Assembly: GCA_026401035.1 (NCBI GenBank)
Contig: JAPLNR010000065.1
Coordinates: 3,969-67,968, forward strand
Length of the DNA stretch: 64,000 nucleotides
DNA from: Planctomycetia bacterium
GTDB taxonomy: Bacteria > Planctomycetota > Planctomycetia > Pirellulales > UBA1268
Direction of reading: 5' to 3'
Shown: positions 1-64,000 of the stretch, piece by piece
Numbering within the stretch: position 1 is the first letter of the stretch
Layout of the letters: the number at the start of each line of letters is the position of its first letter
The notes under the pieces: model-generated
Seen by the model: the letters and a program-made list of their open reading frames with translations, nothing else
What the model was told of the DNA's origin: nothing
Database searches by the model: none
Made by a program: the position numbers and the translations under genes

Positions 1-1
1 C

Positions 2-460
2 GCCAAGAGCCAGATCGCCGCCGGCATCCTGCTGCCGGAGACGGGCCGGATCTTTTTGAGCGTCGCCAGCCAGCAGGCCAAGGAGATGATGGTGGGGCTC
101 GCCCGCCGGCTCACGGCGCTCGGGTTCGAATTGATCGCCACGGCCGGCACGGCCCGGGCGCTCGCCGAGGCCGGCATCCCGGTCGAGGTGGTGAAGAAAC
201 TCCAGGAGGGCCACCCGAACCTGATCGATCACCTGATCGACGGCCGCGTGCAACTCATCTTCAATACACCCCGGGGCAAGGGCGCCAGGACCGACGAGGG
301 CCGTATCCGCGCCGCGAGCGTGCTCTACGGCGTGCCCTGCATCACGACCTTGCCGGCAGCCGAGGCCTGCGTGCGGGCAATGGAGGCCTTGCGAACTGAA
401 TCCCTCACCGTGCAGCCGATCCAGGACCGGTTTCCGGAAGCCGCCGCGGCGACCCGCTGA
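2..460 (+). CDS. carB: carbamoyl-phosphate synthase large subunit, C-terminal fragment (MGS-like allosteric domain); 5' end lies outside the window
   Basis: The frame is open from the window edge. GFELIATAGTARALAEAGIPVEVVKK..HPNLIDHL..GRVQLIFNTP matches the CarB C-terminal domain from memory. Confidence 0.85.
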   Translation, partial: AKSQIAAGILLPETGRIFLSVASQQAKEMMVGLARRLTALGFELIATAGTARALAEAGIPVEVVKKLQEGHPNLIDHLIDGRVQLIFNTPRGKGARTDEGRIRAASVLYGVPCITTLPAAEACVRAMEALRTESLTVQPIQDRFPEAAAATR

Positions 461-500
461 CCGGGCATGTCTCAATCCTGGTCGGCACTGCATGTGCGTC

Positions 501-685
501 AACGCGCCCAACCCGGCTTCGGGCTACCCGTGCCCCGTCGCCGGACGTTCGCTGCGGGCATCCTGCCCTGCGCTCACTCGATGCTGCCTACGCTCCGCCA
601 TCCTGGCTGCGCCGACCAATCCGCCTAAGGCGGATCGGTGCCCGAGCAACGCCGGCTCTCGGGGCATGGGTAGCCCTTTGCCTCC
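501..685 (+). repeat. Family A hairpin repeat, copy A1
   Basis: Core ggacgttcgctgcgggcatcctgccctgcgctcactcgatgctg..cgctccgccatcctggctgcgc recurs at 10818-10973 and, reverse-complemented, at 10999-11153. Flanking inverted arms are gggctacccgtgccccg (521-537) and cggggcatgggtagccc (660-676). Confidence 0.8.
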
Positions 686-793
686 GTCCTCCGAGAGTGC
701 ATGGGCAGCCCCGGGCCTCCGTGCCTGTCTGGAGACCGCTTCCTTCGGAAGCAAATCCGATCCGCTTGAAAGACCTGTCGTAGACTGGATCGC

Positions 794-3289
794 ATGTCGC
801 CACAATTTCCGTCCGTCCCTCCGGTTCCCCGGCCGCTGCCTGCCCCCGTGCTCGACGAGCCGCCACGGCTGACGGCCCGCACGCTCGAGGGGCTCGAGTG
901 GATTCTCGCGCGGGAGCTGGAGGCCGTCGGGGCGCAGGACCTGCGGATCGGTCGGCGCACGATCGAGTTTTCTGCGGCGCCGGGCAGCGAGAACGAGACG
1001 CTCTACCGCGCCGTGCTCGAATCCCGCACCGCGATCCGCATTCTCGAGCCGTTGGGGAGATTCCGCGTCGATTCGCCCGACAGCCTCTATCGGGCGATGC
1101 AGGATGTCGATTGGACGGAGCAGCTCAAGGTGTCGGACACGCTGCGTGTCGATGCCGCGATCCACGACACGTTTCTCACGCATTCCCTCTACGCCGCGCA
1201 GATCGTGAAGGACGCGCTGGTCGATCAATTGCGGACGCCCAGCGGGAAACGGCCGAGCGTTCAACTGCGCGGAGCGACGCTCCGGCTGGCGCTGCATCTG
1301 GTCGGCGATGTCGCGACGGTCTTCCGCGATGCCGCCGGCCGGTCGCTGCACCAGCGGGGCTGGCGGATGGGCGAGGTCGAGGCGCCGCTTTCGGAGGTGC
1401 TGGCCGCCGGGATCCTCGGCATTACGGGCTGGTGGCAGCCGGGCGCGGCGGGCGGTGCGGTCAGCGGCGAACCGATTCTCGACCCGATGTGCGGCTCCGG
1501 CACGCTCGTGATCGAGGCCGCCACGATCGCGGCCGGCATGGCGCCGGGGCTCTGGCGGGCCCGCCGCAAGTCCCATGGTTTCTTCAAGTTTCGCGATTGC
1601 GACAGGCAGCTGGTGCAGCGGCTCGTGGGGGAGTTGGAGGCCCGCGTGGTCGAGCCTGCGGGCACCTTCCAGGCGAGCGACCTCGACCCGAAGGCGGTCG
1701 AAGCGGCGCAGGCCTGTGCCGAAGCGGCTGGCGTTGCTCCGTTCATCAGGATCGAGCAAAAACACTTCGAGCAGGCTCAGCCGATCGCGGGCAGGGGTCT
1801 CGTCGTGACGAATCCGCCCTACGGCGAACGGCTCCCGTTGCCCCGGGCCGGAGCACTTTTCCGGCGTCTCGGCGACTGGCTCGTGGCGCAGTGCGGTGGC
1901 TGGCGGGCGGCGTTCCTTGCGGCCGACACCCCCGCCGCCGGCCAACTCGGACTGCGGCCCACGCACCGCGTGCCCCTGATGAACGGCCCGATCGCCTGCC
2001 GGCTGCTCGAGTTGGAGATCCGCCGGCGCAACATCACCGAGGGTGTGCCAGCACTCGATGGCAGCGCCCACGGTGGTGGGCAGCACCAGCAACCGGAGGT
2101 AACCAAGCCGGCCACGGACATGGAGGGCGTCGCCGGCGTGAACCTGGATGCTGAGCGTCGGGATCGGCGGAAGCTCGACGAGCATCGGAGCTTTCGCCCT
2201 GAGGAGGAAGGAAGCGGCGAGGAGCCCCACGGCGAAAGATCCCCGCGAGGAGACTTCTGCCGTCCCGGCGACAATCCGGCTGGCTTCGTTGCCCCGACGT
2301 CGGCCCCGGGCCGCCCGCGCGGCCGCTCCGTCGACGACCAGATCGGTGACTTCCGCCGCCGGCTCGCCAAGCGGTTCAAGCATCTCTCCAAGTGGGCCCG
2401 CCGGCAGGGCATCGAGGCCTTTCGCGTCTACGATCGCGACATCCCCGAGGTCCCGCTCGTGATCGATTTCTATGCCGGCTGGCTCCATGCCGCCGAATAC
2501 GAACGGCCCCACGAGCGGACGGAGATCGAACACGATGTCTGGCTCGACAAGATGATCGAGGCGGCGGGAGTGGAGCTGGGCGTGCCGCCGAACCAGATGT
2601 TTCTCAAGGTGCGGAAGCGGCAGCGGGCCGGTGGACAGTATGAAAAGGTCGACCAGCGGCAGGCTGTACTGGCGGTGAAGGAGGGCGGCCTCGAGTTCGA
2701 GGTGAACCTTTCCGACTATCTCGACACGGGCCTCTTTCTCGACCACCGGCAGACGCGGGCGCTGGTTCGCGCGGAGGCGGCGGGCAAACGGTTCCTCAAC
2801 CTCTTCTGCTACACCGGCAGTTTCTCGGTCTATGCGGCCGCGGGCGGCGCCAAGGAGACGACGAGCGTCGATCTCTCCAACACCTATCTCGAATGGACGC
2901 GGACCAACCTCTCGAACAATGGCTTCAAGGATGCCGGCCGGCAGCGAATCGTGCGGGACGAGGTTCGCGAGTTCCTCGAGCATCGGGCGAATCGCGGCGA
3001 GCCGCCGTTCGACCTGGTCGTCGTCGATCCACCCACATTTTCGCGTTCAGCGAAGAGCGAAACGCCGTGGGACGTCGAACGCGACCACGCGGAGCTTCTG
3101 GAACTGGTCGCCAAAAACCTGTCACCCGGCGGCGTCGTCTATTTCTCGACGAACTTCCGCCGCTTCCACCTCGCCGAGGACCAGCTCTCGAAGATCTACA
3201 CGATCCGCGAGATCACCCGGCAGACGATCCCCGAGGACTTCCGCAACGAGCGGATCCACCGCGCCTGGCGGCTGGTGGCCCGCACCTGA
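794..3289 (+). CDS. rlmL: fused 23S rRNA methyltransferase RlmKL-type protein (THUMP + RlmL-type MTase, long linker, RlmK-type MTase), 831 aa
   Basis: N-terminal half has a THUMP-like region, DPMCGSGTLVIEA and TNPPYGERL. C-terminal half has FRRRLAKRFKHLSKWARRQGIEAFRVYDRDIPE, LNLFCYTGSFSVYAA and VVVDPPTFSRS. There is no in-frame stop between the halves. Confidence 0.8.
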   Translation: MSPQFPSVPPVPRPLPAPVLDEPPRLTARTLEGLEWILARELEAVGAQDLRIGRRTIEFSAAPGSENETLYRAVLESRTAIRILEPLGRFRVDSPDSLYRAMQDVDWTEQLKVSDTLRVDAAIHDTFLTHSLYAAQIVKDALVDQLRTPSGKRPSVQLRGATLRLALHLVGDVATVFRDAAGRSLHQRGWRMGEVEAPLSEVLAAGILGITGWWQPGAAGGAVSGEPILDPMCGSGTLVIEAATIAAGMAPGLWRARRKSHGFFKFRDCDRQLVQRLVGELEARVVEPAGTFQASDLDPKAVEAAQACAEAAGVAPFIRIEQKHFEQAQPIAGRGLVVTNPPYGERLPLPRAGALFRRLGDWLVAQCGGWRAAFLAADTPAAGQLGLRPTHRVPLMNGPIACRLLELEIRRRNITEGVPALDGSAHGGGQHQQPEVTKPATDMEGVAGVNLDAERRDRRKLDEHRSFRPEEEGSGEEPHGERSPRGDFCRPGDNPAGFVAPTSAPGRPRGRSVDDQIGDFRRRLAKRFKHLSKWARRQGIEAFRVYDRDIPEVPLVIDFYAGWLHAAEYERPHERTEIEHDVWLDKMIEAAGVELGVPPNQMFLKVRKRQRAGGQYEKVDQRQAVLAVKEGGLEFEVNLSDYLDTGLFLDHRQTRALVRAEAAGKRFLNLFCYTGSFSVYAAAGGAKETTSVDLSNTYLEWTRTNLSNNGFKDAGRQRIVRDEVREFLEHRANRGEPPFDLVVVDPPTFSRSAKSETPWDVERDHAELLELVAKNLSPGGVVYFSTNFRRFHLAEDQLSKIYTIREITRQTIPEDFRNERIHRAWRLVART
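2141..2285 (-). repeat. Family B hairpin repeat, reverse-orientation copy lying inside the rlmKL reading frame
   Basis: gggatcggcggaagctcgacgagcatcggagctttcgcc ... ggcgaaagatccccgcgaggagacttctgccgtcccgg is the reverse complement of the 142-bp unit at 54311-54704. Confidence 0.75.
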
Positions 3290-3440
3290 TGCCGCTTTGT
3301 CGCCAAGTCAGTTGACCGCTCGTTTTTTATCCACGCCCTCATGGAGTCAACCGACGGCCCACCGACGAAGCCCCGGGACTGTGTCTCCACGGATGACCTG
3401 GTTTGACCCGCCGCGCACGGGGGCCTTACATTCGGCGGTC

Positions 3441-4670
3441 ATGAATCCAACAGCCCGGTTGATCGCTCCGTTGTTCGCGTGCCTCCTGCTGGTCACTGCC
3501 TGCCGGCCGGCGGATCCGGGCCTCGTGAAGATCGTGTCGAGCCTGCCGCGGACAGGATCCGCCAAACAGCAGACCGACGCCATCGTTCGCGGCCTCCGGA
3601 TGGCGATCGAGGAGGCGGAGGGGAAGGTCGGGCCGTTTCGGGTCGAATACCTCGATCTCGACGACGCCACCGCGGCGGCAGGGCAGTGGACGAGCGAGGC
3701 CGAGGCCGCCAACGCGCGGCGGGCCCTCCAGGATCCCGACGTCGTCGCCTACATCGGCACCTACAACTCTGGTGCCGCGAAGGTCTCGATGCCGATCCTG
3801 AATCTCGGCGATCTGCTGATGGTGTCGCCTGCCAACACGGCCGTCGGCCTCACGAAGCCGGGGCTCGGGGAGCCGGGCGAGCCGAATGTCTACCGCCCCA
3901 CGGGCCGGCTCAACTACACGCGGGTCGTGCCCGCCGACGATCTGCAGGGGCCGCTCTCCGCCGACTGGGCACAGGAGCGCGGCGTGAAGAAGGTCTATAT
4001 CCTCGACGACAGCGAGGTCTACGGAAAAGGGATCGCCGATCTCTTCGACGAGCGGTGCCGGGAGATCGGCATCGAGGTGCTCGGCCACGATTCGATCGAC
4101 GCCAAGGCCCAGGAATTCAAGTCGCTGATGGCGAGCGTGAAGGCTGCCGGCCCCGACCTCGTTTACTTCGGCGGCACGACCCAGAGCAAGGGTGGCCAGC
4201 TCGCGAAGGACATGGTGAGCGCGGGCATCACGGCGCTGCTGATGGTGCCCGACGGCTGCCGGGAGCAGGTATTCATCGATTCGGCCGGCGCGGCGAACCT
4301 CGAGGGCCGCTGCTTCGTCACCTTTGGCGGATTGCCACCGGAAAAACTGACGGGAAAAGGAAGCGAGTTCGTCGAACGCTACAAGAAGAAGTTTGGCGAA
4401 CTGCCCGAGGCCTACGCGGTCTATGGCTACGAGGCGGCCTGCGTGGCCCTGCAGGCGATTCGAGACGCGGGCGTGAAGGACCGCCGCGGGATCTCCGACG
4501 CGGCGCTGGCCATCAAGGATTTCGACGGCGCCCTCGGCCGCTGGGGCTTTGACGAGAACGGCGACACCACGATGCGCACGCTCACCGTGAGCGTTGTGAA
4601 AAATGGCAAATTCGAGTTCGAGGAAGTTCTCGACGCCAATGCCGTGGGCGACGAGGCCGGTTTGCGTTAA
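3441..4670 (+). CDS. ABC transporter substrate-binding lipoprotein, Leu/Ile/Val-binding (type 1 periplasmic binding) family
   Basis: Signal peptide with lipobox (LLLVTAC). YIGTYNSGAAKVSMPILN and SPANT motifs. Sits upstream of livHMGF-type genes. The start was chosen at MNPTARL; an alternative ATG is at 3393. Confidence 0.8.
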   Translation: MNPTARLIAPLFACLLLVTACRPADPGLVKIVSSLPRTGSAKQQTDAIVRGLRMAIEEAEGKVGPFRVEYLDLDDATAAAGQWTSEAEAANARRALQDPDVVAYIGTYNSGAAKVSMPILNLGDLLMVSPANTAVGLTKPGLGEPGEPNVYRPTGRLNYTRVVPADDLQGPLSADWAQERGVKKVYILDDSEVYGKGIADLFDERCREIGIEVLGHDSIDAKAQEFKSLMASVKAAGPDLVYFGGTTQSKGGQLAKDMVSAGITALLMVPDGCREQVFIDSAGAANLEGRCFVTFGGLPPEKLTGKGSEFVERYKKKFGELPEAYAVYGYEAACVALQAIRDAGVKDRRGISDAALAIKDFDGALGRWGFDENGDTTMRTLTVSVVKNGKFEFEEVLDANAVGDEAGLR

Positions 4671-4748
4671 GACTGTGCTGCCAGTGACGTTGCGCTAGGG
4701 CTGCGTCTGGATTCCATCCCCCCACTTTCCCGCCGAGACGAGCCGCCG

Positions 4749-5666
4749 GTGTCCGTTCAGTTTTTCCTGCAGCAGTGCCTGATCGGACTGACCAACGGCG
4801 CCCTGATAGCGCTCGTGGCCCTCGGCTACACGATGGTCTACGGCATCATCGGCCTGATCAACTTCGCCCACGGCGACCTGATCATGCTCGGGGCCTGCCT
4901 CGCGCTCTCGATCGTGACGGCGCTGGGCTTGGCCGCGGCCGGGCCGACGGCGACCTGGTTGGGGATCGCCATGCTCGTGGTGGTCTGCGGCCTCTTCTGC
5001 GGCGGTCTCAACCTGGCCGTCGACCGGATCGTCTACAAGCCGCTTCGCACCGCCCCGAAGCTGGCACCACTCGTCTCGGCGATCGGCGTGTCGTTCATCT
5101 TCATGAACATCGGTCTCTTCTGGATCGGCCCGGCCGACCGATCGTTTCCGGAACTGCTTCCGGCGGCAAACCTGCTCCCCGGCGAGGGGCTGCAGTTCAC
5201 CTGGAAGGATCTGCTCGTCGTGCTGGTCGTCGTGCCGCTGATGGTGGCGCTGTCGCTGCTCGTGAAGTCGACGCGGCTCGGCAAGGCGATGCGGGCCGTG
5301 TCGCAGGATGCCACCGCCGCCGCCCTCGTGGGCATCGACGTCGACAGGGTGATCGCCGCCACGTTTTTCATCGGCGGCTTCCTTGGCGGAGCGGCGAGCG
5401 TGATCTACGGGCTCTATATCAACACGATCGGCTTCCAGATGGGATTTCAAAACGGCCTCTATGCCTTCACCGCGGCGGTGCTCGGCGGGATCGGCAGCAT
5501 TCCCGGCGCGGTGGTGGGCGGGATCGTGATCGGGCTCGTGCGGGCGCTGTCGAGCGCGTATGTCGGCGAGCGGTGGACCGGTGCGATCGTGTTTGCCATC
5601 CTGATCGTGATCCTCGTGTTCCGTCCCGAGGGCCTGCTGGGCAGGCGGACGAGGGAGAAGGTCTAG
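4749..5666 (+). CDS. livH: branched-chain amino acid ABC transporter permease
   Basis: GTG start. LTNGALIALVALGYTMVYGIIGLINFAHGD is the LivH signature; multi-pass hydrophobic protein. Confidence 0.9.
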   Translation: MSVQFFLQQCLIGLTNGALIALVALGYTMVYGIIGLINFAHGDLIMLGACLALSIVTALGLAAAGPTATWLGIAMLVVVCGLFCGGLNLAVDRIVYKPLRTAPKLAPLVSAIGVSFIFMNIGLFWIGPADRSFPELLPAANLLPGEGLQFTWKDLLVVLVVVPLMVALSLLVKSTRLGKAMRAVSQDATAAALVGIDVDRVIAATFFIGGFLGGAASVIYGLYINTIGFQMGFQNGLYAFTAAVLGGIGSIPGAVVGGIVIGLVRALSSAYVGERWTGAIVFAILIVILVFRPEGLLGRRTREKV

Positions 5667-6776
5667 ATGCCACGCCCCGCCACCGCCGTCGATGTCGCCA
5701 CGGGCCTTCCGGCCCGGGCCGGGGTGCTGGCGTGGCTGCGCGAGCGGTGGGAGATCGTGGCGCTCGCGGTGCTGGCGCTCGCGCCGCTGGTCGTGCCGGC
5801 CCTCGGCGGGGCGCTCGGCGGGCAGATGACCACGCTCTTCATCTACTGCATCCTGGCGCTCGGACTCAACGTCATGGTCGGCTACACCGGCCTCGTGCAT
5901 CTGGGCATCGCGGCCTTCTTCGGGATCGGGGCCTATCTGATGGCGATCCTGACGGTGCCGATGTACCCGTTTCAGATCGGCTGGCTGGCGGCGGCGGTCG
6001 TGAGCGTGCTCCTGACGGCCGGGATCGGCCTGGCGCTCGGCGCGCCGACGCTGCGGCTGCGGGGGGACTATCTTGCGATCGTCACGCTCGGCTTCGGCGA
6101 GGTGGTGAAGGTCACGCTCCGCAACCTGGAGCAGATCACCGGCGGCATGAAGGGGCTCAATCCCGTGCCGCCGCCCGGGGCGGGGGTGAAGGTGGCGGGC
6201 ATCGACCTCGGCCTCGCCTTCGCGATCGACCCGCGCTGGTTCTATTACCTGTCGCTCCTGGCGCTCGCGGGCGTGGTGGTGGCGATGCGGCGGCTGGAGC
6301 ATTCGCGGCTGGGGCGGGCCTGGGTGGCCGTCCGCGAGGACGAGCTCGCCGCCTCGGCGATGGGCATCTCCGCGACCAGGGTCAAGCTCTCGGCATTTGC
6401 AATGTCGTCGGCGGTGGCAGGCCTCGCCGGCTGCCTCTATGCCGGCAGCCTCTCGACCACGGCCGACCCCAACGCCTACGACTTCAACCGCTCGATCATG
6501 GTGCTCTGCGCCGTGATCCTCGGCGGCCTGGGCAGCATCCCCGGCACGCTGCTCGGCGTCGCGATCCTCGTCGGCTTCGACACGGTGCTCGCGCCGTGGG
6601 CCGATTCGTTGATTCAGCAGATGAACATCAACCCCCTGGGATCGAGCCTGCTCTCCTTCAGCGGCTGGCGGCTGGCGATCTTCGGACTGGCGCTCGTGCT
6701 CGTGATGCGCTACCGGCCGGAAGGTCTGGTGCCCTCGCGGCGGCTGGCCGCCGAACTGCGGGAGGCGCACCCGTGA
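5667..6776 (+). CDS. livM: branched-chain amino acid ABC transporter permease
   Basis: The ATG abuts the livH stop. YTGLVHLGIAAFFGIGAY and LRGDYLAIVTLGFGE are LivM-type motifs. Confidence 0.9.
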   Translation: MPRPATAVDVATGLPARAGVLAWLRERWEIVALAVLALAPLVVPALGGALGGQMTTLFIYCILALGLNVMVGYTGLVHLGIAAFFGIGAYLMAILTVPMYPFQIGWLAAAVVSVLLTAGIGLALGAPTLRLRGDYLAIVTLGFGEVVKVTLRNLEQITGGMKGLNPVPPPGAGVKVAGIDLGLAFAIDPRWFYYLSLLALAGVVVAMRRLEHSRLGRAWVAVREDELAASAMGISATRVKLSAFAMSSAVAGLAGCLYAGSLSTTADPNAYDFNRSIMVLCAVILGGLGSIPGTLLGVAILVGFDTVLAPWADSLIQQMNINPLGSSLLSFSGWRLAIFGLALVLVMRYRPEGLVPSRRLAAELREAHP

Positions 6777-8125
6777 AACCCTTTCGCCGAAACGCCGGGC
6801 CCCCGGCGGGCAGTTCGCCGCCGATCGGTGAATCGCCGCTGCTCGATGTCGATCGCCTGACGGTCAGGTTTGGCGGCCTGGTGGCCGTGTCGGAACTCGA
6901 CCTCGACGTGCCCGCAGGGAGCATCGTGTCGCTCATCGGCCCCAATGGCGCCGGCAAGACGACCGCCTTCAACACGATCAGCGGCATCTATTCGCCGACG
7001 AGCGGATCGGTGCGATTTCAGGGCCGCCGGCTCGAGCAGTCTTTCACGACCGGCACGTTCTGGTCGGCGATGGGCGTCGGCCTGCTGACGGGGCTGCTCT
7101 TTGCGGCGGCGGCCGTCGACGTCGACCGGCTCTGGCTGGCCGTCGTGAAGCGCGGCATGATCACCAACGAACCATTCTCGCTCGCCGGCGCCGCCTCCCG
7201 GCTGCGGGGCTATTTCCGGGCGGAACTCGCCATCGACCAGATGGCGGGAAAGTGGCGGGTGGTGAGCGCCGACGGCAGCGACGTGCTCGCGATCAGGCGG
7301 GATCTCGACGAGGCCAGCGCGCTGCGCAACGCGTTTCAGGCTGAAGTGACGGCGCGGCGGGCCGGACCGGGCACCGTTCCCGACACGTCCGATCTTGCCG
7401 ACGCGGTCGAGCCGACGTCCGAAGCGGCTGCGCTGCCACGCATCAGGGAAGAAGTTCTCGACCGGTTAGCGGCCGGCAAGCAACGCATTCGCCGCCGCGG
7501 CTGGCTCGGGCTCTTCGCCGGCTGGGTGCTCGGCACCGCGGGCACGCTCGCCGTCTGGCAGCGCGGCCGCCGTTCGCCCCACGTCGTCGCGCGGGCCGGC
7601 ATCTCACGGACGTTCCAGAACATCCGGCTGTTCTCCAACATGACGGTGCTCGAAAATGTCCTCGTCGGCCTCGATCGCACGATCCCCGGCGGCGTGACGG
7701 CGATGCTCTTCAAAACGCCGGCCAACCGCCGGGCCGAGGCGACGGCCCGCGGCCGCGGGCTCGACGCGCTCGACTTCGTGGGGCTCGCCGGCAGTGCCAA
7801 CCGGATCGCGGGGCAATTGCCCTATGGCGATCAGCGGCGTCTCGAAATCGCGCGCGCCCTCGCCACCGGTGCCACGCTGATCCTGCTCGACGAGCCGGCG
7901 GCCGGCATGAATCCATCGGAGACCGGCGAACTCGCCACCCTCATCGAGCGGATCCGGCAGCGCGGCGTGACCGTGCTCCTCATCGAGCATCACATGAGCG
8001 TCGTGATGCGGATCAGCGACCGCGTGGCCGTGCTCGACCACGGCGTGAAGATCGCGGAGGGCACGCCCGCCGAGGTCAAGCGCGACGAGCGGGTGATCGA
8101 GGCCTATCTCGGTGGAGAATCCTGA
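6773..8125 (+). CDS. livG: branched-chain amino acid ABC transporter ATP-binding protein with ~180-aa internal insertion (450 aa)
   Basis: GTGA overlap with livM. Walker A GPNGAGKTT, then an insertion (7043-7579), then ARAGISRTFQNIRLF (Q-loop), LPYGDQRRLEIARAL, LILLDEPAAGMN and LLIEHHM. Confidence 0.85.
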   Translation: MKPFRRNAGPPAGSSPPIGESPLLDVDRLTVRFGGLVAVSELDLDVPAGSIVSLIGPNGAGKTTAFNTISGIYSPTSGSVRFQGRRLEQSFTTGTFWSAMGVGLLTGLLFAAAAVDVDRLWLAVVKRGMITNEPFSLAGAASRLRGYFRAELAIDQMAGKWRVVSADGSDVLAIRRDLDEASALRNAFQAEVTARRAGPGTVPDTSDLADAVEPTSEAAALPRIREEVLDRLAAGKQRIRRRGWLGLFAGWVLGTAGTLAVWQRGRRSPHVVARAGISRTFQNIRLFSNMTVLENVLVGLDRTIPGGVTAMLFKTPANRRAEATARGRGLDALDFVGLAGSANRIAGQLPYGDQRRLEIARALATGATLILLDEPAAGMNPSETGELATLIERIRQRGVTVLLIEHHMSVVMRISDRVAVLDHGVKIAEGTPAEVKRDERVIEAYLGGES

Positions 8126-8128
8126 ACC

Positions 8129-8839
8129 ATGCCGATCCTCGAGGTGCGGGAACTCGAAGCGGGATATGGGCCCATCCAGGCGCTCCACCGGGTGTCGATC
8201 ACGGTCGAAGAGGGGGAACTCGTCGCGATCATCGGAGCCAATGGCGCCGGCAAGACGACGCTCCTGATGGCGATCTCCGGGATCGTGCCCGCCCGCGGCG
8301 GCGCGGTGCTCTTTCGTGGGCAGAAGATCACGGGCCGCCAACCCCACGAGGTCGTGCGGCTGGGCATCGGCCACTCACCGGAGGGCCGCCGGATCTTCCC
8401 GCGGCTCACGGTCCGTGAAAACCTCGAGCTCGGCGGTTTTGCGCAGGTCGACCGGGGGCAGGTCGGCCGCGACATCGACGAGGCCTGTGGACTCTTTCCG
8501 ATTCTTGGCGACCGCATGGGGCAGCTGGGAGGCACGCTCTCCGGCGGCGAGCAGCAGATGCTGGCGCTCGGTCGGGCGCTCGTGGGCCGGCCGAGGCTGC
8601 TCCTCCTCGACGAGCCGTCGCTGGGGTTGGCGCCGCTGGTCGTCGCGAAGATTTTCGAGGTGATCGCCGGCCTCTCGGCCCGCGGCATCGCCGTGGTGCT
8701 CGTCGAGCAGAACGCCCGCGCGGCGCTCCGCCTCGCAGCGCGGGGCTATGTTCTCGAAACCGGCCGCATCACGCTCACCGGCAGCGGCTCGAGCCTGGCC
8801 GCCGATCCACGGATTCGCGACGCATATCTGGGCGAATGA
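8129..8839 (+). CDS. livF: branched-chain amino acid ABC transporter ATP-binding protein
   Basis: GANGAGKTTLL, LSGGEQQMLALGRAL, LLLDEPSLGLAP. Confidence 0.9.
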   Translation: MPILEVRELEAGYGPIQALHRVSITVEEGELVAIIGANGAGKTTLLMAISGIVPARGGAVLFRGQKITGRQPHEVVRLGIGHSPEGRRIFPRLTVRENLELGGFAQVDRGQVGRDIDEACGLFPILGDRMGQLGGTLSGGEQQMLALGRALVGRPRLLLLDEPSLGLAPLVVAKIFEVIAGLSARGIAVVLVEQNARAALRLAARGYVLETGRITLTGSGSSLAADPRIRDAYLGE

Positions 8840-8870
8840 CGCCCGTTGCGGCTGGTCATCTGCTACCCTT

Positions 8871-10799
8871 ATGGCCCATCCTCCACGAGCAGGTGTACCA
8901 GTGCCAGGGCCGGCAGTTTCGTCGATAGAGTCTGCGGAGCAGGAGCCGGGGCAGGCAGTGTCGCCGGCCACCGATCCGCGGATCACGGAGGTACTCGCGA
9001 AGTGGTGGGGGTTCGACCAGCTGCGTCCATTGCAGTCGGAGGCGATTCAGTCGGCGCTCGACGGCCGGGATTCGCTCGTCGTCATGCCCACAGGGGGCGG
9101 CAAGAGCCTCTGCTACCAGTTGCCGCCGCTCGTGGGTGAATCGACCGACGTCGTGATCTCCCCGCTGGTCGCCCTCATGAAGGATCAGGTCGATGCGCTC
9201 GAGGCGATCGGCTATCCGGCGGCGGCGATCTATTCGGGTGTCTCCCAGGAGGAGCGGCAGCAGATCCGCGACCGGCTTGCGGCCGGCGAACTGCGGCTCC
9301 TGTTCACGGCGCCCGAGCGGCTCGTCAACACGGGGCTCCTCGATCTGCTCGCGCAGGTCGGCGTGAAGCGGTTCTCGATCGACGAGGCGCACTGCATCAG
9401 CCAGTGGGGGCACGACTTCCGGCCGGAATATCGACAACTGGCGCTGCTCCGCGACCGCTTTCCGGCGGCGAGCCTGCATGCCTTCACGGCCACTGCCACG
9501 CCCCGGGTGCGCGAAGACATCGCGTCGCAACTCAGATTGCGGTCCCCCGACGTGCTCGTCGGCACGTTCGACCGGCCGAACCTCTGCTACCGGGTCGTGC
9601 CGCGGACCGAGCGGATCCAACAGACGCTCGAGATCCTCGGCCGCCATGCCGGCGAGGCCTCGATCGTCTACTGCATCTCGCGGAAGGAGACGGAGCGGCT
9701 GGCCGCCCGGCTTGCCGCCGAGGGCTTGCTGGCCCGGCCTTACCATGCGGGGCTCGATCAAAAGGAACGGCACAAGACGCAGGAGGCGTTTGCCCGCGAG
9801 ACGATCGACGTGGTCGTGGCAACCGTCGCCTTCGGCATGGGGATCGACCGCTCCAACGTCCGTCTCGTGCTTCATACGTCGCTTCCCAAGAGCCTTGAGG
9901 CCTACCAGCAGGAGACGGGTCGGGCCGGCCGCGACGGGCTGGCCGCCGAATGCGTGCTCCTCTATTCGTCGGCCGACGTCTTCAGCTGGGAAGCGCTCGT
10001 GCGGAAGAGCGCCGAGGAATCGGACCTCGACGTCGACGAGATCGAGCGGCTGATCGCCGGCCAGACGGAGCACCTCCACGCCATCCGCCGTTACGCGCAG
10101 GCCACCCGGTGCCGGCATGCCGCGCTCTCGGAATATTTCGGGCAGGCCTACGGCACCGAGCCGTGCGGCGCCTGTGATGTCTGTCTCGGTGAGACGGAGA
10201 GCCTGCCAGATGCCACGGTGACGGCCCAGAAGATCATCTCCTGCGTGGCGCGAGTGGGAGAGCGGTTCGGCGTGCGGCACGTCTGCGAGGTGCTGCGGGG
10301 CGCGAAGACCGAGGGCATTCAGCGGCACGGCCACGATCGGCTCTCGACCTTCGGCCTGCTGGCCGCACTCGACCAGCGGGCGGCGGAGAATCTCACCCAC
10401 CAGCTGCTCGACCAGGGGCTGCTGGGCCGCAGCGGCGGCGATCGACCGGTGGTCATGCTCAACGAACGGTCGTGGGAGGTGCTCCGCGGCACGCGCACCG
10501 TGGTGTTGTCGGAGCCGCGCAGCGGCAAGGCGAAGGCGGCCAAGGCCGACGTCGACGACTGGAAGGGTGTCGACCGCGATCTCTTCGAGCGGCTGCGGAA
10601 GTGGCGCCGGCAGGTGGCGGAGGGCCGCGGCAAGCCGGCCTGGACGATCTTCGACGACAAGTCGCTCAGGGCCATCGCCCGGGAAAAGCCCACGTCGCCG
10701 GCGGCGCTGTTGCGGGTGAAGGGCATCGGTGAAAAGCGGCTCGCCGACTTCGGCGCCGCGATCCTCGACCTCGTGGCCGGGAAAGAGCCCGCAGAGTAA
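8871..10799 (+). CDS. recQ: ATP-dependent DNA helicase RecQ (with RQC and HRDC regions)
   Basis: FDQLRPLQSEAIQS, VVMPTGGGKSLCYQLP, DEAHCISQWGHDFRPEY, zinc-binding CRH..C..CDVC, C-terminal HRDC-like IFDDKSLRAIA...VKGIGEKRL. Confidence 0.9.
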   Translation: MAHPPRAGVPVPGPAVSSIESAEQEPGQAVSPATDPRITEVLAKWWGFDQLRPLQSEAIQSALDGRDSLVVMPTGGGKSLCYQLPPLVGESTDVVISPLVALMKDQVDALEAIGYPAAAIYSGVSQEERQQIRDRLAAGELRLLFTAPERLVNTGLLDLLAQVGVKRFSIDEAHCISQWGHDFRPEYRQLALLRDRFPAASLHAFTATATPRVREDIASQLRLRSPDVLVGTFDRPNLCYRVVPRTERIQQTLEILGRHAGEASIVYCISRKETERLAARLAAEGLLARPYHAGLDQKERHKTQEAFARETIDVVVATVAFGMGIDRSNVRLVLHTSLPKSLEAYQQETGRAGRDGLAAECVLLYSSADVFSWEALVRKSAEESDLDVDEIERLIAGQTEHLHAIRRYAQATRCRHAALSEYFGQAYGTEPCGACDVCLGETESLPDATVTAQKIISCVARVGERFGVRHVCEVLRGAKTEGIQRHGHDRLSTFGLLAALDQRAAENLTHQLLDQGLLGRSGGDRPVVMLNERSWEVLRGTRTVVLSEPRSGKAKAAKADVDDWKGVDRDLFERLRKWRRQVAEGRGKPAWTIFDDKSLRAIAREKPTSPAALLRVKGIGEKRLADFGAAILDLVAGKEPAE

Positions 10800-10817
10800 G
10801 CCGTCGCAGTACGCTTG

Positions 10818-10973
10818 ACGCGCCCAACCGGCCCGGGGCTGCCTGTACCTTCTCGGCGGACGTTCGCTACGGACATCCTGTCCTTCGCTCACTGCATGTC
10901 CGCTTCGCTTCGGCATCCTGCCTGCGCTCGCTTCCATAGCCCGCCGAGAAGGTACAGGCAGCCCCGTGCCTCC
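10818..10973 (+). repeat. Family A hairpin repeat, copy A2
   Basis: Perfect 25-bp inverted arms ggggctgcctgtaccttctcggcgg (10835-10859) and ccgccgagaaggtacaggcagcccc (10941-10965) flank the family A core. Confidence 0.8.
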
Positions 10974-10998
10974 CCGCTTTCGGCATAAAACCGCTGAT

Positions 10999-11153
10999 GG
11001 AGGCTTCGGGTGACCCGCGCCACGGGAGCCGGCGTTGCTGACAAGCGCAGCCAGGATGGCGGAGCGCAGTCAGCATCGAGTGAGCGCAGGGCAGGATGCC
11101 CGTAGCGAACGTCCGGCGACCGGGCGTGGGTGGCCCGAAGCCGGGTTGAGCGA
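10999..11153 (-). repeat. Family A hairpin repeat, copy A3 (inverted relative to A2)
   Basis: The reverse complement aligns almost base-for-base with A1, including caacccggcttcggg and the full core. Confidence 0.8.
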
Positions 11154-11162
11154 GTTGGGGTG

Positions 11163-12287
11163 TCACATGCCGAGGACGCGCCGGACGAGCGCGGGATCGA
11201 CACCGTCGACGAGTTCGACGTGGCCGATCCGGCTCGGCAGCACGAATCGCAGCCGGCCGCCGAGCGTCTTCTTGTCGCGGGCCATGATCGCCAGCAGCTC
11301 ATCGGCCGTGGCCGGCTTCGCCAGTTGGCCGTAGGCCGCGACAGTCGCGGGTAGTTCGAGCGCCGTGAGCAGTTGCTGCTGCCGGCTGACGATGTCGGGG
11401 CCGATCCGGCCGAGGCTCTCGGCAAGCTGGGCCGCGGCCGCCATGCCGATCGCCACGGCCTCGCCGTGCAGGAGCGTGCCGTAGCCGGCCGCCGTCTCGA
11501 AGGCGTGACCGAAGGTGTGGCCATAATTGAGCACGGCCCGCAGGCCGGTGCGCTCGTGCTCGTCGCGCTCCACGACATGGGCCTTGAGCGCGGCCGACCG
11601 TTCGACCACGTGCACGAGCGCCGTGGCGTCGCGGGTCAGGATGCGGGCGGCATGTGCCTCCAGCCAGTGGAAGAACTCGGCGTCGAGGATCATGCCGTAC
11701 TTCACGACCTCGGCCAGGCCGCTCGTGAACTCCCGCCGCGGCAGCGTGGCGAGCGCGTCGATGTCGGCGAACACGCCGCGGGGCTGCCAGAACGCGCCGA
11801 CGAGGTTCTTTCCGGCGGTGAGATTGATCCCTGTCTTGCCGCCGATGGCGCTATCCACCTGCGCGACGAGCGTGGTCGGCACCTGCCAGACGGGCAGGCC
11901 GCGGACAAACGTGGCCGCGACGAATCCGGCCAGATCTCCCACCACGCCCCCACCCACGGCGACGATGTGCGTGCCGCGGTCGACTGCCAGCCGCGCCAGT
12001 TCGCCCCAGAGGCGGCCGGCTTCGGCGACCGACTTGGAAGCCTCGCCGGCGGGCACCGCGAGCACGGCCGCGTCGATGCTGGCGGCGCCAAGAACAGCCG
12101 CCACGCGGGCCGCGTGTGGCTCCACGATGGCGGAGTCGGCGATCACGACGGCGCGTCGGGCTCCGGCGGACCGCAACGCCGCGCCGATCGAGTCCATGGC
12201 GCCGGCACCGATCACGATGTCGTAGGACCGGTCGGAAGTCGGGGTCGCGTCGCCGGGAAGGCTGACGCGAATCGTGCGGTGCGACAC
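11163..12287 (-). CDS. aroB: 3-dehydroquinate synthase
   Basis: GGGVVGDLAGFVAATFVRGL, PTTLVAQVDSAIGGKTGIN, NYGHTFGHAFE. A GTG start sits 2 nt after the upstream stop. Confidence 0.9.
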   Translation of the reverse strand: MSHRTIRVSLPGDATPTSDRSYDIVIGAGAMDSIGAALRSAGARRAVVIADSAIVEPHAARVAAVLGAASIDAAVLAVPAGEASKSVAEAGRLWGELARLAVDRGTHIVAVGGGVVGDLAGFVAATFVRGLPVWQVPTTLVAQVDSAIGGKTGINLTAGKNLVGAFWQPRGVFADIDALATLPRREFTSGLAEVVKYGMILDAEFFHWLEAHAARILTRDATALVHVVERSAALKAHVVERDEHERTGLRAVLNYGHTFGHAFETAAGYGTLLHGEAVAIGMAAAAQLAESLGRIGPDIVSRQQQLLTALELPATVAAYGQLAKPATADELLAIMARDKKTLGGRLRFVLPSRIGHVELVDGVDPALVRRVLGM

Positions 12288-12289
12288 GG

Positions 12290-12517
12290 TCAGGCGACGC
12301 TCACGCGCTCGAGGTCGACGGGCGTGACGGTGATCACGCGGGCGAAGCCGGTGTGCTGGCGGACATAGTCGAGTTCCGCCGCCTCGCCCGGGCTCGCGTG
12401 GAGCAGGGCTTCGACACGGTGCTTGTCTTTTTGCGACCAATCCTCGTATTCGTTCGGCCAGATCGTGTGGTGCTCCACGACGAGTGCTTCACGGTAGGGA
12501 TCCAGGGCGTTTGGCAT
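12290..12517 (-). CDS. hypothetical small protein (75 aa), apparently co-transcribed with aroB
   Basis: ATG preceded by an aggag-like motif. High third-position GC. Stop lies 2 nt before the aroB GTG. No family recognised. Confidence 0.5.
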   Translation of the reverse strand: MPNALDPYREALVVEHHTIWPNEYEDWSQKDKHRVEALLHASPGEAAELDYVRQHTGFARVITVTPVDLERVSVA

Positions 12518-12547
12518 CCGCACAACTCCTGCTGGCTCGAAAACACG

Positions 12548-12563
12548 GCCATCGATCGATGGC
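12548..12563. promoter_or_regulatory. perfect 16-bp palindrome gccatcgatcgatggc in a divergent intergenic region (candidate operator)
   Basis: Self-complementary 16-mer lying between the divergent starts at 12517 (-) and 12631 (+). Confidence 0.3.
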
Positions 12564-12630
12564 GGCAAGTTGGTAGACACACAGTATACATAGCGTTTGG
12601 ATCGACCGCCCCTCCCCCTGGAGACAGCCC

Positions 12631-13173
12631 ATGCCGTCCGGTAGCCAAGCCCCGCACGCACCTCCGGCCGCCACCGCCGTCGGCACGCGACTCGTCATCG
12701 GGCTGGTCCTGCTGGGGATTGCGGCCGCCGCCACCGGCATCTGGTATCAGCGGGGGCAGACGCGGCGCTGCCTCGCCTTCTATGGTGCCGACGCCGCCCG
12801 GCGGATCACTGCCGCGCCGCGGGTGGAACTTTTGCAGATTGCGGCGACGGCTGCCCCCGGACGGCTCAGGACCGTCGGCAGCCGGGAGATCACCACCGCG
12901 AAGGGGCTCGTGCACCTGCGCCGCGGCCTGGTCGAGGATGCGAATTTCAAATGGGACGACGAGGCCGACGGGGCTCCGTCCGTCCGACTGCCCGCCGAGG
13001 CCTGGGATTTCGCGCTTGTGTTCTCCGATCCGGCCGCGGGCGCCGGTGCCACGACGACGCTGGTCGTCGACTTCGATGATCGTGGCGGACATGTTGCCGT
13101 CGTGGGCCGTCCCGGTCGCATCGGCCTCGGCCGTCTCGAGCGCGGGCTGAAGAAGTGGGTCGGGGCGGAATAG
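12631..13173 (+). CDS. hypothetical membrane-anchored protein (180 aa, one N-terminal TM helix)
   Basis: The hydrophobic stretch LVIGLVLLGIAAAATGIW follows a Pro/Ala-rich N-terminus. Coding-like codon bias. No family recognised. Confidence 0.5.
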   Translation: MPSGSQAPHAPPAATAVGTRLVIGLVLLGIAAAATGIWYQRGQTRRCLAFYGADAARRITAAPRVELLQIAATAAPGRLRTVGSREITTAKGLVHLRRGLVEDANFKWDDEADGAPSVRLPAEAWDFALVFSDPAAGAGATTTLVVDFDDRGGHVAVVGRPGRIGLGRLERGLKKWVGAE

Positions 13174-13261
13174 GCCGGGAAAACCGGGCTTTTGGCAGGT
13201 GCGCCGGGAGCCTATCCTCCCGCTCTTGCGGACCGGAAGTCCGCGAGAGCGAGGCCCATTC

Positions 13262-14131
13262 ATGCGTTCCATCGCCGTGGCGAATCAAAAAGGTGGCGTC
13301 GGCAAGACGACCACATCGGTGAACCTGGCCGTGGGGCTGGCGCGGGCGGGCCGGAAGGTCTGTCTCGTCGATCTCGATCCGCAGGCGCATGCCACGCTGC
13401 ATGTCGGCGTGGCGGCCGGGGCCAATTCCATCTCGGCCTATGACGTGCTCGTGTCGGGGCAGCCGCTGGCGGCCGCCTGCGTTCCCGCTGGCGAGAACCT
13501 CTGCGTGGTGCCGTCGCACATCGACCTGTCGGCCGTGGAGGTTTCGCTCACGTCCCGGGCGGGCCGCGAGGCGATCCTCAAGACCCGGATCGAGGCCGAT
13601 CCGCGGTGCACGGGCACGGCACCGGACGGCGAGAATTTCGACTACATGGTGATCGATTGCCCGCCGTCGCTGGGACTGTTGTCGCTCAATGCGATGGCGG
13701 CCGTCGACGAGGTGCTGTTGCCGCTCCAGCCGCACTTTCTCGCATTGCACGGCCTGAGCAAATTGCTGGAAACCATCGAACTGGTCGCCGAGCATGTGAA
13801 TCCCCGACTCAAATTGCTCGGCGTCGTGCTCTGCATGTATGAGGCGGGCACGCGGCTGGCCGGCGAAGTGGGTCGAGACGTGCAGGGCTTTTTCGCGTCG
13901 TCGGCGGAACATCATCCGGCCTGGGCCCAGGCCCGGGTGTTCGATGCAAAGATCCGCCGCAACATCCGTCTGGCCGAGGCGCCGAGTTTCGGACAGTCGA
14001 TCTTCGACTACGCACCCGATTCCAACGGCGCGGAAGACTATGCCGCCCTGGCTGCTGAGGTCGATCAGGCCGCGGCCGTCTTGCGGGCCGGAGTTCCGGC
14101 CAGCGGGGCGATCCCCCAGCGGGTGGCCTGA
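13262..14131 (+). CDS. parA: ParA/Soj-family ATPase (no adjacent parB)
   Basis: Deviant Walker A VANQKGGVGKTTTSVNLA, LVDLDPQ, YMVIDCPPSLG, and the C-terminal motif RRNIRLAEAPSFGQSIFDY. Confidence 0.85.
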   Translation: MRSIAVANQKGGVGKTTTSVNLAVGLARAGRKVCLVDLDPQAHATLHVGVAAGANSISAYDVLVSGQPLAAACVPAGENLCVVPSHIDLSAVEVSLTSRAGREAILKTRIEADPRCTGTAPDGENFDYMVIDCPPSLGLLSLNAMAAVDEVLLPLQPHFLALHGLSKLLETIELVAEHVNPRLKLLGVVLCMYEAGTRLAGEVGRDVQGFFASSAEHHPAWAQARVFDAKIRRNIRLAEAPSFGQSIFDYAPDSNGAEDYAALAAEVDQAAAVLRAGVPASGAIPQRVA

Positions 14132-14394
14132 CCACGATCGGCGCGGACCGCGTCGGCGAGTCGGCCCTGGAGCGATCCCATGCTGCCGTCCGCGGCGCTG
14201 TCGGGACCATAAAGTTCCGGCATCCACCAGTAGTTCGAGGCGCAGGTGTCGATGCCGGCCAACAACCCAATGCCGTCGAAGTCTTCCGCCGATACGAACA
14301 GGCTCTCCTGGAAACCGATGGAGAATCCTGACTCCGCGGATTCTCCGGCGGGTGCGCTGCATCGAGGCGGGTTGAGCCGGCTCTTTTCAAGCAT
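14065..14394 (-). CDS. candidate hypothetical protein (109 aa), convergent with and overlapping the parA 3' end by 67 nt
   Basis: GC3-rich codon usage like neighbouring genes. Its start faces a ~270-bp AT-richer region shared with the divergent gene at 14668. No homology recognised. Confidence 0.3.
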   Translation of the reverse strand: MLEKSRLNPPRCSAPAGESAESGFSIGFQESLFVSAEDFDGIGLLAGIDTCASNYWWMPELYGPDSAADGSMGSLQGRLADAVRADRGQATRWGIAPLAGTPARKTAAA

Positions 14395-14667
14395 CGTGAT
14401 CGATAGCCTTTGCTGGCGGCGAAACAGTTTTGGAAACAAGGTGCGAAAACAAAGGGCCGCGGAGTGTCTTTCGGACGTCCGTGGACGCGTAGACCAATTT
14501 CGATGGAATTCCTCGCTCGACAGGGAAAGTCTTGCTTGGGCAATGTGGGAAATCAAGGAAGTCTGGGTTGACTTTGGCGCTTTTGGCGAATTTCGCTGAA
14601 AAGTCCTGTTTTTCGTATGTTGAAGCCGAGAAGCAGGTTGCAGCCGTTACTTGTCCAGGAGCAGCGC

Positions 14668-16359
14668 ATGGCCCTTAGGCCGGTTCGTTCGTGCGGGTGG
14701 TTGGCGCTGGCCGCGTTCGCGGGGCTGGCCGGAGGTCGCAGCCCGGCCCTGGCCGCAGATCCCGACGGGTTTCGTCGGCTGACCCCCGGCGTGCTCACCG
14801 TCATCCCGGCCGACACGTCGGCCGACGACACGATGCAGCGGGGCGACATCCTCGAGATCACCCGCGGCCGCACCGATCGGGAATGGACACCGAAGCGGGA
14901 TTCAATTCGTGGCACGCTCGTTGAGCAGGCGAAGAACCGCACCTATCCGCGGGATGTCTGGTGTCTCGAGTTTGCGTTCAAGCCACCGCGGATGATCGAC
15001 GTCGACCTGCCGGCGCCCGAATTGAAGATGCGGCGGAAACGGCTCTGGTATCTGCTCTATCGGGTGAAGAATGTCGGCGGTCGTCGCACCGTCGCGTCCA
15101 AGGATGACCCCAATCAATTCACGCGGGAGGAGTTCGAGGCACCGATCCGATTCCTGCCCCACTTCGTGCTCGAGAGCGTCGAGGGGCTGTCGACGGTTGA
15201 AGGGGCGGTGGACTATCGCGGCTACCTCGACCGCGTGGTACCGACGGCCATCGAGCCGATCCGCAGCCGCGAGGGAATCCCTGGCCGGCTGCATGACAGC
15301 GCGAGCATGGTGGAAACGGAGATCGCGCCGGGAGAAGAACGGTGGGGCGTGGCCGTCTGGGAGGACGTCGATCCGCGGATCGATTATTTCTCGGTTTTCG
15401 TGCGGGGCCTCACCAACGCGATCCGCTGGCGTCTGAATGAAAATGCCGCCTTCGCGGTCGACGATCCGCCCGGCCTCGGCACCGACCATGCCCTTGAGAG
15501 CCTGCGGCTCGATTTCTGGCGGCCGGGTGACGAGCACGATGCGATCGAGGGGGAGGTGCGGATCGGACATGCCGGCCTGCTCGAACGCATGGCCATCGGC
15601 GTGCGGGTGCTGGAGGCGCTCGGCAGGCCGCGGCTGACGAAGGCGGAGCCGACCGCGGGGCTCGCCCAGCTCGGCCTTTCGTGGCGGGATCTGCTCGACC
15701 CAATGACGGCTGACCGGGAGGCCAATGCGATCGATCGCGATCTGGCCCCGAGCCTCGCGCCGCTCCAGAAAGTCATCGCCCGGCTGGCGGCCATCAACGA
15801 ACCCACCGCCCGCGGCCCCGTCGTCAAAGACCTGTTTGGCGACATGGGCATCGAGTGGATCGAGGATCTGTCCCGTGGACTCGCGGGGCCGACCGATCCG
15901 GAGCGGACGACGGCGCGAAACGATGCGCTATCCCGCCTCGGGGTCGCGGCCGACGACCTCGCCGCCAAGCCGCTCGAGAGCCTTGCCAAGATTCTGGGGG
16001 GGGTCGGGAAAATCCGCAGTGCCACCCTCCGCGATGCCGAACTCCAACCGCTCTTCGGGCCGGCCGCCGGGCGGGTGGACACGCTCGTCCGGGAGCTGGC
16101 GACGGCCCGCGCGATCGCCCTGCTCGACGACCTGTCCCTCGACCGCCCGCAGCTGACCGCAGGCGGACCCCGCGGGGCTTTCGATGCCATCCATGACCTG
16201 GTGGAATCGGAGCCCGATGCGGGCAAACGAACCCGCCTGCTCGACGGCCTGCTGGGCCCCGAGGGGCCTCTGCTCTATGCCGCGGCCACGGCCGTTCACG
16301 AGGGCATTGACCACGCCTGGGTTTTCCGATACGAAATTGATGCTGAAAACACGCACTAA
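14668..16359 (+). CDS. hypothetical secreted protein (563 aa)
   Basis: ATG is preceded by caggag. Signal-peptide-like start [26 protein letters not shown]. Long uninterrupted ORF with coding bias. No family recognised. Confidence 0.65.
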
Positions 16360-16382
16360 CCCTCCGCCCGGGAGTCGCCGTC

Positions 16383-16625
16383 ATGGCACATAAAAAAGGT
16401 CAGGGATCCAGCCGCAACGGTCGTGACTCCAACGCCCAGAGGCGTGGTGTGAAGAAATTTGGCGGTCAGGGCGTTCGCGCCGGCAACATCCTCGTTCGTC
16501 AGGTGGGCACGAAGTTTCGCCCCGGCCGGAACGTCGGCATGGGAACCGATTACACGCTGTTCGCCCTCGTCGACGGTGTTGTTGGATTTGACCAGGAAGG
16601 CCGTCGCGTCAACGTTCTTTCGTGA
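16383..16625 (+). CDS. rpmA: 50S ribosomal protein L27
   Basis: [53 protein letters not shown]. Confidence 0.95.
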
Positions 16626-16663
16626 ACGTTTCCCGGCAGACGCGCGAAAGCCAGGCTTAGAAC

Positions 16664-17671
16664 GTGTTCGTTGACCGCGTGCATATCGAAGTGGCGGCGG
16701 GCAACGGCGGCCGCGGCAGTTCCAGTTTTCGGCGCGAGAAATATGTTCCGTTCGGCGGTCCCGATGGCGGTGACGGTGGTGACGGCGGCAGCGTGATTCT
16801 CAAGGCCCAGGCTGGCGTCGATTCGCTGGCCGCTCTTTCCCACCGCATGCAGTGGCGGGCTCCGCATGGCCAGCCGGGCGGCCCGTGCAACTGTCATGGC
16901 CGCGCGGCGGAAGACGTCGTGCTGCTCGTGCCTCCCGGCACGATGGTGATCGACGAGTTGACGGGCCTCGTTCTCAAGGATCTCGCGACGCCGGGAGAAT
17001 CGGTCGTCGCCGCGCGGGGCGGGGCGGGGGGCAACGGCAACCTGCACTTCAAGACGTCGACCAACCGCGCGCCCCGCGAATTTGGGCCGGGGGAGAAGGG
17101 GCAGGTGCGTCGGCTCCTGCTCGAACTCAAGGTGATCGCCGACGTGGGCCTGGTCGGCAAGCCGAACGCGGGCAAGAGCACGCTGCTCTCGCGGCTTTCC
17201 CGCGCCCGACCGCAGATCGCCGACTACGCCTTCACCACCAAAACGCCGATGCTCGGGATCGTGTCCGTGAACCGTGATCGGAGCTTCGTGCTGGCCGACC
17301 TGCCGGGATTGATCGAGGGAGCCCACGCGGGCATCGGCCTGGGGCACGAATTCCTGCGACATGTGGAGCGGGCCGGGATCATTCTGCACGTGGTCGAGCC
17401 GCAGCCCGTCGACGGCAGCGATCCGCTGGCAAACTACCGGGCCATTCGCGAGGAACTCAGGCTGCACGACGCCACCCTGGGAGAGCGGCCGGAGATCGTC
17501 GTCGTGAGCAAATGCGAACTGCCCGAGGCGGATGACGTGCGGGCGCGGCTGGCGGCAGAAACCGGCCGCAATGTGATCGCCATCAGTGCGGTGACGGGGC
17601 AGGGGCTCGACAAGCTCCTGCATGCCGTCACTGCCGAGTTGGACCGGCTGCAAGCTGAGGCGCCGGCATGA
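16664..17671 (+). CDS. obg: GTPase Obg/CgtA
   Basis: MFVDRV.I.V.AGNGG.G..SFRREK..P.GGPDGGDGGDGG, GKPNAGKST, DLPGLIEGA. Confidence 0.95.
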   Translation: MFVDRVHIEVAAGNGGRGSSSFRREKYVPFGGPDGGDGGDGGSVILKAQAGVDSLAALSHRMQWRAPHGQPGGPCNCHGRAAEDVVLLVPPGTMVIDELTGLVLKDLATPGESVVAARGGAGGNGNLHFKTSTNRAPREFGPGEKGQVRRLLLELKVIADVGLVGKPNAGKSTLLSRLSRARPQIADYAFTTKTPMLGIVSVNRDRSFVLADLPGLIEGAHAGIGLGHEFLRHVERAGIILHVVEPQPVDGSDPLANYRAIREELRLHDATLGERPEIVVVSKCELPEADDVRARLAAETGRNVIAISAVTGQGLDKLLHAVTAELDRLQAEAPA

Positions 17672-18501
17672 ACCGTCCCGCCGCCGGCCTCGGCGACACG
17701 GTGCTGCTCGCCGACGTGGGAAACACGCGGATCAAACTGGCCGTCGTCAGCGACCACGGCCTCGACGCCACGGGTTTGCGGCGGCTGCCGACCGTAGGCC
17801 TCCGGCAGGATCTCGACAGCCACGCCTTCCGCCCCGAAAACCTCGAGCGCTGGCTCATGTCGGCCGCCCCGGGATCGGCGGTCGTGCTCGTGGCGAGCGT
17901 GCATGATGCGGCCGCGACGCGACTCGAGGCCGTTCTTGCCGCGGTGTCGGCCACGAGCCACCGCCCGCTGCGGCAGCGTCGCATCGGCCATGCCGATCTG
18001 CCGCTGTCGATCGGCCTCGACGAGCCGCACAAGACCGGCATCGACCGGCTCGCGGCAGCGGCAGCGGCGGCGATCGTGAAGACACCCGACCGCGGGGCGA
18101 TCATCGTCGACTGCGGCACGGCGGCCACCGTCGACATGCTCGCCGCAGACGGCACCTTTCTCGGCGGCGCGATCCTGCCCGGTCCGGCACTCATGGCCCG
18201 GGCCCTGGCCGACGGCACGAGCAAACTGCCCGCGGTGGCGGCGCTCGAACGGTCGGCGCCGCCGGCGATGCCCGGCCGCACCACCCACGAGGCGATCGCC
18301 GCAGGCATCGGCTGGGGCATCCATGGCGCGATCGCGAAACTCGTCGCCGAGGCCCGCGGCGTGCTCGGCTCTGATGCCGACGTGATTCTGACGGGCGGCT
18401 GGCGCGGCGCCGTCCGTGCGGCCCTGCCGGAAGCGATCGACCTGCCCGATCTCGTGCTCTGCGGCATCGCCCTCGCCGCCGAACGCGCCTGCGCCCGGTA
18501 G
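17668..18501 (+). CDS. coaX: type III pantothenate kinase
   Basis: ATGA overlap with obg. LLADVGNTRIKLAV, GIDRLAAA, VDCGTAATVD, TGGW. Confidence 0.85.
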   Translation: MNRPAAGLGDTVLLADVGNTRIKLAVVSDHGLDATGLRRLPTVGLRQDLDSHAFRPENLERWLMSAAPGSAVVLVASVHDAAATRLEAVLAAVSATSHRPLRQRRIGHADLPLSIGLDEPHKTGIDRLAAAAAAAIVKTPDRGAIIVDCGTAATVDMLAADGTFLGGAILPGPALMARALADGTSKLPAVAALERSAPPAMPGRTTHEAIAAGIGWGIHGAIAKLVAEARGVLGSDADVILTGGWRGAVRAALPEAIDLPDLVLCGIALAAERACAR

Positions 18502-18519
18502 GACAGGCTTCAGCCTGTC
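18502..18519. repeat. Family C palindromic hairpin gacaggcttcagcctgtc (copy C1), immediately after the coaX stop
   Basis: 7-bp stem with a 4-nt loop. The same motif occurs at 25211-25230 and 60822-60839, each just downstream of a stop codon. Confidence 0.7.
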
Positions 18520-18601
18520 GGGCCGTGGTTTTCCGGGTAGACTCCGGAGGCAGCGTGTCCCGCCTGAAACCGGCCTGAAATCTTTAGGAACCCTTCGCTC
18601 C

Positions 18602-19021
18602 GTGAGTCCCGTCAGCAAAGCCGCCGAGAACCCCGCCAGCCGTTCGTCTGATGATCGCTCCCGGCTCCTGGCGCTCACCGCGGCCCGAGTGGCCGCCGAG
18701 GCCCGGGGCACCGACGTGAAGATCCTCGATCTTCGCGAGATCACGCCGGTCTTCGACTACTTCGTGATCGCCACCGGCACCAGCCGGCGGCAGATCCATG
18801 CGATGGCCGACGAGATCGAAAATGTCGTGAAGGCCGAATTGCACGACAAGCGCCGCGGTGCCGAAGGGTACGAGGAAGGCCGCTGGATCGTGCTCGACTA
18901 CGGTGACGTGGTGGTCCATCTCTTCGATACCGAGTCGCGGGAATACTGGGATCTCGAGCATCTCTGGAGCGATGCCCGCAGCGTCGCCCCGCCCGCGGTC
19001 GGAGCGGCCCGCGATGGCTGA
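18602..19021 (+). CDS. rsfS: ribosome silencing factor RsfS (iojap-like)
   Basis: DVKILDLREITPVFDYFVIATGTSRRQIHAMADEI and W.VLDYGDVVVHLF....REYWDLE. GTG start inferred, since no in-frame ATG lies after the coaX stop. Confidence 0.85.
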   Translation: MSPVSKAAENPASRSSDDRSRLLALTAARVAAEARGTDVKILDLREITPVFDYFVIATGTSRRQIHAMADEIENVVKAELHDKRRGAEGYEEGRWIVLDYGDVVVHLFDTESREYWDLEHLWSDARSVAPPAVGAARDG

Positions 19022-20870
19022 TCCGGCAGTTGGAGATTCCAGCGGCGCTGGATCCCCGGTGAATTTTCGTGCCGCCCTCCGCGGGATGTTTGGCGCGGCG
19101 CTCGAGCGACTCTCCGCGGATGGCATCGTGGCGATCGCGGCCGAGGATCTTTCCGGGCTGCTCGAGCAGGTCAGGGAAACGGCCGATCAAAAATTCGGCG
19201 ATTATTCGGGCACGATGGCGATGGCGCTGGCGAAGCGGGCCGGGAAGAAGCCGCGGGATGTCGCCATCGAGATCATCAACCGCCTCGACGTGGGCGACCT
19301 CTTCGAACCACCGGCCGAGCCCGTGGGACCGGGGTTCATCAATGTGCGGGTTCGCGACGACGCGCTGGCGCGGGCCGTTGTGGCCGCCGTGCACGACGCC
19401 CGGCACGGCGTCGCGCCGGTCGCGGTGCCCGAGACGATCGTGCTCGACTACTCGTCGCCGAACGTTGCCAAGCCGATGCACGTGGGGCACATCCGCTCGA
19501 CCGTGATCGGCGACGCGCTGGCCAAGATCCTGAAGTTTCGCGGCCACCACACGATCACCGACAATCACCTCGGCGACTGGGGCACGCAGTTCGGCATGAT
19601 TCTCTGGGGCTGGAAGCACTGCCGCGACGATGCCCGGTTCGCCGCCGATCCGACCGCCGAACTGGGCCGGCTGTACCGACTGGTGCGGAAGGTCGCCGAC
19701 AGGAAGCCCGAGGAACTGGCGGCCGATTCCGAGGCGGCGGCGCTCGCGCAGCAGCATCCCGAGGCCGGCCGCGAGGTGCTCGCCGAGACGGCCAGGCTCC
19801 ACGAGGGGGATCCCGAAAACCGGGCGCTCTGGGAGCGTTTCATGCCGGTCTGCCGCGCCGAGATCGACCGGATCTACTCCCGGCTGCACGTCTCCTTCGA
19901 CCACACGCTCGGCGAGAGTTTCTACCAGCCGCTGCTCGGCGGCGTGGTCGCCGACCTCGTGCAGAAGGGAATTGCCCGCGAGAGCCGCGGGGCGATCGGT
20001 GTGTTTTTAAACGGCGACGACCAGCCACCCCTCCTGATCCGCAAGGCCGACGGGGCGTTTCTCTACGCCACGACCGACCTGGCCACGATCCAGTGGCGGC
20101 TGGAGCACTGGAAGCCCGAACGGATTCTCTACGTCGTCGATCATCGGCAGAGCCAGCACTTCGAGCAGTTGTTCGCCACGGCCCGGAAATGGGGTGCGGG
20201 CGACGTCGAACTGGTGCATGTCGCCTTCGGCACCGTGCTCGGCGACGACGGCAAGCCCTTCAAGACGCGGTCCGGCGACACGGTGGGCCTCGAAGCGCTG
20301 CTCGACGAGGGCGTGGCGCGGGCGCTCGGCGTGGTGACCGCGGCTGACGCCGAGCGTGGTACCGGCACGGCCGCCGACCAGCAGCGGGGGATCGCCGAAG
20401 CAGTCGGGATCGGCGCGATCAAATACGCCGATCTCTCGCAGAACCGCACGACGGACTACGTCTTCAGCTTTGACAAGATGCTGCAGCTCACCGGCAACAC
20501 CGCGGCCTACATGCAGTATGCCGTCGCCCGGGTCGAAGGCATCTTCGCGAAAGGGGGCATCGATCGCGGACAGATGCGTCGGGAGTGCCACGGCGTGCTG
20601 TTGACGGATCCCCGCGAGCGAACGCTGGCGCTGAAGCTCCTGCGGTTCGCCGAGACGCTCGAAGACGTCGAGGCCGACTACCGCCCGAACGTGCTCACGG
20701 CCTATCTCTACGACGTCGCGGGGGCCTACTCGACGTTCTATGACGCGCTCTCCGTGCTCAAGGCGGCGGGCGCGGAGCGGGCCTCGCGGCTCGCGCTCTG
20801 CGACCTCACCGGGCAGGTGCTCCGCAAGGGTCTGGAGCTTCTCGGCATCAGGATGCCAGAGCGGATGTAG
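19014..20870 (+). CDS. argS: arginine--tRNA ligase
   Basis: DYSSPNVAKPMHVGHIRSTVIGDAL (HIGH-type) and the C-terminal anticodon-binding region ending in ..RM. Overlaps rsfS by 8 nt. Confidence 0.95.
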   Translation: MADPAVGDSSGAGSPVNFRAALRGMFGAALERLSADGIVAIAAEDLSGLLEQVRETADQKFGDYSGTMAMALAKRAGKKPRDVAIEIINRLDVGDLFEPPAEPVGPGFINVRVRDDALARAVVAAVHDARHGVAPVAVPETIVLDYSSPNVAKPMHVGHIRSTVIGDALAKILKFRGHHTITDNHLGDWGTQFGMILWGWKHCRDDARFAADPTAELGRLYRLVRKVADRKPEELAADSEAAALAQQHPEAGREVLAETARLHEGDPENRALWERFMPVCRAEIDRIYSRLHVSFDHTLGESFYQPLLGGVVADLVQKGIARESRGAIGVFLNGDDQPPLLIRKADGAFLYATTDLATIQWRLEHWKPERILYVVDHRQSQHFEQLFATARKWGAGDVELVHVAFGTVLGDDGKPFKTRSGDTVGLEALLDEGVARALGVVTAADAERGTGTAADQQRGIAEAVGIGAIKYADLSQNRTTDYVFSFDKMLQLTGNTAAYMQYAVARVEGIFAKGGIDRGQMRRECHGVLLTDPRERTLALKLLRFAETLEDVEADYRPNVLTAYLYDVAGAYSTFYDALSVLKAAGAERASRLALCDLTGQVLRKGLELLGIRMPERM

Positions 20871-20888
20871 CCTTTTCCGCGATCAGGA

Positions 20889-22130
20889 TCATGCGGCCAG
20901 TCGTGGCCGGTGGCAGCTGGCCGGCCCCGCTGTGTTTCGCCACTCGAGCGTCCGGCCCCGGGCCGCGAGCACCTCCGCATAGACCCCGATGATCGCCGCG
21001 AAGGAGGCATTGCTGCCACGCGCGCGCGCCAGTTGCCGGGCAGCCAGGCCGACGACGGCCCGCCGCCACCGGTCGACTGCGAGAACGGCAAGGCACTCGG
21101 CCAGCGCGTCCGTGTCGCGCGGTCCATCGATCACGAAGCCGTCGACTCCGGGCGTGATGAGTTCGCTGGCTCCGTTGTGCCGGGTCGTGATCACCGGCAG
21201 GCCGCTGGCCAACGACTCGAGCGTGGTGAGACTGCAGGCGTCGTAGAACGACGGTTGTACCGCGATGTCGGCGGCGGCGTAGTACGCTGCCACGTCGGTG
21301 ACGCGGCCGACGTGCACCACGGCTGCATCGGACCGGCCATGGCCCGATCCACCGCATGTCAGCAGCCGCACCGGCAGGGCATCGCGCCTCAGCCGGCGGA
21401 TCACGCGTTCGAGCACGTGCAGGCCCTTAAGCCGATGGTTGTGCGCCACCGCGATCACGACCACATCGTCGGCGTCGAATCCGAGCCGCCGCCGCAGCGC
21501 GTTGCCGGCCTCGCGGTTTCGCACGGCATCGAAACGATCGGCATCGACGCCGTTGTGAACCACCCGGATCCGTTCGGCTGGCACGCCGTGCAACGCGGTG
21601 ATGTCGGTGGCGACACGCCGCGAGACGGCGACGATCAGCGATCCGCCCGCGGCGAACTGCCGCTTCGTGAACCGGACCAGGTCGCGGCGTCGCGAGCAGG
21701 TGCGCATCAGCCGGCGCAGCGGCCGATACCACGCCGGGTGCGCCATGTCGGCGGCCCGCTGACACGCAAGCGACGAGCCGACGTGCGGCTGAAACACGTC
21801 ACAGCCCAGGGCCGCGCCCATGTCGTGGGTCACGTCCGGCCGGATCGCGGCGAGCCGCTCGCTGCCGGCCGCCGCAAAAGCGACGCGGCCCGATCGCGGC
21901 TCAACCTCGTGAAAAACCAGCGGCAGCCTCTGTTCCATCGGACCAATCGAGCGGGCGAGGACGTGCACCTCGCAGCCTCGGTTGGCCAGCCAGCCGGCGA
22001 GATCGCGGGTGTAAATCTCCGCACCGCCACGGCCGTCGAACCGGTCGATGACCAGCGCGATCCTCGGCCGACTCGCGCCGCGAGGAAGATCTCGGATGAC
22101 GAGGTTCTGCATAAGAACCTTGTCGACCAT
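20889..22130 (-). CDS. glycosyltransferase, GT-B fold (GT4/GT1-like)
   Basis: RIALVIDRFDGRGGAEIYTRDLAGWL at the N-terminus and C-terminal VQPSFYDACSLTTLESLASGLPVITT..GASELI. Alternative start at 22112. Confidence 0.8.
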   Translation of the reverse strand: MVDKVLMQNLVIRDLPRGASRPRIALVIDRFDGRGGAEIYTRDLAGWLANRGCEVHVLARSIGPMEQRLPLVFHEVEPRSGRVAFAAAGSERLAAIRPDVTHDMGAALGCDVFQPHVGSSLACQRAADMAHPAWYRPLRRLMRTCSRRRDLVRFTKRQFAAGGSLIVAVSRRVATDITALHGVPAERIRVVHNGVDADRFDAVRNREAGNALRRRLGFDADDVVVIAVAHNHRLKGLHVLERVIRRLRRDALPVRLLTCGGSGHGRSDAAVVHVGRVTDVAAYYAAADIAVQPSFYDACSLTTLESLASGLPVITTRHNGASELITPGVDGFVIDGPRDTDALAECLAVLAVDRWRRAVVGLAARQLARARGSNASFAAIIGVYAEVLAARGRTLEWRNTAGPASCHRPRLAA

Positions 22131-22345
22131 CCGTGCTTCGTGTGGTGAGCGGCCGCTGAGCGACTGCCCGCCACGCGGCAGCCATCCCCGTCGCCCCGTC
22201 GTCCGCATTTCACCCAACTCGCCCCGGCCTTCCGAGGCCCCGCGCTGGTTGCCGGCGGCGGATAATTTCAGAAATCCAGACCGGAGTCCTCACGGCGTCG
22301 GTTTGCCGGCACCGATGGTAACCGCATGGCGAGGCCGCGGGACAC

Positions 22346-23419
22346 ATGGTCCAACGGCACTCTTCGAAAGGTCTGGCTGACGTGCGGCGACTACTGGCCC
22401 TCTCCGAAGGACACGACTTCGTCTGCTACCGCTACCGACTGGCGGCATTCTCCGCTGCGCTGCGCGCCGCCGGCTGGGAGCTGGTACTGCTGCGGCGGCC
22501 GCGGGGTGCGGTCGAGTTTACTGCGGCTCTCCGGTGGATCCGCGCGGCGGATGCCGTCATCGTGCAGCGCCGGCTGCTGGGCTGGGCGAAGGCGGCCCTC
22601 GTGCGTCGCTGCGCCGGCACCCTGATCTACGATTTCGACGACGCAGTTTTCAGCCGTGACAGCAATGCTTCCCACGGGCCCGATGATCCACGGCGGTGGC
22701 AAGGCTTTCGCCGAATGGTGCGTGCCGCCGATGCCACGCTCGCCGGCTCGACCCACCTCCGCGAGCAGGCGAATCGTTGCGGCGCTCCGGAACGCATTCA
22801 CCGGCTGCCGACCTGTGTCGACACTGGCCGCTACGAACCCGCGGCCCATGACCGTCCGGCTGGTACGGCGGAACTCGTCTGGGTCGGCAGCCGCAGCACG
22901 ATGCCTTCGTTGGTCGAGGCCCGCGGCTGCCTCGCCGCCGCGGCCGCCGCGAAGCCGGGCGTGACCCTCAACGTGATCTGCGATGTGTTTCCGAATCTCG
23001 ATGGGATCCCGCTGCGTACGACCGAGTGGTCGGCCGCCACGGAGACCCGTGACATCGCGCGGGCCGACATCGGGATTGCGTGGCTTCCCGACCACCCGTG
23101 GAGCCTGGGCAAGTGCGGCCTCAAGGTGCTGCAGTACATGGCCGCGGGGCTGCCCGTGGTGGCCAACGCCGTCGGCATCCACCGCGAGTTGGTCGAACAC
23201 GGCGTCACCGGTTTCTTGGCGAACGATCCGCAGGAGTGGCGCGCTGCCGTGACGGCGTTGGTGGAGTCGCCTGCGCTGCGGCGCTGCATGGGGGCCGCGG
23301 CCCGGGCCCGCGTGGAACGCGATTGGAGCGTGCAGTGCTGGGGCCCGCGGCTGGCCACCATTCTCAGCGAGACCGCCGACGCGCGCTCCGCGAAGCGTGC
23401 CGGAGGGCGCGCCGCATGA
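22346..23419 (+). CDS. glycosyltransferase, GT-B fold (GT1-like)
   Basis: KCGLKVLQYMAAGLPVVANAVGIHRELVEHGVTGFLA is the typical E..E-region motif. Divergent from the previous GT. Confidence 0.75.
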   Translation: MVQRHSSKGLADVRRLLALSEGHDFVCYRYRLAAFSAALRAAGWELVLLRRPRGAVEFTAALRWIRAADAVIVQRRLLGWAKAALVRRCAGTLIYDFDDAVFSRDSNASHGPDDPRRWQGFRRMVRAADATLAGSTHLREQANRCGAPERIHRLPTCVDTGRYEPAAHDRPAGTAELVWVGSRSTMPSLVEARGCLAAAAAAKPGVTLNVICDVFPNLDGIPLRTTEWSAATETRDIARADIGIAWLPDHPWSLGKCGLKVLQYMAAGLPVVANAVGIHRELVEHGVTGFLANDPQEWRAAVTALVESPALRRCMGAAARARVERDWSVQCWGPRLATILSETADARSAKRAGGRAA

Positions 23420-24219
23420 CCGTCGAACGTGCCGTCCCCGAGACGCCGGAATGGGCCGACCTCGGAGCGGCTCATCTCGCCCGCTACCTGATGGCCGGTG
23501 AGTTCGTCGCTGGCTGCCGCGTGCTCGACGTCGGTTCGGGGGCCGGCTACGGCGCCGCCGTGCTCCGTTCTGCGGGGGCAATGTTCGTGCAGGGTGTCGA
23601 TGCCGATCCGGCGGCTGTCGCGGCGGCGGCCCGGCGATTCGCCGCCGCAGGGATCGCCTTCACCGTCGACGACTGCGAGGAACTGCGGAGCGTCGACGCC
23701 GGATGGCAGGTGATCACCTGCTTCGAGGTGATCGAGCACCTCCGGCGTCCCGAGTCGTTTCTCATGCGGGCCGCTGCGCAGTTGACGGCCGACGGCGTGC
23801 TCGTGGTGTCGACGCCCGACCGCGCCGCGTCGCCCCCGTTCGTCGACGGCCGGCCCCGCAACCGCTTCCACGAACATGAATGGTATCGCGACGATTTCTC
23901 CGCCCTTTTGCGCCGGTATTTCCACGAGGTCGAGATCCGTGTGCAGGTAGAGAGCACGGCGCTGCAGTGCCGTGTCGCTGCCGTCCGTGCCCTGCGGGAA
24001 GGGTTGACGGTGAGCAATCCGCTGACGGTGTTTCCCTGGCGGAAGTGGCCGTTCCAGCGGAAGGCCGACCGCGCGTGGACGAGGCTCGCCGGGCTCGCCG
24101 CGCCGGGGCTCGCCGATTTTCCGATCGTGCCCGCTCCGCTGGCACCTCTCTACGGAGCGCCGCGGTTCACCATCGGTGTCTGCCGGCAGCCGGTGCCGAT
24201 CACGGAGGCGACGCGATGA
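23416..24219 (+). CDS. class I SAM-dependent methyltransferase
   Basis: ATGA overlap with the upstream GT. RVLDVGSGAGYGAAVL (motif I) and ITCFEVIEHL. Confidence 0.8.
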   Translation: MTVERAVPETPEWADLGAAHLARYLMAGEFVAGCRVLDVGSGAGYGAAVLRSAGAMFVQGVDADPAAVAAAARRFAAAGIAFTVDDCEELRSVDAGWQVITCFEVIEHLRRPESFLMRAAAQLTADGVLVVSTPDRAASPPFVDGRPRNRFHEHEWYRDDFSALLRRYFHEVEIRVQVESTALQCRVAAVRALREGLTVSNPLTVFPWRKWPFQRKADRAWTRLAGLAAPGLADFPIVPAPLAPLYGAPRFTIGVCRQPVPITEATR

Positions 24220-25169
24220 GCTGGCTGAGCAAGGGGCCGATCGGCCGCGCGTGGGATGAGTGGCGGCAACGCGATCTTCAGGCGGGCGACGACGCCGAGG
24301 ATTTCCTGGTCGTCACCTGGGATTCATGCCGCTTTGACGTGTACGAAGACGCCTGCACGCCGGTGCTCGACCGCCACGGCCGTGCCCGCCGCGCCTGGGC
24401 CATGGCCACCTACACGCTGCCGGCCCACCAGGCGCTCTTCAATGGCTTCCTGCCCCACGTCTTCGAGCCGGAGCCCTACTACAACCGGTTCGTGCAGCAG
24501 CTCTGGCGGATCTCGCACCGCAACGTGAAGACCAAGCCGCTCGTCACCTTTCCCGAGGGCACCGTGAACGTCGTCAGCGGCTTCCGCAAGCGCGGCTACG
24601 CCACGCTCGGGGTGGCGGCGATGGACTGGTTCGTGCGGCCGAGCCCGCTGCAGGATGGCTTCGAGTGGTTTCGAGTGACCGGTACCGATGCCCGCCGCCA
24701 AGTGAAGCTGCTCTGCGACCGGATCGACCGCGTGGGCCCGCGCCGCCCCTGCTTCGCGTTCGTCAACTTTGGCGAGACCCACAGCCCGTTTCGTCATGCC
24801 GACATGCCGGGGGGCCCCGATCCGCTCGCCGACCGTATGAGTCTCGGCAGGCTGTTCAACGCCTCCGGTGTCCGGGAGGCGACGGCGGCGCTCGACCGCG
24901 ACCTCTGGCTACGGCAGCGGGAGTGCGCCGAATACCTCGATGCTCGGATGGCCGACCTGCTGGCCTGCTTCGCGGCGCGAGCACGCCCGACGACGGTGGT
25001 GGTCACTGCGGATCATGGCGAGTGCCTCGGCGAGGAGGGCTTGTATGGGCATGCCTTTCACCATGAGAAGGTGATGGAGGTGCCGCTGCTGATCTTCCGG
25101 CTCAACGCCGGGCCTCATCGATGTGACCCTCCCGTGAGTCGTCAGGCTCTACGGCGCTCGTCGGCCTGA
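24216..25169 (+). CDS. alkaline-phosphatase-superfamily (sulfatase-like) hydrolase/transferase
   Basis: ATGA overlap with the methyltransferase. VVTWDSCRFD near the N-terminus and TADHGECLGEEGLYGH near the C-terminus. Confidence 0.65.
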   Translation: MSWLSKGPIGRAWDEWRQRDLQAGDDAEDFLVVTWDSCRFDVYEDACTPVLDRHGRARRAWAMATYTLPAHQALFNGFLPHVFEPEPYYNRFVQQLWRISHRNVKTKPLVTFPEGTVNVVSGFRKRGYATLGVAAMDWFVRPSPLQDGFEWFRVTGTDARRQVKLLCDRIDRVGPRRPCFAFVNFGETHSPFRHADMPGGPDPLADRMSLGRLFNASGVREATAALDRDLWLRQRECAEYLDARMADLLACFAARARPTTVVVTADHGECLGEEGLYGHAFHHEKVMEVPLLIFRLNAGPHRCDPPVSRQALRRSSA

Positions 25170-25210
25170 ACGGGTTACGTTCCAATTGTGTTCGGTACGG
25201 CACGAAAGTA

Positions 25211-25230
25211 TGACGGGCTTCAGCCTGTCA
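25211..25230. repeat. Family C hairpin (copy C2), tgacgggcttcagcctgtca
   Basis: One-mismatch version of the C motif, 42 nt after the stop at 25169. The next ~35 nt also resemble 60840-60875 (..tgctga......attggtcgccggc). Confidence 0.65.
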
Positions 25231-25438
25231 TCGCTCGGCACTTGCTGACACGCCGTATTGGTCGCCGGCCTTGCCGGGCTGGTCTGCTGGAACAGGCGAC
25301 GGGCTGCAAAGATCACGGTCCGACTGATCGCCCCCTGGAGAGATGTCCTTGGCCGTGCAGCCGCACCGGCGCGGGTGGACAATCGGCCTCGGGGCGTGAA
25401 TGATCTCGGGTTCGTTTGACGAAACCTCGAGACGCTCC

Positions 25439-27553
<2,115 letters not shown>

Positions 27554-27699
27554 TCAATCGCCCTTCAGCAAATTCTTGAGCCGTGCCATCGAAGTGCGGC
27601 CGATGGGGAACGGCTCGGTGAGGCCGGCGACTGGCCAGCCATCTGCACCCGGGAATCAGTTCGGACGGCTTCTCAGATCGAGGACAAGATAAAAGCCCG

Positions 27700-29556
<1,857 letters not shown>

Positions 29557-29650
29557 GGGGCGACTTGGAGGGAGCGTGGTGACGTTGGCTGCTGGTATGC
29601 TACGCGGAACGTTCCGGCACGTTTTTGAGAACCCCATGGAGTGCATGCCA

Positions 29651-30397
29651 ATGCGCCGTTTCCTGCCCTTCTTCCTCGTCCTTGTCGCCTGTGCCCCCTT
29701 TGCCAAAACATCCGCCAACGAGGCCGCCACGATGGCGCCGCCGGAGGCCAGCGGCATGCAGGTGCTCTTCAACGGGAAGGATCTCACCGGCTGGGACGGC
29801 GATCCGCGGCTCTGGAGCGTGAAGGAGGGTGTTATTCATGGGGAAACGACACCTGAGAACGTGGCGGCCGGCAACACGTTTCTCATCTGGCAGGGGGGCA
29901 CCGTCGGTGATTTCGAACTGCGGCTCTCGTTTCGCTGCAACGCCACCAACAACTCGGGAATTCAGTATCGTTCGCGGCGGATCCCCGAAGCATCGGCAAA
30001 AAACAAGTGGGTGGTTCGCGGCTACCAGCACGAAGTCCGCAACGAAAATAAACTGCCAAACGTGACGGGCTTCATCTATGACGAAGGGGGCAAGCGGGGG
30101 CGAATTTGCCAGGTGGGCGAGCAGGCGACGTGGGAGGCAGAAGGGGGCAAAAAGGTCGTCAGATCGCTCATCGACCAGGATGAATTCACAAACCTGATGA
30201 AACTCGATGACTGGAACGATGTCGTCATCAGTGCCGAGGGAAAGCGGATCCGGCATTACCTCAACGGCCGGCTGATTCTTGATTTCACGGATAATGAGCC
30301 GAAATTGGCCTCTGGTGAAGGGGTGCTGGCGCTGCAACTCCACGCTGGCAAGCCGATGTGGGCCGAATACCGCAATATCCGTTTCAGCAGTCGCTGA
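29651..30397 (+). CDS. secreted DUF1080 (3-keto-disaccharide hydrolase-like) domain protein
   Basis: Signal peptide MRRFLPFFLVLVACAPFA. LFNGKDLTGWDG....W.V.EGVI.G and GIQYRS, with a terminal LQLH....W.EYRNIRF. Alternative starts at 29636 and 29645. Confidence 0.75.
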   Translation: MRRFLPFFLVLVACAPFAKTSANEAATMAPPEASGMQVLFNGKDLTGWDGDPRLWSVKEGVIHGETTPENVAAGNTFLIWQGGTVGDFELRLSFRCNATNNSGIQYRSRRIPEASAKNKWVVRGYQHEVRNENKLPNVTGFIYDEGGKRGRICQVGEQATWEAEGGKKVVRSLIDQDEFTNLMKLDDWNDVVISAEGKRIRHYLNGRLILDFTDNEPKLASGEGVLALQLHAGKPMWAEYRNIRFSSR

Positions 30398-30495
30398 ATC
30401 GCAGCCCTTTCGGGGGGTATCGGCATTTTCGACCACTGCTCCGGGCTGCCTTTCACGTGCAGGCAGGGGCTGGTTGGCTGTGAAATCCCGGTGTG

Positions 30496-30524
30496 TTGAC
30501 ATGCCCACGGCGGCCTTTTAGATT
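30496..30524 (+). promoter_or_regulatory. candidate sigma-70-type promoter of the S10 operon: TTGACA, 17-nt spacer, TAGATT
   Basis: ttgaca (30496-30501), a 17-nt spacer, then tagatt (30519-30524), ~180 nt upstream of rpsJ in an AT-richer spacer. Confidence 0.45.
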
Positions 30525-30702
30525 CCGGAACTCAATCCCGCAGCGAAGCCCGCGGCCACAAGCCGCATGAGGCCGTCGCGAAAAGAGCCTCGAAAAGGCT
30601 TTTCTTCGGGGTTACGAGGGAGTTCTCGCATGGATTCATGCCGGAGCCGCCATCGTGATCCTGCGATCGATTGGACGACGATAGTGATGATATTGGCCGA
30701 AC

Positions 30703-31056
30703 TTGGCCGTATTCATTGGAGTGAAAACAGTGGCCGGTCCGACACAGGAAATTATCCGCATCCGCATGGAAGCCTACGACCATGCCGTTCTCGACCAGAG
30801 TGCGGCAGAAATCGTTGACACGGCCAAGCGCACAAACTCCGAGGTGCACGGGCCGATTCCGCTGCCGACGCGGATCGAGCGTTACACCGTCCTCTCCAGC
30901 CCGCACATCGACAAGAAGGCCCGCCAGCAGTATGAGATCAGGACGCATAAGCGCGTGATCGACATCGTTCAGGCAACCGCCAAGACGATCGAAGCGCTCA
31001 ACAAGTTGAGTCTTCCGGCCGGCGTCGACATCAAGATCAAGGCTTCATCGAGATAG
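30703..31056 (+). CDS. rpsJ: 30S ribosomal protein S10
   Basis: [14 protein letters not shown]...IVDTAKRT...V.GPIPLPT and [25 protein letters not shown]. The start is uncertain: TTG at 30703 or GTG at 30721. Confidence 0.9.
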
Positions 31057-31288
31057 TTCATTCCCGCGGTTCGTTCCGCGGGTCGTACGTAAACAGGTTT
31101 TTCACTTTCAGGAGCGCACGACACGGCATGCTTGGAAGGCGTTGTGGGTAAGGCTCGGCCAGTCCCGTCAAAAGACGGGGAAAACGGTCGGGTGCTCCCG
31201 CAGCCAGCGGCTTCGAGCGTGATCGAGAGACATTCAGTCGGACCGTTGCCATTCGTGGTGCAGGTTCGGCGTGGCTGTCTCGACGGCG

Positions 31289-32110
31289 ATGAATATGGCT
31301 GTGAAAGCATTGGCGGGACGCAAGGGCCTGCCTGAGAAAACCGGCCGCAAGGGCCTTCCTGAGAAAACCGGCCGCAAGGGCCTCTTGGGCCGCAAGGTCG
31401 GAATGACCCAGGTATTCGACGCCGACGGCACCGCGGTGCCGGTCACCGTGATCGAGGCTGGCCCATGCAGCGTCACCATGGTGCGTTCATCCGATCGCGA
31501 CGGCTACTCGGCCGTGCAGCTCGGATTTCTCGACAAGCCGCGCCGGCTCGCCAGCCGCTCGATCCGTGGCCAGGTGGCGAAGCTCGACAGCAAGCGGAGC
31601 AAGCGGCTGTCGGAGGCTGGTGTCACCCTCCTCTCGAAGGCTGATTGCGAGCCCAAGCGTTTTGTCCGCGAGTTTCGGGGCGTGTACGAGGGTGTCGAGG
31701 TGGGGCAGGTGCTCACCGTCGAGCTCTTCGAGGGCGTTGCGAAGGTCGACATTACCGGCACGTCCAAGGGGCGGGGCACGGCGGGCGTGATGAAGCGTCA
31801 CGGTTTCAAGGGCCAGCGTGCCAGCCACGGTGTCAAGAAAGTGCATCGCCATCAGGGCGGTACGGGCATGAACACCTCCCCGGGGCGTGTTTTCAAGGGC
31901 AAGCGGATGGCCGGCCGGATGGGCAACGAGCAGTCCACGATGCGAAACCTGAAGCTCGTGCGGATCGACAAGGATCACAATCTGCTGCTCGTGCGCGGCG
32001 CGATCCCGGGCCCGAATGGCTCGTACGTCGTGGTGCGTCAAACGAACGTGATCAAGCGGGTCGGTGGGCCGGCCACCCCGACCACCAAGAAAAAGGCTGG
32101 TGCGAAGTGA
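31289..32110 (+). CDS. rplC: 50S ribosomal protein L3 with a repeat-containing N-terminal extension
   Basis: KGLLGRKVGMTQVFD, GTSKGRGTAGVMKRHGF.G and a C-terminal VRGA.PG motif. Start is ambiguous (31271 GTG, 31289, 31295 or 31301). No start codon lies between the repeats and the conserved KGLLG. Confidence 0.85.
   Translation: MNMAVKALAGRKGLPEKTGRKGLPEKTGRKGLLGRKVGMTQVFDADGTAVPVTVIEAGPCSVTMVRSSDRDGYSAVQLGFLDKPRRLASRSIRGQVAKLDSKRSKRLSEAGVTLLSKADCEPKRFVREFRGVYEGVEVGQVLTVELFEGVAKVDITGTSKGRGTAGVMKRHGFKGQRASHGVKKVHRHQGGTGMNTSPGRVFKGKRMAGRMGNEQSTMRNLKLVRIDKDHNLLLVRGAIPGPNGSYVVVRQTNVIKRVGGPATPTTKKKAGAK
31319..31399 (+). repeat. 27-bp tandem repeat (2 full units plus a partial) at the 5' end of rplC, encoding GRKGLPEKT GRKGLPEKT GRKGLLGRK
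   Basis: Units start at 31319, 31346 and 31373: cgcaagggcct(g/t)cctgagaaaaccggc. Confidence 0.85.
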
Positions 32111-32895
32111 ATCTTGCCGTCTACGACATGTCGGGCAAAAAGGTCGGGTCCTACGAGATCGATCCCGCCGAATTGGCGCCATCGGTCAGCAAGCAGTTGC
32201 TGCACGATGCAGTCATCATGTACCAGGCCAATCAGCGGCAGGGTACGCAGCGCACGAAGAACCGTGGCGAGGTGGCTGGGTCGACCAAGAAGCTCTACCG
32301 TCAGAAGGGTACGGGCAACGCCCGTGCCGGCGGTCGGCGCAGTGGCACCCGGCGTGGCGGTGGTCACATCTTTGCCAAGCGGCCCCGGGATTTCGGCTGG
32401 CGGATGCCGCGAAAGGCTCTGCAGACGGCCACGCGAATGGCCCTGGCAGCTCGTCTGGCCGACGACGAGGTGAAGCTGATCGACAAGCTTCCGTTGGCTG
32501 CCCCAAAGACCGCGTTGGCCTCGAAACTGCTCGGGGCTCTCGGCCTTCAGGAGCACACCGTGCTCGTGTCGCCGGAGAAGCACGACGACAATCTTTGGAA
32601 GAGTTTCCGGAATATCGAAGGCGTTTCGGTGTCGCCGGTGGGCGAGCTGAATGCCTGGTCGATCCTGCGTCCGCGGGCCATCGTGATGACGACGGCGGCG
32701 ATCGACGCATTTCGTTCGACCATCGCGGCCCGCGCCAAGCCGGCTGCTGCCGCCAAGAAATCTGTCAAGCGATCGGCCGCAAAGCGGAAGGAGCCGGTTG
32801 CCGCAAAGCGATCGGTGAAGTCCGCTGCCAAGTCTGCCGCGAAGGCGGCCAAGCCGCGGTCTGCAGCCGCCGCAGGAAAGAAGAAGGGGGAGTAA
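32107..32895 (+). CDS. rplD: 50S ribosomal protein L4 with a Lys/Ala-rich C-terminal tail
   Basis: GTGA overlap with rplC. QRQGT..TK.R.EV.GS.KK...QKGTG.AR.G. Confidence 0.9.
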   Translation: MNLAVYDMSGKKVGSYEIDPAELAPSVSKQLLHDAVIMYQANQRQGTQRTKNRGEVAGSTKKLYRQKGTGNARAGGRRSGTRRGGGHIFAKRPRDFGWRMPRKALQTATRMALAARLADDEVKLIDKLPLAAPKTALASKLLGALGLQEHTVLVSPEKHDDNLWKSFRNIEGVSVSPVGELNAWSILRPRAIVMTTAAIDAFRSTIAARAKPAAAAKKSVKRSAAKRKEPVAAKRSVKSAAKSAAKAAKPRSAAAAGKKKGE

Positions 32896-32898
32896 GCA

Positions 32899-33219
32899 AT
32901 GTCCGTTCCTGTTCCTCCCGCACCGAGTTTCACGCCACGGCTCGCGCCGCATCAGGTCGTCGTACGGCCGCTCCTCACGGAGAAGGGCATGCACCGCGCG
33001 ACGCGGCACAATGCGTATTCCTTCGAGGTTGCGAAGGAGGCCAACAAGGCCGATGTTCGCCGTGCCATCGAAGAACTGTTCAGCGTGAAGGTCGAGAAGG
33101 TCGCCATTCAAAATCGCGTCGGGAAGGCCCGTCGCAGCCGGATGCGGCGAACGAGCGCCAAGGCCTGGAAGAAGGCTGTCGTGACGCTCAAGCCGGATTT
33201 CAAGATCAACCTGTTCTAG
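32899..33219 (+). CDS. rplW: 50S ribosomal protein L23
   Basis: Position in the operon, and RPLLTEKG......NAYSFEV...ANK.DV..AIEELF.VKV..V. Confidence 0.9.
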   Translation: MSVPVPPAPSFTPRLAPHQVVVRPLLTEKGMHRATRHNAYSFEVAKEANKADVRRAIEELFSVKVEKVAIQNRVGKARRSRMRRTSAKAWKKAVVTLKPDFKINLF

Positions 33220-33234
33220 AAAAGATCAATCGTC

Positions 33235-34092
33235 ATGGGCATTCGCACCTACAATCCAACCAGCCCCGGTCGTCGCAACGCCAGCGTTTCGGACTTCGCC
33301 GAACTCACACCCGGTGCCGAGGTTCCGAAGCACCTGCGGTTTCGTCAGCGGAAGACGGGCGGCCGCAACAACCAGGGCAAGATCACCGCACGGCATCGTG
33401 GTGGCGGCCACAAGCAGCAGTATCGGCTCATCGACTTCCGTCGCAACAAGGACGGCGTGGTCGGCAAGGTCGACTCGATCCAATACGATCCCAACCGCAC
33501 CTGCCGTGTCGCGCTGGTTCACTATGCAGACGGTGAGAAGCGTTTCATTCTGGCTCCCGAAGGCCTGAAGGCCGGGGCGTCCGTGCAGAGCGGCGAGACG
33601 GCTCCGCCTGAGGTCGGCAACTGTCTGCCGATGTCGGCGATTCCGCTCGGCATGCAGATCCACAACATCGAGTTGCAGCAAGGCCGCGGTGGTCGGCTCT
33701 GTCGGTCGGCAGGTTCGTCCGCCGTGCTCGTGGCCCGGGAATCGCAATGGGCTCAGATCACGTTGCCGAGCGGGGAAATTCGCCGCGTTTCGGCGGCCTG
33801 TCGGGCAACGATCGGCGCCATCGGCAACTCAGAGCACATGAACGTGGTGCTCGGCAAGGCGGGTCGCAAGCGTTGGATGGGCATTCGTCCCACCGTTCGT
33901 GGTACGGCGATGAATCCTATCGACCATCCGCACGGTGGTGGTGAAGGCCGGACCAAGGGTGGTCGCCATCCGGTGAGCCCCACCGGCAAGAGCGCCAAGG
34001 GCGGCGGAACGCGGAAGCCGCGGAAGCCGTCGGGTGCATCGATCATTCGCCGTCGCAAGAGCCGCCGGTATGGCCAGTTGAAAATCAGGTAA
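33235..34092 (+). CDS. rplB: 50S ribosomal protein L2
   Basis: [21 protein letters not shown] and [12 protein letters not shown]. Confidence 0.95.
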
Positions 34093-34156
34093 CGGTTAGG
34101 GCGGCCTGCGGGTCGCCGCAACACAGAGAACCAGCCGTCAGGCTGCCAAAGAAATC

Positions 34157-34444
34157 ATGGGACGTAGCGCAAAAAAAGGACCGTTCATCGACCCGCGCCT
34201 CTTCGAAAAGGTCGAGGCGCAGTTGTCGTCGGGCAAACGCGATCCGATCAAAACCTGGGCTCGGGCCTGCACGATCGTGCCTGAATTCATCGGCCTGACG
34301 TTCATGGTTCACAACGGCAAGCAGCACGTGAAGGTGTTCGTGACGGAAGACATGGTCGGTCACAAACTCGGTGAGTTCTCGCCGACGCGGACATTCCGCG
34401 GCCACGGCGGCAAGGTGAAGGAAGCGGCTCCTGCCGGCAAGTAG
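34157..34444 (+). CDS. rpsS: 30S ribosomal protein S19
   Basis: GRS.KKGPF.D and V.NG......[17 protein letters not shown]. Confidence 0.95.
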
Positions 34445-34457
34445 GAACAGGTGATTC

Positions 34458-34793
34458 ATGCCATACACAGCCACCCATAAATATGCCCGGATCAGCGCCC
34501 GCAAGGTGCGTGCGCTGGCGGACCTCGTGCGCGGCAAGTTTGCCGACGAGGCGCTCGACATCCTTCGGTTTCAGCCGCACCGCGGGGCGCGGATGCTGGA
34601 GAAGGTGATCAAAAGCGCGCTCGGCAATGCGGAGCACAAGCAGGCATCCGGAGTGGACGACCTGGTGGTCGTCGACGCCCGTGTCGATCAGGGGCCAATG
34701 TTCAAGCGGATCCGTCCCCGGGCCCGCGGCATGGCGTTTGGAATCAAGCGGCGGACATCGCACATCAAGGTCGCGCTCGACAGCGCCGAGTAA
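34458..34793 (+). CDS. rplV: 50S ribosomal protein L22
   Basis: ARISARKVR.LADLVRGK....AL.IL.F and R..PRA.G.A..I..RTSHI.V. Confidence 0.95.
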   Translation: MPYTATHKYARISARKVRALADLVRGKFADEALDILRFQPHRGARMLEKVIKSALGNAEHKQASGVDDLVVVDARVDQGPMFKRIRPRARGMAFGIKRRTSHIKVALDSAE

Positions 34794-34821
34794 TCAAGGA
34801 ACCAGAGGAAGGCATTTTCCC

Positions 34822-35517
34822 ATGGGCCAAAAAGTCAATCCAATCGGTTTCCGCACCGGCATCACCGAGCCGTGGAAGAGCCGTTGGTATGCCGCCAAGA
34901 AGGACTTCCGCGATCTGCTGATGGAAGACTTCCGTGTGCGGAAGTTCCTCAAGACGAAGTACCGCGCTGCGGCGATCCCGAAGGTGGAGATCGAGCGGAC
35001 GCGTGACGAGGTGAAGGTGATTCTCCACTCGGCCCGTCCGGGCGTGATCATCGGCCGCAAGGGGCAGGAGGTCGATCGGCTGCAGGACGAGCTCCAGGAG
35101 CTGCTCGGCCGGCGTGTAAACCTCAAGGTGGAGGAAGTCTCGCGGCCCGAGATCATGGCGCAGCTGATCGCCGAGGACATTGCCGATCAGCTCGTCAAGC
35201 GGGCGGCTTTTCGCCGAACGCTCAAGCGGTCGATCGACACCACCATGGATGCGGGCGCCAAGGGCGTGAAGATTCAATTGTCGGGCCGGCTGGGTGGTGC
35301 GGAAATGTCGCGCTGCGAGAAGGCGATTGCCGGCTCGATGCCGCTGTCGACCTTGCGGGCAAAGATTGATTACGGCTTCTGCGAGGCTCCCACCGCGCAG
35401 GGGAACATCGGAATTCAAGTGTGGGTCAACCAAGGCATGTACGAGGAGAACGGCGATGGCGCTGATGCCCAAGAGGGTCAAGCACCGAAAAAGCCAAAGA
35501 GGTCGTATAAGAGGTGA
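34822..35517 (+). CDS. rpsC: 30S ribosomal protein S3
   Basis: MGQKVNPIGFR.GI...W.S.WYA, a KH domain, and GAKG.KI..SGRLGGAEM.R. Confidence 0.95.
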   Translation: MGQKVNPIGFRTGITEPWKSRWYAAKKDFRDLLMEDFRVRKFLKTKYRAAAIPKVEIERTRDEVKVILHSARPGVIIGRKGQEVDRLQDELQELLGRRVNLKVEEVSRPEIMAQLIAEDIADQLVKRAAFRRTLKRSIDTTMDAGAKGVKIQLSGRLGGAEMSRCEKAIAGSMPLSTLRAKIDYGFCEAPTAQGNIGIQVWVNQGMYEENGDGADAQEGQAPKKPKRSYKR

Positions 35518-35872
35518 TGCCTCTCGCGGCAATCGCGTCGTCTTCGGTGATTTCGGCCTTCAGGCCGAACAGCCGGGGTGGCTGCCTGCCGCGACGATCG
35601 AAGCAGGCCGCATTGCGGCCCAGCAGTACCTCCGTACGGAGGGCAGGCTCTACGTGCGCGTGTTTCCCCATAAGTCGATTACGTCCATCCCGCTCGAAAC
35701 GCGAATGGGCAAAGGCAAGGGCGAGCCTGAGTTTTGGGCTGCGGTCATCAAGCCGGGCACGATTCTCTACGAGATCGGCGGCGTGTCGGAAGACGCGGCG
35801 CGGCTCTGCTTGTCTCGCCTCGCGCACAAGATGCCGCTGCGGGTGCGGTTCGTGAAGCGGCGGGTAATGTAA
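35456..35872 (+). CDS. rplP: 50S ribosomal protein L16
   Basis: M.PKR.K.RK.QRGR..G......V.FG.FGL.A and R.G.GKG.PE.W.A.IKPG. aggag lies 7 nt upstream. Overlaps the rpsC 3' end. Confidence 0.9.
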
Positions 35873-35883
35873 GGAAGACATCT

Positions 35884-36171
35884 ATGACCAAGACGACAGA
35901 CATTCGCGAAATGAGCGACGAGCAGATCCGCCTCGTGTGGAAAGACGCATCGGAGTCGCTGTTTCGCCTGAAGCTGCAGGCCCAGGCGGAGAAGCTGGCC
36001 GCGCCGACGGAGGTGCGGAAGAATCGTCGCACGATCGCCCGCTGCCAAACAATTCTCAAGGAACGCGGCAGCGTCGTAGCGACGGCTGTTGGGCCCGACG
36101 GGGCCGCGATTCCGGAGGCGGTGTTGGCCACCGGCCGTCGGTCGAAAAAACGAACAAAGAGTGGAAAGTAA
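35884..36171 (+). CDS. rpmC: 50S ribosomal protein L29 (with C-terminal extension)
   Basis: Operon position and IREMSDEQI......ESLFRLK.Q. Confidence 0.85.
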   Translation: MTKTTDIREMSDEQIRLVWKDASESLFRLKLQAQAEKLAAPTEVRKNRRTIARCQTILKERGSVVATAVGPDGAAIPEAVLATGRRSKKRTKSGK

Positions 36172-36186
36172 TCCAGGAATTTCCCC

Positions 36187-36549
36187 ATGCCCAAGCGTAC
36201 CGAAACCGGAACGGTGACCAGCGCCGCCTCGAGCAAGACCCGCCGCGTGGAGATTCCGCGCGTGGTTCAGCACTCGAAGTACAGCCGCATCCAGCACCGC
36301 CGCACCGTCTGCCACGTGCACGACGAGCAGGAGGAGTCGAAAATCGGCGATACCGTCGAGATCATCGAATGCCGGCCGCGCAGTCGGCTGAAGCGGTGGG
36401 AACTCGTGCGGGTGGTGTCCAAGAGCACGGCCGTCGATCTGGCCTCGCTCCGCAGCGGTGCGCGGGCAACGCAACTCAAGGAAACGGCCGCGAAGGCTGA
36501 AGAGGCGGCGGCCACGGGCCGGACCGCGCAGGAAGGAACCGCAACATGA
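36187..36549 (+). CDS. rpsQ: 30S ribosomal protein S17 (with C-terminal extension)
   Basis: G.V.S....KT..V.I.R...H.KY.R......K...HDE..E...GD.V.I.ECRP.S..K.W.LV. Confidence 0.9.
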
Positions 36550-36914
36550 TCCAGATGCAAACCCGGCTCGTCGTAGCCGACAACACCGGCGCCAAGGAAG
36601 TGATGTGCTTCAAGGTGCTCGGCGGCAGCAAGAAGCGCACGGCCGGCCTGGGCGACATCATCGTCTGCAGCGTGAAGAGCGTGATTCCCGGAAGCGATGT
36701 GAAGAAGAAGGCGGTGGTGAAGGCGGTAATCGTTCGCTGCAAGCGGCCGACGCGCCGCGGCGATGGCAGTTACGTGCAGTTCGACACGAATGCCTGCGTG
36801 ATCATCGACAACGAAAAGAATCCCAAAGGCACCCGCATATTCGGTGCGGTGGCCCGTGAACTGCGCGACCGCAATTTCATGAAGATCGTCAGTCTGGCGA
36901 ACGAGGTGGTGTGA
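36546..36914 (+). CDS. rplN: 50S ribosomal protein L14
   Basis: [24 protein letters not shown] and [10 protein letters not shown]...[10 protein letters not shown]. Confidence 0.95.
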
Positions 36915-37267
36915 TGTTGATTCGATCGGGCGATCTCGTCGAGGTGAAAACGGGCAACTCGCGTGGCACGCGGGCCAAGGTGCTCGCCGTGCAGCCCGAA
37001 AAGGGCAAACTCGTGGTGGAGGGCGTCAATCGCGTCTACCGCCACGTGAAGCGGAGCCAGAAGAACCAGCAGGGCGGCCGCCTCAGCAAGGAAATGCCGG
37101 TCGATGCCTCAAACGTGCTGGTCGTCTGTACGGCCTGCAGCAAGGCGACGCGGATTGGTGTGAAGGTTGCGGCCGACGGCGGCAGGTCGCGGGTCTGCCG
37201 AAAGTGCGGCTCCGATCTGGGTGTGCTCAAGCGGCCCAAGGCCGCGAAGGCGACGGCAAAGAAATAA
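36911..37267 (+). CDS. rplX: 50S ribosomal protein L24 (carries CxxC...CxxC)
   Basis: GD.V.V..G..RG...KVL.V.P....L.VEGVN and the operon position. Contains CTAC..(19 aa)..CRKC. Confidence 0.9.
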
Positions 37268-37305
37268 TCAGTCAGCAGCGAACTACAGGGCAAGGGATAG
37301 TTTCG

Positions 37306-37923
37306 ATGGCAAAGAAAACGAAAGCAGCCGCAGCAGTAACGGCCGGTCCGGCCGGCTCACCGCGCATGCTCGACCATTACATCAACACGGTCCGGCCGGC
37401 ATTGGCCACCGAATTCAAGCGAACGAATCCCCATGCGATTCCGAAGCTTGAAAAGATCGTGGTGAACATGGGGGTCGGCGTCGCCGTCACGGAAAAGAAA
37501 TACCTGGAGGAGGCGCTGAGCGCCATGGCCCAGGTGACAGGCCAGAAGCCGATCGCCACCCTCTCGAAGGTTGCAGTGTCTGGTTTCAAACTGCGTGAAA
37601 ACCTGCCAATTGGCTGCAAAGTCACGCTGCGGGGCAGGCGGATGTACGAATTCCTGGATCGGCTCGTGTCGGTGGCACTGCCCCGGGTTCGCGATTTTCG
37701 CGGACTTTCGAGCACGGCATTCGACGGCCATGGCAACTACAGCCTCGGGCTCTCCGAACAGATGGTCTTTCCCGAGATCAACCCCGACAAATACACCCGA
37801 CCACAGGGCATGAACATCACGCTCGTCACATCGGCACGAAGCGACGACGAGGCGCGGGCCTTCCTGCGGGCGATGGGAGTTCCGCTCAAGAAAGACGACG
37901 AAGATGGTGGTGCCGCAGCGTAG
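37306..37923 (+). CDS. rplE: 50S ribosomal protein L5
   Basis: P.LEKIVVNMGVG, F.LRE..PIG.KVTLRG..MYEFLDRL, RDFRGLS..AFDG.GNY..G..E...FPEI. Confidence 0.95.
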   Translation: MAKKTKAAAAVTAGPAGSPRMLDHYINTVRPALATEFKRTNPHAIPKLEKIVVNMGVGVAVTEKKYLEEALSAMAQVTGQKPIATLSKVAVSGFKLRENLPIGCKVTLRGRRMYEFLDRLVSVALPRVRDFRGLSSTAFDGHGNYSLGLSEQMVFPEINPDKYTRPQGMNITLVTSARSDDEARAFLRAMGVPLKKDDEDGGAAA

Positions 37924-37984
37924 CGGCATGTGGACGATTGACTGAATCGCGGCTTTCCCCGGGCCGCTGGCATTGGAAACGAGT

Positions 37985-38170
37985 ATGGCAAGCAAGTCGA
38001 AAATCGCAGCCGCCAAGCGGCCGCCCAAGTTTTCCACGCGAAAAGTGCACCGCTGCATGCTCTGTGGACGGCCACGGGCCGTGTACCGCAAGTTTGGCAC
38101 TTGCCGTATCTGTTTCCGAAAGCTCGCTGATCAAGGACTCATCCCGGGCGTTCGCAAGGCTAGTTGGTAG
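37985..38170 (+). CDS. rpsN: 30S ribosomal protein S14, short zinc-binding (type Z) form, 61 aa
   Basis: [39 protein letters not shown]. Confidence 0.95.
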
Positions 38171-38203
38171 GGTTCACCGTTTTTAAGCAAAGGCTCTTTT
38201 GAC

Positions 38204-38599
38204 ATGATGACCGACCCCATCGCCGACATGCTCACCCGCATCCGCAACGCGGTGCGCATCGAACGCGCCACCGTGGAGATTCCTAGTTCCAAGGTGAAGC
38301 GTGGCGTCGCTGACGTGCTGAAGCGGGAAGGGTTTATCTGGGACTGGCGCGAGGTCGAGTCGGAGCCGGTCGCCAAATTGCAACTCGAATTGAAGTATGG
38401 ACCCAATGGCGAGCGGTTGATCCGCAACATTCGACGTGTCAGTTCGCCGGGCAAACGGGTGTACAGCCGGTCGGTACGGCTGCGTCCCATTCTGGGAGGA
38501 CTCGGGATTTCGATCCTGTCGACTTCCAGCGGCGTGGTGAGCGATCGCGAAGCTCGGCAGCGGAAGCTCGGGGGCGAAGTGCTCTGCGAGCTCTGGTAA
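38204..38599 (+). CDS. rpsH: 30S ribosomal protein S8
   Basis: M.DPIADMLTRIRNA and G..ILSTS.GV..D..AR...LGGEVLC..W. Confidence 0.95.
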   Translation: MMTDPIADMLTRIRNAVRIERATVEIPSSKVKRGVADVLKREGFIWDWREVESEPVAKLQLELKYGPNGERLIRNIRRVSSPGKRVYSRSVRLRPILGGLGISILSTSSGVVSDREARQRKLGGEVLCELW

Positions 38600-38618
38600 T
38601 TCAGAAAGGCACAGTCAA

Positions 38619-39164
38619 ATGTCGCGTATTGGCAAATCACCCGTGCAGATCCCCAAGGGAGTGAAGGTGGCCATTGAGGCCGGCTCGCTCAAGGTGGAAG
38701 GACCGCTCGGCAAGCTCGAGCAGCAGGTGCATCCCGCTGTGGGTGTCGAGATCGACCAGGCCGCGGGTGTGCTCCAAGTCACACGGGCGGACGACAATCG
38801 GATCTCTCGTTCGCTTCACGGTCTGACGCGGGCATTGGCCGCCAATATGGTAGAGGGCGTTACGAAGGGCTACGAAAAGAAGCTCGAGATCGTCGGCGTC
38901 GGTTACATAGCCGCCATTCAGAAAAACACGCTGCAGCTTCGCGTCGGCTTTGCCAACGAACTGCAGGTTCCGATCCCCGCGGGTCTCAACGTGGCCTGTC
39001 CTGACCAGACGCACATCGTCATCAAGGGCATCGACAAACAACTCGTCGGCCAGTTTGCCGCCGAGGTGCGATCGCTGCGAAAGCCCGAGCCTTATAAGGG
39101 GAAGGGCATCCGCTACGAGAACGAGCAGGTCCGCCGCAAGGCCGGCAAGGCCGTCACGAAGTAA
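38619..39164 (+). CDS. rplF: 50S ribosomal protein L6
   Basis: MSRIGK.PV.IP.GVKV and PEPYKGKGIRY..E.V.RKAGK. Confidence 0.95.
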   Translation: MSRIGKSPVQIPKGVKVAIEAGSLKVEGPLGKLEQQVHPAVGVEIDQAAGVLQVTRADDNRISRSLHGLTRALAANMVEGVTKGYEKKLEIVGVGYIAAIQKNTLQLRVGFANELQVPIPAGLNVACPDQTHIVIKGIDKQLVGQFAAEVRSLRKPEPYKGKGIRYENEQVRRKAGKAVTK

Positions 39165-39226
39165 ACCACCGTTTCCACTGATTCAACCATTCACGAACGT
39201 TTCCCCACACAGACTGCCCCGCTCCC

Positions 39227-39595
39227 ATGGACCATTCCCGCACGATTCTCCGACAGCGGCTGCGACGCCGCCACCGCGTTCGTCGCCACATCCGCGGCAC
39301 CACGGAACGGCCACGACTGGCCGTGTTTCGCACGCACAAGCATATCTATGCCCAGATCATCGACGACTCCGTCGGTCGCACGCTGATCTCGGCGAGTTCG
39401 ATGGACAAGCAGATCCGCGACGCCGTGGCGTTCGGCGGCAACAAGCAGGCTGCCGAAGCGATCGGCAAGGCCGTGGCCGAGCGGGCCAAGGCAGCCGGCG
39501 TGACGAAGGTCTGCTTCGACCGCGGTGAGTTCCGTTACCACGGCCGCGTGGCCGCCCTTGCCGATGCGGCCCGTGCGGCAGGCCTCGAATTCTGA
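39227..39595 (+). CDS. rplR: 50S ribosomal protein L18
   Basis: RPRL.VFR...HIYAQ.IDD..G.TL..AS and FDRG...[16 protein letters not shown]. Confidence 0.95.
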
Positions 39596-39647
39596 TCCTG
39601 GATAAGCCCCTCAAGTCCCAGCCCACTTTCATCGGAGAATTCCAGAC

Positions 39648-40211
39648 GTGTCGAGCGGAACAAGCAGAGATTCACGTGGCGGTGGCGGGCCCCGGGGTGG
39701 CGACCGTGGTCCCGGCCGCGGCGGCGACCGCGGTATGGGTCAGTCCGGCGAGTTTGCCGAAAAGGTCGTCAAGGTGCGGCGTTGTGCCACGGTCGTGAAG
39801 GGCGGGCGACGGTTCAGTTTCGCCGGGCTCGTGGTCGTGGGCAATGGACGCGGCAAGGTCGGCTGTGGCTATGCCAAGGCCAACGAAGTGCCGCCGGCCG
39901 TGGAGAAGGCGATCAAGGACGGCATGAAGAATCTGATCGAAGTGCCCATCGAGTCGGGCACGATTCCGCATCGCGTCGAAGGCACCAGTGGCACGGCGAA
40001 GGTGATCCTCCTGCCGGCCAGTGCTGGTACGGGCATCATTGCCGGCGCGGCCGTTCGGGCGGTTTGTGAATCAGCAGGTATTCGCGACGTGTTGACCAAG
40101 GCCCATGGTTCGACCAACCCCATCAATCTGGTGAAGGCGGCCCTCGAGGCGCTCAAGCAGTTGCGCACGCGGAGCGAAGTCGAGCGGCTGCGCGGCGTGT
40201 CGCTGTCGTAG
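39648..40211 (+). CDS. rpsE: 30S ribosomal protein S5 (Arg/Gly-rich N-terminal extension)
   Basis: GTG start. V.RC..VVKGGRRFSF..LVVVGN..G.VG.G.GKA.EV..A..KA. Confidence 0.95.
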   Translation: MSSGTSRDSRGGGGPRGGDRGPGRGGDRGMGQSGEFAEKVVKVRRCATVVKGGRRFSFAGLVVVGNGRGKVGCGYAKANEVPPAVEKAIKDGMKNLIEVPIESGTIPHRVEGTSGTAKVILLPASAGTGIIAGAAVRAVCESAGIRDVLTKAHGSTNPINLVKAALEALKQLRTRSEVERLRGVSLS

Positions 40212-40246
40212 ATGCCCAGAGAAGAGACAGAAAAAAGGAATCCATC

Positions 40247-40762
40247 ATGAAGATCAGCGACGTGAACCGGGGCATCAAGAAAAACCGCAAGCGGATGCGC
40301 ATCGGCCGCGGACCTGGTTCCGGCAAGGGCAAGACGTCCGGACGCGGCCATAAGGGTCAGGGCCAGTTGGCCGGCTGGTCATCGCCCGCGATCTTCGAGG
40401 GTGGCCGGATGCCAATCATCCGGCAGATCCCCAAGCGTGGTTTTCACAACAGCCATGGACGGATCGTGGCCGGTGTCAACGTCGATGATCTGGAGGTCTG
40501 CTTTGCCGCCGGCGCCGAAGTGAACCCGAAGACGCTCAAGGAGGCCGGCCTCGCCAAGGGGATCTGGCATGAATTGAAGATTCTCGGCGACGGAAAGCTT
40601 GGCAAGGCGCTGAAGGTTTCCGCGCATCATTTCAGTGCTCAGGCCCGTGAAAAAATCCTGGCAGCGGGCGGCACCGTGACGGAACTTTCCGGCCCGGCAG
40701 CCGTGGTAAAGGGTGTGCGGAAGGTAAAGCCGAAGACAGCCCGCAAGAAGCCGACTGTGTAG
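40247..40762 (+). CDS. rplO: 50S ribosomal protein L15
   Basis: R.GRG.GSGKGKT.GRGHKGQ and FEGG.MP...IPKRGF. Confidence 0.95.
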   Translation: MKISDVNRGIKKNRKRMRIGRGPGSGKGKTSGRGHKGQGQLAGWSSPAIFEGGRMPIIRQIPKRGFHNSHGRIVAGVNVDDLEVCFAAGAEVNPKTLKEAGLAKGIWHELKILGDGKLGKALKVSAHHFSAQAREKILAAGGTVTELSGPAAVVKGVRKVKPKTARKKPTV

Positions 40763-40896
40763 CCTGCCGGCCATTGGGGTAGGCTGTTGCCCCGCGGTGA
40801 TGGCCTGTTCCCAGTGACTGCCGTCTGGCGCCGGATTGCCAGACGCTGCTTTACGAGGCACGCTGGGTCGCAAAGCACCCTTAAGGAGTTGGTCAC

Positions 40897-42258
40897 GTGC
40901 TGGAAAAACTACGCATCATTTTTACGATCCCCGAACTGCGGCAGAAGATTCTGCTCACGCTCGGACTGCTCGCCATCTACCGCGTCGGCTGGCAGGTGCC
41001 CCTGCCGATCGTCGACCCCAAGGCGATGACGGCGTTTGCCGAGGAGGCGGGGGGCATCGGCGCGCTGCTGAAGACGGTGGCGGTGTTTTCCGCCAGTCAG
41101 TTGTCGCAGGCGACGATCTTCGGGCTCGGGATCATGCCCTACATCTCCGCCTCGATCATCTTCCAATTGCTCGCCACCGTCTGGCCGCCGCTGGAGCGGC
41201 TGCAGAAGGAGGGGGAGGCGGGTCGCAAGAAGATCAACGAGTACACGCGGTATGCCACGGTGGTAATCTGCATCGTGCAGAGTTGGGCCTACGTCGCGTT
41301 TCTCTCCAATACCCGCGTGGGCGATACATCGCTCATCCAGTCGAGTTTTCTCGTCGATGGCCGACTGCCGTTCCTCTGGCAATTCGTGGCCGTGATGACG
41401 ATGACCGCGGGCACTGTATTTCTGATGTGGCTTGGCGAGCAGATCGATGAATTCGGTATCGGCAACGGTATCAGCCTGCTGATCATGGCGGGCATCTTGG
41501 CCGCGATGCCGAGCGCCCTGGTCGAACTCGGTAGCGACACCACCTGGGAGCTCGGTGGTGGCGGCGGCAAGATGGGTATCGAGACACTGCTCGTGCTGGC
41601 GGCGCTGTTCGTTGGCGTGGTCGCCGGCGTGGTGTTCATGACGCAGGGGCAGCGGCGGATCCCCACCCAGAGCGCCAAGCACGTCCGTGGACGGAGGGTC
41701 TACGGAGGAACCCGGCAGTATTTGCCACTGCGTGTCAATCAGGCCGGTGTGATGCCGATCATCTTCGCCAGCTCACTGCTGCTTTTCCCGCAGATGATCT
41801 TCCAGTATTTGCACAATGCCAATCCGGGGAGTGCCGTGCTGGGGGCGTTGCACGACTCGTTCACGCGGGGCCAATCGTTTCTCTACAACGTGCTCTATGT
41901 CGTGCTGATCTACTTCTTCTGCTACTTCTGGACGGCGATCACCTTCAACCCCAAGGAGATGGCCGATAATCTCAAGAATTTTGGGGCCTTCATCCCCGGC
42001 TACCGGCCGGGCAAGCGCACGGCCGACTTTCTGGAGCGGGTGATGGAGAGGATCACCTACGTGGGCGCCGCGTTCCTGTCGCTCGTGGCGATCATCCCCA
42101 CGATCGTGGGCGGTGCCCTGGGCATCCCGCCGCAGATCGCGAGTTTCTACGGCGGCACGGGCCTGCTCATCGCGGTCAGCGTGGCCTTCGACCTTGTGCA
42201 GAAGATCGACAGTCATCTCGTGATGAGGAACTACACGGGGCTTCTGGAAAAATCCTGA
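40897..42258 (+). CDS. secY: preprotein translocase subunit SecY
   Basis: GTG start. ATIFGLGIMPYISASIIFQLL, MWLGEQI.E.GIGNG.SL.I, ten hydrophobic segments. Confidence 0.95.
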   Translation: MLEKLRIIFTIPELRQKILLTLGLLAIYRVGWQVPLPIVDPKAMTAFAEEAGGIGALLKTVAVFSASQLSQATIFGLGIMPYISASIIFQLLATVWPPLERLQKEGEAGRKKINEYTRYATVVICIVQSWAYVAFLSNTRVGDTSLIQSSFLVDGRLPFLWQFVAVMTMTAGTVFLMWLGEQIDEFGIGNGISLLIMAGILAAMPSALVELGSDTTWELGGGGGKMGIETLLVLAALFVGVVAGVVFMTQGQRRIPTQSAKHVRGRRVYGGTRQYLPLRVNQAGVMPIIFASSLLLFPQMIFQYLHNANPGSAVLGALHDSFTRGQSFLYNVLYVVLIYFFCYFWTAITFNPKEMADNLKNFGAFIPGYRPGKRTADFLERVMERITYVGAAFLSLVAIIPTIVGGALGIPPQIASFYGGTGLLIAVSVAFDLVQKIDSHLVMRNYTGLLEKS

Positions 42259-42341
42259 TCCATTCACCGGAGCCGGTTCTTGCGGGGGCTTCTGCTGCCA
42301 TCCGCTCGGTTCGCTCATTCGGAATGTCTTGCGGACTTGTC

Positions 42342-42917
42342 ATGCGGATCATTCTCATCGGACCGCCCGGGGCGGGGAAAGGCACCCAGTGCCAGCGGCT
42401 CGTCGAGCATCTGCGTGTGCCGCACCTGTCCACCGGCGAAATGCTTCGGGCCGCCGTGCGGTCCGCCACGCCGGAGGGCGTGCAGGCGTCGAAATACATG
42501 GAACAGGGGCAGTTGGTGCCGGACGAACTCATCGTGGGCATGGTGACCAAGCGGCTCGAGGCGCCTGATTGCCGGAAAGGCTACCTTCTCGACGGCTTTC
42601 CCCGCACGCTGCCGCAGGCCGCGACGCTCGACGAATTGCTGGAGCGCCGCGCCATGAGCGTGGATGGCGTGATCGAGCTGGCGGTGCCGCGGGACGAGTT
42701 GATTCGACGGATGCTCGCACGCAAGCGGGCGGATGACAATCCGGAGATCTTTTCGAAGCGGATCGCCAGTTTCGAGATCCAGACCGCACCCCTGCTCGAC
42801 TACTACGGCCGGCAGGGAAAACTGGCGAGCATCGACGGCCTCGGCACGGCCGACGAGATCTTTGAACGGGTGCAGACGGCTCTCCGCCGGTTCGCCCGTG
42901 CGGCCGGCCGTCGGTAG
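42342..42917 (+). CDS. adk: adenylate kinase (short-lid form)
   Basis: MRIILIGPPGAGKGTQ...L.....VPHLSTGE.LR and GYLLDGFPRT..QA. Confidence 0.95.
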   Translation: MRIILIGPPGAGKGTQCQRLVEHLRVPHLSTGEMLRAAVRSATPEGVQASKYMEQGQLVPDELIVGMVTKRLEAPDCRKGYLLDGFPRTLPQAATLDELLERRAMSVDGVIELAVPRDELIRRMLARKRADDNPEIFSKRIASFEIQTAPLLDYYGRQGKLASIDGLGTADEIFERVQTALRRFARAAGRR

Positions 42918-42983
42918 AGTACCGAGGACGCCCGCGGTATACTTGCGAGAGTTTCATTTTTCCTGGGTATTGGTGGCCCCGCC

Positions 42984-43784
42984 GTGGTGAATCTTCGTTC
43001 TGCTCGCGAAATTGCGGCGATGCGCCGCGCTGGATTGGTGGTCTGGGGTGCGCATCAGTTGGCGTCCTCCCTCGTCAGGCCCGGCGTCACTACCGGTGAG
43101 ATCGATCGCGGCGTGGAGGAATTTTTCCTCGAGCAGGGGGCCGTGCCGCTCTTCAAGGGAGTTCCGGGCAAGGTTCCCTTTCCGGCCGTCTGCTGCATGT
43201 CGGTCAACGATGAAGTCGTGCATGGCATTCCTGGTTCGCGGGTTCTCGTCGCTGGCGACATCGTGAGCATCGATACCGGCTGCAGCGTCGATGGGTGGTG
43301 TGGCGATTCGGCCGTCACGTATGCCGTCGGCCCGATCGCCCCCGATGTGCAACGGCTGCTTGATTGCACGTCGGGTGTGCTCGCACTGGCGATCCAACTG
43401 ATGGGCGTTCGCAGTCGCTGGAGCGACGTGGCAACGGAGATGGCGAAGTATGTTCGGGACTACGGTTTTTCGGTCGTCGAGAATTTCGTGGGGCATGGCA
43501 TCGGCCGCAAGATGCACGAGGATCCGCAGGTGCCAAACTTCTGCACACCGGCCTTTCGTCGTAATCACGATTTCGATCTGGAACCGGGGCTCGTGATCGC
43601 GGTGGAACCAATGGTGAACATGGGCTCCAAGAAGGTGCATGTGCTGCCCGATCACTGGACGCAATCAACCATCGACGGCTGTCCCAGCGCCCACTTCGAG
43701 CACACCGTGGCCATGACTGAAAACGGCCCCGTCGTGCTGACGGCGGCTCCCGCCGCCGGGGAGTCGGTGGGCCGCGTAGCCTGA
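42984..43784 (+). CDS. map: type I methionine aminopeptidase
   Basis: VVHGIPG.R.L..GDIVSID.G....[37 protein letters not shown]. Confidence 0.95.
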
Positions 43785-43929
43785 GCCGGACGCGGCAATT
43801 CGCGAAAAACGGCGGTGCCAGAGCACCCCCTTGTGAACGCCTCCTCAGGCTTCCTATACTGGGCCGCTTTCCGCCAGTTTCCCCCGTTTTCTGTTGAAGG
43901 CGTGGTCGGCCGTCACCACGAGCTTGAGT

Positions 43930-44043
43930 ATGAAGGTTCGCGCCAGCGTCCGTCGCATGTGTGAGAAATGCAAGATCGTTCGACGCCGTGGCGTCGTGTT
44001 CGTCGTGTGCGCCGATCCCCGCCACAAGCAGCGGCAGGGGTAA
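43930..44043 (+). CDS. rpmJ: 50S ribosomal protein L36 (zinc-binding C3H form), 37 aa; too short for the supplied ORF track
   Basis: Read directly from the sequence: ATG at 43930, translation [40 protein letters not shown] at 44041-44043. Confidence 0.9.
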
Positions 44044-44145
44044 CGGCCGATGACGCTGGAGTTTGCGACGTTCTCCGGCCATCGCGCTGTTCCGGCGTTT
44101 GATTGTCTCGCCATCCTTTCCTGACCCTTCCCTGGATTTTTGCCA

Positions 44146-44529
44146 ATGCCCCGTCTCCTCGGTGTCGACATCCCCTCCGAAAAAAAGACGATCTATTCGT
44201 TGCAGTACCTGTACGGAGTGGGGCCGCGGGTGGCGCGGGATCTGTGCCACAAGGCCGGCGTTGATCCGGAAGGCATCGCCCGCAATCTCCACGAGGATGA
44301 ACTTGCCCGCCTTGCCTCCTTGATGGACAAGGACTACGTCGTCGAGGGGCAGCTGCGGAGGCAGGTCTCGCAGAATATTTCCCGGCTGAAGGACATCGGC
44401 AGCTACCGCGGTGTGCGGCACCGCCGCGGCCTGCCGGTTCGGGGGCAGCGTACGCGGACCAATGCCCGCACACGCAAAGGTCCCAAGAAGACCGTGGCCG
44501 GCAAGAAGGGCGTTAAGGATCTCAAGTAA
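44146..44529 (+). CDS. rpsM: 30S ribosomal protein S13
   Basis: MPRLLGVDIP..K.....L.YLYG.G, G.YRG.RHRRGLPVRGQRT.TNART.KGP.K. ATG at 44146 is preferred over the upstream TTG at 44140. Confidence 0.95.
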   Translation: MPRLLGVDIPSEKKTIYSLQYLYGVGPRVARDLCHKAGVDPEGIARNLHEDELARLASLMDKDYVVEGQLRRQVSQNISRLKDIGSYRGVRHRRGLPVRGQRTRTNARTRKGPKKTVAGKKGVKDLK

Positions 44530-44626
44530 CTCGGGTCCCGAGGGGGCTCGGTTCGGCTTCAAGCGGTCTTCGTTATTCGCGCATAGAAATCACACATAGA
44601 GCGGTTGAACACCAAAGAGCAAGTTC

Positions 44627-45004
44627 ATGTCAAAGGTTGCAAAGACAAAAAAGAAGAGCGTGTCGGCCGGCATCGCTTACATCACGGCGAGCTTCAACAA
44701 CACCACGGTCACGATCACCGACACCAAGGGCGATACGCTCTGCTGGGCGAGCGGTGGCACCTGTGGTTTCAAGGGGAGTCGCAAGGGTACGCCGTTTGCT
44801 GGCCAGTGTGCCGCCCAGCAGGCCGCGGAAAAGGCGGCCAAGTTTGGCGTCAAGGAACTCGAGGTCCGGGTGCGTGGGCCGGGGAGCGGCCGCGAGAGCG
44901 CGATCACGGCGTTGCAGGCTGCCGGCATGAATGTGAAGAGCATCGAAGACATCACGCCGTTGCCGCACAACGGCTGCCGCCCGCCGAAGAAGCGGCGCGT
45001 GTAA
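44627..45004 (+). CDS. rpsK: 30S ribosomal protein S11
   Basis: G.A.I..SFNNT.VTITD..G......SGG..GFKGSRK.TPFA.Q and [16 protein letters not shown]. Confidence 0.95.
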
Positions 45005-45078
45005 GTGTCGCCTTCGTTTTGCACTCTTTCCCCCAACCAATTATCAACCTGTAGCAACTGACGAGAAGATAACGAATC

Positions 45079-45705
45079 ATGGGACGCATCACCGGACCTG
45101 TCTGCCGCCTCTGCCGTCGCGACGGGCTCAAGTTGTTTCTGAAGGGCAGCCGCTGCGACACGCCCAAGTGTGCCTTCGATCGCCGCCCCACTCCTCCGGG
45201 CATGGTGCAGAAGCGGCGGAGCAAGCCAACCGACTACGGGCTCCACCTGCGGGAAAAACAGAAGGTGAAGCACTACTACGGCGTGCTCGAGCGGCAGTTT
45301 CGCACGTACTTCGCTCGTGCCGAGAAAGGCACGGGAAATACGGGCGAGGTGCTGATGTCGCTGCTGGAGCGGCGGCTCGACAACGTAGTTCATCGCATGG
45401 GATTTGCTTCGTCGCGGTCCGCGGCACGGCAGGCTGTCATGCACGGCCATATCACCGTGAATGGCCGCCGGCTTGACGTGCCGAGTTATCTCGTGAAGGC
45501 GGGGGATCTCATTCGGGTGAAGAACCGCTCCAAGAGCCTGCAGCTCGTGCACGCGGCGCTCTCCGACTCGCGTCGCGAGGTTCCCGATTTTCTGTCGCGG
45601 GTCGACGGGCCGATTCCGGAGGGTCGGGTCGACAGGCTGCCGGCCGCCGAGGACGTCTCGATTCCGGTTCAGGCGAATCTCATCATCGAATTGTGCTCCA
45701 AGTAG
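45079..45705 (+). CDS. rpsD: 30S ribosomal protein S4 (zinc-finger type N-terminus)
   Basis: MGR..GP.CRLCRR.G.KLFLKG.RC...KCA and LERRLDNVV.R.GFA.SR..ARQ.V.HGHI.VNG. Confidence 0.95.
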   Translation: MGRITGPVCRLCRRDGLKLFLKGSRCDTPKCAFDRRPTPPGMVQKRRSKPTDYGLHLREKQKVKHYYGVLERQFRTYFARAEKGTGNTGEVLMSLLERRLDNVVHRMGFASSRSAARQAVMHGHITVNGRRLDVPSYLVKAGDLIRVKNRSKSLQLVHAALSDSRREVPDFLSRVDGPIPEGRVDRLPAAEDVSIPVQANLIIELCSK

Positions 45706-45779
45706 CCGCCGCCCGGCGGCGCGGTATTTCCGAACAAATCTGACGGCAACGTACACCCGGCGACAACAAGGAGTTTCCC

Positions 45780-46769
45780 ATGCACATCCGTTGGCGAGGC
45801 CTCGAACTGCCCAGTTCGGTCACGGCCGATCCGAAGACGCTGACCCCGACCTATGGCAAGTTTACGGCGGAGCCCTTTGAGCGTGGGTTCGGCACGACTG
45901 TGGGCAACAGCCTGCGCCGCGTGCTGCTCTCGAGTCTCGAGGGGAGTGCCGTCACGCAGATCAAGGTCGGCGGTGCCCTGCATGAATTCACGACGATCAA
46001 GGGTGTGCTCGAGGACATCACCGACATCGTGCTGGCGATCAAGAGCCTGGTGGTGAAGAATCACAGCGATTCGACCCGTGTGATCCGCGTTGAGAAGAGC
46101 AGCCGTGGGCCCGTGACCGCCGCCGATATTCAGACCGATGAATCCGTCGAGGTGGTCAACAAGGATCTCCTCCTGGCCACGCTCACCGACGACGTGCCGT
46201 TCGAATTGGAGATGGTGGTCGAGAATGGCCGTGGGTACGTCCCGGCCAGCGAGCACAGCCCCGAGGCGCAGGAGATCGGAATCATTCCGGTCGATGCGGT
46301 GTTCAGCCCGGTCACTCGGGTGCGGTACGAGGTCGAGGAAACCCGCGTTGGTCAGAAGACGAACTACGACAAGCTGACCATGGAAATCTGGACTGACGGC
46401 ACCGTCACGCCGGAGATGGCGCTCGTGGAAGCGGCCAAGATCATGCGGAAGCACCTCAACCCGTTTGTCGGTTACGGCAAACCGGGGCCGGCTGTGAATG
46501 CAGCCGCGTTCGGAAGTGTTTTCGCCGTCGAGGCGCCGCTGGAAAGCCGTTTGGGCATGCTCGCTTCCGATCTGAAGTTGTCGCTCCGGGCGGCAAACTG
46601 TCTGGAGGCCGAGGGCATCTCCACGGTTCGGGATCTCGTGTCCCGCAGTCGGGAAGAACTCCTCGAAGTGCGAAATTTTGGCGAGACAACGCTTCAGGAA
46701 ATCGAAGAGAAGCTCGCCGAGATCGGTCTCAAACTCGGCATGCAGATGCCGTCGACCGCCGACGCCTGA
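45780..46769 (+). CDS. rpoA: DNA-directed RNA polymerase subunit alpha
   Basis: [27 protein letters not shown] and the C-terminal domain [17 protein letters not shown]....[11 protein letters not shown]. Confidence 0.95.
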
Positions 46770-46840
46770 GACCGCGGGCGATCCATTCAGCCAGAACAGC
46801 AAGCAAGTCCATACAACAGAAGCATCGAAGGAATTGATTC

Positions 46841-47437
46841 ATGCGCCATCGTCGCAAAGGCCGTGTGCTCGGACGCAGCCCCTCTCATCAACGGGCTTTG
46901 CTCCGCAATCTGGCTTCCGCCCTGATGCTCACCGAGCGGGACGTCGAAGTCGATGAGGTTGGAGCACCTGGGGTGGCCGGTCGCATCATCACCACGGTTG
47001 CGAAGGCAAAGGAAGTGCGGCCGCTCGTCGAGCGGTGCATCACCATTGCCAAGCGTGGGCTGGTTGCCGCCGAGAAGGCACGGGAGTTTTCCGTGTCGGC
47101 CGATCGAGACTCGGCCGAATGGAAGAAGTGGCGGACAAGCGAAGTGTGGCAGAAGTGGGCCGCTGCTTCGGCGCCGTCCGTGACTGCCCGCCGCCGGGTG
47201 GTGACGCTTTTGGGCGACAAGAAGGCGGCCCGCATTTTGTTCGAAAAGATCGCCCCGCGATTCGTGGATCGGCCGGGTGGCTACACCCGTATCCTGAAGC
47301 TGGCAACACCGCGCCTCGGCGATGCCGGCCCGCGGGCGCTGATTGAATTCGTCGGCAATGAAGATCGGGCGGAACGGGCTCCGGCGCCGAAGGTGCAGTC
47401 GTCCAGGCCGCCGCGATCGTCGAAGTCCGGAGCCTGA
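46841..47437 (+). CDS. rplQ: 50S ribosomal protein L17 (internal and C-terminal extensions)
   Basis: MRHRRKGR.LGRSPSH.RA.LRNLA.AL and R.GGYTRI.KL..PRLGD. Confidence 0.9.
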   Translation: MRHRRKGRVLGRSPSHQRALLRNLASALMLTERDVEVDEVGAPGVAGRIITTVAKAKEVRPLVERCITIAKRGLVAAEKAREFSVSADRDSAEWKKWRTSEVWQKWAAASAPSVTARRRVVTLLGDKKAARILFEKIAPRFVDRPGGYTRILKLATPRLGDAGPRALIEFVGNEDRAERAPAPKVQSSRPPRSSKSGA

Positions 47438-47573
47438 CACGAGTTCCTCTCGTTCCCGGCTGCTCGGCATCTGGGGGCCGCTTGAGGGCCGTCCATGTGC
47501 CGGCAGATACCCCCCCGGCACATCCTGTGCCAAACGGGGACGGTCGTTTCCCGCAAACCTTTGCCGGGCCCTG

Positions 47574-47595
47574 AGGGGGGCTGCCCCTTTTTTTT
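47574..47595 (+). terminator. candidate intrinsic terminator after rplQ: short GC hairpin (agggg/cccct) followed by T8
   Basis: An 8-T run at 47588-47595, exceptional in this GC-rich sequence, lies ~150 nt after the last gene of the operon. The stem is only ~5 bp. Confidence 0.45.
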
Positions 47596-47676
47596 GTAGT
47601 CTCGCATTCGCGTTCGACGATTCATTACGATATATTTCTCCAGGCTTCTCTTTCTTCCGTAGTGCACGGGGCGATC

Positions 47677-49377
47677 ATGCAGACGCAACAGCGGTTGTTT
47701 GGTGGAGCCTTGGCGGTGATGCTGCTGGCAGCGGCCTGCTTTGCGGGGGGTATCGCGGCCGCTGCGGACGGTGGTGACCACTTCGGCATCCCCCAGGTCA
47801 AGTTCATCAACGAACAGATCGCGGCTGGCTGGGCAGACGCCGGCATGCAGCCCTCGGCAGCTGCCACCGACGGCGAATGGTGCCGACGGGTGTTTCTCGA
47901 CTGCATCGGCCGCATACCGACCTCGGAGGAATTGGGGCGGTTTCTCGCCGATTCCTCTCCCGCGAAGAAGGCCGACCTGGTGACGCGGCTGCTCGGCGAG
48001 GACTACGTCGACGAGTATGCCCGGAACTGGACCGACGTCTGGACGACCGTTCTCATCGGCCGCGATGTCGAAAACGACAATGTGAATCGCTCTGGGATGC
48101 GGCAGTGGCTGCGCCGCGCCTTCTCGAAGAACATGCCCTACGACCAGTTCATGGAGGCATTAGTCACCGCGTCTGGTGCGAACGCAAACAAGGACGGGAT
48201 TGAAAATTTCAACGGCGCGACCAACTTTCTCAGCGGCAAGATGGAGGAAGGCGGCGTGCAGGCGGCCGCCAAGACAGCACAGATTTTCCTGGGACTGCAG
48301 GTGCAGTGCACGCAGTGCCACAACCATCCTTTCAATAAGGGCAAGCAAAACCAGTTTTGGGAATTCAGTGCTTTTTTTCGCCAGACCCGGGCGCTGAGGA
48401 AGTACGAGCAGACGATGGACATCCAGTCGATCGAGATGGTCGACGAAGACTTCGCGGGAGAGGGGGGCAATCCTGAAGAGGCCGAACTCTACTACGAGTT
48501 GCGGAATGGACTGAAAAAGGTGGCCTATCCGGTCTTCGTCGACGGCACCGAGATTTCGAAGAGCGGTTACCTGCCCGGCAAGATGGACGACGGCAAGGAG
48601 TACGGTGTCCATCGCCGCAAGGAACTCGCCCAGTTGATGAAGGGCAGTCCGCTGATGCCGAAGGTGATCGTCAACCGCATGTGGGCGCATTTTCTCGGCT
48701 ACGGGTTTACCAAGCCGATCGACGATCTGGGCGAGCACAACGCGCCGTCCAATCCGGAATTGCTCGATGGGCTCGGGGCGCAGTTTCGCGAGCAGAGTTT
48801 CGACCTCAAGGAACTCATCAAGTGGATTACCCTCTCCAAGCCGTATTCGCTGTCGAGCAAGGTCTCGAAGGGCAATACGCGGGATGATCCCGCCCTCGGC
48901 GAAACGCCGAAGTTTTCCCATTTCTATTTGCGGCAGATGCGGGCGGAGGAACTCTACGAATCGCTCCTGACGGCGACTCAGGCCGATGAAAGCCGGGCCA
49001 CCGGCGAAAAGGCGGCGAAGAAGAAGGACGAATGGCTCGGCCAATTCGTCATTGCATTCGGCACTGACGAGGGAGACGACTCGACGACCTTCAACGGATC
49101 GATCACGCAGGTTCTCATGATGTTCAACAGCGAACTCATGAAGGTCGCCACCGGCACCGGCAAGGGCGGATTCCTCGATCGTATCGCCTCGGGCAACACG
49201 AAGAATGCCGCCAAGATCGACGCGCTCTACATGGCGGCGTTGGCGAGAAAGCCTTCCGCAAAGGAAGTCTCCAAGGCCAACGACTTGATGATCGCCCGCA
49301 AGGGCGACGCCATCGGCGCCCTCCAGGACATCTGGTGGGCGGTGCTCAACTCCAACGAGTTCATCATGAATCACTAG
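47677..49377 (+). CDS. secreted DUF1549/DUF1553-type protein
   Basis: Signal peptide. W.RRVFLDCIGRIPT.EE...FL (DUF1549-like) and QC.QCHNHPF (DUF1553-like). Domain names are recalled from memory. Confidence 0.75.
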   Translation: MQTQQRLFGGALAVMLLAAACFAGGIAAAADGGDHFGIPQVKFINEQIAAGWADAGMQPSAAATDGEWCRRVFLDCIGRIPTSEELGRFLADSSPAKKADLVTRLLGEDYVDEYARNWTDVWTTVLIGRDVENDNVNRSGMRQWLRRAFSKNMPYDQFMEALVTASGANANKDGIENFNGATNFLSGKMEEGGVQAAAKTAQIFLGLQVQCTQCHNHPFNKGKQNQFWEFSAFFRQTRALRKYEQTMDIQSIEMVDEDFAGEGGNPEEAELYYELRNGLKKVAYPVFVDGTEISKSGYLPGKMDDGKEYGVHRRKELAQLMKGSPLMPKVIVNRMWAHFLGYGFTKPIDDLGEHNAPSNPELLDGLGAQFREQSFDLKELIKWITLSKPYSLSSKVSKGNTRDDPALGETPKFSHFYLRQMRAEELYESLLTATQADESRATGEKAAKKKDEWLGQFVIAFGTDEGDDSTTFNGSITQVLMMFNSELMKVATGTGKGGFLDRIASGNTKNAAKIDALYMAALARKPSAKEVSKANDLMIARKGDAIGALQDIWWAVLNSNEFIMNH

Positions 49378-49481
49378 CTCTAAGCCTGCACGGCCATTGT
49401 TGGATCGTGTAGGCCTGGCCCCGCGACAGAGATCAAAACCCGAGACACAAGCCCCCGTATCCCTTTCCTGGAGAGCCTGCC

Positions 49482-50759
49482 ATGACCCGCTTCGATTCCA
49501 TTCCGGCTGGTATGAATCGCCGCCATTTTATGAGTCATCTGGCGGGTGCTGCCGCCCTCGCAGCGCCGGCAACGGCGTTTACGAATTCGATCCTTGCCAA
49601 CGTCAGCGACCTGAAGAAGCGGCACAAGTCTGCGATCCTGCTGTGGATGGGGGGCGGCCCCAGCACGATGGATATCTGGGACTTGAAGCCGGGCGCCGCC
49701 ACGGGCGGCCCGTTCAAGCAGATTTCAACAAGCGCCGACGGCATCGCCATCTGTGAACACATGCCGTTGATGGCAAAGCAGATGCACCAGATGTCGATCG
49801 TCCGATCGATGAGCACGCGCGAGGCTGATCACATGCGTGGCCGCTACTACATGCATACCGGCTATGTCCCCAACCCAAACGTCGAGCATCCGAGTTATGG
49901 GGCGGTGGTCTCGCACGAACTTGCCGAGCATGTTCCCGATCTCGAGATTCCGCCCTTCGTGTCGGTCGGCAGCGGCAGCGTCGGTCCGGGCTTCCTGGGC
50001 ATGACCTGGGCGCCGTTCGTCGTCGATTCCAACGGCAATGTTCGCAATCTCGACATGGGCATCGATCCAGCCCGGGTGGCACAGCGTCTCGAGATGCTGG
50101 CCACGATCGAAAAGAAGTTCATCGGTGAAAAGCGGGGCGGCTCGGCCGATGATCACGCCAAGGTGCTCGAGAAGACCGTCCGTCTGATGACGAGCAAGCA
50201 GATGGAGGCCTTCAAGGTGATGAAGGAGCCGAAGGACGTGCAGGAAAAGTACGGCACCACGGGCTTTGGTCGCGGCTGCCTCATGGCCCGCCGTCTCGTG
50301 GAGGCGGGGGTGCCGTTCGTCGAGGTCGATCTCGGCGGCTGGGACAATCACGCCGACATCTTCCCGACGCTGTCGGACCGCAAGCTCCCAGAGCTCGACA
50401 AGGCGATGAGCGCGCTTGTGAGCGATTTGGCCGATCGCGGCCTGCTCGACGACACGGCGATCATCTGGATGGGCGAGTTCAGCCGCACTCCGAACATCAA
50501 TGCGGGTGCCGGCCGTGACCACTGGGCGCGGAGCTGGAGCGTGGTCGTGGGTGGCGCGGGCTTCAAGCGTGGCGTGGTCGTGGGCGAGACGAGTTCTGAC
50601 GGCAAGGAAGTGGTTTCCGAGCCCTACTCGTCGCAGGACGTGATGGCGAGCGTGCTCAAGTCGCTCGGTATCTCGCTCGAGACGACGTTCACGGCGAAGA
50701 ACGGACGGCCGATGAAGATCGCCAACTCTGGCAAGGTCATCAAGGAACTGTTCGCCTGA
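49482..50759 (+). CDS. DUF1501 (sulfatase-like) protein with a twin-arginine signal
   Basis: NRRHFM...AGAAALA Tat-like signal, LLWMGGGPS..D.WD.KP, GRDHW. It is the usual partner of a DUF1549/1553 gene. Confidence 0.8.
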   Translation: MTRFDSIPAGMNRRHFMSHLAGAAALAAPATAFTNSILANVSDLKKRHKSAILLWMGGGPSTMDIWDLKPGAATGGPFKQISTSADGIAICEHMPLMAKQMHQMSIVRSMSTREADHMRGRYYMHTGYVPNPNVEHPSYGAVVSHELAEHVPDLEIPPFVSVGSGSVGPGFLGMTWAPFVVDSNGNVRNLDMGIDPARVAQRLEMLATIEKKFIGEKRGGSADDHAKVLEKTVRLMTSKQMEAFKVMKEPKDVQEKYGTTGFGRGCLMARRLVEAGVPFVEVDLGGWDNHADIFPTLSDRKLPELDKAMSALVSDLADRGLLDDTAIIWMGEFSRTPNINAGAGRDHWARSWSVVVGGAGFKRGVVVGETSSDGKEVVSEPYSSQDVMASVLKSLGISLETTFTAKNGRPMKIANSGKVIKELFA

Positions 50760-50761
50760 GG

Positions 50762-52213
50762 TTGACGGGAATCGGTCGCCGGAGCGGATTGCCCGGACGA
50801 ATCGATGCCGGGTCTGACGCGGTCACGAAACTGTCGGGAACGATCCGCCCGCTGGTGTGGCTCGTTCTGCCCGTGCTCGTCGAGCAGTTGCTGGCCTTGT
50901 CGGTGGGGTTCACCGACAAGTGGCTGGCTGGCAACCTGCTCACCGGTGCCGAGTATCTGGCCGCCGTCGGCTTGGTGGCCTACTGCCTGGCCTTCCTGCC
51001 GGGGCTGTTCGCCATTCCGGCCGTTGCGGCCACGGCGCTCGTCGCCCGCAGCGTCGGGGCTGGCGATCTGCCGGCGGCACGGCGGGCGGCAATGCAGTCG
51101 CTTCTGCTCGGCGGCCTGCTCGCCGGTGTCGTGATACTCATGGCGCCCGTCGCCGGCCCCATATTTCTCGAGGCGCTGGGTCTGCCGGCGGAGAGTGCGG
51201 AACTCGCCCGCCGGTATCTGGGCATCGTGCTGCCCGCTGTGCCCGCGATCATGGTGATCCACGTCGGCGTGGCGGTGCTGCGCGGCGCAGGCGACATGGT
51301 GGCCGGCCTCGTGTCGATGTCGGTGGTGAACCTCGTCAACGCGGCCGCGAGTTATGCACTCGCCACGGGGCTCTGGGGGCTCCCAGCACTCGGCTGGGAA
51401 GGTCTCGCCTGGGGAACCCTCATCGGCTACTGCCTGGGTGCCGTATGCGTCGTGCTGCTGTTAGCCCGCCGTTCAAAAAGCCTCCGGCCGGGGGCCGCCG
51501 ACTGGCGGGTCGACCCTGCATGGCTGCGACGGATCATGCACGTGGGCGTTCCGGCAGGGATCGACGCCGTCGCCAATGCGGCCTGTCATCTCGGGTTTCT
51601 CTCGATCGTGAACCGCCTTGGCAACGTCGATGCCGCGGCCCACTCGGTGGCGATCACAATCGAGTCGCTGGCCTTTCTGCCGGGCAGCGCCTTTCAGGTC
51701 GCGGCCGCCACGCTCGCCGGACAGTTCCTCGGTGCCCGTGACGCGGTACGGGCGCGACGAAGTGTCTGGCTGGCCGCGATCGCCTGCCTGGGGCTGATGT
51801 CGGTGGCGGCAGGCATTTTCCTGGGGCAGGCAGACCGCCTGGCCGGCTGGTTCGTCGGCGGGGCCGGACGGCAGCCCGAGGTGGCAGGCCTCACCGCGAA
51901 ACTCGTCGGTATTGTCGCCTTTGCGCAACCCCCGCTCGCGATCCTGATGGTGCTCTCCGGGGGCCTGCGCGGAGCGGGCGCCACGCGGGCGGTGCTGACG
52001 GTCAATTTTCTCGGGTTGCTGCTCGTGCGGCTGCCGCTGGCAATGTTTCTCGCCTGGCCGGGCATCGCGCTGCCGGGCGGGCTGGGAACGGTTCCCGGGC
52101 TGGGGCTCGGGGTCGCCGGGGCGTGGTATGCGATGGCGGCCGATCTGACGGTCCGAGCCCTCGCGATCCTCATCATTTTCAAATGGGGCCGCTGGTCGCG
52201 CGAGGCGGTATGA
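50762..52213 (+). CDS. MATE family efflux transporter
   Basis: ~12 hydrophobic segments. Pattern LVLPVLVEQLL..SVG..D....G.L. Start uncertain; TTG at 50762 is the only upstream in-frame candidate. Confidence 0.75.
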   Translation: MTGIGRRSGLPGRIDAGSDAVTKLSGTIRPLVWLVLPVLVEQLLALSVGFTDKWLAGNLLTGAEYLAAVGLVAYCLAFLPGLFAIPAVAATALVARSVGAGDLPAARRAAMQSLLLGGLLAGVVILMAPVAGPIFLEALGLPAESAELARRYLGIVLPAVPAIMVIHVGVAVLRGAGDMVAGLVSMSVVNLVNAAASYALATGLWGLPALGWEGLAWGTLIGYCLGAVCVVLLLARRSKSLRPGAADWRVDPAWLRRIMHVGVPAGIDAVANAACHLGFLSIVNRLGNVDAAAHSVAITIESLAFLPGSAFQVAAATLAGQFLGARDAVRARRSVWLAAIACLGLMSVAAGIFLGQADRLAGWFVGGAGRQPEVAGLTAKLVGIVAFAQPPLAILMVLSGGLRGAGATRAVLTVNFLGLLLVRLPLAMFLAWPGIALPGGLGTVPGLGLGVAGAWYAMAADLTVRALAILIIFKWGRWSREAV

Positions 52214-52355
52214 ATTTTCTCCGGCATGGCCTTCGCGCCGGTTCACGCTACACTCGAAAAGCAAGTTGCGCACTGCAGCCCGGCGGTGTCCAGAATCGCC
52301 AAGACCGGCTGGACAAGCTGGACCAGCAGGACTTCGAAGATCACGAGGGTCATTG

Positions 52356-54278
<1,923 letters not shown>

Positions 54279-54310
54279 CTCGACCGCTGCGCACGGCGGT
54301 CATCTCGCCC

Positions 54311-54704
54311 AACCCGGCTGCGGGACGGCAGAAGTCTCCTTCGCGTGGATATTTCACACAGGGGTCGTGCGGGAGCTCTGGCCTCAAACGGGCGAAATCT
54401 CCAATGCTCGTCGAGCTTCCGCCGATCCCTTCGCCTGGCCGCTGGAGGTTGAAACCCGGCTGCGGGACGGCGGAAGTCTCCTTCGCGTGGATATTTCGCA
54501 CAGGGGTCGTGCGGGAGCTCTGGCCTCAACCGTGCGAAATCTCCAATGCTCGTCGAGCTTCCGCCGATCCCTTCGCCTGGCCGCTGGAGGTTGAAACCCG
54601 GCTGCGGGACGGCAGAAGTCTCCTTCGCGTGGATATTTCGCCTGGCCTCAACCGGGCGAAATCTCCAATGCTCGTCGAGCTTCCGCCGATCCCTTCGCCT
54701 GGCC
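54311..54704 (+). repeat. Family B: three tandem copies of a 142-bp hairpin-forming unit (the third is shortened to ~110 bp)
   Basis: Unit starts at 54311, 54453 and 54595, a period of exactly 142 bp. Near-identical units fill most of the speA-nadE spacer. Confidence 0.9.
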
Positions 54705-54815
54705 TTACCGGCATGCCGGATGTGATCGGGCAGGCTGTGTATGCTTTTCTGCCGCCCCGGCGACGCGCACCAGCCGGGTACAGCGACAGGACACCAGCCT
54801 GCGGGCCGGTTCATC

Positions 54816-56804
54816 ATGCACTTGATTCATGTCGGCGGAATCGCCCTCAACCAGACGCCGCTCGATTGGAACGGTAACCGCGATCGGATCATTGCGGCGC
54901 TCGACGTGGCGCGGCAGCGCGGCCTGTCGGTCGTCTGCCTGCCAGAACTCTGCATCTCTGGCTATGGCTGCGAAGACGCCTTTCTTTCGCCCGGCGTGCA
55001 GAAACTCGCGTGGCAGGTGCTTGAGGAGATCGAACCGCACACCCGGGGGATGATCGTGGCGGTCGGGCTTCCGGTGCGGTTCGAAAGCGGCCTCTACGAC
55101 GCCGCCGCACTCGTCGTCGACGGCCGCGTAGTCGGGCTCGCCTGCAAGCAGCATCTGGCGGGGGAGGGAATCCATTATGAGCCGCGCTGGTTTCGGCCCT
55201 GGCAGTCGGGCCGCCGGGCGGTGCTCGCGATCGGCGGCCGCAGCGTGCCGATCGGCGACCTGCGGTTCGACTGCGGCGGCGTGCGGATCGGCTTCGAGAT
55301 CTGCGAGGACGCCTGGGTCGCGAACCGTCCGGGGGCGCACCTTGCCGCGCGGGGCGTCGACATCATTCTCAATCCCTCGGCGAGCCATTTCGCGTTTGCA
55401 AAGGACGAGGTGCGGCGCCGGTTCGTGCTCGAGGGCTCCCGCGCCTTCGGAACGGCCTATGTCTACGCAAATCTGCTCGGCAACGAGGCGGGCCGCTCGA
55501 TCTATGACGGCGGCACGCTGATCGCGGCGGCGGGACGGATGGCGGCCGTCGGCAGGCGGTTCGCCTTCGGCGATGCTCTCTGCACCTCCGCCGTGGTCGA
55601 TCTCGACGCGACCCGACTGGCTCAGTCGCGGCTGGCGATCGAGCCCCTGGTGCTGGACGAGGACGAGCGAGTGTTCGTCGCCTTTGCACCGCCGACGGTG
55701 GCCCCCCAGGGCGAATCGCCGGCCGAGTCGGGCCGCGACCTCTGGGAACAGGGCGAGCATGTGAAGGAGGAGGAGTTCTGTCGGGCCGTGGCCCTGGGGC
55801 TCTTCGACTACCTCCGCAAAAGCCGCTCGCGCGGGTTTGTCGTTTCCGCCAGCGGTGGCGCCGACTCCTCGGCCGTGGCCTGTCTGGTGGCACTGGCGGT
55901 GCGGTTCGCCGTGTGCGAAATGTCACTTGGCGACGTGTCCCGGCGGCTGGGACTGCCGGCGTCGAACGGCTTGGACGTGCGACAACTCATCCGGCGGGTG
56001 CTCGTCTGCGTCTACCAGGCAACGGCCAATTCGGGCCCGGTGACGCGGCAGGCCGCCCGGGGCCTCGCCGAGGCGCTTGGCGCCGAATTCCACGAGTTCG
56101 ACGTCGAGGCCATCGTGCGTCGCTACATCGAGATCGTGTCGACGGCGGTGGGAAGGCCGTTGGATTGGGAGCATGACGACGTCGCGCTCCAGAACATCCA
56201 GGCCCGGGTTCGCGCCCCGGGCGTCTGGATGCTCGCCAACATCCGCGGCGCATTGCTCGTCTCCACCAGCAACCGGTCCGAGGCTGCCGTTGGCTACGCC
56301 ACGATGGATGGCGACACCTCCGGCGGCATCGCCCCGATTGCCGGCATCGACAAGGCCTACCTCCGCCGCTGGCTCCTCTGGCTCGAACGCAGCGGGCCGG
56401 AAGGCATCGGCCCGATCCCGGCCCTCGCCGCGGTGAACGTGCAGGCACCGACGGCTGAACTGCGGCCGGGCAGTGCCGGCCAGACCGACGAGGGCGACCC
56501 CATGCCCTATGACCTACTCGACTGCATCGAGCGGTTCGCGATTCGCGACAAGCAGACGCCGCTTGAAGTCTGGCAGCGGCTGCAGTGCGACTTCCCGCAG
56601 CACCCGCCGCGGCAACTGGGCGTCTGGACGGAGCGCTTCTTCACGCTCTGGAGCCGCAACCAGTGGAAGCGTGAGCGGTACGCGCCGTCGTTTCACCTCG
56701 ACGACGAAAACCTCGACCCCAAGACCTGGTGCCGGTTCCCGATCCTTTCCGGCAACTTCGCCCGCGAACTCGCCGAACTCCGCGACGTGGTCGGTTTGGG
56801 CTAG
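54816..56804 (+). CDS. nadE: glutamine-dependent NAD+ synthetase (CN-hydrolase domain + NAD synthase domain)
   Basis: LPELCISGYGCED, FEICED.W (nitrilase-type), VVSASGGADSS (PP-loop). Confidence 0.9.
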   Translation: MHLIHVGGIALNQTPLDWNGNRDRIIAALDVARQRGLSVVCLPELCISGYGCEDAFLSPGVQKLAWQVLEEIEPHTRGMIVAVGLPVRFESGLYDAAALVVDGRVVGLACKQHLAGEGIHYEPRWFRPWQSGRRAVLAIGGRSVPIGDLRFDCGGVRIGFEICEDAWVANRPGAHLAARGVDIILNPSASHFAFAKDEVRRRFVLEGSRAFGTAYVYANLLGNEAGRSIYDGGTLIAAAGRMAAVGRRFAFGDALCTSAVVDLDATRLAQSRLAIEPLVLDEDERVFVAFAPPTVAPQGESPAESGRDLWEQGEHVKEEEFCRAVALGLFDYLRKSRSRGFVVSASGGADSSAVACLVALAVRFAVCEMSLGDVSRRLGLPASNGLDVRQLIRRVLVCVYQATANSGPVTRQAARGLAEALGAEFHEFDVEAIVRRYIEIVSTAVGRPLDWEHDDVALQNIQARVRAPGVWMLANIRGALLVSTSNRSEAAVGYATMDGDTSGGIAPIAGIDKAYLRRWLLWLERSGPEGIGPIPALAAVNVQAPTAELRPGSAGQTDEGDPMPYDLLDCIERFAIRDKQTPLEVWQRLQCDFPQHPPRQLGVWTERFFTLWSRNQWKRERYAPSFHLDDENLDPKTWCRFPILSGNFARELAELRDVVGLG

Positions 56805-56894
56805 GACCGGTTTGGCTTTTTTGGCCGCCAAACCGGCCTCGCCCGGCCAGCCTGGGATTGCTAGAGTCCCGCCCACCTTCCCGGAGCCCCCAAC

Positions 56895-57812
56895 GTGCCA
56901 GCCATCACCTGCTGCCGCAGCCTGCGGACCGTCCTGTCCTTCGCCGTCGTCGTGGCAGCCTGGACGCCGTTCGCGTTCGCCCAGCAGCAGCAACCGCCGC
57001 AGCAGCAGGCTCCACCCCCGACCCAATCGCTCTCGCCCGAGCAGCAGGCCGCGCTCGACCGGCTGCTGGCTGCCTGGGAGGCCCGCAATGCCGCCGTCAC
57101 GACCTGGTCGTGCAGCTTCTACAAATGGGAATACAACGCCTGGAGTCCGGCCGATCCGAGTGGCGAGCGGCTGGCGTTTTCGGAGAGCGCGGGCGAAATC
57201 AAGTACGCCGCCCCCGACAAGGGGATGTTTCGCGTGAAGGATTCGAAGCAGTGGAACGGCGAGACGCGGCGGTATGAGCCGCGGGTGGGCGAGGCCGGGG
57301 AGCACTGGGTTTGCAACGGCGCGAGCATCTACGAATTTCGCCATACCGAGCGGCAGCTGCGCGAAACGCGGTTGCCGCCGGAGATGCGTGGCAAGGCGAT
57401 CAGCGACGGCCCGCTCCCGTTCGTCTTCGGGGCGAAGGCCGCCACGCTCAAGAATCGCTACACGATGCGGATCGTGACCCCGCCCGGGGTGAACGACCAG
57501 GTCTGGCTCGAGGCGCTGCCGCGGATGCAGGCCGACGCCGCCAATTTCTCGAAGGTGGAACTGATCCTGCAGGCGCGGGACCTCATGCCTTTCGCGATGC
57601 AGATCTACAAGCCTGGCGGCCAGGATCGCGACGTCTATCAGTTCGATCCCCGGACGAGCCTCATCGACAGGGGGCTCGACATGCTCCGCGATTTCTCCAA
57701 GCCGGTGACGCCGCTCGGCTACACGTTTATCCTGGAGGATGGCCAGGCTGGAGCAGCCCAAACGCAGCCCCAGCAGCCGGCGGGGCCGGCGTTGCTGCCC
57801 CGCGCCGGATAG
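56895..57812 (+). CDS. hypothetical secreted protein (Gln/Pro-rich linker, then a globular domain)
   Basis: GTG start, signal peptide ..AAWTPFAFA, coding bias. Possibly a LolA-like fold or planctomycete-restricted family; this is a weak recollection, not verified. Confidence 0.6.
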   Translation: MPAITCCRSLRTVLSFAVVVAAWTPFAFAQQQQPPQQQAPPPTQSLSPEQQAALDRLLAAWEARNAAVTTWSCSFYKWEYNAWSPADPSGERLAFSESAGEIKYAAPDKGMFRVKDSKQWNGETRRYEPRVGEAGEHWVCNGASIYEFRHTERQLRETRLPPEMRGKAISDGPLPFVFGAKAATLKNRYTMRIVTPPGVNDQVWLEALPRMQADAANFSKVELILQARDLMPFAMQIYKPGGQDRDVYQFDPRTSLIDRGLDMLRDFSKPVTPLGYTFILEDGQAGAAQTQPQQPAGPALLPRAG

Positions 57813-57912
57813 CCCGGTGCGTGGAGAAGTGCGGCATCTGGGGCGGCTGTTCGTCGGGCCCGCCGCCGGGGATATACTCACGGGCTTTCCGCCGTGCAGA
57901 AAAGAGAAACGA

Positions 57913-58398
57913 ATGTCGCTCGCCGATCCCAATCATCCTCTCGCCCAGTTGCTCAAGCACGACCTGCGGTACAAACTCGACGCCTATCTCTTCGTGCTCG
58001 AGTCGCTGCAGTTCGCCCAGGATTCGCTGGGCATGGGGGAGGAGCCGTCAGCGGAGGACATCGAGCCGCTGCGGGCCGGTGCGGATCCGGCGGCGAAGCC
58101 GCGGGCGCGGCCGGGCAAGCAGCGGCGGAAGCAGACCGAGCGTCATCTGACCGGTCAGCAACTCTGCGAGGCGGCCCGGCAATACGCCCTGCAGCAATAC
58201 GGATACATGTCCCGCACCGTGCTGGCCACCTGGGGCGTGCGCAGCACCGCCGACCTCGGCGAGATCGTCTTCAACATGATCGAGAGCGGGCAGATGCGGA
58301 AGACACGCAAGGACAAGCGGGAGGATTTCCACGACGTCTACGACTTCAGCGATGCCTTTTTGCGGGATCTGTCGTTCGTGGTTCCGGACAGCGTGTGA
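57913..58398 (+). CDS. conserved hypothetical protein (161 aa)
   Basis: Coding bias. It resembles the Verrucomicrobia/Planctomycetes-restricted 'Minf_1886-like' family from memory only (..HLTGQQLCEAAR.YA...YG.......WG.....D.G.IVF.MIE.G..). Confidence 0.6.
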   Translation: MSLADPNHPLAQLLKHDLRYKLDAYLFVLESLQFAQDSLGMGEEPSAEDIEPLRAGADPAAKPRARPGKQRRKQTERHLTGQQLCEAARQYALQQYGYMSRTVLATWGVRSTADLGEIVFNMIESGQMRKTRKDKREDFHDVYDFSDAFLRDLSFVVPDSV

Positions 58399-58400
58399 AC

Positions 58401-58496
58401 ATGCCATCCAGGCCGGCTTGGCTGCCGTTCATCCTGGCCTTCGTCGTGGAGGTTGCCTGGCTCGGCTTCCTCCTGTGGCTCGCGTTCGGCCGGTAG
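58401..58496 (+). CDS. candidate 31-aa single-TM peptide
   Basis: ATG lies 2 nt after the upstream TGA. MPSRPAWLPFILAFVVEVAWLGFLLWLAFGR is one hydrophobic helix. Too short for the ORF track. Confidence 0.3.
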   Translation: MPSRPAWLPFILAFVVEVAWLGFLLWLAFGR

Positions 58497-58538
58497 TCCG
58501 TGGCCCGTCCGCCGGGCTGCCGGTAGACTGTCGCCGTC

Positions 58539-59216
58539 ATGGACACCCTGCTCGATACGCTGCCGCTCTGGGCTGCCCTGCTGCCGTTGGGACTCTACCT
58601 TCTGGCGCTCGGCTGCGTGCATCTGCGCGGGCGGCCGCTCGTGCTGTCGGGGGTTTGGGACGGCATCCTGCTGGGCGGCAGCCTCGCCGGGCTGGCGCTC
58701 GTCGGGCCGCTGGCGCTCGTGCGGCCGGTGGTGGGCAGCCCGCTGTGGGGCTGGCTGATCGTGCTCCTGCTTTTCGGGCTGCTCGTGGCGCTCTGCGTGC
58801 TCGTCTCGAGGCCGCGGCTGATCGTCTACAACATCACGGTCGACCAGCTGCGGCCGCTCGTCGCTGAATTGGTTTCGGCCCTCGATCCGGCGGCCCGTTG
58901 GGCCGGGGAGAGTGCCGCCCTGCCCACCCGCGGGCTGCAGTTGCACATCGACGGCAATGGCTCGATGCGGAGCGTGAGCGTCGTGGCTGTGGGCGAACGG
59001 ATGTCGCTCGAGTCATGGGGCGAGTTCGGCCGCCGTCTGCGGCAGGGCGTCGCGCGGCTGCGGGTGCGATCGAGCCCCTGGGGCCCGATCTTCACGGCGG
59101 TCGGCGGGGCAGTCATCGTCCTGGCCGTCTGGAGCGCCTATGCGGCAGCCGTTCATTCCGCGGTCGATCCCCAGGAGACAACCGATGCCGGTGCACGTCG
59201 ATCTGTCGGCACATGA
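58539..59216 (+). CDS. hypothetical integral membrane protein (225 aa)
   Basis: Three or four hydrophobic helices plus a soluble middle domain. Coding bias. Its 3' end overlaps the pckA start by 32 nt. Confidence 0.55.
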   Translation: MDTLLDTLPLWAALLPLGLYLLALGCVHLRGRPLVLSGVWDGILLGGSLAGLALVGPLALVRPVVGSPLWGWLIVLLLFGLLVALCVLVSRPRLIVYNITVDQLRPLVAELVSALDPAARWAGESAALPTRGLQLHIDGNGSMRSVSVVAVGERMSLESWGEFGRRLRQGVARLRVRSSPWGPIFTAVGGAVIVLAVWSAYAAAVHSAVDPQETTDAGARRSVGT

Positions 59217-60768
59217 GATTCTCGTGCCCGCGGTGATCCGCAACGCCCCGCCCGCGCGGCTTTACGAAGACGCCGTCACACGCGAGGCTGCGGGCATCGT
59301 GTCGAGCGGTGCGATCGCGATCCGTTCGGGCGTGAAAACGGGCCGCAGCCCCAACGACAAGCACATCGTCCGCCACCCCGACTCGGAGCGGGACATCTGG
59401 TGGGGGACCGTGAACCATCCGGTCGACGAGCACACGTTCCTGCTCAACCGGCAGCGGGCGATCGATTACCTCAACACCCGCGATCGCATCTACGTCTGCG
59501 ACGGCTTCGCGGGCTGGGCTCCCGACAGCCGGATCAAGGTGCGGGTGCTCTGTTCCCGCGCCTATCACGCGCTCTACATGCAGAACATGCTGATCCGACC
59601 GACGCTCGACGAGCTCGAGCGTTTTGGGGCGCCCGACTACGTGATCTACAACGCCGGCCAGTTTCCCGCCAATCCGTTCACGGCCCAGATGACCAGCCGC
59701 ACGAGCATCGATCTCTCGTTCGAGCGTCGCGAGCAGGTGATCCTCGGCACCGAATACGCCGGTGAGATGAAGAAGGGCGTGTTCACGATCATGCACTGGC
59801 TGCTTCCGCAGCGCGGCGTGCTGTCGATGCACTGTTCGGCCAACGAGGGGCCGGCCGGCGACGTGTCGCTCTTCTTCGGGCTCTCCGGCACGGGGAAGAC
59901 GACGCTCTCCGCCGATCCGGCCCGGCGTCTGATCGGCGACGACGAGCACGGCTGGGGCGACCGGGGAGTCTTCAATATCGAGGGTGGTTGTTATGCGAAG
60001 TGCATCCATCTCTCCGCCGAGAAGGAGCCGGAAATCTTCAAGGCGATTCGCTTCGGCACGGTGCTCGAAAACGTCGTCTACGACGAGGACACGCGAACCG
60101 TCGACTACCAGTCGAGCGCGATCACGGAGAATACCCGGGCCGCCTATCCGATCGAATACATCGACAACGCGAAGGTGCCGTGCATGGGCGGCCATCCGCG
60201 GCACGTGATCTTTCTGACGTGCGACGCCTCGGGCGTGTTGCCCCCCGTGAGCCGGCTCTCGCCGGAGCAGGCGATGTATCATTTCCTCTCCGGCTACACC
60301 GCCCGCGTGGCGGGCACAGAGATGGGGATCGCCGAGCCGCAGGTGGCGTTCTCCGCCTGCTTTAGTGCCGCGTTCCTCGTGCGGCATCCGGCGGTCTACG
60401 CGCGGATGCTCGCCGAGCGGCTCGAGCGGCACCAAGCGCAAGCCTGGCTCGTCAACACGGGCTGGGTCGGTGGCGCCTACGGTCAGGGGCGGCGGATCGA
60501 CCTGGCCGTGACACGGCGGATCATCGATGCGATCCACTCCGGAGATCTCGACGCGGCTCCTGTCGAACGCGACGGCATCTTTGGCCTCGAAGCCGTGACC
60601 CGGGTGCCGGGCGTCGACGACCGCGTGCTCGTGCCGCAGTCCGCCTGGCCGAGTGCGGCCGCCTGGGATCAGGCGGCCCGCAAACTGGCCGCCAAATTCC
60701 GTGAAAACTTCCGGGTCTACGCTGATGAGGCCGGCGCCGACATCCTCGCCGCCGGGCCGATGCAATAA
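59185..60768 (+). CDS. pckA: phosphoenolpyruvate carboxykinase (ATP)
   Basis: TGRSP.DK..V, FFGLSGTGKTTLS, IGDDEHGW, NIEGGCYAK. aggag lies 7 nt upstream. Confidence 0.95.
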   Translation: MPVHVDLSAHEILVPAVIRNAPPARLYEDAVTREAAGIVSSGAIAIRSGVKTGRSPNDKHIVRHPDSERDIWWGTVNHPVDEHTFLLNRQRAIDYLNTRDRIYVCDGFAGWAPDSRIKVRVLCSRAYHALYMQNMLIRPTLDELERFGAPDYVIYNAGQFPANPFTAQMTSRTSIDLSFERREQVILGTEYAGEMKKGVFTIMHWLLPQRGVLSMHCSANEGPAGDVSLFFGLSGTGKTTLSADPARRLIGDDEHGWGDRGVFNIEGGCYAKCIHLSAEKEPEIFKAIRFGTVLENVVYDEDTRTVDYQSSAITENTRAAYPIEYIDNAKVPCMGGHPRHVIFLTCDASGVLPPVSRLSPEQAMYHFLSGYTARVAGTEMGIAEPQVAFSACFSAAFLVRHPAVYARMLAERLERHQAQAWLVNTGWVGGAYGQGRRIDLAVTRRIIDAIHSGDLDAAPVERDGIFGLEAVTRVPGVDDRVLVPQSAWPSAAAWDQAARKLAAKFRENFRVYADEAGADILAAGPMQ

Positions 60769-60815
60769 CGGAGCAGGGGCCGTGGCAATCCTGTTCGGCA
60801 CGGCCCTTGCACCCC

Positions 60816-60875
60816 GAGTAGGACAGGCTTCAGCCTGTCATGCCCTTGCCTGTGCTGATAACCCGCATTGGTCGC
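60816..60875. repeat. Family C element (copy C3): hairpin gacaggcttcagcctgtc at 60822-60839 plus a ~35-nt tail shared with copy C2
   Basis: Begins 48 nt after the pckA stop. The tail ..tgctga......attggtcgccggc matches 25231-25263. Confidence 0.65.
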
Positions 60876-60982
60876 CGGCGGCAGAAGTCTCCTTCGCGCT
60901 GCATTTTCTCCGCTGACGACCTACGGAGCTACCGACCCCAGAAGGTCGAAAATGCATGCGCTCGTCGAGCTTCCGCCGACCG
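60876..60982 (+). repeat. Family B hairpin repeat, solitary copy with a diverged distal stem
   Basis: ggcggcagaagtctccttcgcg and gctcgtcgagcttccgcc are shared with 54311-54704. The distal stem tgcattttc/gaaaatgca is perfectly complementary but differs from the other copies. Confidence 0.7.
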
Positions 60983-61158
60983 CCTCCTCAGAATCCTGAC
61001 CGATTTCTTCGGAAGCGAATCTAAAACCGCCTGTGAAAAAAGCGTCTACAGCTGCCCCCGGTGGTGGCCGGCGAGAGGCGAAGTTTTTGACTTGCCGGCC
61101 CGCCGTGATCTAGGATTAGGGGCCGTCGTCAGCCCCTCGCCTGCCTGGAGTCAAACCG

Positions 61159-61728
61159 ATGATGATTGCAAAACTGCTTGGTCTCTTCGCCCTCTGCTCG
61201 GTCTGTGCTGTCTTCGGGACGCAGGCCGCTCGAGCGGAGGCGGGATCGCCGCTCACCGGCGAAGTCAAGAAGATCGATGGCTCGGCCGTCGACCTTTCCA
61301 AGTACAACGGCAAGGTCGTGCTTGTCGTGAACGTGGCGAGCCGTTGTGGCTACACGCCGCAGTACGCCGGCCTCCAGAAACTCTATGACTCCTACAAGGA
61401 CAAGGGCCTGGTCGTGCTCGGCTTTCCGGCCAACGAATTTGGCGGGCAGGAGCCGGGGAGCGATACCGATATCGCGTCGTTTTGCTCGTCGAAATATGGC
61501 GTGACCTTCGACATGTTTTCGAAGATCGTCGTCAAGGGGCCGGAGAAGGCTCCGCTCTATAAGGCGCTCACGGAAAACGCCACGCCGGCGGGTGAGGTGT
61601 CGTGGAATTTCGAGAAGTTTCTCATCGGCCGCGACGGCAAGATTCTGGGGCGTTACAAGTCGGCCGTGGCACCCGACGATGCGAAGCTCACCGGTGCGAT
61701 CGAGGCCGCGCTGGGCAAGGCGGGCTGA
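61159..61728 (+). CDS. glutathione peroxidase (Cys type) with a signal peptide
   Basis: VLVVNVASRCGYTPQY, LGFP.NEFG.QEPG, WNFEKFL. The catalytic residue is encoded by TGT, not TGA. Confidence 0.9.
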   Translation: MMIAKLLGLFALCSVCAVFGTQAARAEAGSPLTGEVKKIDGSAVDLSKYNGKVVLVVNVASRCGYTPQYAGLQKLYDSYKDKGLVVLGFPANEFGGQEPGSDTDIASFCSSKYGVTFDMFSKIVVKGPEKAPLYKALTENATPAGEVSWNFEKFLIGRDGKILGRYKSAVAPDDAKLTGAIEAALGKAG

Positions 61729-61736
61729 GCGCCGGC

Positions 61737-62756
61737 TCAGGCCGCACGGGAGTCGTTGGTCAGTGCGGGCAGCACGGCCCCCTGACCGTTGATCGTGCGC
61801 CGCACGACCCAGGTGGGCCTGCCCTGCGCCTCGCGGTAGGTGCGCACCACGTATTCGCCCACGATGGCGACGGCCATGGTCTGGGCGGCTCCGACGAGCG
61901 TGGCGACGGCGATGAGCGCCGCGAGGGAAATGCCCGTCTGGCTGTCGGCAGCCGTGGCCCGCGGCCAGGCGGCGACGAGGGTGGCACCGAAGCCGATCGC
62001 AGCCAGTCCGAGGCTGCAAAGCCAGGTCAGCCGCACGGGGGCGTCTGACGAGATCATCACCGCGTCGGCCGCGAGCGCGAGCAACCGCCGCGCGGAATAC
62101 TTGGTCTCGCCGGCCATGCGGGCCTGACGGTCGTACCACACCGGCTCGTGGCGGAAGCCCGCCCAGGGCACGAGACTCCGCAGGTAACGCCGCTTCTCGG
62201 GAAGCGCACAGACCGCATCGACGACGGCGCGGTCGAGGAGTTTGAAGTCGCCGGTGTCGACCGGAACTTTGTAGGGCATCAGGCTGGCGAAAAAACGGTG
62301 GAACAGGCTGGCGGTGACCAGCTTGAACGCGGTTTCGCCTTCCCGGGAGCGGCGGCGGCCGTAGGCGACGTCGACGCCTTCCCGCCAGCGGCGGACCATT
62401 TCCGGGATCACCTCGGGTGGATCCTGCAGGTCGGCATCGAGAATCACGACCGCGTCGCCACGGGCATGCGCCAGCCCGGCCGACATCGCCGCCTGCTGGC
62501 CGAAATTACGAGCCAGTTCGAGGACGAGCGCCCGGGGATCGCGGCCCGCGATCGACTCCAGCCGCGCGAGCGTGCCGTCGCGGCTCCCATCGTCGATGTA
62601 GAGAATCTCGAAATCCATGGCTGTGCCGGGAAGCACCGCGAGGAGCCGCTCGTGGGTCGCCGCGATGACGGCCTCCTCGTTGTGGCAGGGAATCACGACG
62701 GAGAGCAGTCCGCGGGCTGCGCGGCGGATCGTCGGCGCATGTTCTGCGTGTTTCAT
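61737..62756 (-). CDS. GT2 polyprenyl-phosphate glycosyltransferase (ArnC / Dpm1-like) with C-terminal TM helices
   Basis: LSVVIPCHNEE, YIDDGS.DGT, LDADLQDPPE, and two C-terminal hydrophobic helices. Confidence 0.85.
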   Translation of the reverse strand: MKHAEHAPTIRRAARGLLSVVIPCHNEEAVIAATHERLLAVLPGTAMDFEILYIDDGSRDGTLARLESIAGRDPRALVLELARNFGQQAAMSAGLAHARGDAVVILDADLQDPPEVIPEMVRRWREGVDVAYGRRRSREGETAFKLVTASLFHRFFASLMPYKVPVDTGDFKLLDRAVVDAVCALPEKRRYLRSLVPWAGFRHEPVWYDRQARMAGETKYSARRLLALAADAVMISSDAPVRLTWLCSLGLAAIGFGATLVAAWPRATAADSQTGISLAALIAVATLVGAAQTMAVAIVGEYVVRTYREAQGRPTWVVRRTINGQGAVLPALTNDSRAA

Positions 62757-64000
62757 CGAGTGATATTCCCGGCGTCGGCGGTGCGGTCCGCAGGTGTCTT
62801 TTTGGTGCCAATCAGCAGGAAGTCGTGCTTCTGGAAGAGCGGCCGGGCCCGGCCGACGATGCCACACTGGTCGGGCAACTTCCCGGCCAGATCGTCGAAG
62901 TGGTGCTCGGGCACGATCACCAGGGCATCGGCGCCGCTGGTGAGGAACTGTGCGGCGGCCTGCGACTGATCCCGCTGCCATTCTTCGACATGCCCGTGGG
63001 CGTAGAAGACGATGTTGGGCGTGTTGTGCGTGAACGTGCCGAGCCGGGCGTGGCCGCCGGCATGGCGATGCGCTTCTTGGACGAGCACCGGCAGGGCATT
63101 CGCCCGTGCCATCCAGGCGCTGGCCGGCCCCACGGCGAGGGCCGTGTAGACGAGTCCGGTGACAGTGAGGGCCACGAGCGGTTCGAAGGAACTGCGGCGG
63201 GCCGTCCAGAGGCAGGCGATCGCGCCGAGCACCGGCACGAGACCCACGGCCGCGGCGGGCTCCGCGCCGGTGAGGCCGTAGAACGTGGCGACGATGATGG
63301 TCGCCGAGGTGGCGATGCCGCCGAACACGAGCCAGCCCAGACCGGAGGCCAGCCAACCGGGATGCGGCCAGCGGGCGCGGCTGGCCGCATCGACGCCAAG
63401 CGCCGCCACGAGCAGCGCCGCGGCCGGGTAGGCCGGCATGATGTAGTTCGGGAGTTTCGTCGCCGCGGCGGAAAAGCCGCCGACCCAGACGGCCATCCAA
63501 AGCAGCGCGAGCACGTGCGTGCGGGTGACCGCCGCCGTTTCCGTGCCCTTCCAGATTCGCCATGCCGCCACCACGATTGCCAGCGGCAGGAAGCACGACC
63601 ATGGAAAGAATCCGATGAGCAGACCGAGAGGATGATAGAACGCGCTGCCCCCGTGCTTCTCCATCGGGGCCGCAAAGCGGCCGACATTGTGGATGAAGAA
63701 GAAGCCGGTCGGCCAGGCACCGGCGGTCCGCATGCCGACGGCGACATACCAGGGAGCCGCGACGGCGAGCATGGCGGCGGTCATCGTGAACAGCCGCGTG
63801 CTGCGCAGCGTTTCAAGAACCGCGGGCAGGGTCGCAAGCGCCACGCGTTGCACGGAGAAACGCAAGTTGCCGTTCGCGGCCAGCCGCTGATGCACGGCCA
63901 GCCCCCAGACCCACGGCAGCATCACGGCGAGCGGACCGACGAAGCCGATCGGCCCCTTGCAGAGGACGGCCAAGCCCATGAGTCCGCCCACCACCGCAGC
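62753..64000 (-). CDS. ArnT / PMT-like (GT39-type) membrane glycosyltransferase, C-terminal ~415 aa; N-terminus lies outside the window
   Basis: The frame is open to the window edge. Many TM helices (..KGPIG...P....PW..) precede a soluble C-terminal domain. Its stop overlaps the GT2 start (ATGA). Confidence 0.7.
   Translation of the reverse strand, partial: AAVVGGLMGLAVLCKGPIGFVGPLAVMLPWVWGLAVHQRLAANGNLRFSVQRVALATLPAVLETLRSTRLFTMTAAMLAVAAPWYVAVGMRTAGAWPTGFFFIHNVGRFAAPMEKHGGSAFYHPLGLLIGFFPWSCFLPLAIVVAAWRIWKGTETAAVTRTHVLALLWMAVWVGGFSAAATKLPNYIMPAYPAAALLVAALGVDAASRARWPHPGWLASGLGWLVFGGIATSATIIVATFYGLTGAEPAAAVGLVPVLGAIACLWTARRSSFEPLVALTVTGLVYTALAVGPASAWMARANALPVLVQEAHRHAGGHARLGTFTHNTPNIVFYAHGHVEEWQRDQSQAAAQFLTSGADALVIVPEHHFDDLAGKLPDQCGIVGRARPLFQKHDFLLIGTKKTPADRTADAGNITR

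Follow-up and report, generated by a model that had tools for sequence, protein, structure and literature searches.

The 64-kb window, the whole stretch of Planctomycetia DNA analysed here, contains in its ORF listing a single open frame of 831 aa that encodes an RlmKL enzyme (Table 1). Pfam places RlmL_1st, THUMP, UPF0020 (aa 188-404) and Methyltrans_SAM (aa 602-784) along it, the NCBIfam RlmKL equivalog NF008748 scores 676.4 bits against a cut-off of 466 while covering aa 26-829, and E. coli RlmKL (3V97) aligns (E 5e-127) in two stretches, aa 26-404 and aa 518-829. Pfam and the 3V97 alignment thus agree on one polypeptide with an N-terminal THUMP and RlmL methyltransferase followed by a C-terminal RlmK methyltransferase, and by these sequence criteria the ORF is a genuine RlmKL. 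Both halves can be aligned end to end with the same two-domain enzyme of E. coli (PDB 3V97/3V8V; PMC3351187), but the segment joining them is ~18 aa in E. coli and ~113 aa here, ~43 of which are repeat-encoded. This linker is hypervariable across orthologues, ranging from 42 to 191 aa. The RlmL and RlmK halves act independently and are encoded by separate genes in Neisseria (Kimura et al., PMC3351187). A structure prediction from a 50-sequence alignment was poor overall (mean pLDDT 51.9) and fell below 50 over aa 415-510, pointing weakly to a linker that, insert included, is probably disordered.

The linker contains one copy of a palindromic repeat. A covariance model of 69 family members has its top match in the window at 2152-2275 on the forward strand (119.7 bits, E 6e-26), and the only other strong matches are four intergenic copies. 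The 20-mer GCTCGTCGAGCTTCCGCCGA occurs five times, at 2164 (-), 54406, 54548, 54670 and 60960, compared with 0.03 in shuffles; a second block, GGCAGAAGTCTCCTTCGCG, marks the four intergenic copies, and all five copies can be aligned across ~120 nt. GATGCTGAGCG and GGCGACAAT, which flank the rlmKL copy, are also present in intergenic subfamily copies. An earlier note, made from the sequence of the window, had placed a copy of an intergenic repeat, its family B, between the RlmL-type and RlmK-type halves of the 831-aa ORF. Pfam and the 3V97 alignment bear out that position, and the family assignment holds too; both shared blocks quoted in the note are present. The repeat is in frame, as proposed, but its extent had been put at ~48 residues and shrinks to 43-44 codons, family homology running from ~2147 to 2278. 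The other copies reported there, a tandem array and a single copy, were recovered, except that the third tandem copy proved to be a shortened unit.

Table 1 Features of the rlmKL locus and of the repeat family in the window.
Feature	Position	Strand	Basis
rlmKL ORF, bifunctional 23S rRNA m2G2445/m7G2069 methyltransferase	794..3289	+	ORF listing, Pfam, NCBIfam, E. coli RlmKL 3V97 alignment
RlmL half, aa 26-404	869..2005	+	E. coli RlmKL residues 5-375 align; Pfam domains up to aa 404
Expanded inter-domain linker, aa 405-517	2006..2344	+	Gap between both 3V97-aligned stretches
RlmK half, aa 518-829	2345..3280	+	E. coli RlmKL residues 394-702 align
In-frame family-B palindromic repeat, ~43-44 codons	2147..2278	+	Covariance-model match 2152-2275, alignment, fold -58.5 kcal/mol
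5' arm: outer stem + GGGA[U]CGGCGGAAG[C]UCGACGAGC	2156..2183	+	Folds, family covariation, third-position diversity 0.039
Apical domain: stem GGAGCUUUCGCCC / GGCGAAAGAUCC around variable loop 2200-2230	2187..2242	+	Folds
3' arm: GCGAGGAGACUUCUGCCGUCCCGGCG	2245..2270	+	Folds: pairing with 5' arm
Three tandem intergenic copies, third unit shortened, between two + strand genes	54313..54701	-	Covariance-model 107, 105, 88 bits
Single intergenic copy, different apical subtype	60868..60989	-	Covariance-model 96.8 bits; ~30 nt from GTAG-tagged REP

The insert is stop-free and its length is a multiple of three. By itself the open frame is unremarkable, as any one of the six frames is free of stops in 68-83% of family copies. 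Codons 452-495 encode stretches such as SFRPEEEGSGEEPHGER and GDFCRPGDNPAGFVAPTSAPGR, and the repeat-encoded peptide (RDRRKLDEHGSFRPEE...GERSPRGDFCRPG) is charged and Arg-rich, with 74-93% identity in many orthologues. The ~43 residues are also rich in Pro and Gly. The sense strand of the rlmKL copy corresponds to the better-folding strand of the family, which we call R. Its fold energy is not exceptional at its GC content (z about -1.5, not significant); the evidence for structure lies in covariation.

The family was found in more than 112 genomic places, mostly in Pirellulales/Planctomycetia MAGs; it is large, and abundant in freshwater genomes of these groups. Its members are 85-150 nt long and combine nested, covarying outer stems with arm sequences that are near-invariant throughout the family and a variable apical hairpin. 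Pairing in the outer helix reaches 97.4%, with 45 double-change cells compared with 6.4 in shuffles (0 of 500 shuffles as high). In 115 of 129 copies the complement folds less well than the R strand, which carries a conserved G.U and is proposed to form tandem G.A pairs. A kink-turn reading of the CGAGC/GCGAG tandem G.A region was rejected, its bulge geometry being at odds with the canonical motif. The arms fall into two subtypes, B and B2, both of which are found intergenically as well as in rlmKL. Intergenic copies prefer the 3' ends of genes, with a bias that is symmetrical for both strands and therefore uninformative on RNA versus DNA function. Across the window GC skew is of one sign and copies lie in both orientations, indicating no strict replication-strand rule.

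Copy number and dispersal suggest that the family is mobile. No clean empty site or target-site duplication was recovered from rlmKL-downstream spacers or from the comparison of loci L157 and L114, and what L157 shows resembles a secondary deletion more than an empty site. Among ~130 copies examined, only those in rlmKL are bordered on either side by sequence with a coding GC1/2/3 signature. A representative-library search with the in-frame peptide, limited to this reading frame, found no other domain-bearing host in 1.84 billion protein representatives; a six-frame version was set aside, as RlmKL and spurious ORFs were its expected yield. Rfam gave no match in the window at gathering thresholds and none on the element at E<=1 in five copy-carrying loci, and we found no published description of the family.

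Several known repeat systems resemble the element in part. Rickettsia palindromic elements (RPEs), as Ogata et al. (2000, 2002) are represented in PMC10969869 and PMC3733652, are palindromic repeats of ~100-150 bp that occur both intergenically and in frame in genes for known proteins, where the added peptide sits at a position compatible with protein function. The element studied here is likewise a palindrome of ~100-150 bp with both intergenic and in-frame copies, a likeness drawn from description rather than from an RPE consensus sequence. It differs in belonging to high-GC Planctomycetota, in having one host gene found among ~130 copies and 1.84 billion representatives, whereas RPEs lie in many unrelated ORFs, and in showing a clade-old insertion with frozen synonymous arm sites, subtype switching and in-gene tandem amplification. 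REP/BIME sequences are multi-copy extragenic palindromes that favour gene 3' ends, form arrays and occasionally lie in ORFs, where they encode 20-80 residues (PMC3733652); our family shares the multi-copy extragenic habit, the 3'-end preference, the arrays and the occasional ORF copy. A REP unit, however, is one stem-loop of 20-40 bp that ends in an unpaired GTAG or CGTC tag (PMC3733652), whereas the present element is a compound hairpin of 85-150 nt with bulges, a conserved G.U, proposed tandem G.A pairs, a variable apical domain and no terminal tag. A regular-expression search located GTAG REPs in the same window at 18498, 25208 and 60818 (60818-60839) as separate units, and CGTC within the element is confined to the GCTCGTCGAGC palindrome. 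ERIC/IRU, Correia and other MITE-like repeats, for which occasional in-frame intragenic copies are described (PMC10969869), are also imperfect dispersed palindromes of ~100-150 bp, often in transcribed regions, but the two arms of our element differ by more than inversion. Its ends pair and the pairing covaries; conserved blocks are placed asymmetrically in the arms, which also have bulges and G.U or G.A positions, unlike plain terminal inverted repeats. No target-site duplication came out of the spacer and L157/L114 comparisons, and no parent IS with matching terminal inverted repeats or transposase link was noted for the element.

Within rlmKL, the distribution of the element points to a single, ancient arrival. 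In a neighbour-joining tree without support values, all element-bearing orthologues form one clade with empty outgroups, B and B2 types are interspersed within it and losses are nested. The covariance model found the sense-strand element in loci ascertained by protein and nothing in the empty ones. The capture of a repeat as a protein linker, as the earlier note had it, accords with these orthologues, the block being missing from the outgroup and from some nested members. Copy number in the gene ranges from 0 to 4, with tandem copies in L158 (two), L125 (four) and P0060 (three), and rlmKL is intact throughout. Each flank type is found with each arm type in rlmKL, giving four combinations; the peptides encoded by B and B2 arms differ considerably, and the 3' arm of L143 is read in another frame. 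By this comparison, the insertion would be old and clade-wide, with later subtype switching, tandem amplification and losses.

The arms are conserved at the level of nucleotides. In a set of 11 orthologues identified by protein motifs that lie outside the element, the N-terminal domain showed diversities of 0.10/0.07/0.37 at the first, second and third codon positions, and the C-terminal domain gave similar values. Third-position diversity in the arms was 0.036 (0.039 in the 5' arm and 0.034 in the 3' arm), and 24 of 28 third positions were invariant there (13 of 14 in the 3' arm) compared with 19% in the domains. The lowest 14-codon domain window did not fall under 0.145, and 0 of 100,000 resamples reached the arm value. 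Apical-loop codons 470-479, at 0.45/0.29/0.47, resemble the surrounding linker (~0.45), and the element as a whole (0.165/0.177/0.177) lacks codon periodicity. The arms also contain invariant A/T-ending codons (AGA, CGA, GGA, TTT and CAT) against the GC3 bias of the genome. Between L143 and L148, whose genes are 88% identical, three sites differ in the 92-nt element, and two of these make up a C-G to U-A compensatory pair. Because arm nucleotides are constant even at synonymous sites, the amino-acid conservation of the block is a by-product, and the ~43 encoded residues are dictated either by a constraint on the nucleic acid or by gene conversion with other copies of the repeat as donors.

We have good confidence that an intergenic structured repeat was captured in the rlmKL linker, is probably read through, and has arms held by nucleotide constraint or homogenization. 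A structured palindromic repeat of ~130 nt would have entered the inter-domain linker in an ancestor of a freshwater Pirellulales clade, at a tether between the methyltransferase halves that probably tolerates extra length because both halves work independently. Stop-free and a multiple of three in length, the insert would be translated as ~43 residues, probably disordered. The resident copy would then have persisted through speciation, switching between B and B2, amplifying in tandem within the gene and disappearing in some lineages. Its arms may be constant either because a hairpin or sequence constraint is common to them and the intergenic copies, or because those copies homogenize them.

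The second of these causes, taken by itself, would make the element selfish DNA in a permissive linker, where recurrent gene conversion or re-insertion from the many other genomic copies keeps its arms at the consensus of the family and the rlmKL copy is under no selection; we regard this as a serious contender, though we would not bet on it. The interspersed arm types on the gene tree, the intergenic occurrence of both subtypes and the family-wide near-invariance of the arms all fit such a history, and with all four flank/arm combinations present in rlmKL, conversion could explain third-position invariance without selection on the rlmKL copy. However, the apical stem and the CCUGAGGAGG segment are rlmKL-specific and common to B-type and hybrid B2-type orthologues, so that conversion would need two short, separate tracts. 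The compensatory pair that separates L143 from L148 resembles in-place change, and conversion leaves unexplained why one family consensus is fixed across genera.

Selection on a hairpin in rlmKL mRNA or single-stranded DNA, acting through a ribosome pause between the domains, the binding of a family factor, or mRNA processing or stability, seems to us unlikely. Nucleotide-level constraint on both arms with a drifting loop and drifting flanks, a compensatory pair that arose in place, a sense strand that is the better-folding R strand with its conserved G.U and proposed tandem G.A, and persistence over the whole clade are what such selection would leave. Intergenic copies are equally constrained, however, and occur either way round with respect to neighbouring genes and GC skew; lineages with the element lost, present in 2-4 copies or replaced by the other subtype all retain an intact rlmKL; and a scan around the insert found no promoter-like or terminator-like site. 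The sense orientation reflects a single insertion event and has no statistical weight. We are equally doubtful of the broader proposal that the family is more than selfish DNA, namely a functional structured RNA or ssDNA hairpin with a conserved G.U, tandem G.A motifs and invariant protein-recognition arms, its rlmKL copy being selected within the mRNA. If it were true, translation might pause between the RlmL and RlmK domains, or rlmKL expression might be tied to a family-binding factor, and a housekeeping protein would carry ~43 residues set by nucleic-acid function.

Far less probable is a protein-level module kept for a role in the enzyme, such as an Arg-rich RNA-binding or spacer segment, with the intergenic copies irrelevant or gene-derived. 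A charged, Arg-rich peptide would suit an rRNA-binding enzyme, and its 74-93% identity in many orthologues is what such a module would show, but the lack of codon periodicity, the frozen synonymous arm sites and the A/T-ending codons held against GC3 bias all argue otherwise, as do the different peptide of B2 arms, the shifted frame in L143, a copy number of 0 to 4, and a block missing in outgroups while more than 100 intergenic copies exist. An artefact, in which a stop or frameshift at the true locus, as the earlier note had allowed, leaves rlmL and rlmK separate with the repeat in an ordinary spacer, is vanishingly improbable, even though repeats often cause misassembly and some bacteria do carry RlmL and RlmK as two genes (PMC3351187). 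The 831-aa protein, 100% identical throughout, accounts for 38 member sequences spread over 6 contigs; a single frame runs through differing element versions in dozens of independent assemblies at 70-93% identity; and in 64 loci the frame stays open across the whole stretch that joins the RlmL half to the RlmK half. The remaining orthologue loci were truncated or missed by the motifs used, with no split in any. Wherever the linker of an orthologue was recovered, the frame is unbroken, and an assembly error or split gene is excluded.

Rickettsia is the best-known source of palindromic repeats that lie in frame within genes. The captured repeat in rlmKL represents an independent example from Planctomycetota with an unusually clear evolutionary read-out, as the same 130 nt can be traced through dozens of orthologues in which synonymous sites of the stem are frozen while the loop drifts. 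The repeat family is defined here for freshwater Pirellulales, and the RlmL-RlmK junction, with linkers of 42-191 aa, is marked as a permissive site. What an alignment presents as a conserved 'protein motif' can, as the frozen stem sites show, reflect a constraint on the nucleic acid or concerted evolution, which is relevant to annotation, dN/dS scans and motif discovery.

The segment within rlmKL that the earlier note took for a copy of family B, a palindromic intergenic repeat, is a genuine member of that family. The shared 20-mer GCTCGTCGAGCTTCCGCCGA is found at five places in the window against 0.03 in shuffles, ~120 nt can be aligned across all five window copies, and a covariance model trained on 69 family members finds its top match in the window inside rlmKL. 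Family homology extends from ~2147 to 2278 and takes in the flanks GATGCTGAGCG and GGCGACAAT, which are also found in intergenic subfamily copies; a second block, GGCAGAAGTCTCCTTCGCG, is characteristic of the four intergenic copies in the window.

Coordinates of rlmKL, family-B copies and neighbouring features in the window
Feature	Position	Strand	Remark
rlmKL ORF	794-3289	+	831 aa
GCTCGTCGAGCTTCCGCCGA in rlmKL copy	2164-2183	-	exact match
GCTCGTCGAGCTTCCGCCGA in intergenic copies	54406, 54548, 54670, 60960	+	exact match
Top covariance-model match	2152-2275	+	119.7 bits
Other strong covariance-model matches	54313-54437, 54455-54579, 54597-54701, 60868-60989	-	no further strong ones in window
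Classical GTAG-tagged REP GTAGGACAGGCTTCAGCCTGTC	18498-18519, 25208-25229, 60818-60839		separate from family B; 7-bp stem, 4-nt loop
Family A repeat	500-612, 10823-10927, 11045-11157		500-612 in spacer just upstream of rlmKL
Sigma-70-like motif TTGAC-N17-TACATT	3403-3432		upstream of the gene downstream of rlmKL

The repeat corresponds to codons 452-495, placing it, as had been proposed, between the RlmL-type (N-terminal) and RlmK-type (C-terminal) methyltransferase halves. Pfam assigns RlmL_1st, THUMP and UPF0020 up to aa 404 and Methyltrans_SAM to aa 602-784, and the NCBIfam equivalog model for RlmKL scores the protein at 676 bits, above the cut-off of 466. Residues 5-375 and 394-702 of E. 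coli RlmKL (PDB 3V97) align with aa 26-404 and 518-829, respectively, and the linker is therefore ~113 aa here versus ~18 aa in E. coli. The earlier note had also raised a stop or frameshift error as a possible source of the open frame. The identical 831-aa protein is represented by 38 member sequences on 6 contigs; 64 loci, irrespective of linker version, keep an unbroken frame between the two halves, from where RlmL ends to where RlmK begins; and none of the remaining orthologous loci, which were overlooked by the motif patterns or truncated, has a split gene. The rlmKL copy is not an artefact. An open frame through the element is not remarkable in itself, with 68-83% of copies stop-free in each of the six frames. 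Linker length ranges from 42 to 191 aa across orthologues. Linkers of other lineages hold different tandem peptide repeats (proteins P0078, P0100 and P0038-P0055; loci L124 and L121), including HHEARSGSDGTNG x5, ALSESTTTPLTGV-type units x3-5, PAPAPS/SASAPS runs and PPGEGRGEGA, which makes the junction look like a hot spot of repeat expansion in general.

An exact scan for the 20-mer, with one genome per species, located it at more than 112 places among the matches listed, nearly all of them in MAGs of freshwater Pirellulales or Planctomycetia, and many to a single genome; a few unrelated chance matches lacked the second block. Rfam gave no match to the element at gathering thresholds or at E<=1, and we found no description of the repeat in the literature. 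Among ~130 copies, only those in rlmKL (the window, L019, L031, L033, L057, L069, L075 and L101) have the genome's coding signature (GC1 ~0.73, GC2 ~0.5, GC3 ~0.81) on both flanks in one frame; the rest are intergenic, in both orientations, and prefer gene 3' ends. A search of 1.84 billion representative proteins with the 48-aa insert peptide returned RlmKL (one full-length, one fragment), one low-complexity match and three ORFs without domains, apparently called across intergenic copies in tandem, making rlmKL the sole recognisable host protein in that reading frame. P0121, P0122 and P0125, domain-less predicted proteins of 59-239 aa, are made up of the peptide encoded by the element, in one or two copies (for example, SRDRLKLDERRDF...GEIPREGDFCRPGG); ORF miscalling across intergenic (tandem) copies from more distant relatives within the family probably explains them.

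On the R strand (the sense strand of the rlmKL copy), a variable outer stem encloses a helix in which GGGA[U]CGGCGGAAG pairs with CUUCUGCCG-UCCC, with a G.U pair in 101 of 108 copies. The inner segment, [C]UC-GA-C-GA-GC opposite GC-GA-G-GA-GA, would form a helix with two tandem G.A pairs, and a variable apical hairpin sets the core length at ~57-64 or 97-103 nt. In the outer helix, 97.4% of cells are paired and 45 have changed on both sides, versus 6.4 +/- 2.1 in shuffles (0 of 500 as high); slid controls scored far lower. The R strand is the more stable fold in 115 of 129 distinct copies, which are kin by descent rather than independent trials. The arms of a second subtype, B2 (CGGUGCGAG / CUCGUACCG), differ from those of B by three pairs altered on both sides, with the G.U position unchanged, and are present in rlmKL linkers as well as between genes. 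Some copies (L025, L032, L078, L082, L084 and L107) contain a nested mini-hairpin of ~23-26 nt, such as GGTCGCTGCGCGACTCCTTCGGATC, directly after GGCAGAAGTC in one arm; a second, smaller palindromic unit thus seems to insert into the element.

Several further repeats and motifs were observed. The REP at 25208 has GTAT in place of GTAG and that at 60818 lies ~30 nt from a family-B copy; 25207-25269 and 60817-60879 share a 63-nt similarity running on through ...CATTGGTCGCCGGC, and many MAG loci have similar REPs next to their family-B copies. Near-identical family-B copies lie directly 3' of a tRNA gene in L012 (1187-1312; tRNA 1110-1183), L073 (6905-7030) and L083 (5621-5746), their better-folding R strand antisense to the tRNA. 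The family A copy at 500-612 is 92% complementary to 11045-11157 and 75% identical to 10823-10927, and this repeat folds no better than shuffles; the spacer at 461-793 contains further short palindromes. The sigma-70-like motif precedes a gene for what looks like the substrate-binding protein of an amino-acid ABC transporter; the motif is conserved in L114, L117, L120, L123, L125, L127, L134 and L157. In many orthologous loci the rlmKL stop TGA falls within the -35 box (GTTTGAC), compared with ~110 nt between them in the window.

On a neighbour-joining tree of the two catalytic domains, built without support values, all element-bearing orthologues form one clade. Within it, B and B2 types are intermixed, and several members without the element are nested among them. 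Outgroup clades lack the element. The covariance model detects a sense-strand element in loci found solely via protein motifs outside it, and gives no element match in loci classed as element-free. In-frame tandem copies within a single gene number two in L158, three in P0060 and four in L125, and L157 looks like a hairpin deletion leaving the outermost codons. Flank type (DAER...PGDN or AAAS...PGADGAN) and arm type (B or B2) are combined in all four possible ways, and hybrids join B2 arms to an apical stem specific to rlmKL copies.

Codon-position diversity was measured in 11 orthologues ascertained independently of the element. Nucleotide diversity at positions 1/2/3 is 0.10/0.07/0.37 in the RlmL domain, 0.08/0.07/0.36 in the RlmK domain, 0.45/0.29/0.47 in the apical loop and ~0.36-0.50 at every position of the flanking linker. 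Third-position diversity is 0.039 in the 5' arm and 0.034 in the 3' arm; every 14-codon window in the domains is at 0.145 or above, and resampling never reached the arm value (0 of 100,000). Third positions are invariant at 24 of 28 arm codons versus 19% in the domains, and the invariant arm codons include AGA, CGA, GGA, TTT and CAT, contrary to genome GC3 bias. L143 and L148 share 88% gene identity, and their 92-nt elements differ at three sites only, two of which form a C-G to U-A compensatory pair; L143 reads its 3' arm in a different frame. The B and B2 arms encode unrelated peptides. Given the frozen arm third positions and free loop, the block, like its intergenic relatives, evolves in the manner of a hairpin whose arms are constrained in sequence, and not in that of a protein module.

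Two explanations for the fixed arms fit these data: gene conversion from other copies, consistent with the mosaic of flank and arm types, and direct selection on the hairpin, consistent with a compensatory pair arisen in place and a vertically inherited apical stem. The hairpin might conceivably have a specific role in the mRNA, for instance by causing a pause between the domains, although rlmKL is intact in lineages with no element or with several, and a scan around the insert found no promoter-like or terminator-like site. Template-switch 'palindrome correction' would fit poorly, as it would tend to erase the conserved bulges, G.U and G.A positions.

We conclude firmly that a copy of a structured palindromic repeat resides in frame in the RlmL-RlmK tether, and that this copy is old, clade-wide and constrained at the nucleotide level. 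The element would have arrived by insertion, given its absence from outgroups and the overwhelmingly intergenic location of the family. Its charged, Pro/Gly-rich composition, and pLDDT below 50 over aa 415-510 in a predicted model that is poor as a whole, suggest translation as a flexible spacer. The halves of RlmKL complement separately and are separate genes in Neisseria (PMC3351187); the insert may be tolerated because they act independently.

Rickettsia palindromic elements, REP and ERIC copies also occur inside ORFs (PMC10969869, PMC3733652), and the family-B copy in rlmKL represents the same phenomenon. Unlike the Rickettsia elements, family B has one recognisable host gene; its anatomy rules out identity with GTAG- or CGTC-tagged REPs. 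The rlmKL copy is an instance of a known phenomenon with two uncommon features: synonymous sites frozen in the stems, and amplification within the gene accompanied by subtype switching.

Follow-up and report, generated by a model that had tools for sequence, protein, structure and literature searches.

Tandem palindromic units between speA and nadE of a Pirellulales genome belong to a dispersed family of long-hairpin repeats

The three tandem units that separate speA from nadE in this planctomycete genome are probably copies of a selfish, non-autonomous palindromic repeat of the MITE/ERIC/REPIN kind, non-coding and without a part in the control of nadE, which would have grown into an array by local tandem duplication. 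Their family, which had no name before and is called LH (long hairpin) here, consists of mobile palindromic repeats of intergenic DNA and is restricted to one planctomycete family. An nhmmer search iterated from one unit until convergence found ~104 LH copies, on both strands, in the 3.77-Mb draft genome (66% G+C), which bears out the suggestion of an earlier, sequence-only reading that the units could be a MITE/REP-like dispersed repeat. The window, i.e. the whole 64,000-nucleotide stretch of DNA that was analyzed, corresponds to C19:3969-67968 of this draft, and window positions are C19 coordinates minus 3968.

The tandem array in the speA-nadE spacer

The spacer runs from the stop codon of speA (biosynthetic arginine decarboxylase; 52266-54278, plus strand; NCBIfam NF003763, 902 bits) to the ATG of nadE (glutamine-dependent NAD+ synthase; 54816-56804, plus strand; NCBIfam NF010588 / TIGR00552), the start at 54816 agreeing with that in the relative L043. 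With the stop ending at 54278, the spacer measures 537 nt, the length given before. A head-to-tail array spans 54311-54704 on the plus strand, for which TRF reported a period of 142, 2.3 copies, 97% matches, 0 indels and a score of 634 at 54311-54641; direct reading of 54100-54900 showed that units 1 and 2 are full length and agreed with TRF on the period and on the unit starts at 54311, 54453 and 54595, exactly as the sequence-only reading had placed them.

Unit 1 (54311-54452, 142 nt) contains a hairpin core at 54322-54433, which is the nhmmer match C19:58290-58401, followed by a linker of ~12-14 nt. Unit 2 (54453-54594, 142 nt), recovered likewise by TRF, repeat search and nhmmer, is 97% identical to unit 1 and has its core at 54464-54575. 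Unit 3 (54595-54704), delimited by sequence and folding with a core at 54606-54697, is shortened to 110 nt, as had been noticed: an internal deletion of 20 nt (ACAGGGGTCGTGCGGGAGCT) removes one small inner hairpin, and the trailing 12-nt linker GCTGGAGGTTGA, which joins units 1-2 and 2-3, is gone. It is also the unit with the cleanest long hairpin. All three units have the arms reported earlier as conserved, GGC(A/G)GAAGTCTCCTTCGCG and GCTCGTCGAGCTTCCGCC.

No sigma-70-like promoter was found in the speA-nadE spacer and no terminator-like site in 54150-54900, and the right flanks of LH elements (CTCCTCAGC or CTTCGCC) have no T run that could supply the U-tract of an intrinsic terminator.

Pairwise identity among the units of the window array is 97-99%, against 81-93% to other copies of their subfamily (C). 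A second array at C40:1305-1727 has three units with a period of 141, a homologous linker and 92-96% internal identity, and arrays of 2-3 units also occur in relatives. The within-array identities and the homologous linker of the second array fit the arrival of a unit with its linker followed by amplification in place: one subfamily-C unit plus linker would have arrived in the speA-nadE spacer, tandem duplication by slippage or unequal recombination would then have multiplied it, and one unit would later have lost 20 nt.

Anatomy of the LH family

The LH core is ~110 nt long, and the element with its conserved flanks measures 125-155 nt. Near-full-length copies (91 of the 104) were sorted into subfamilies, which differ in outer stem, distal stem and apical modules. 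Common to them are two near-invariant arms, CGGCAGAAGTC(T/G)C... and ...AATGCTC(G/C)TCGAGCTTCCGCCGA, which pair with each other through a helix holding conserved mismatches and bulges. The outer stem is variable in sequence and keeps its complementarity, while the apical part is swappable and carries zero to three small hairpin modules, including optional insertions of 23-30 nt. Conserved flanks occur in most subfamilies (left GCATTGGTCGCCGG..., right ...CCGGCTCCTCAGCATCGGGAG); those of the window array, which is of subfamily C, are CCGGCTGCGGGA ... TCCCTTCGCCTGGCC. A search for the empty target palindrome, with the flanks joined without the core, returned nothing except one deletion derivative, and the flanks are therefore a component of LH itself.

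The window holds exactly five LH copies, the number first counted. Besides the three array units there is a subfamily-B copy at 60877-60984 on the plus strand (nhmmer C19:64845-64952; also detected among direct repeats), with the distal stem CTGCATTTTC / GAAAATGCA, and a copy at 2156-2266 on the minus strand (nhmmer C19:6124-6234; inverted repeats, gene overlap). The latter lies wholly within a long ORF, of the rlmKL type according to the sequence-only reading, and has a compensated distal stem of its own, GGATCTTTCGCC / GGCGAAAGCTCC. In these two copies and in unit 3 the letters of the distal stems are as first quoted.

Fold, covariation and the question of the strand

All units fold into long imperfect hairpins, as had been described, and unit 3 stands out against its shuffles (-56.3 kcal/mol, z = -6.05; 0/200 shuffles as stable). 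Unit 1 does not stand out: its fold is unremarkable taken on its own (z = -1.83), so the case for structure rests on comparison across the family. To this end, a 33-pair structure comprising the outer, core and distal stems was drawn up on an alignment of 62 diverse LH copies (A1). Paired cells amount to 79.9%, compared with 71.7% in shuffles and 30-45% when the pairing partners are slid, which halves the pairing. Cells in which both positions have changed number 189 vs 76±7 in shuffled alignments, a value reached by none of 500 shuffles, and covariation exceeds all 500 in the outer and distal stems. Pairs with the strongest signal are 9:173 (GC 45, AU 12), 10:172 (AU 39, GC 14), 62:147, 64:145, 66:143 and 67:142, and the basal stem was independently predicted by RNAalifold. 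The compensatory stem changes that had been proposed from the five window copies are therefore real, and the hairpin structure is selected at some level.

Covarying stems directly upstream of nadE, on its coding strand, are what a strand-specific structured RNA would give, be it a small RNA gene present in triplicate or, in cis, a leader or riboswitch at the 5′ end of nadE. Cells with G·U and A·C in the LH stems are balanced (90 vs 104, or 50 vs 56 when two fixed positions are left aside), and this balance, together with the random orientation relative to genes, gives no indication of selection for the RNA of one particular strand. Fold energies are similar on both strands, those of the reverse strand often being slightly more stable in a signal that is inconsistent. 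Rfam yielded 0 matches in the whole window at gathering thresholds, and at E <= 10 the spacer matched only mir-138 and dinG at 14-15 bits, a chance level.

Several defects in the LH stems are themselves conserved: A·C at 15:166, C·C at 54:158, G·U at 60:151 and G·A at 61:150, together with a one-base bulge (T or G) beside GAAGTC/GAGC and a bulged A after GCCG. Such defects matter only in a folded single strand, be it DNA during copying or RNA.

Genomic placement

Genes were called with a crude codon-usage caller (2633 genes, 85.6% coding), by which 84 of the 104 LH copies are intergenic and 20 genic, although some of the genic copies may overlap spurious ORFs. This supplies the genome-wide count of copies and contexts that the sequence-only reading had called for. 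With each LH-occupied spacer counted once (n = 67), convergent spacers are enriched for LH (30/67 vs ~20% expected, p = 4e-6) and divergent spacers depleted (4/67, p = 0.002); the copies lie mostly downstream of genes. Within spacers between tandem genes, 15 copies share the strand of the genes and 18 do not (p = 0.73). Orientation is thus random with respect to genes, an outcome which that reading had named as speaking against its own proposal.

The placement is the one typical of REP, ERIC and MITE elements, in which 3′ ends are tolerated, promoter regions avoided and orientation is indifferent, and it is unlike that of leader RNAs. LH copies accumulate wherever insertion is tolerated: downstream of genes and above all between convergent ones. 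Any effect of the array on speA or nadE would be incidental, for example an RNA hairpin that stabilizes the 3′ end of the speA transcript or impedes read-through.

Taxonomic range and insertion polymorphism

An exact 23-mer of the right arm, AATGCTCSTCGAGCTTCCGCCGA, occurs in more than 107 stretches, at the least, of a collection of species-representative genomes, and among the matches listed it comes without exception from MAGs of freshwater Pirellulales or Planctomycetaceae, a small number of which are labeled Kuenenia. The label 'Candidatus Kuenenia' is found on LH-bearing MAGs that are syntenic with this Pirellulales genome (L015, L023, L028, L033, L037, L041, L042 and L103) and looks like a taxonomic mislabel. 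With a covariance model built on the 62 diverse copies (R1), LH was detected in 15/15 congeneric genomes, at 4 to at least 85 copies each (with no more than 86 candidates scored per genome, the high counts are lower bounds), in 6/9 other genera of the family and in 0/16 other Pirellulales families.

Relatives are 75-88% identical to this genome in coding DNA and syntenic with it, so orthologous spacers can be compared. At 65 of 81 orthologous sites filled by LH in relatives this genome is empty, and in 14 of 28 reverse comparisons, at sites filled here, the relative is empty, the speA-nadE spacer being one of these cases. In a congener, the orthologous spacer between speA and nadE (L043:376-618, 243 nt) holds no LH copy, which makes the array a lineage-specific arrival and not a conserved part of nadE control. 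The proposal that the array could form a nadE 5′ leader fails on this spacer and on the placement of the family, mostly downstream of genes and without orientation bias.

Nine orthologous sites are filled in both genomes compared. Their arms are 88-89% identical, their flanks ~60% and their interiors 48%, and the type of interior often differs. The wholesale differences between interiors are read as re-insertion or gene conversion and not as vertical conservation. The better conservation of arms than of flanks could reflect selection at the level of the host and not selfish behavior alone, and the pattern at these nine sites leaves some room for such selection on the LH arms.

Association with GTAG REPs and the search for a mobilizer

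A second repeat family accompanies LH in this genome. It is a GTAG-tagged REP, GTAG-GACAGGC-TT(C/T)A-GCCTGTC, with 284 copies (60818-60839 and 18498-18519 are examples in the window), whose adjacent pairs are convergent in 32/35 cases, as in REPIN doublets. It occurs in 16/16 genomes of the genus, at 33-601 copies, and is absent from the other genera searched. The copy at 60818-60839 (GTAG GACAGGC TTCA GCCTGTC, plus strand, detected among direct repeats) lies 38 nt upstream of the LH copy at 60877-60984 in the same orientation, and the two form a composite unit of REP and long hairpin. Such a REP lies 25-104 nt upstream in 24 of the 91 near-full-length LH copies, most often at 38 or 48 nt, with 24 pairs in the same orientation and 0 in the opposite one. 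Copy numbers of the two repeats within the genus correlate weakly (rho = 0.52, p = 0.04). LH is also present in six other genera that do not have this REP sequence, so it is independent of this particular REP. At one convergent gene pair shared with a relative, this genome has two tandem composites of LH, linker and REP with a period of 198 nt (C78:30045-30545), where the relative carries just one REP, oppositely oriented (L087:3532-3563).

LH itself differs from a REPIN. The GTAG/CGTC tag is absent from the LH arms in the alignment and belongs to a different, short repeat, GTAG-GACAGGC-N4-GCCTGTC. When the right arm is reverse-complemented, it agrees with the left arm only over CGGC-GAAG-CTC, ~12/20 nt, an asymmetry that is conserved across genera, so that LH is not made of two inverted copies of the same REP.

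Terminal inverted repeats of the kind found in MITEs are present, in that 80% of cells are paired in the outer stem and the arms CGGCAGAAG.../...CTTCCGCCG; complementarity is incomplete, and the most conserved parts are subterminal, not terminal. Insertion polymorphism between related genomes, another mark of MITEs, was likewise observed. A parent element with the same ends was not found: in this genome (G000) and 107 relative loci, no pair of left and right arms lies 200-6000 nt apart except where separate copies combine. Across 203 LH copies, no direct repeats longer than 3 nt that could be target-site duplications flank the stem boundaries, the true ends of the element not being fixable from comparisons; an excess of 2-nt direct repeats there is explained by the conserved flanks. 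Filled and empty sites are too diverged (~60% intergenic identity) to fix the ends, and empty sites often hold other repeats.

Searches with PF01797 covered this genome and 25 relatives, and the LH profile was then run over the 1.5-kb flanks of each match. This 94.5%-complete genome has a single Y1_Tnp match, a 94-aa remnant at C82:113677-113856 (L108:1504-1788) with the motif CGYCLMPNHWHMLLWP, which looks most like a REP-associated tyrosine transposase (RAYT). Y1_Tnp/RAYT-like genes are common in relatives, and LH occurred within 1.5 kb of 0/20 such loci in this genome and its relatives. One clear RAYT arrangement was seen in relative G009 (L123), where a 184-aa RAYT-like ORF has clusters of the GTAG REP, not LH, on both sides. 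Genomes with a Y1_Tnp match hold more LH (Mann-Whitney p = 0.04), a difference that is confounded by MAG completeness and by the limit of 86 candidates scored per genome.

What is recognized when LH is copied is probably the hairpin, marked by fixed and asymmetric mismatches, most likely as single-stranded DNA. The leading candidate for the mobilizer would be a RAYT-type HUH transposase acting in trans, because a quarter of LH copies follow a GTAG REP with fixed spacing and orientation; mobilization of LH by a RAYT in trans may reasonably be inferred.

Comparison with known repeat families

In architecture LH matches the ERIC/IRU elements of enterobacteria and their YPAL relatives. ERIC/IRU elements are imperfect palindromes of ~127 bp. 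LH belongs to the same size class (~110-150 nt) and likewise forms a single long imperfect hairpin; it is extragenic in either orientation and protein-free, and its subfamilies and size variants arise through internal insertions and deletions at fixed points. It differs in forming head-to-tail tandem arrays with a conserved linker and in being often fused to a GTAG REP. Given the different phylum, sequence similarity is not expected, and the resemblance is one of kind only, which gives no ground for calling LH an ERIC element.

REPINs are said by Bertels and Rainey to be mobilized by RAYT tyrosine (HUH) transposases. Like REPINs and GTAG REPs, LH is hairpin-forming, extragenic, high in copy number and restricted to a family or genus, and this genome holds a true GTAG REP family and a RAYT remnant, with LH joined to the REP in fixed orientation. 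Unlike them, LH has no GTAG or CGTC tag, is 3-5x as long as a REP and has arms that match each other over only ~12 nt; no RAYT gene is flanked by LH, and LH occurs in genera without this REP. GTAG/CGTC REPs are known from Planctomycetes (Di Nocera et al. 2013, PMC3733652), and the same work, which names no element like LH, reports dimers of REPs inside longer palindromes as well as RAYT-linked TIR families (PMC3733652).

LH further resembles MITEs such as the Correia/NEMIS elements of Neisseria (100-155 bp), in being short and non-coding with terminal inverted repeats, and in its internal-deletion subfamilies, its presence/absence polymorphism and its position beside genes with possible effects on transcripts. 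A MITE is a non-autonomous derivative of a DDE transposon, and its terminal repeats are normally its most conserved part. LH, in contrast, has an outer stem that varies with compensation, and it shows neither a detectable target-site duplication (its ends being unfixed) nor a parent IS with matching ends. With the Rickettsia palindromic elements (RPE) it shares the character of a palindromic repeat of ~100-150 nt that can sit inside genes, as the copy at 2156-2266 does; it differs from them in being overwhelmingly intergenic (84/104) and in lineage and sequence.

Alternative readings

The alternative that survives best is that LH, whatever its origin, is used by the host as an RNA hairpin, a 3′-end element of mRNAs that works in either orientation. 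Its copies could shield transcripts from exonucleases, terminate or attenuate transcription without a U-tract, or be cut by RNase III, and the speA-nadE array could insulate or couple the two genes. Roles of this kind for mRNA hairpins have been reported for REP, ERIC and Correia elements. The preference for positions downstream of genes and between convergent ones is consistent with it, as is the better conservation of arms than of flanks at orthologous filled sites, and use in two orientations would fit the similar fold energies of both strands and the balance of G·U and A·C. It sits poorly with a copy number that ranges ~20-fold among congeners, with the three genera of the family that have no LH and with a relative whose orthologous speA-nadE spacer manages without a copy; the spacer here contains neither a U-tract nor a terminator-like site. 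We regard host use as unlikely to be the main account, and it does not exclude the mobile-element reading, with which it is compatible.

A more specific idea starts from the core hairpin, invariant across genera with its fixed asymmetric defects, which would be the putative substrate of a dedicated enzyme or host factor that recognizes single strands. LH might, for instance, represent a new RAYT-driven composite class, in which the single GTAG REP 38 or 48 nt upstream is the handle and the long hairpin the cargo or second end, or alternatively a domesticated mRNA 3′-end element specific to this planctomycete family. This idea is speculative, and we give it a low probability.

Selection could also act on double-stranded DNA, the near-invariant core (palindromic GCTC-NNN-GAGC / CTCGAG) being kept for a host DNA-binding protein, perhaps a nucleoid-, topology- or replication-associated factor by analogy with BIME, IHF and gyrase. 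A 23-nt core that is invariant across genera while the remainder varies, the lack of strand bias and the conserved arms at orthologous sites would suit such a site. The conserved mismatches and bulges (A·C, G·A, C·C, bulged T and A) count only in self-folded strands and not in a duplex, compensation in the outer stem is unneeded for duplex binding, and LH copy numbers are variable and sometimes zero, all of which makes a duplex binding site very unlikely.

The strand-specific structured RNA introduced above, despite its covarying stems and its place upstream of nadE, is close to refuted: the relative's speA-nadE spacer has no LH copy, ~100 copies lie beside unrelated genes in both orientations instead of keeping a fixed position and orientation upstream of one gene at orthologous loci, the 90 G·U against 104 A·C cells show no strand asymmetry, Rfam gives no match for it even at E <= 10, and the spacer has no promoter-like site.

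Implications for annotation and further repeats

As a mobile repeat family, LH and its accompanying GTAG REP fill many intergenic spacers in freshwater Pirellulales MAGs, and they matter mostly for annotation hygiene. LH breaks assemblies at its repeats and creates spurious ORFs, and it can mimic a conserved structured RNA because its stems covary; once recognized, it will not be miscalled as a riboswitch or small RNA. The family also offers a tractable case of how long-hairpin repeats are copied without an evident cognate transposase, and its tandem arrays could act as strain markers in time-series metagenomes from lakes.

The intergenic spacers of this genome are mosaics of several repeat types. 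Small modules adjoin LH and REP, among them the hairpin CAGCATCGGGAGTCGCAGGTGCTG, which lies 3′ of subfamily A/B copies (e.g. C18:28600-28625), and the motif CAATCCTGTTCGGCACGGC, a further recurring module beside both repeats (near window position ~60775). A different repeat of ~105-113 nt, unrelated to LH, occurs three times in the window (500-612, 10823-10927 and 11045-11157), with two copies inverted at 92% complementarity 10.4 kb apart and a local inverted pair 115 nt apart. A tandem repeat of 27 nt at 31319-31383 comprises 2.4 copies of CGCAAGGGCCTGCCTGAGAAAACCGGC with 97% matches.
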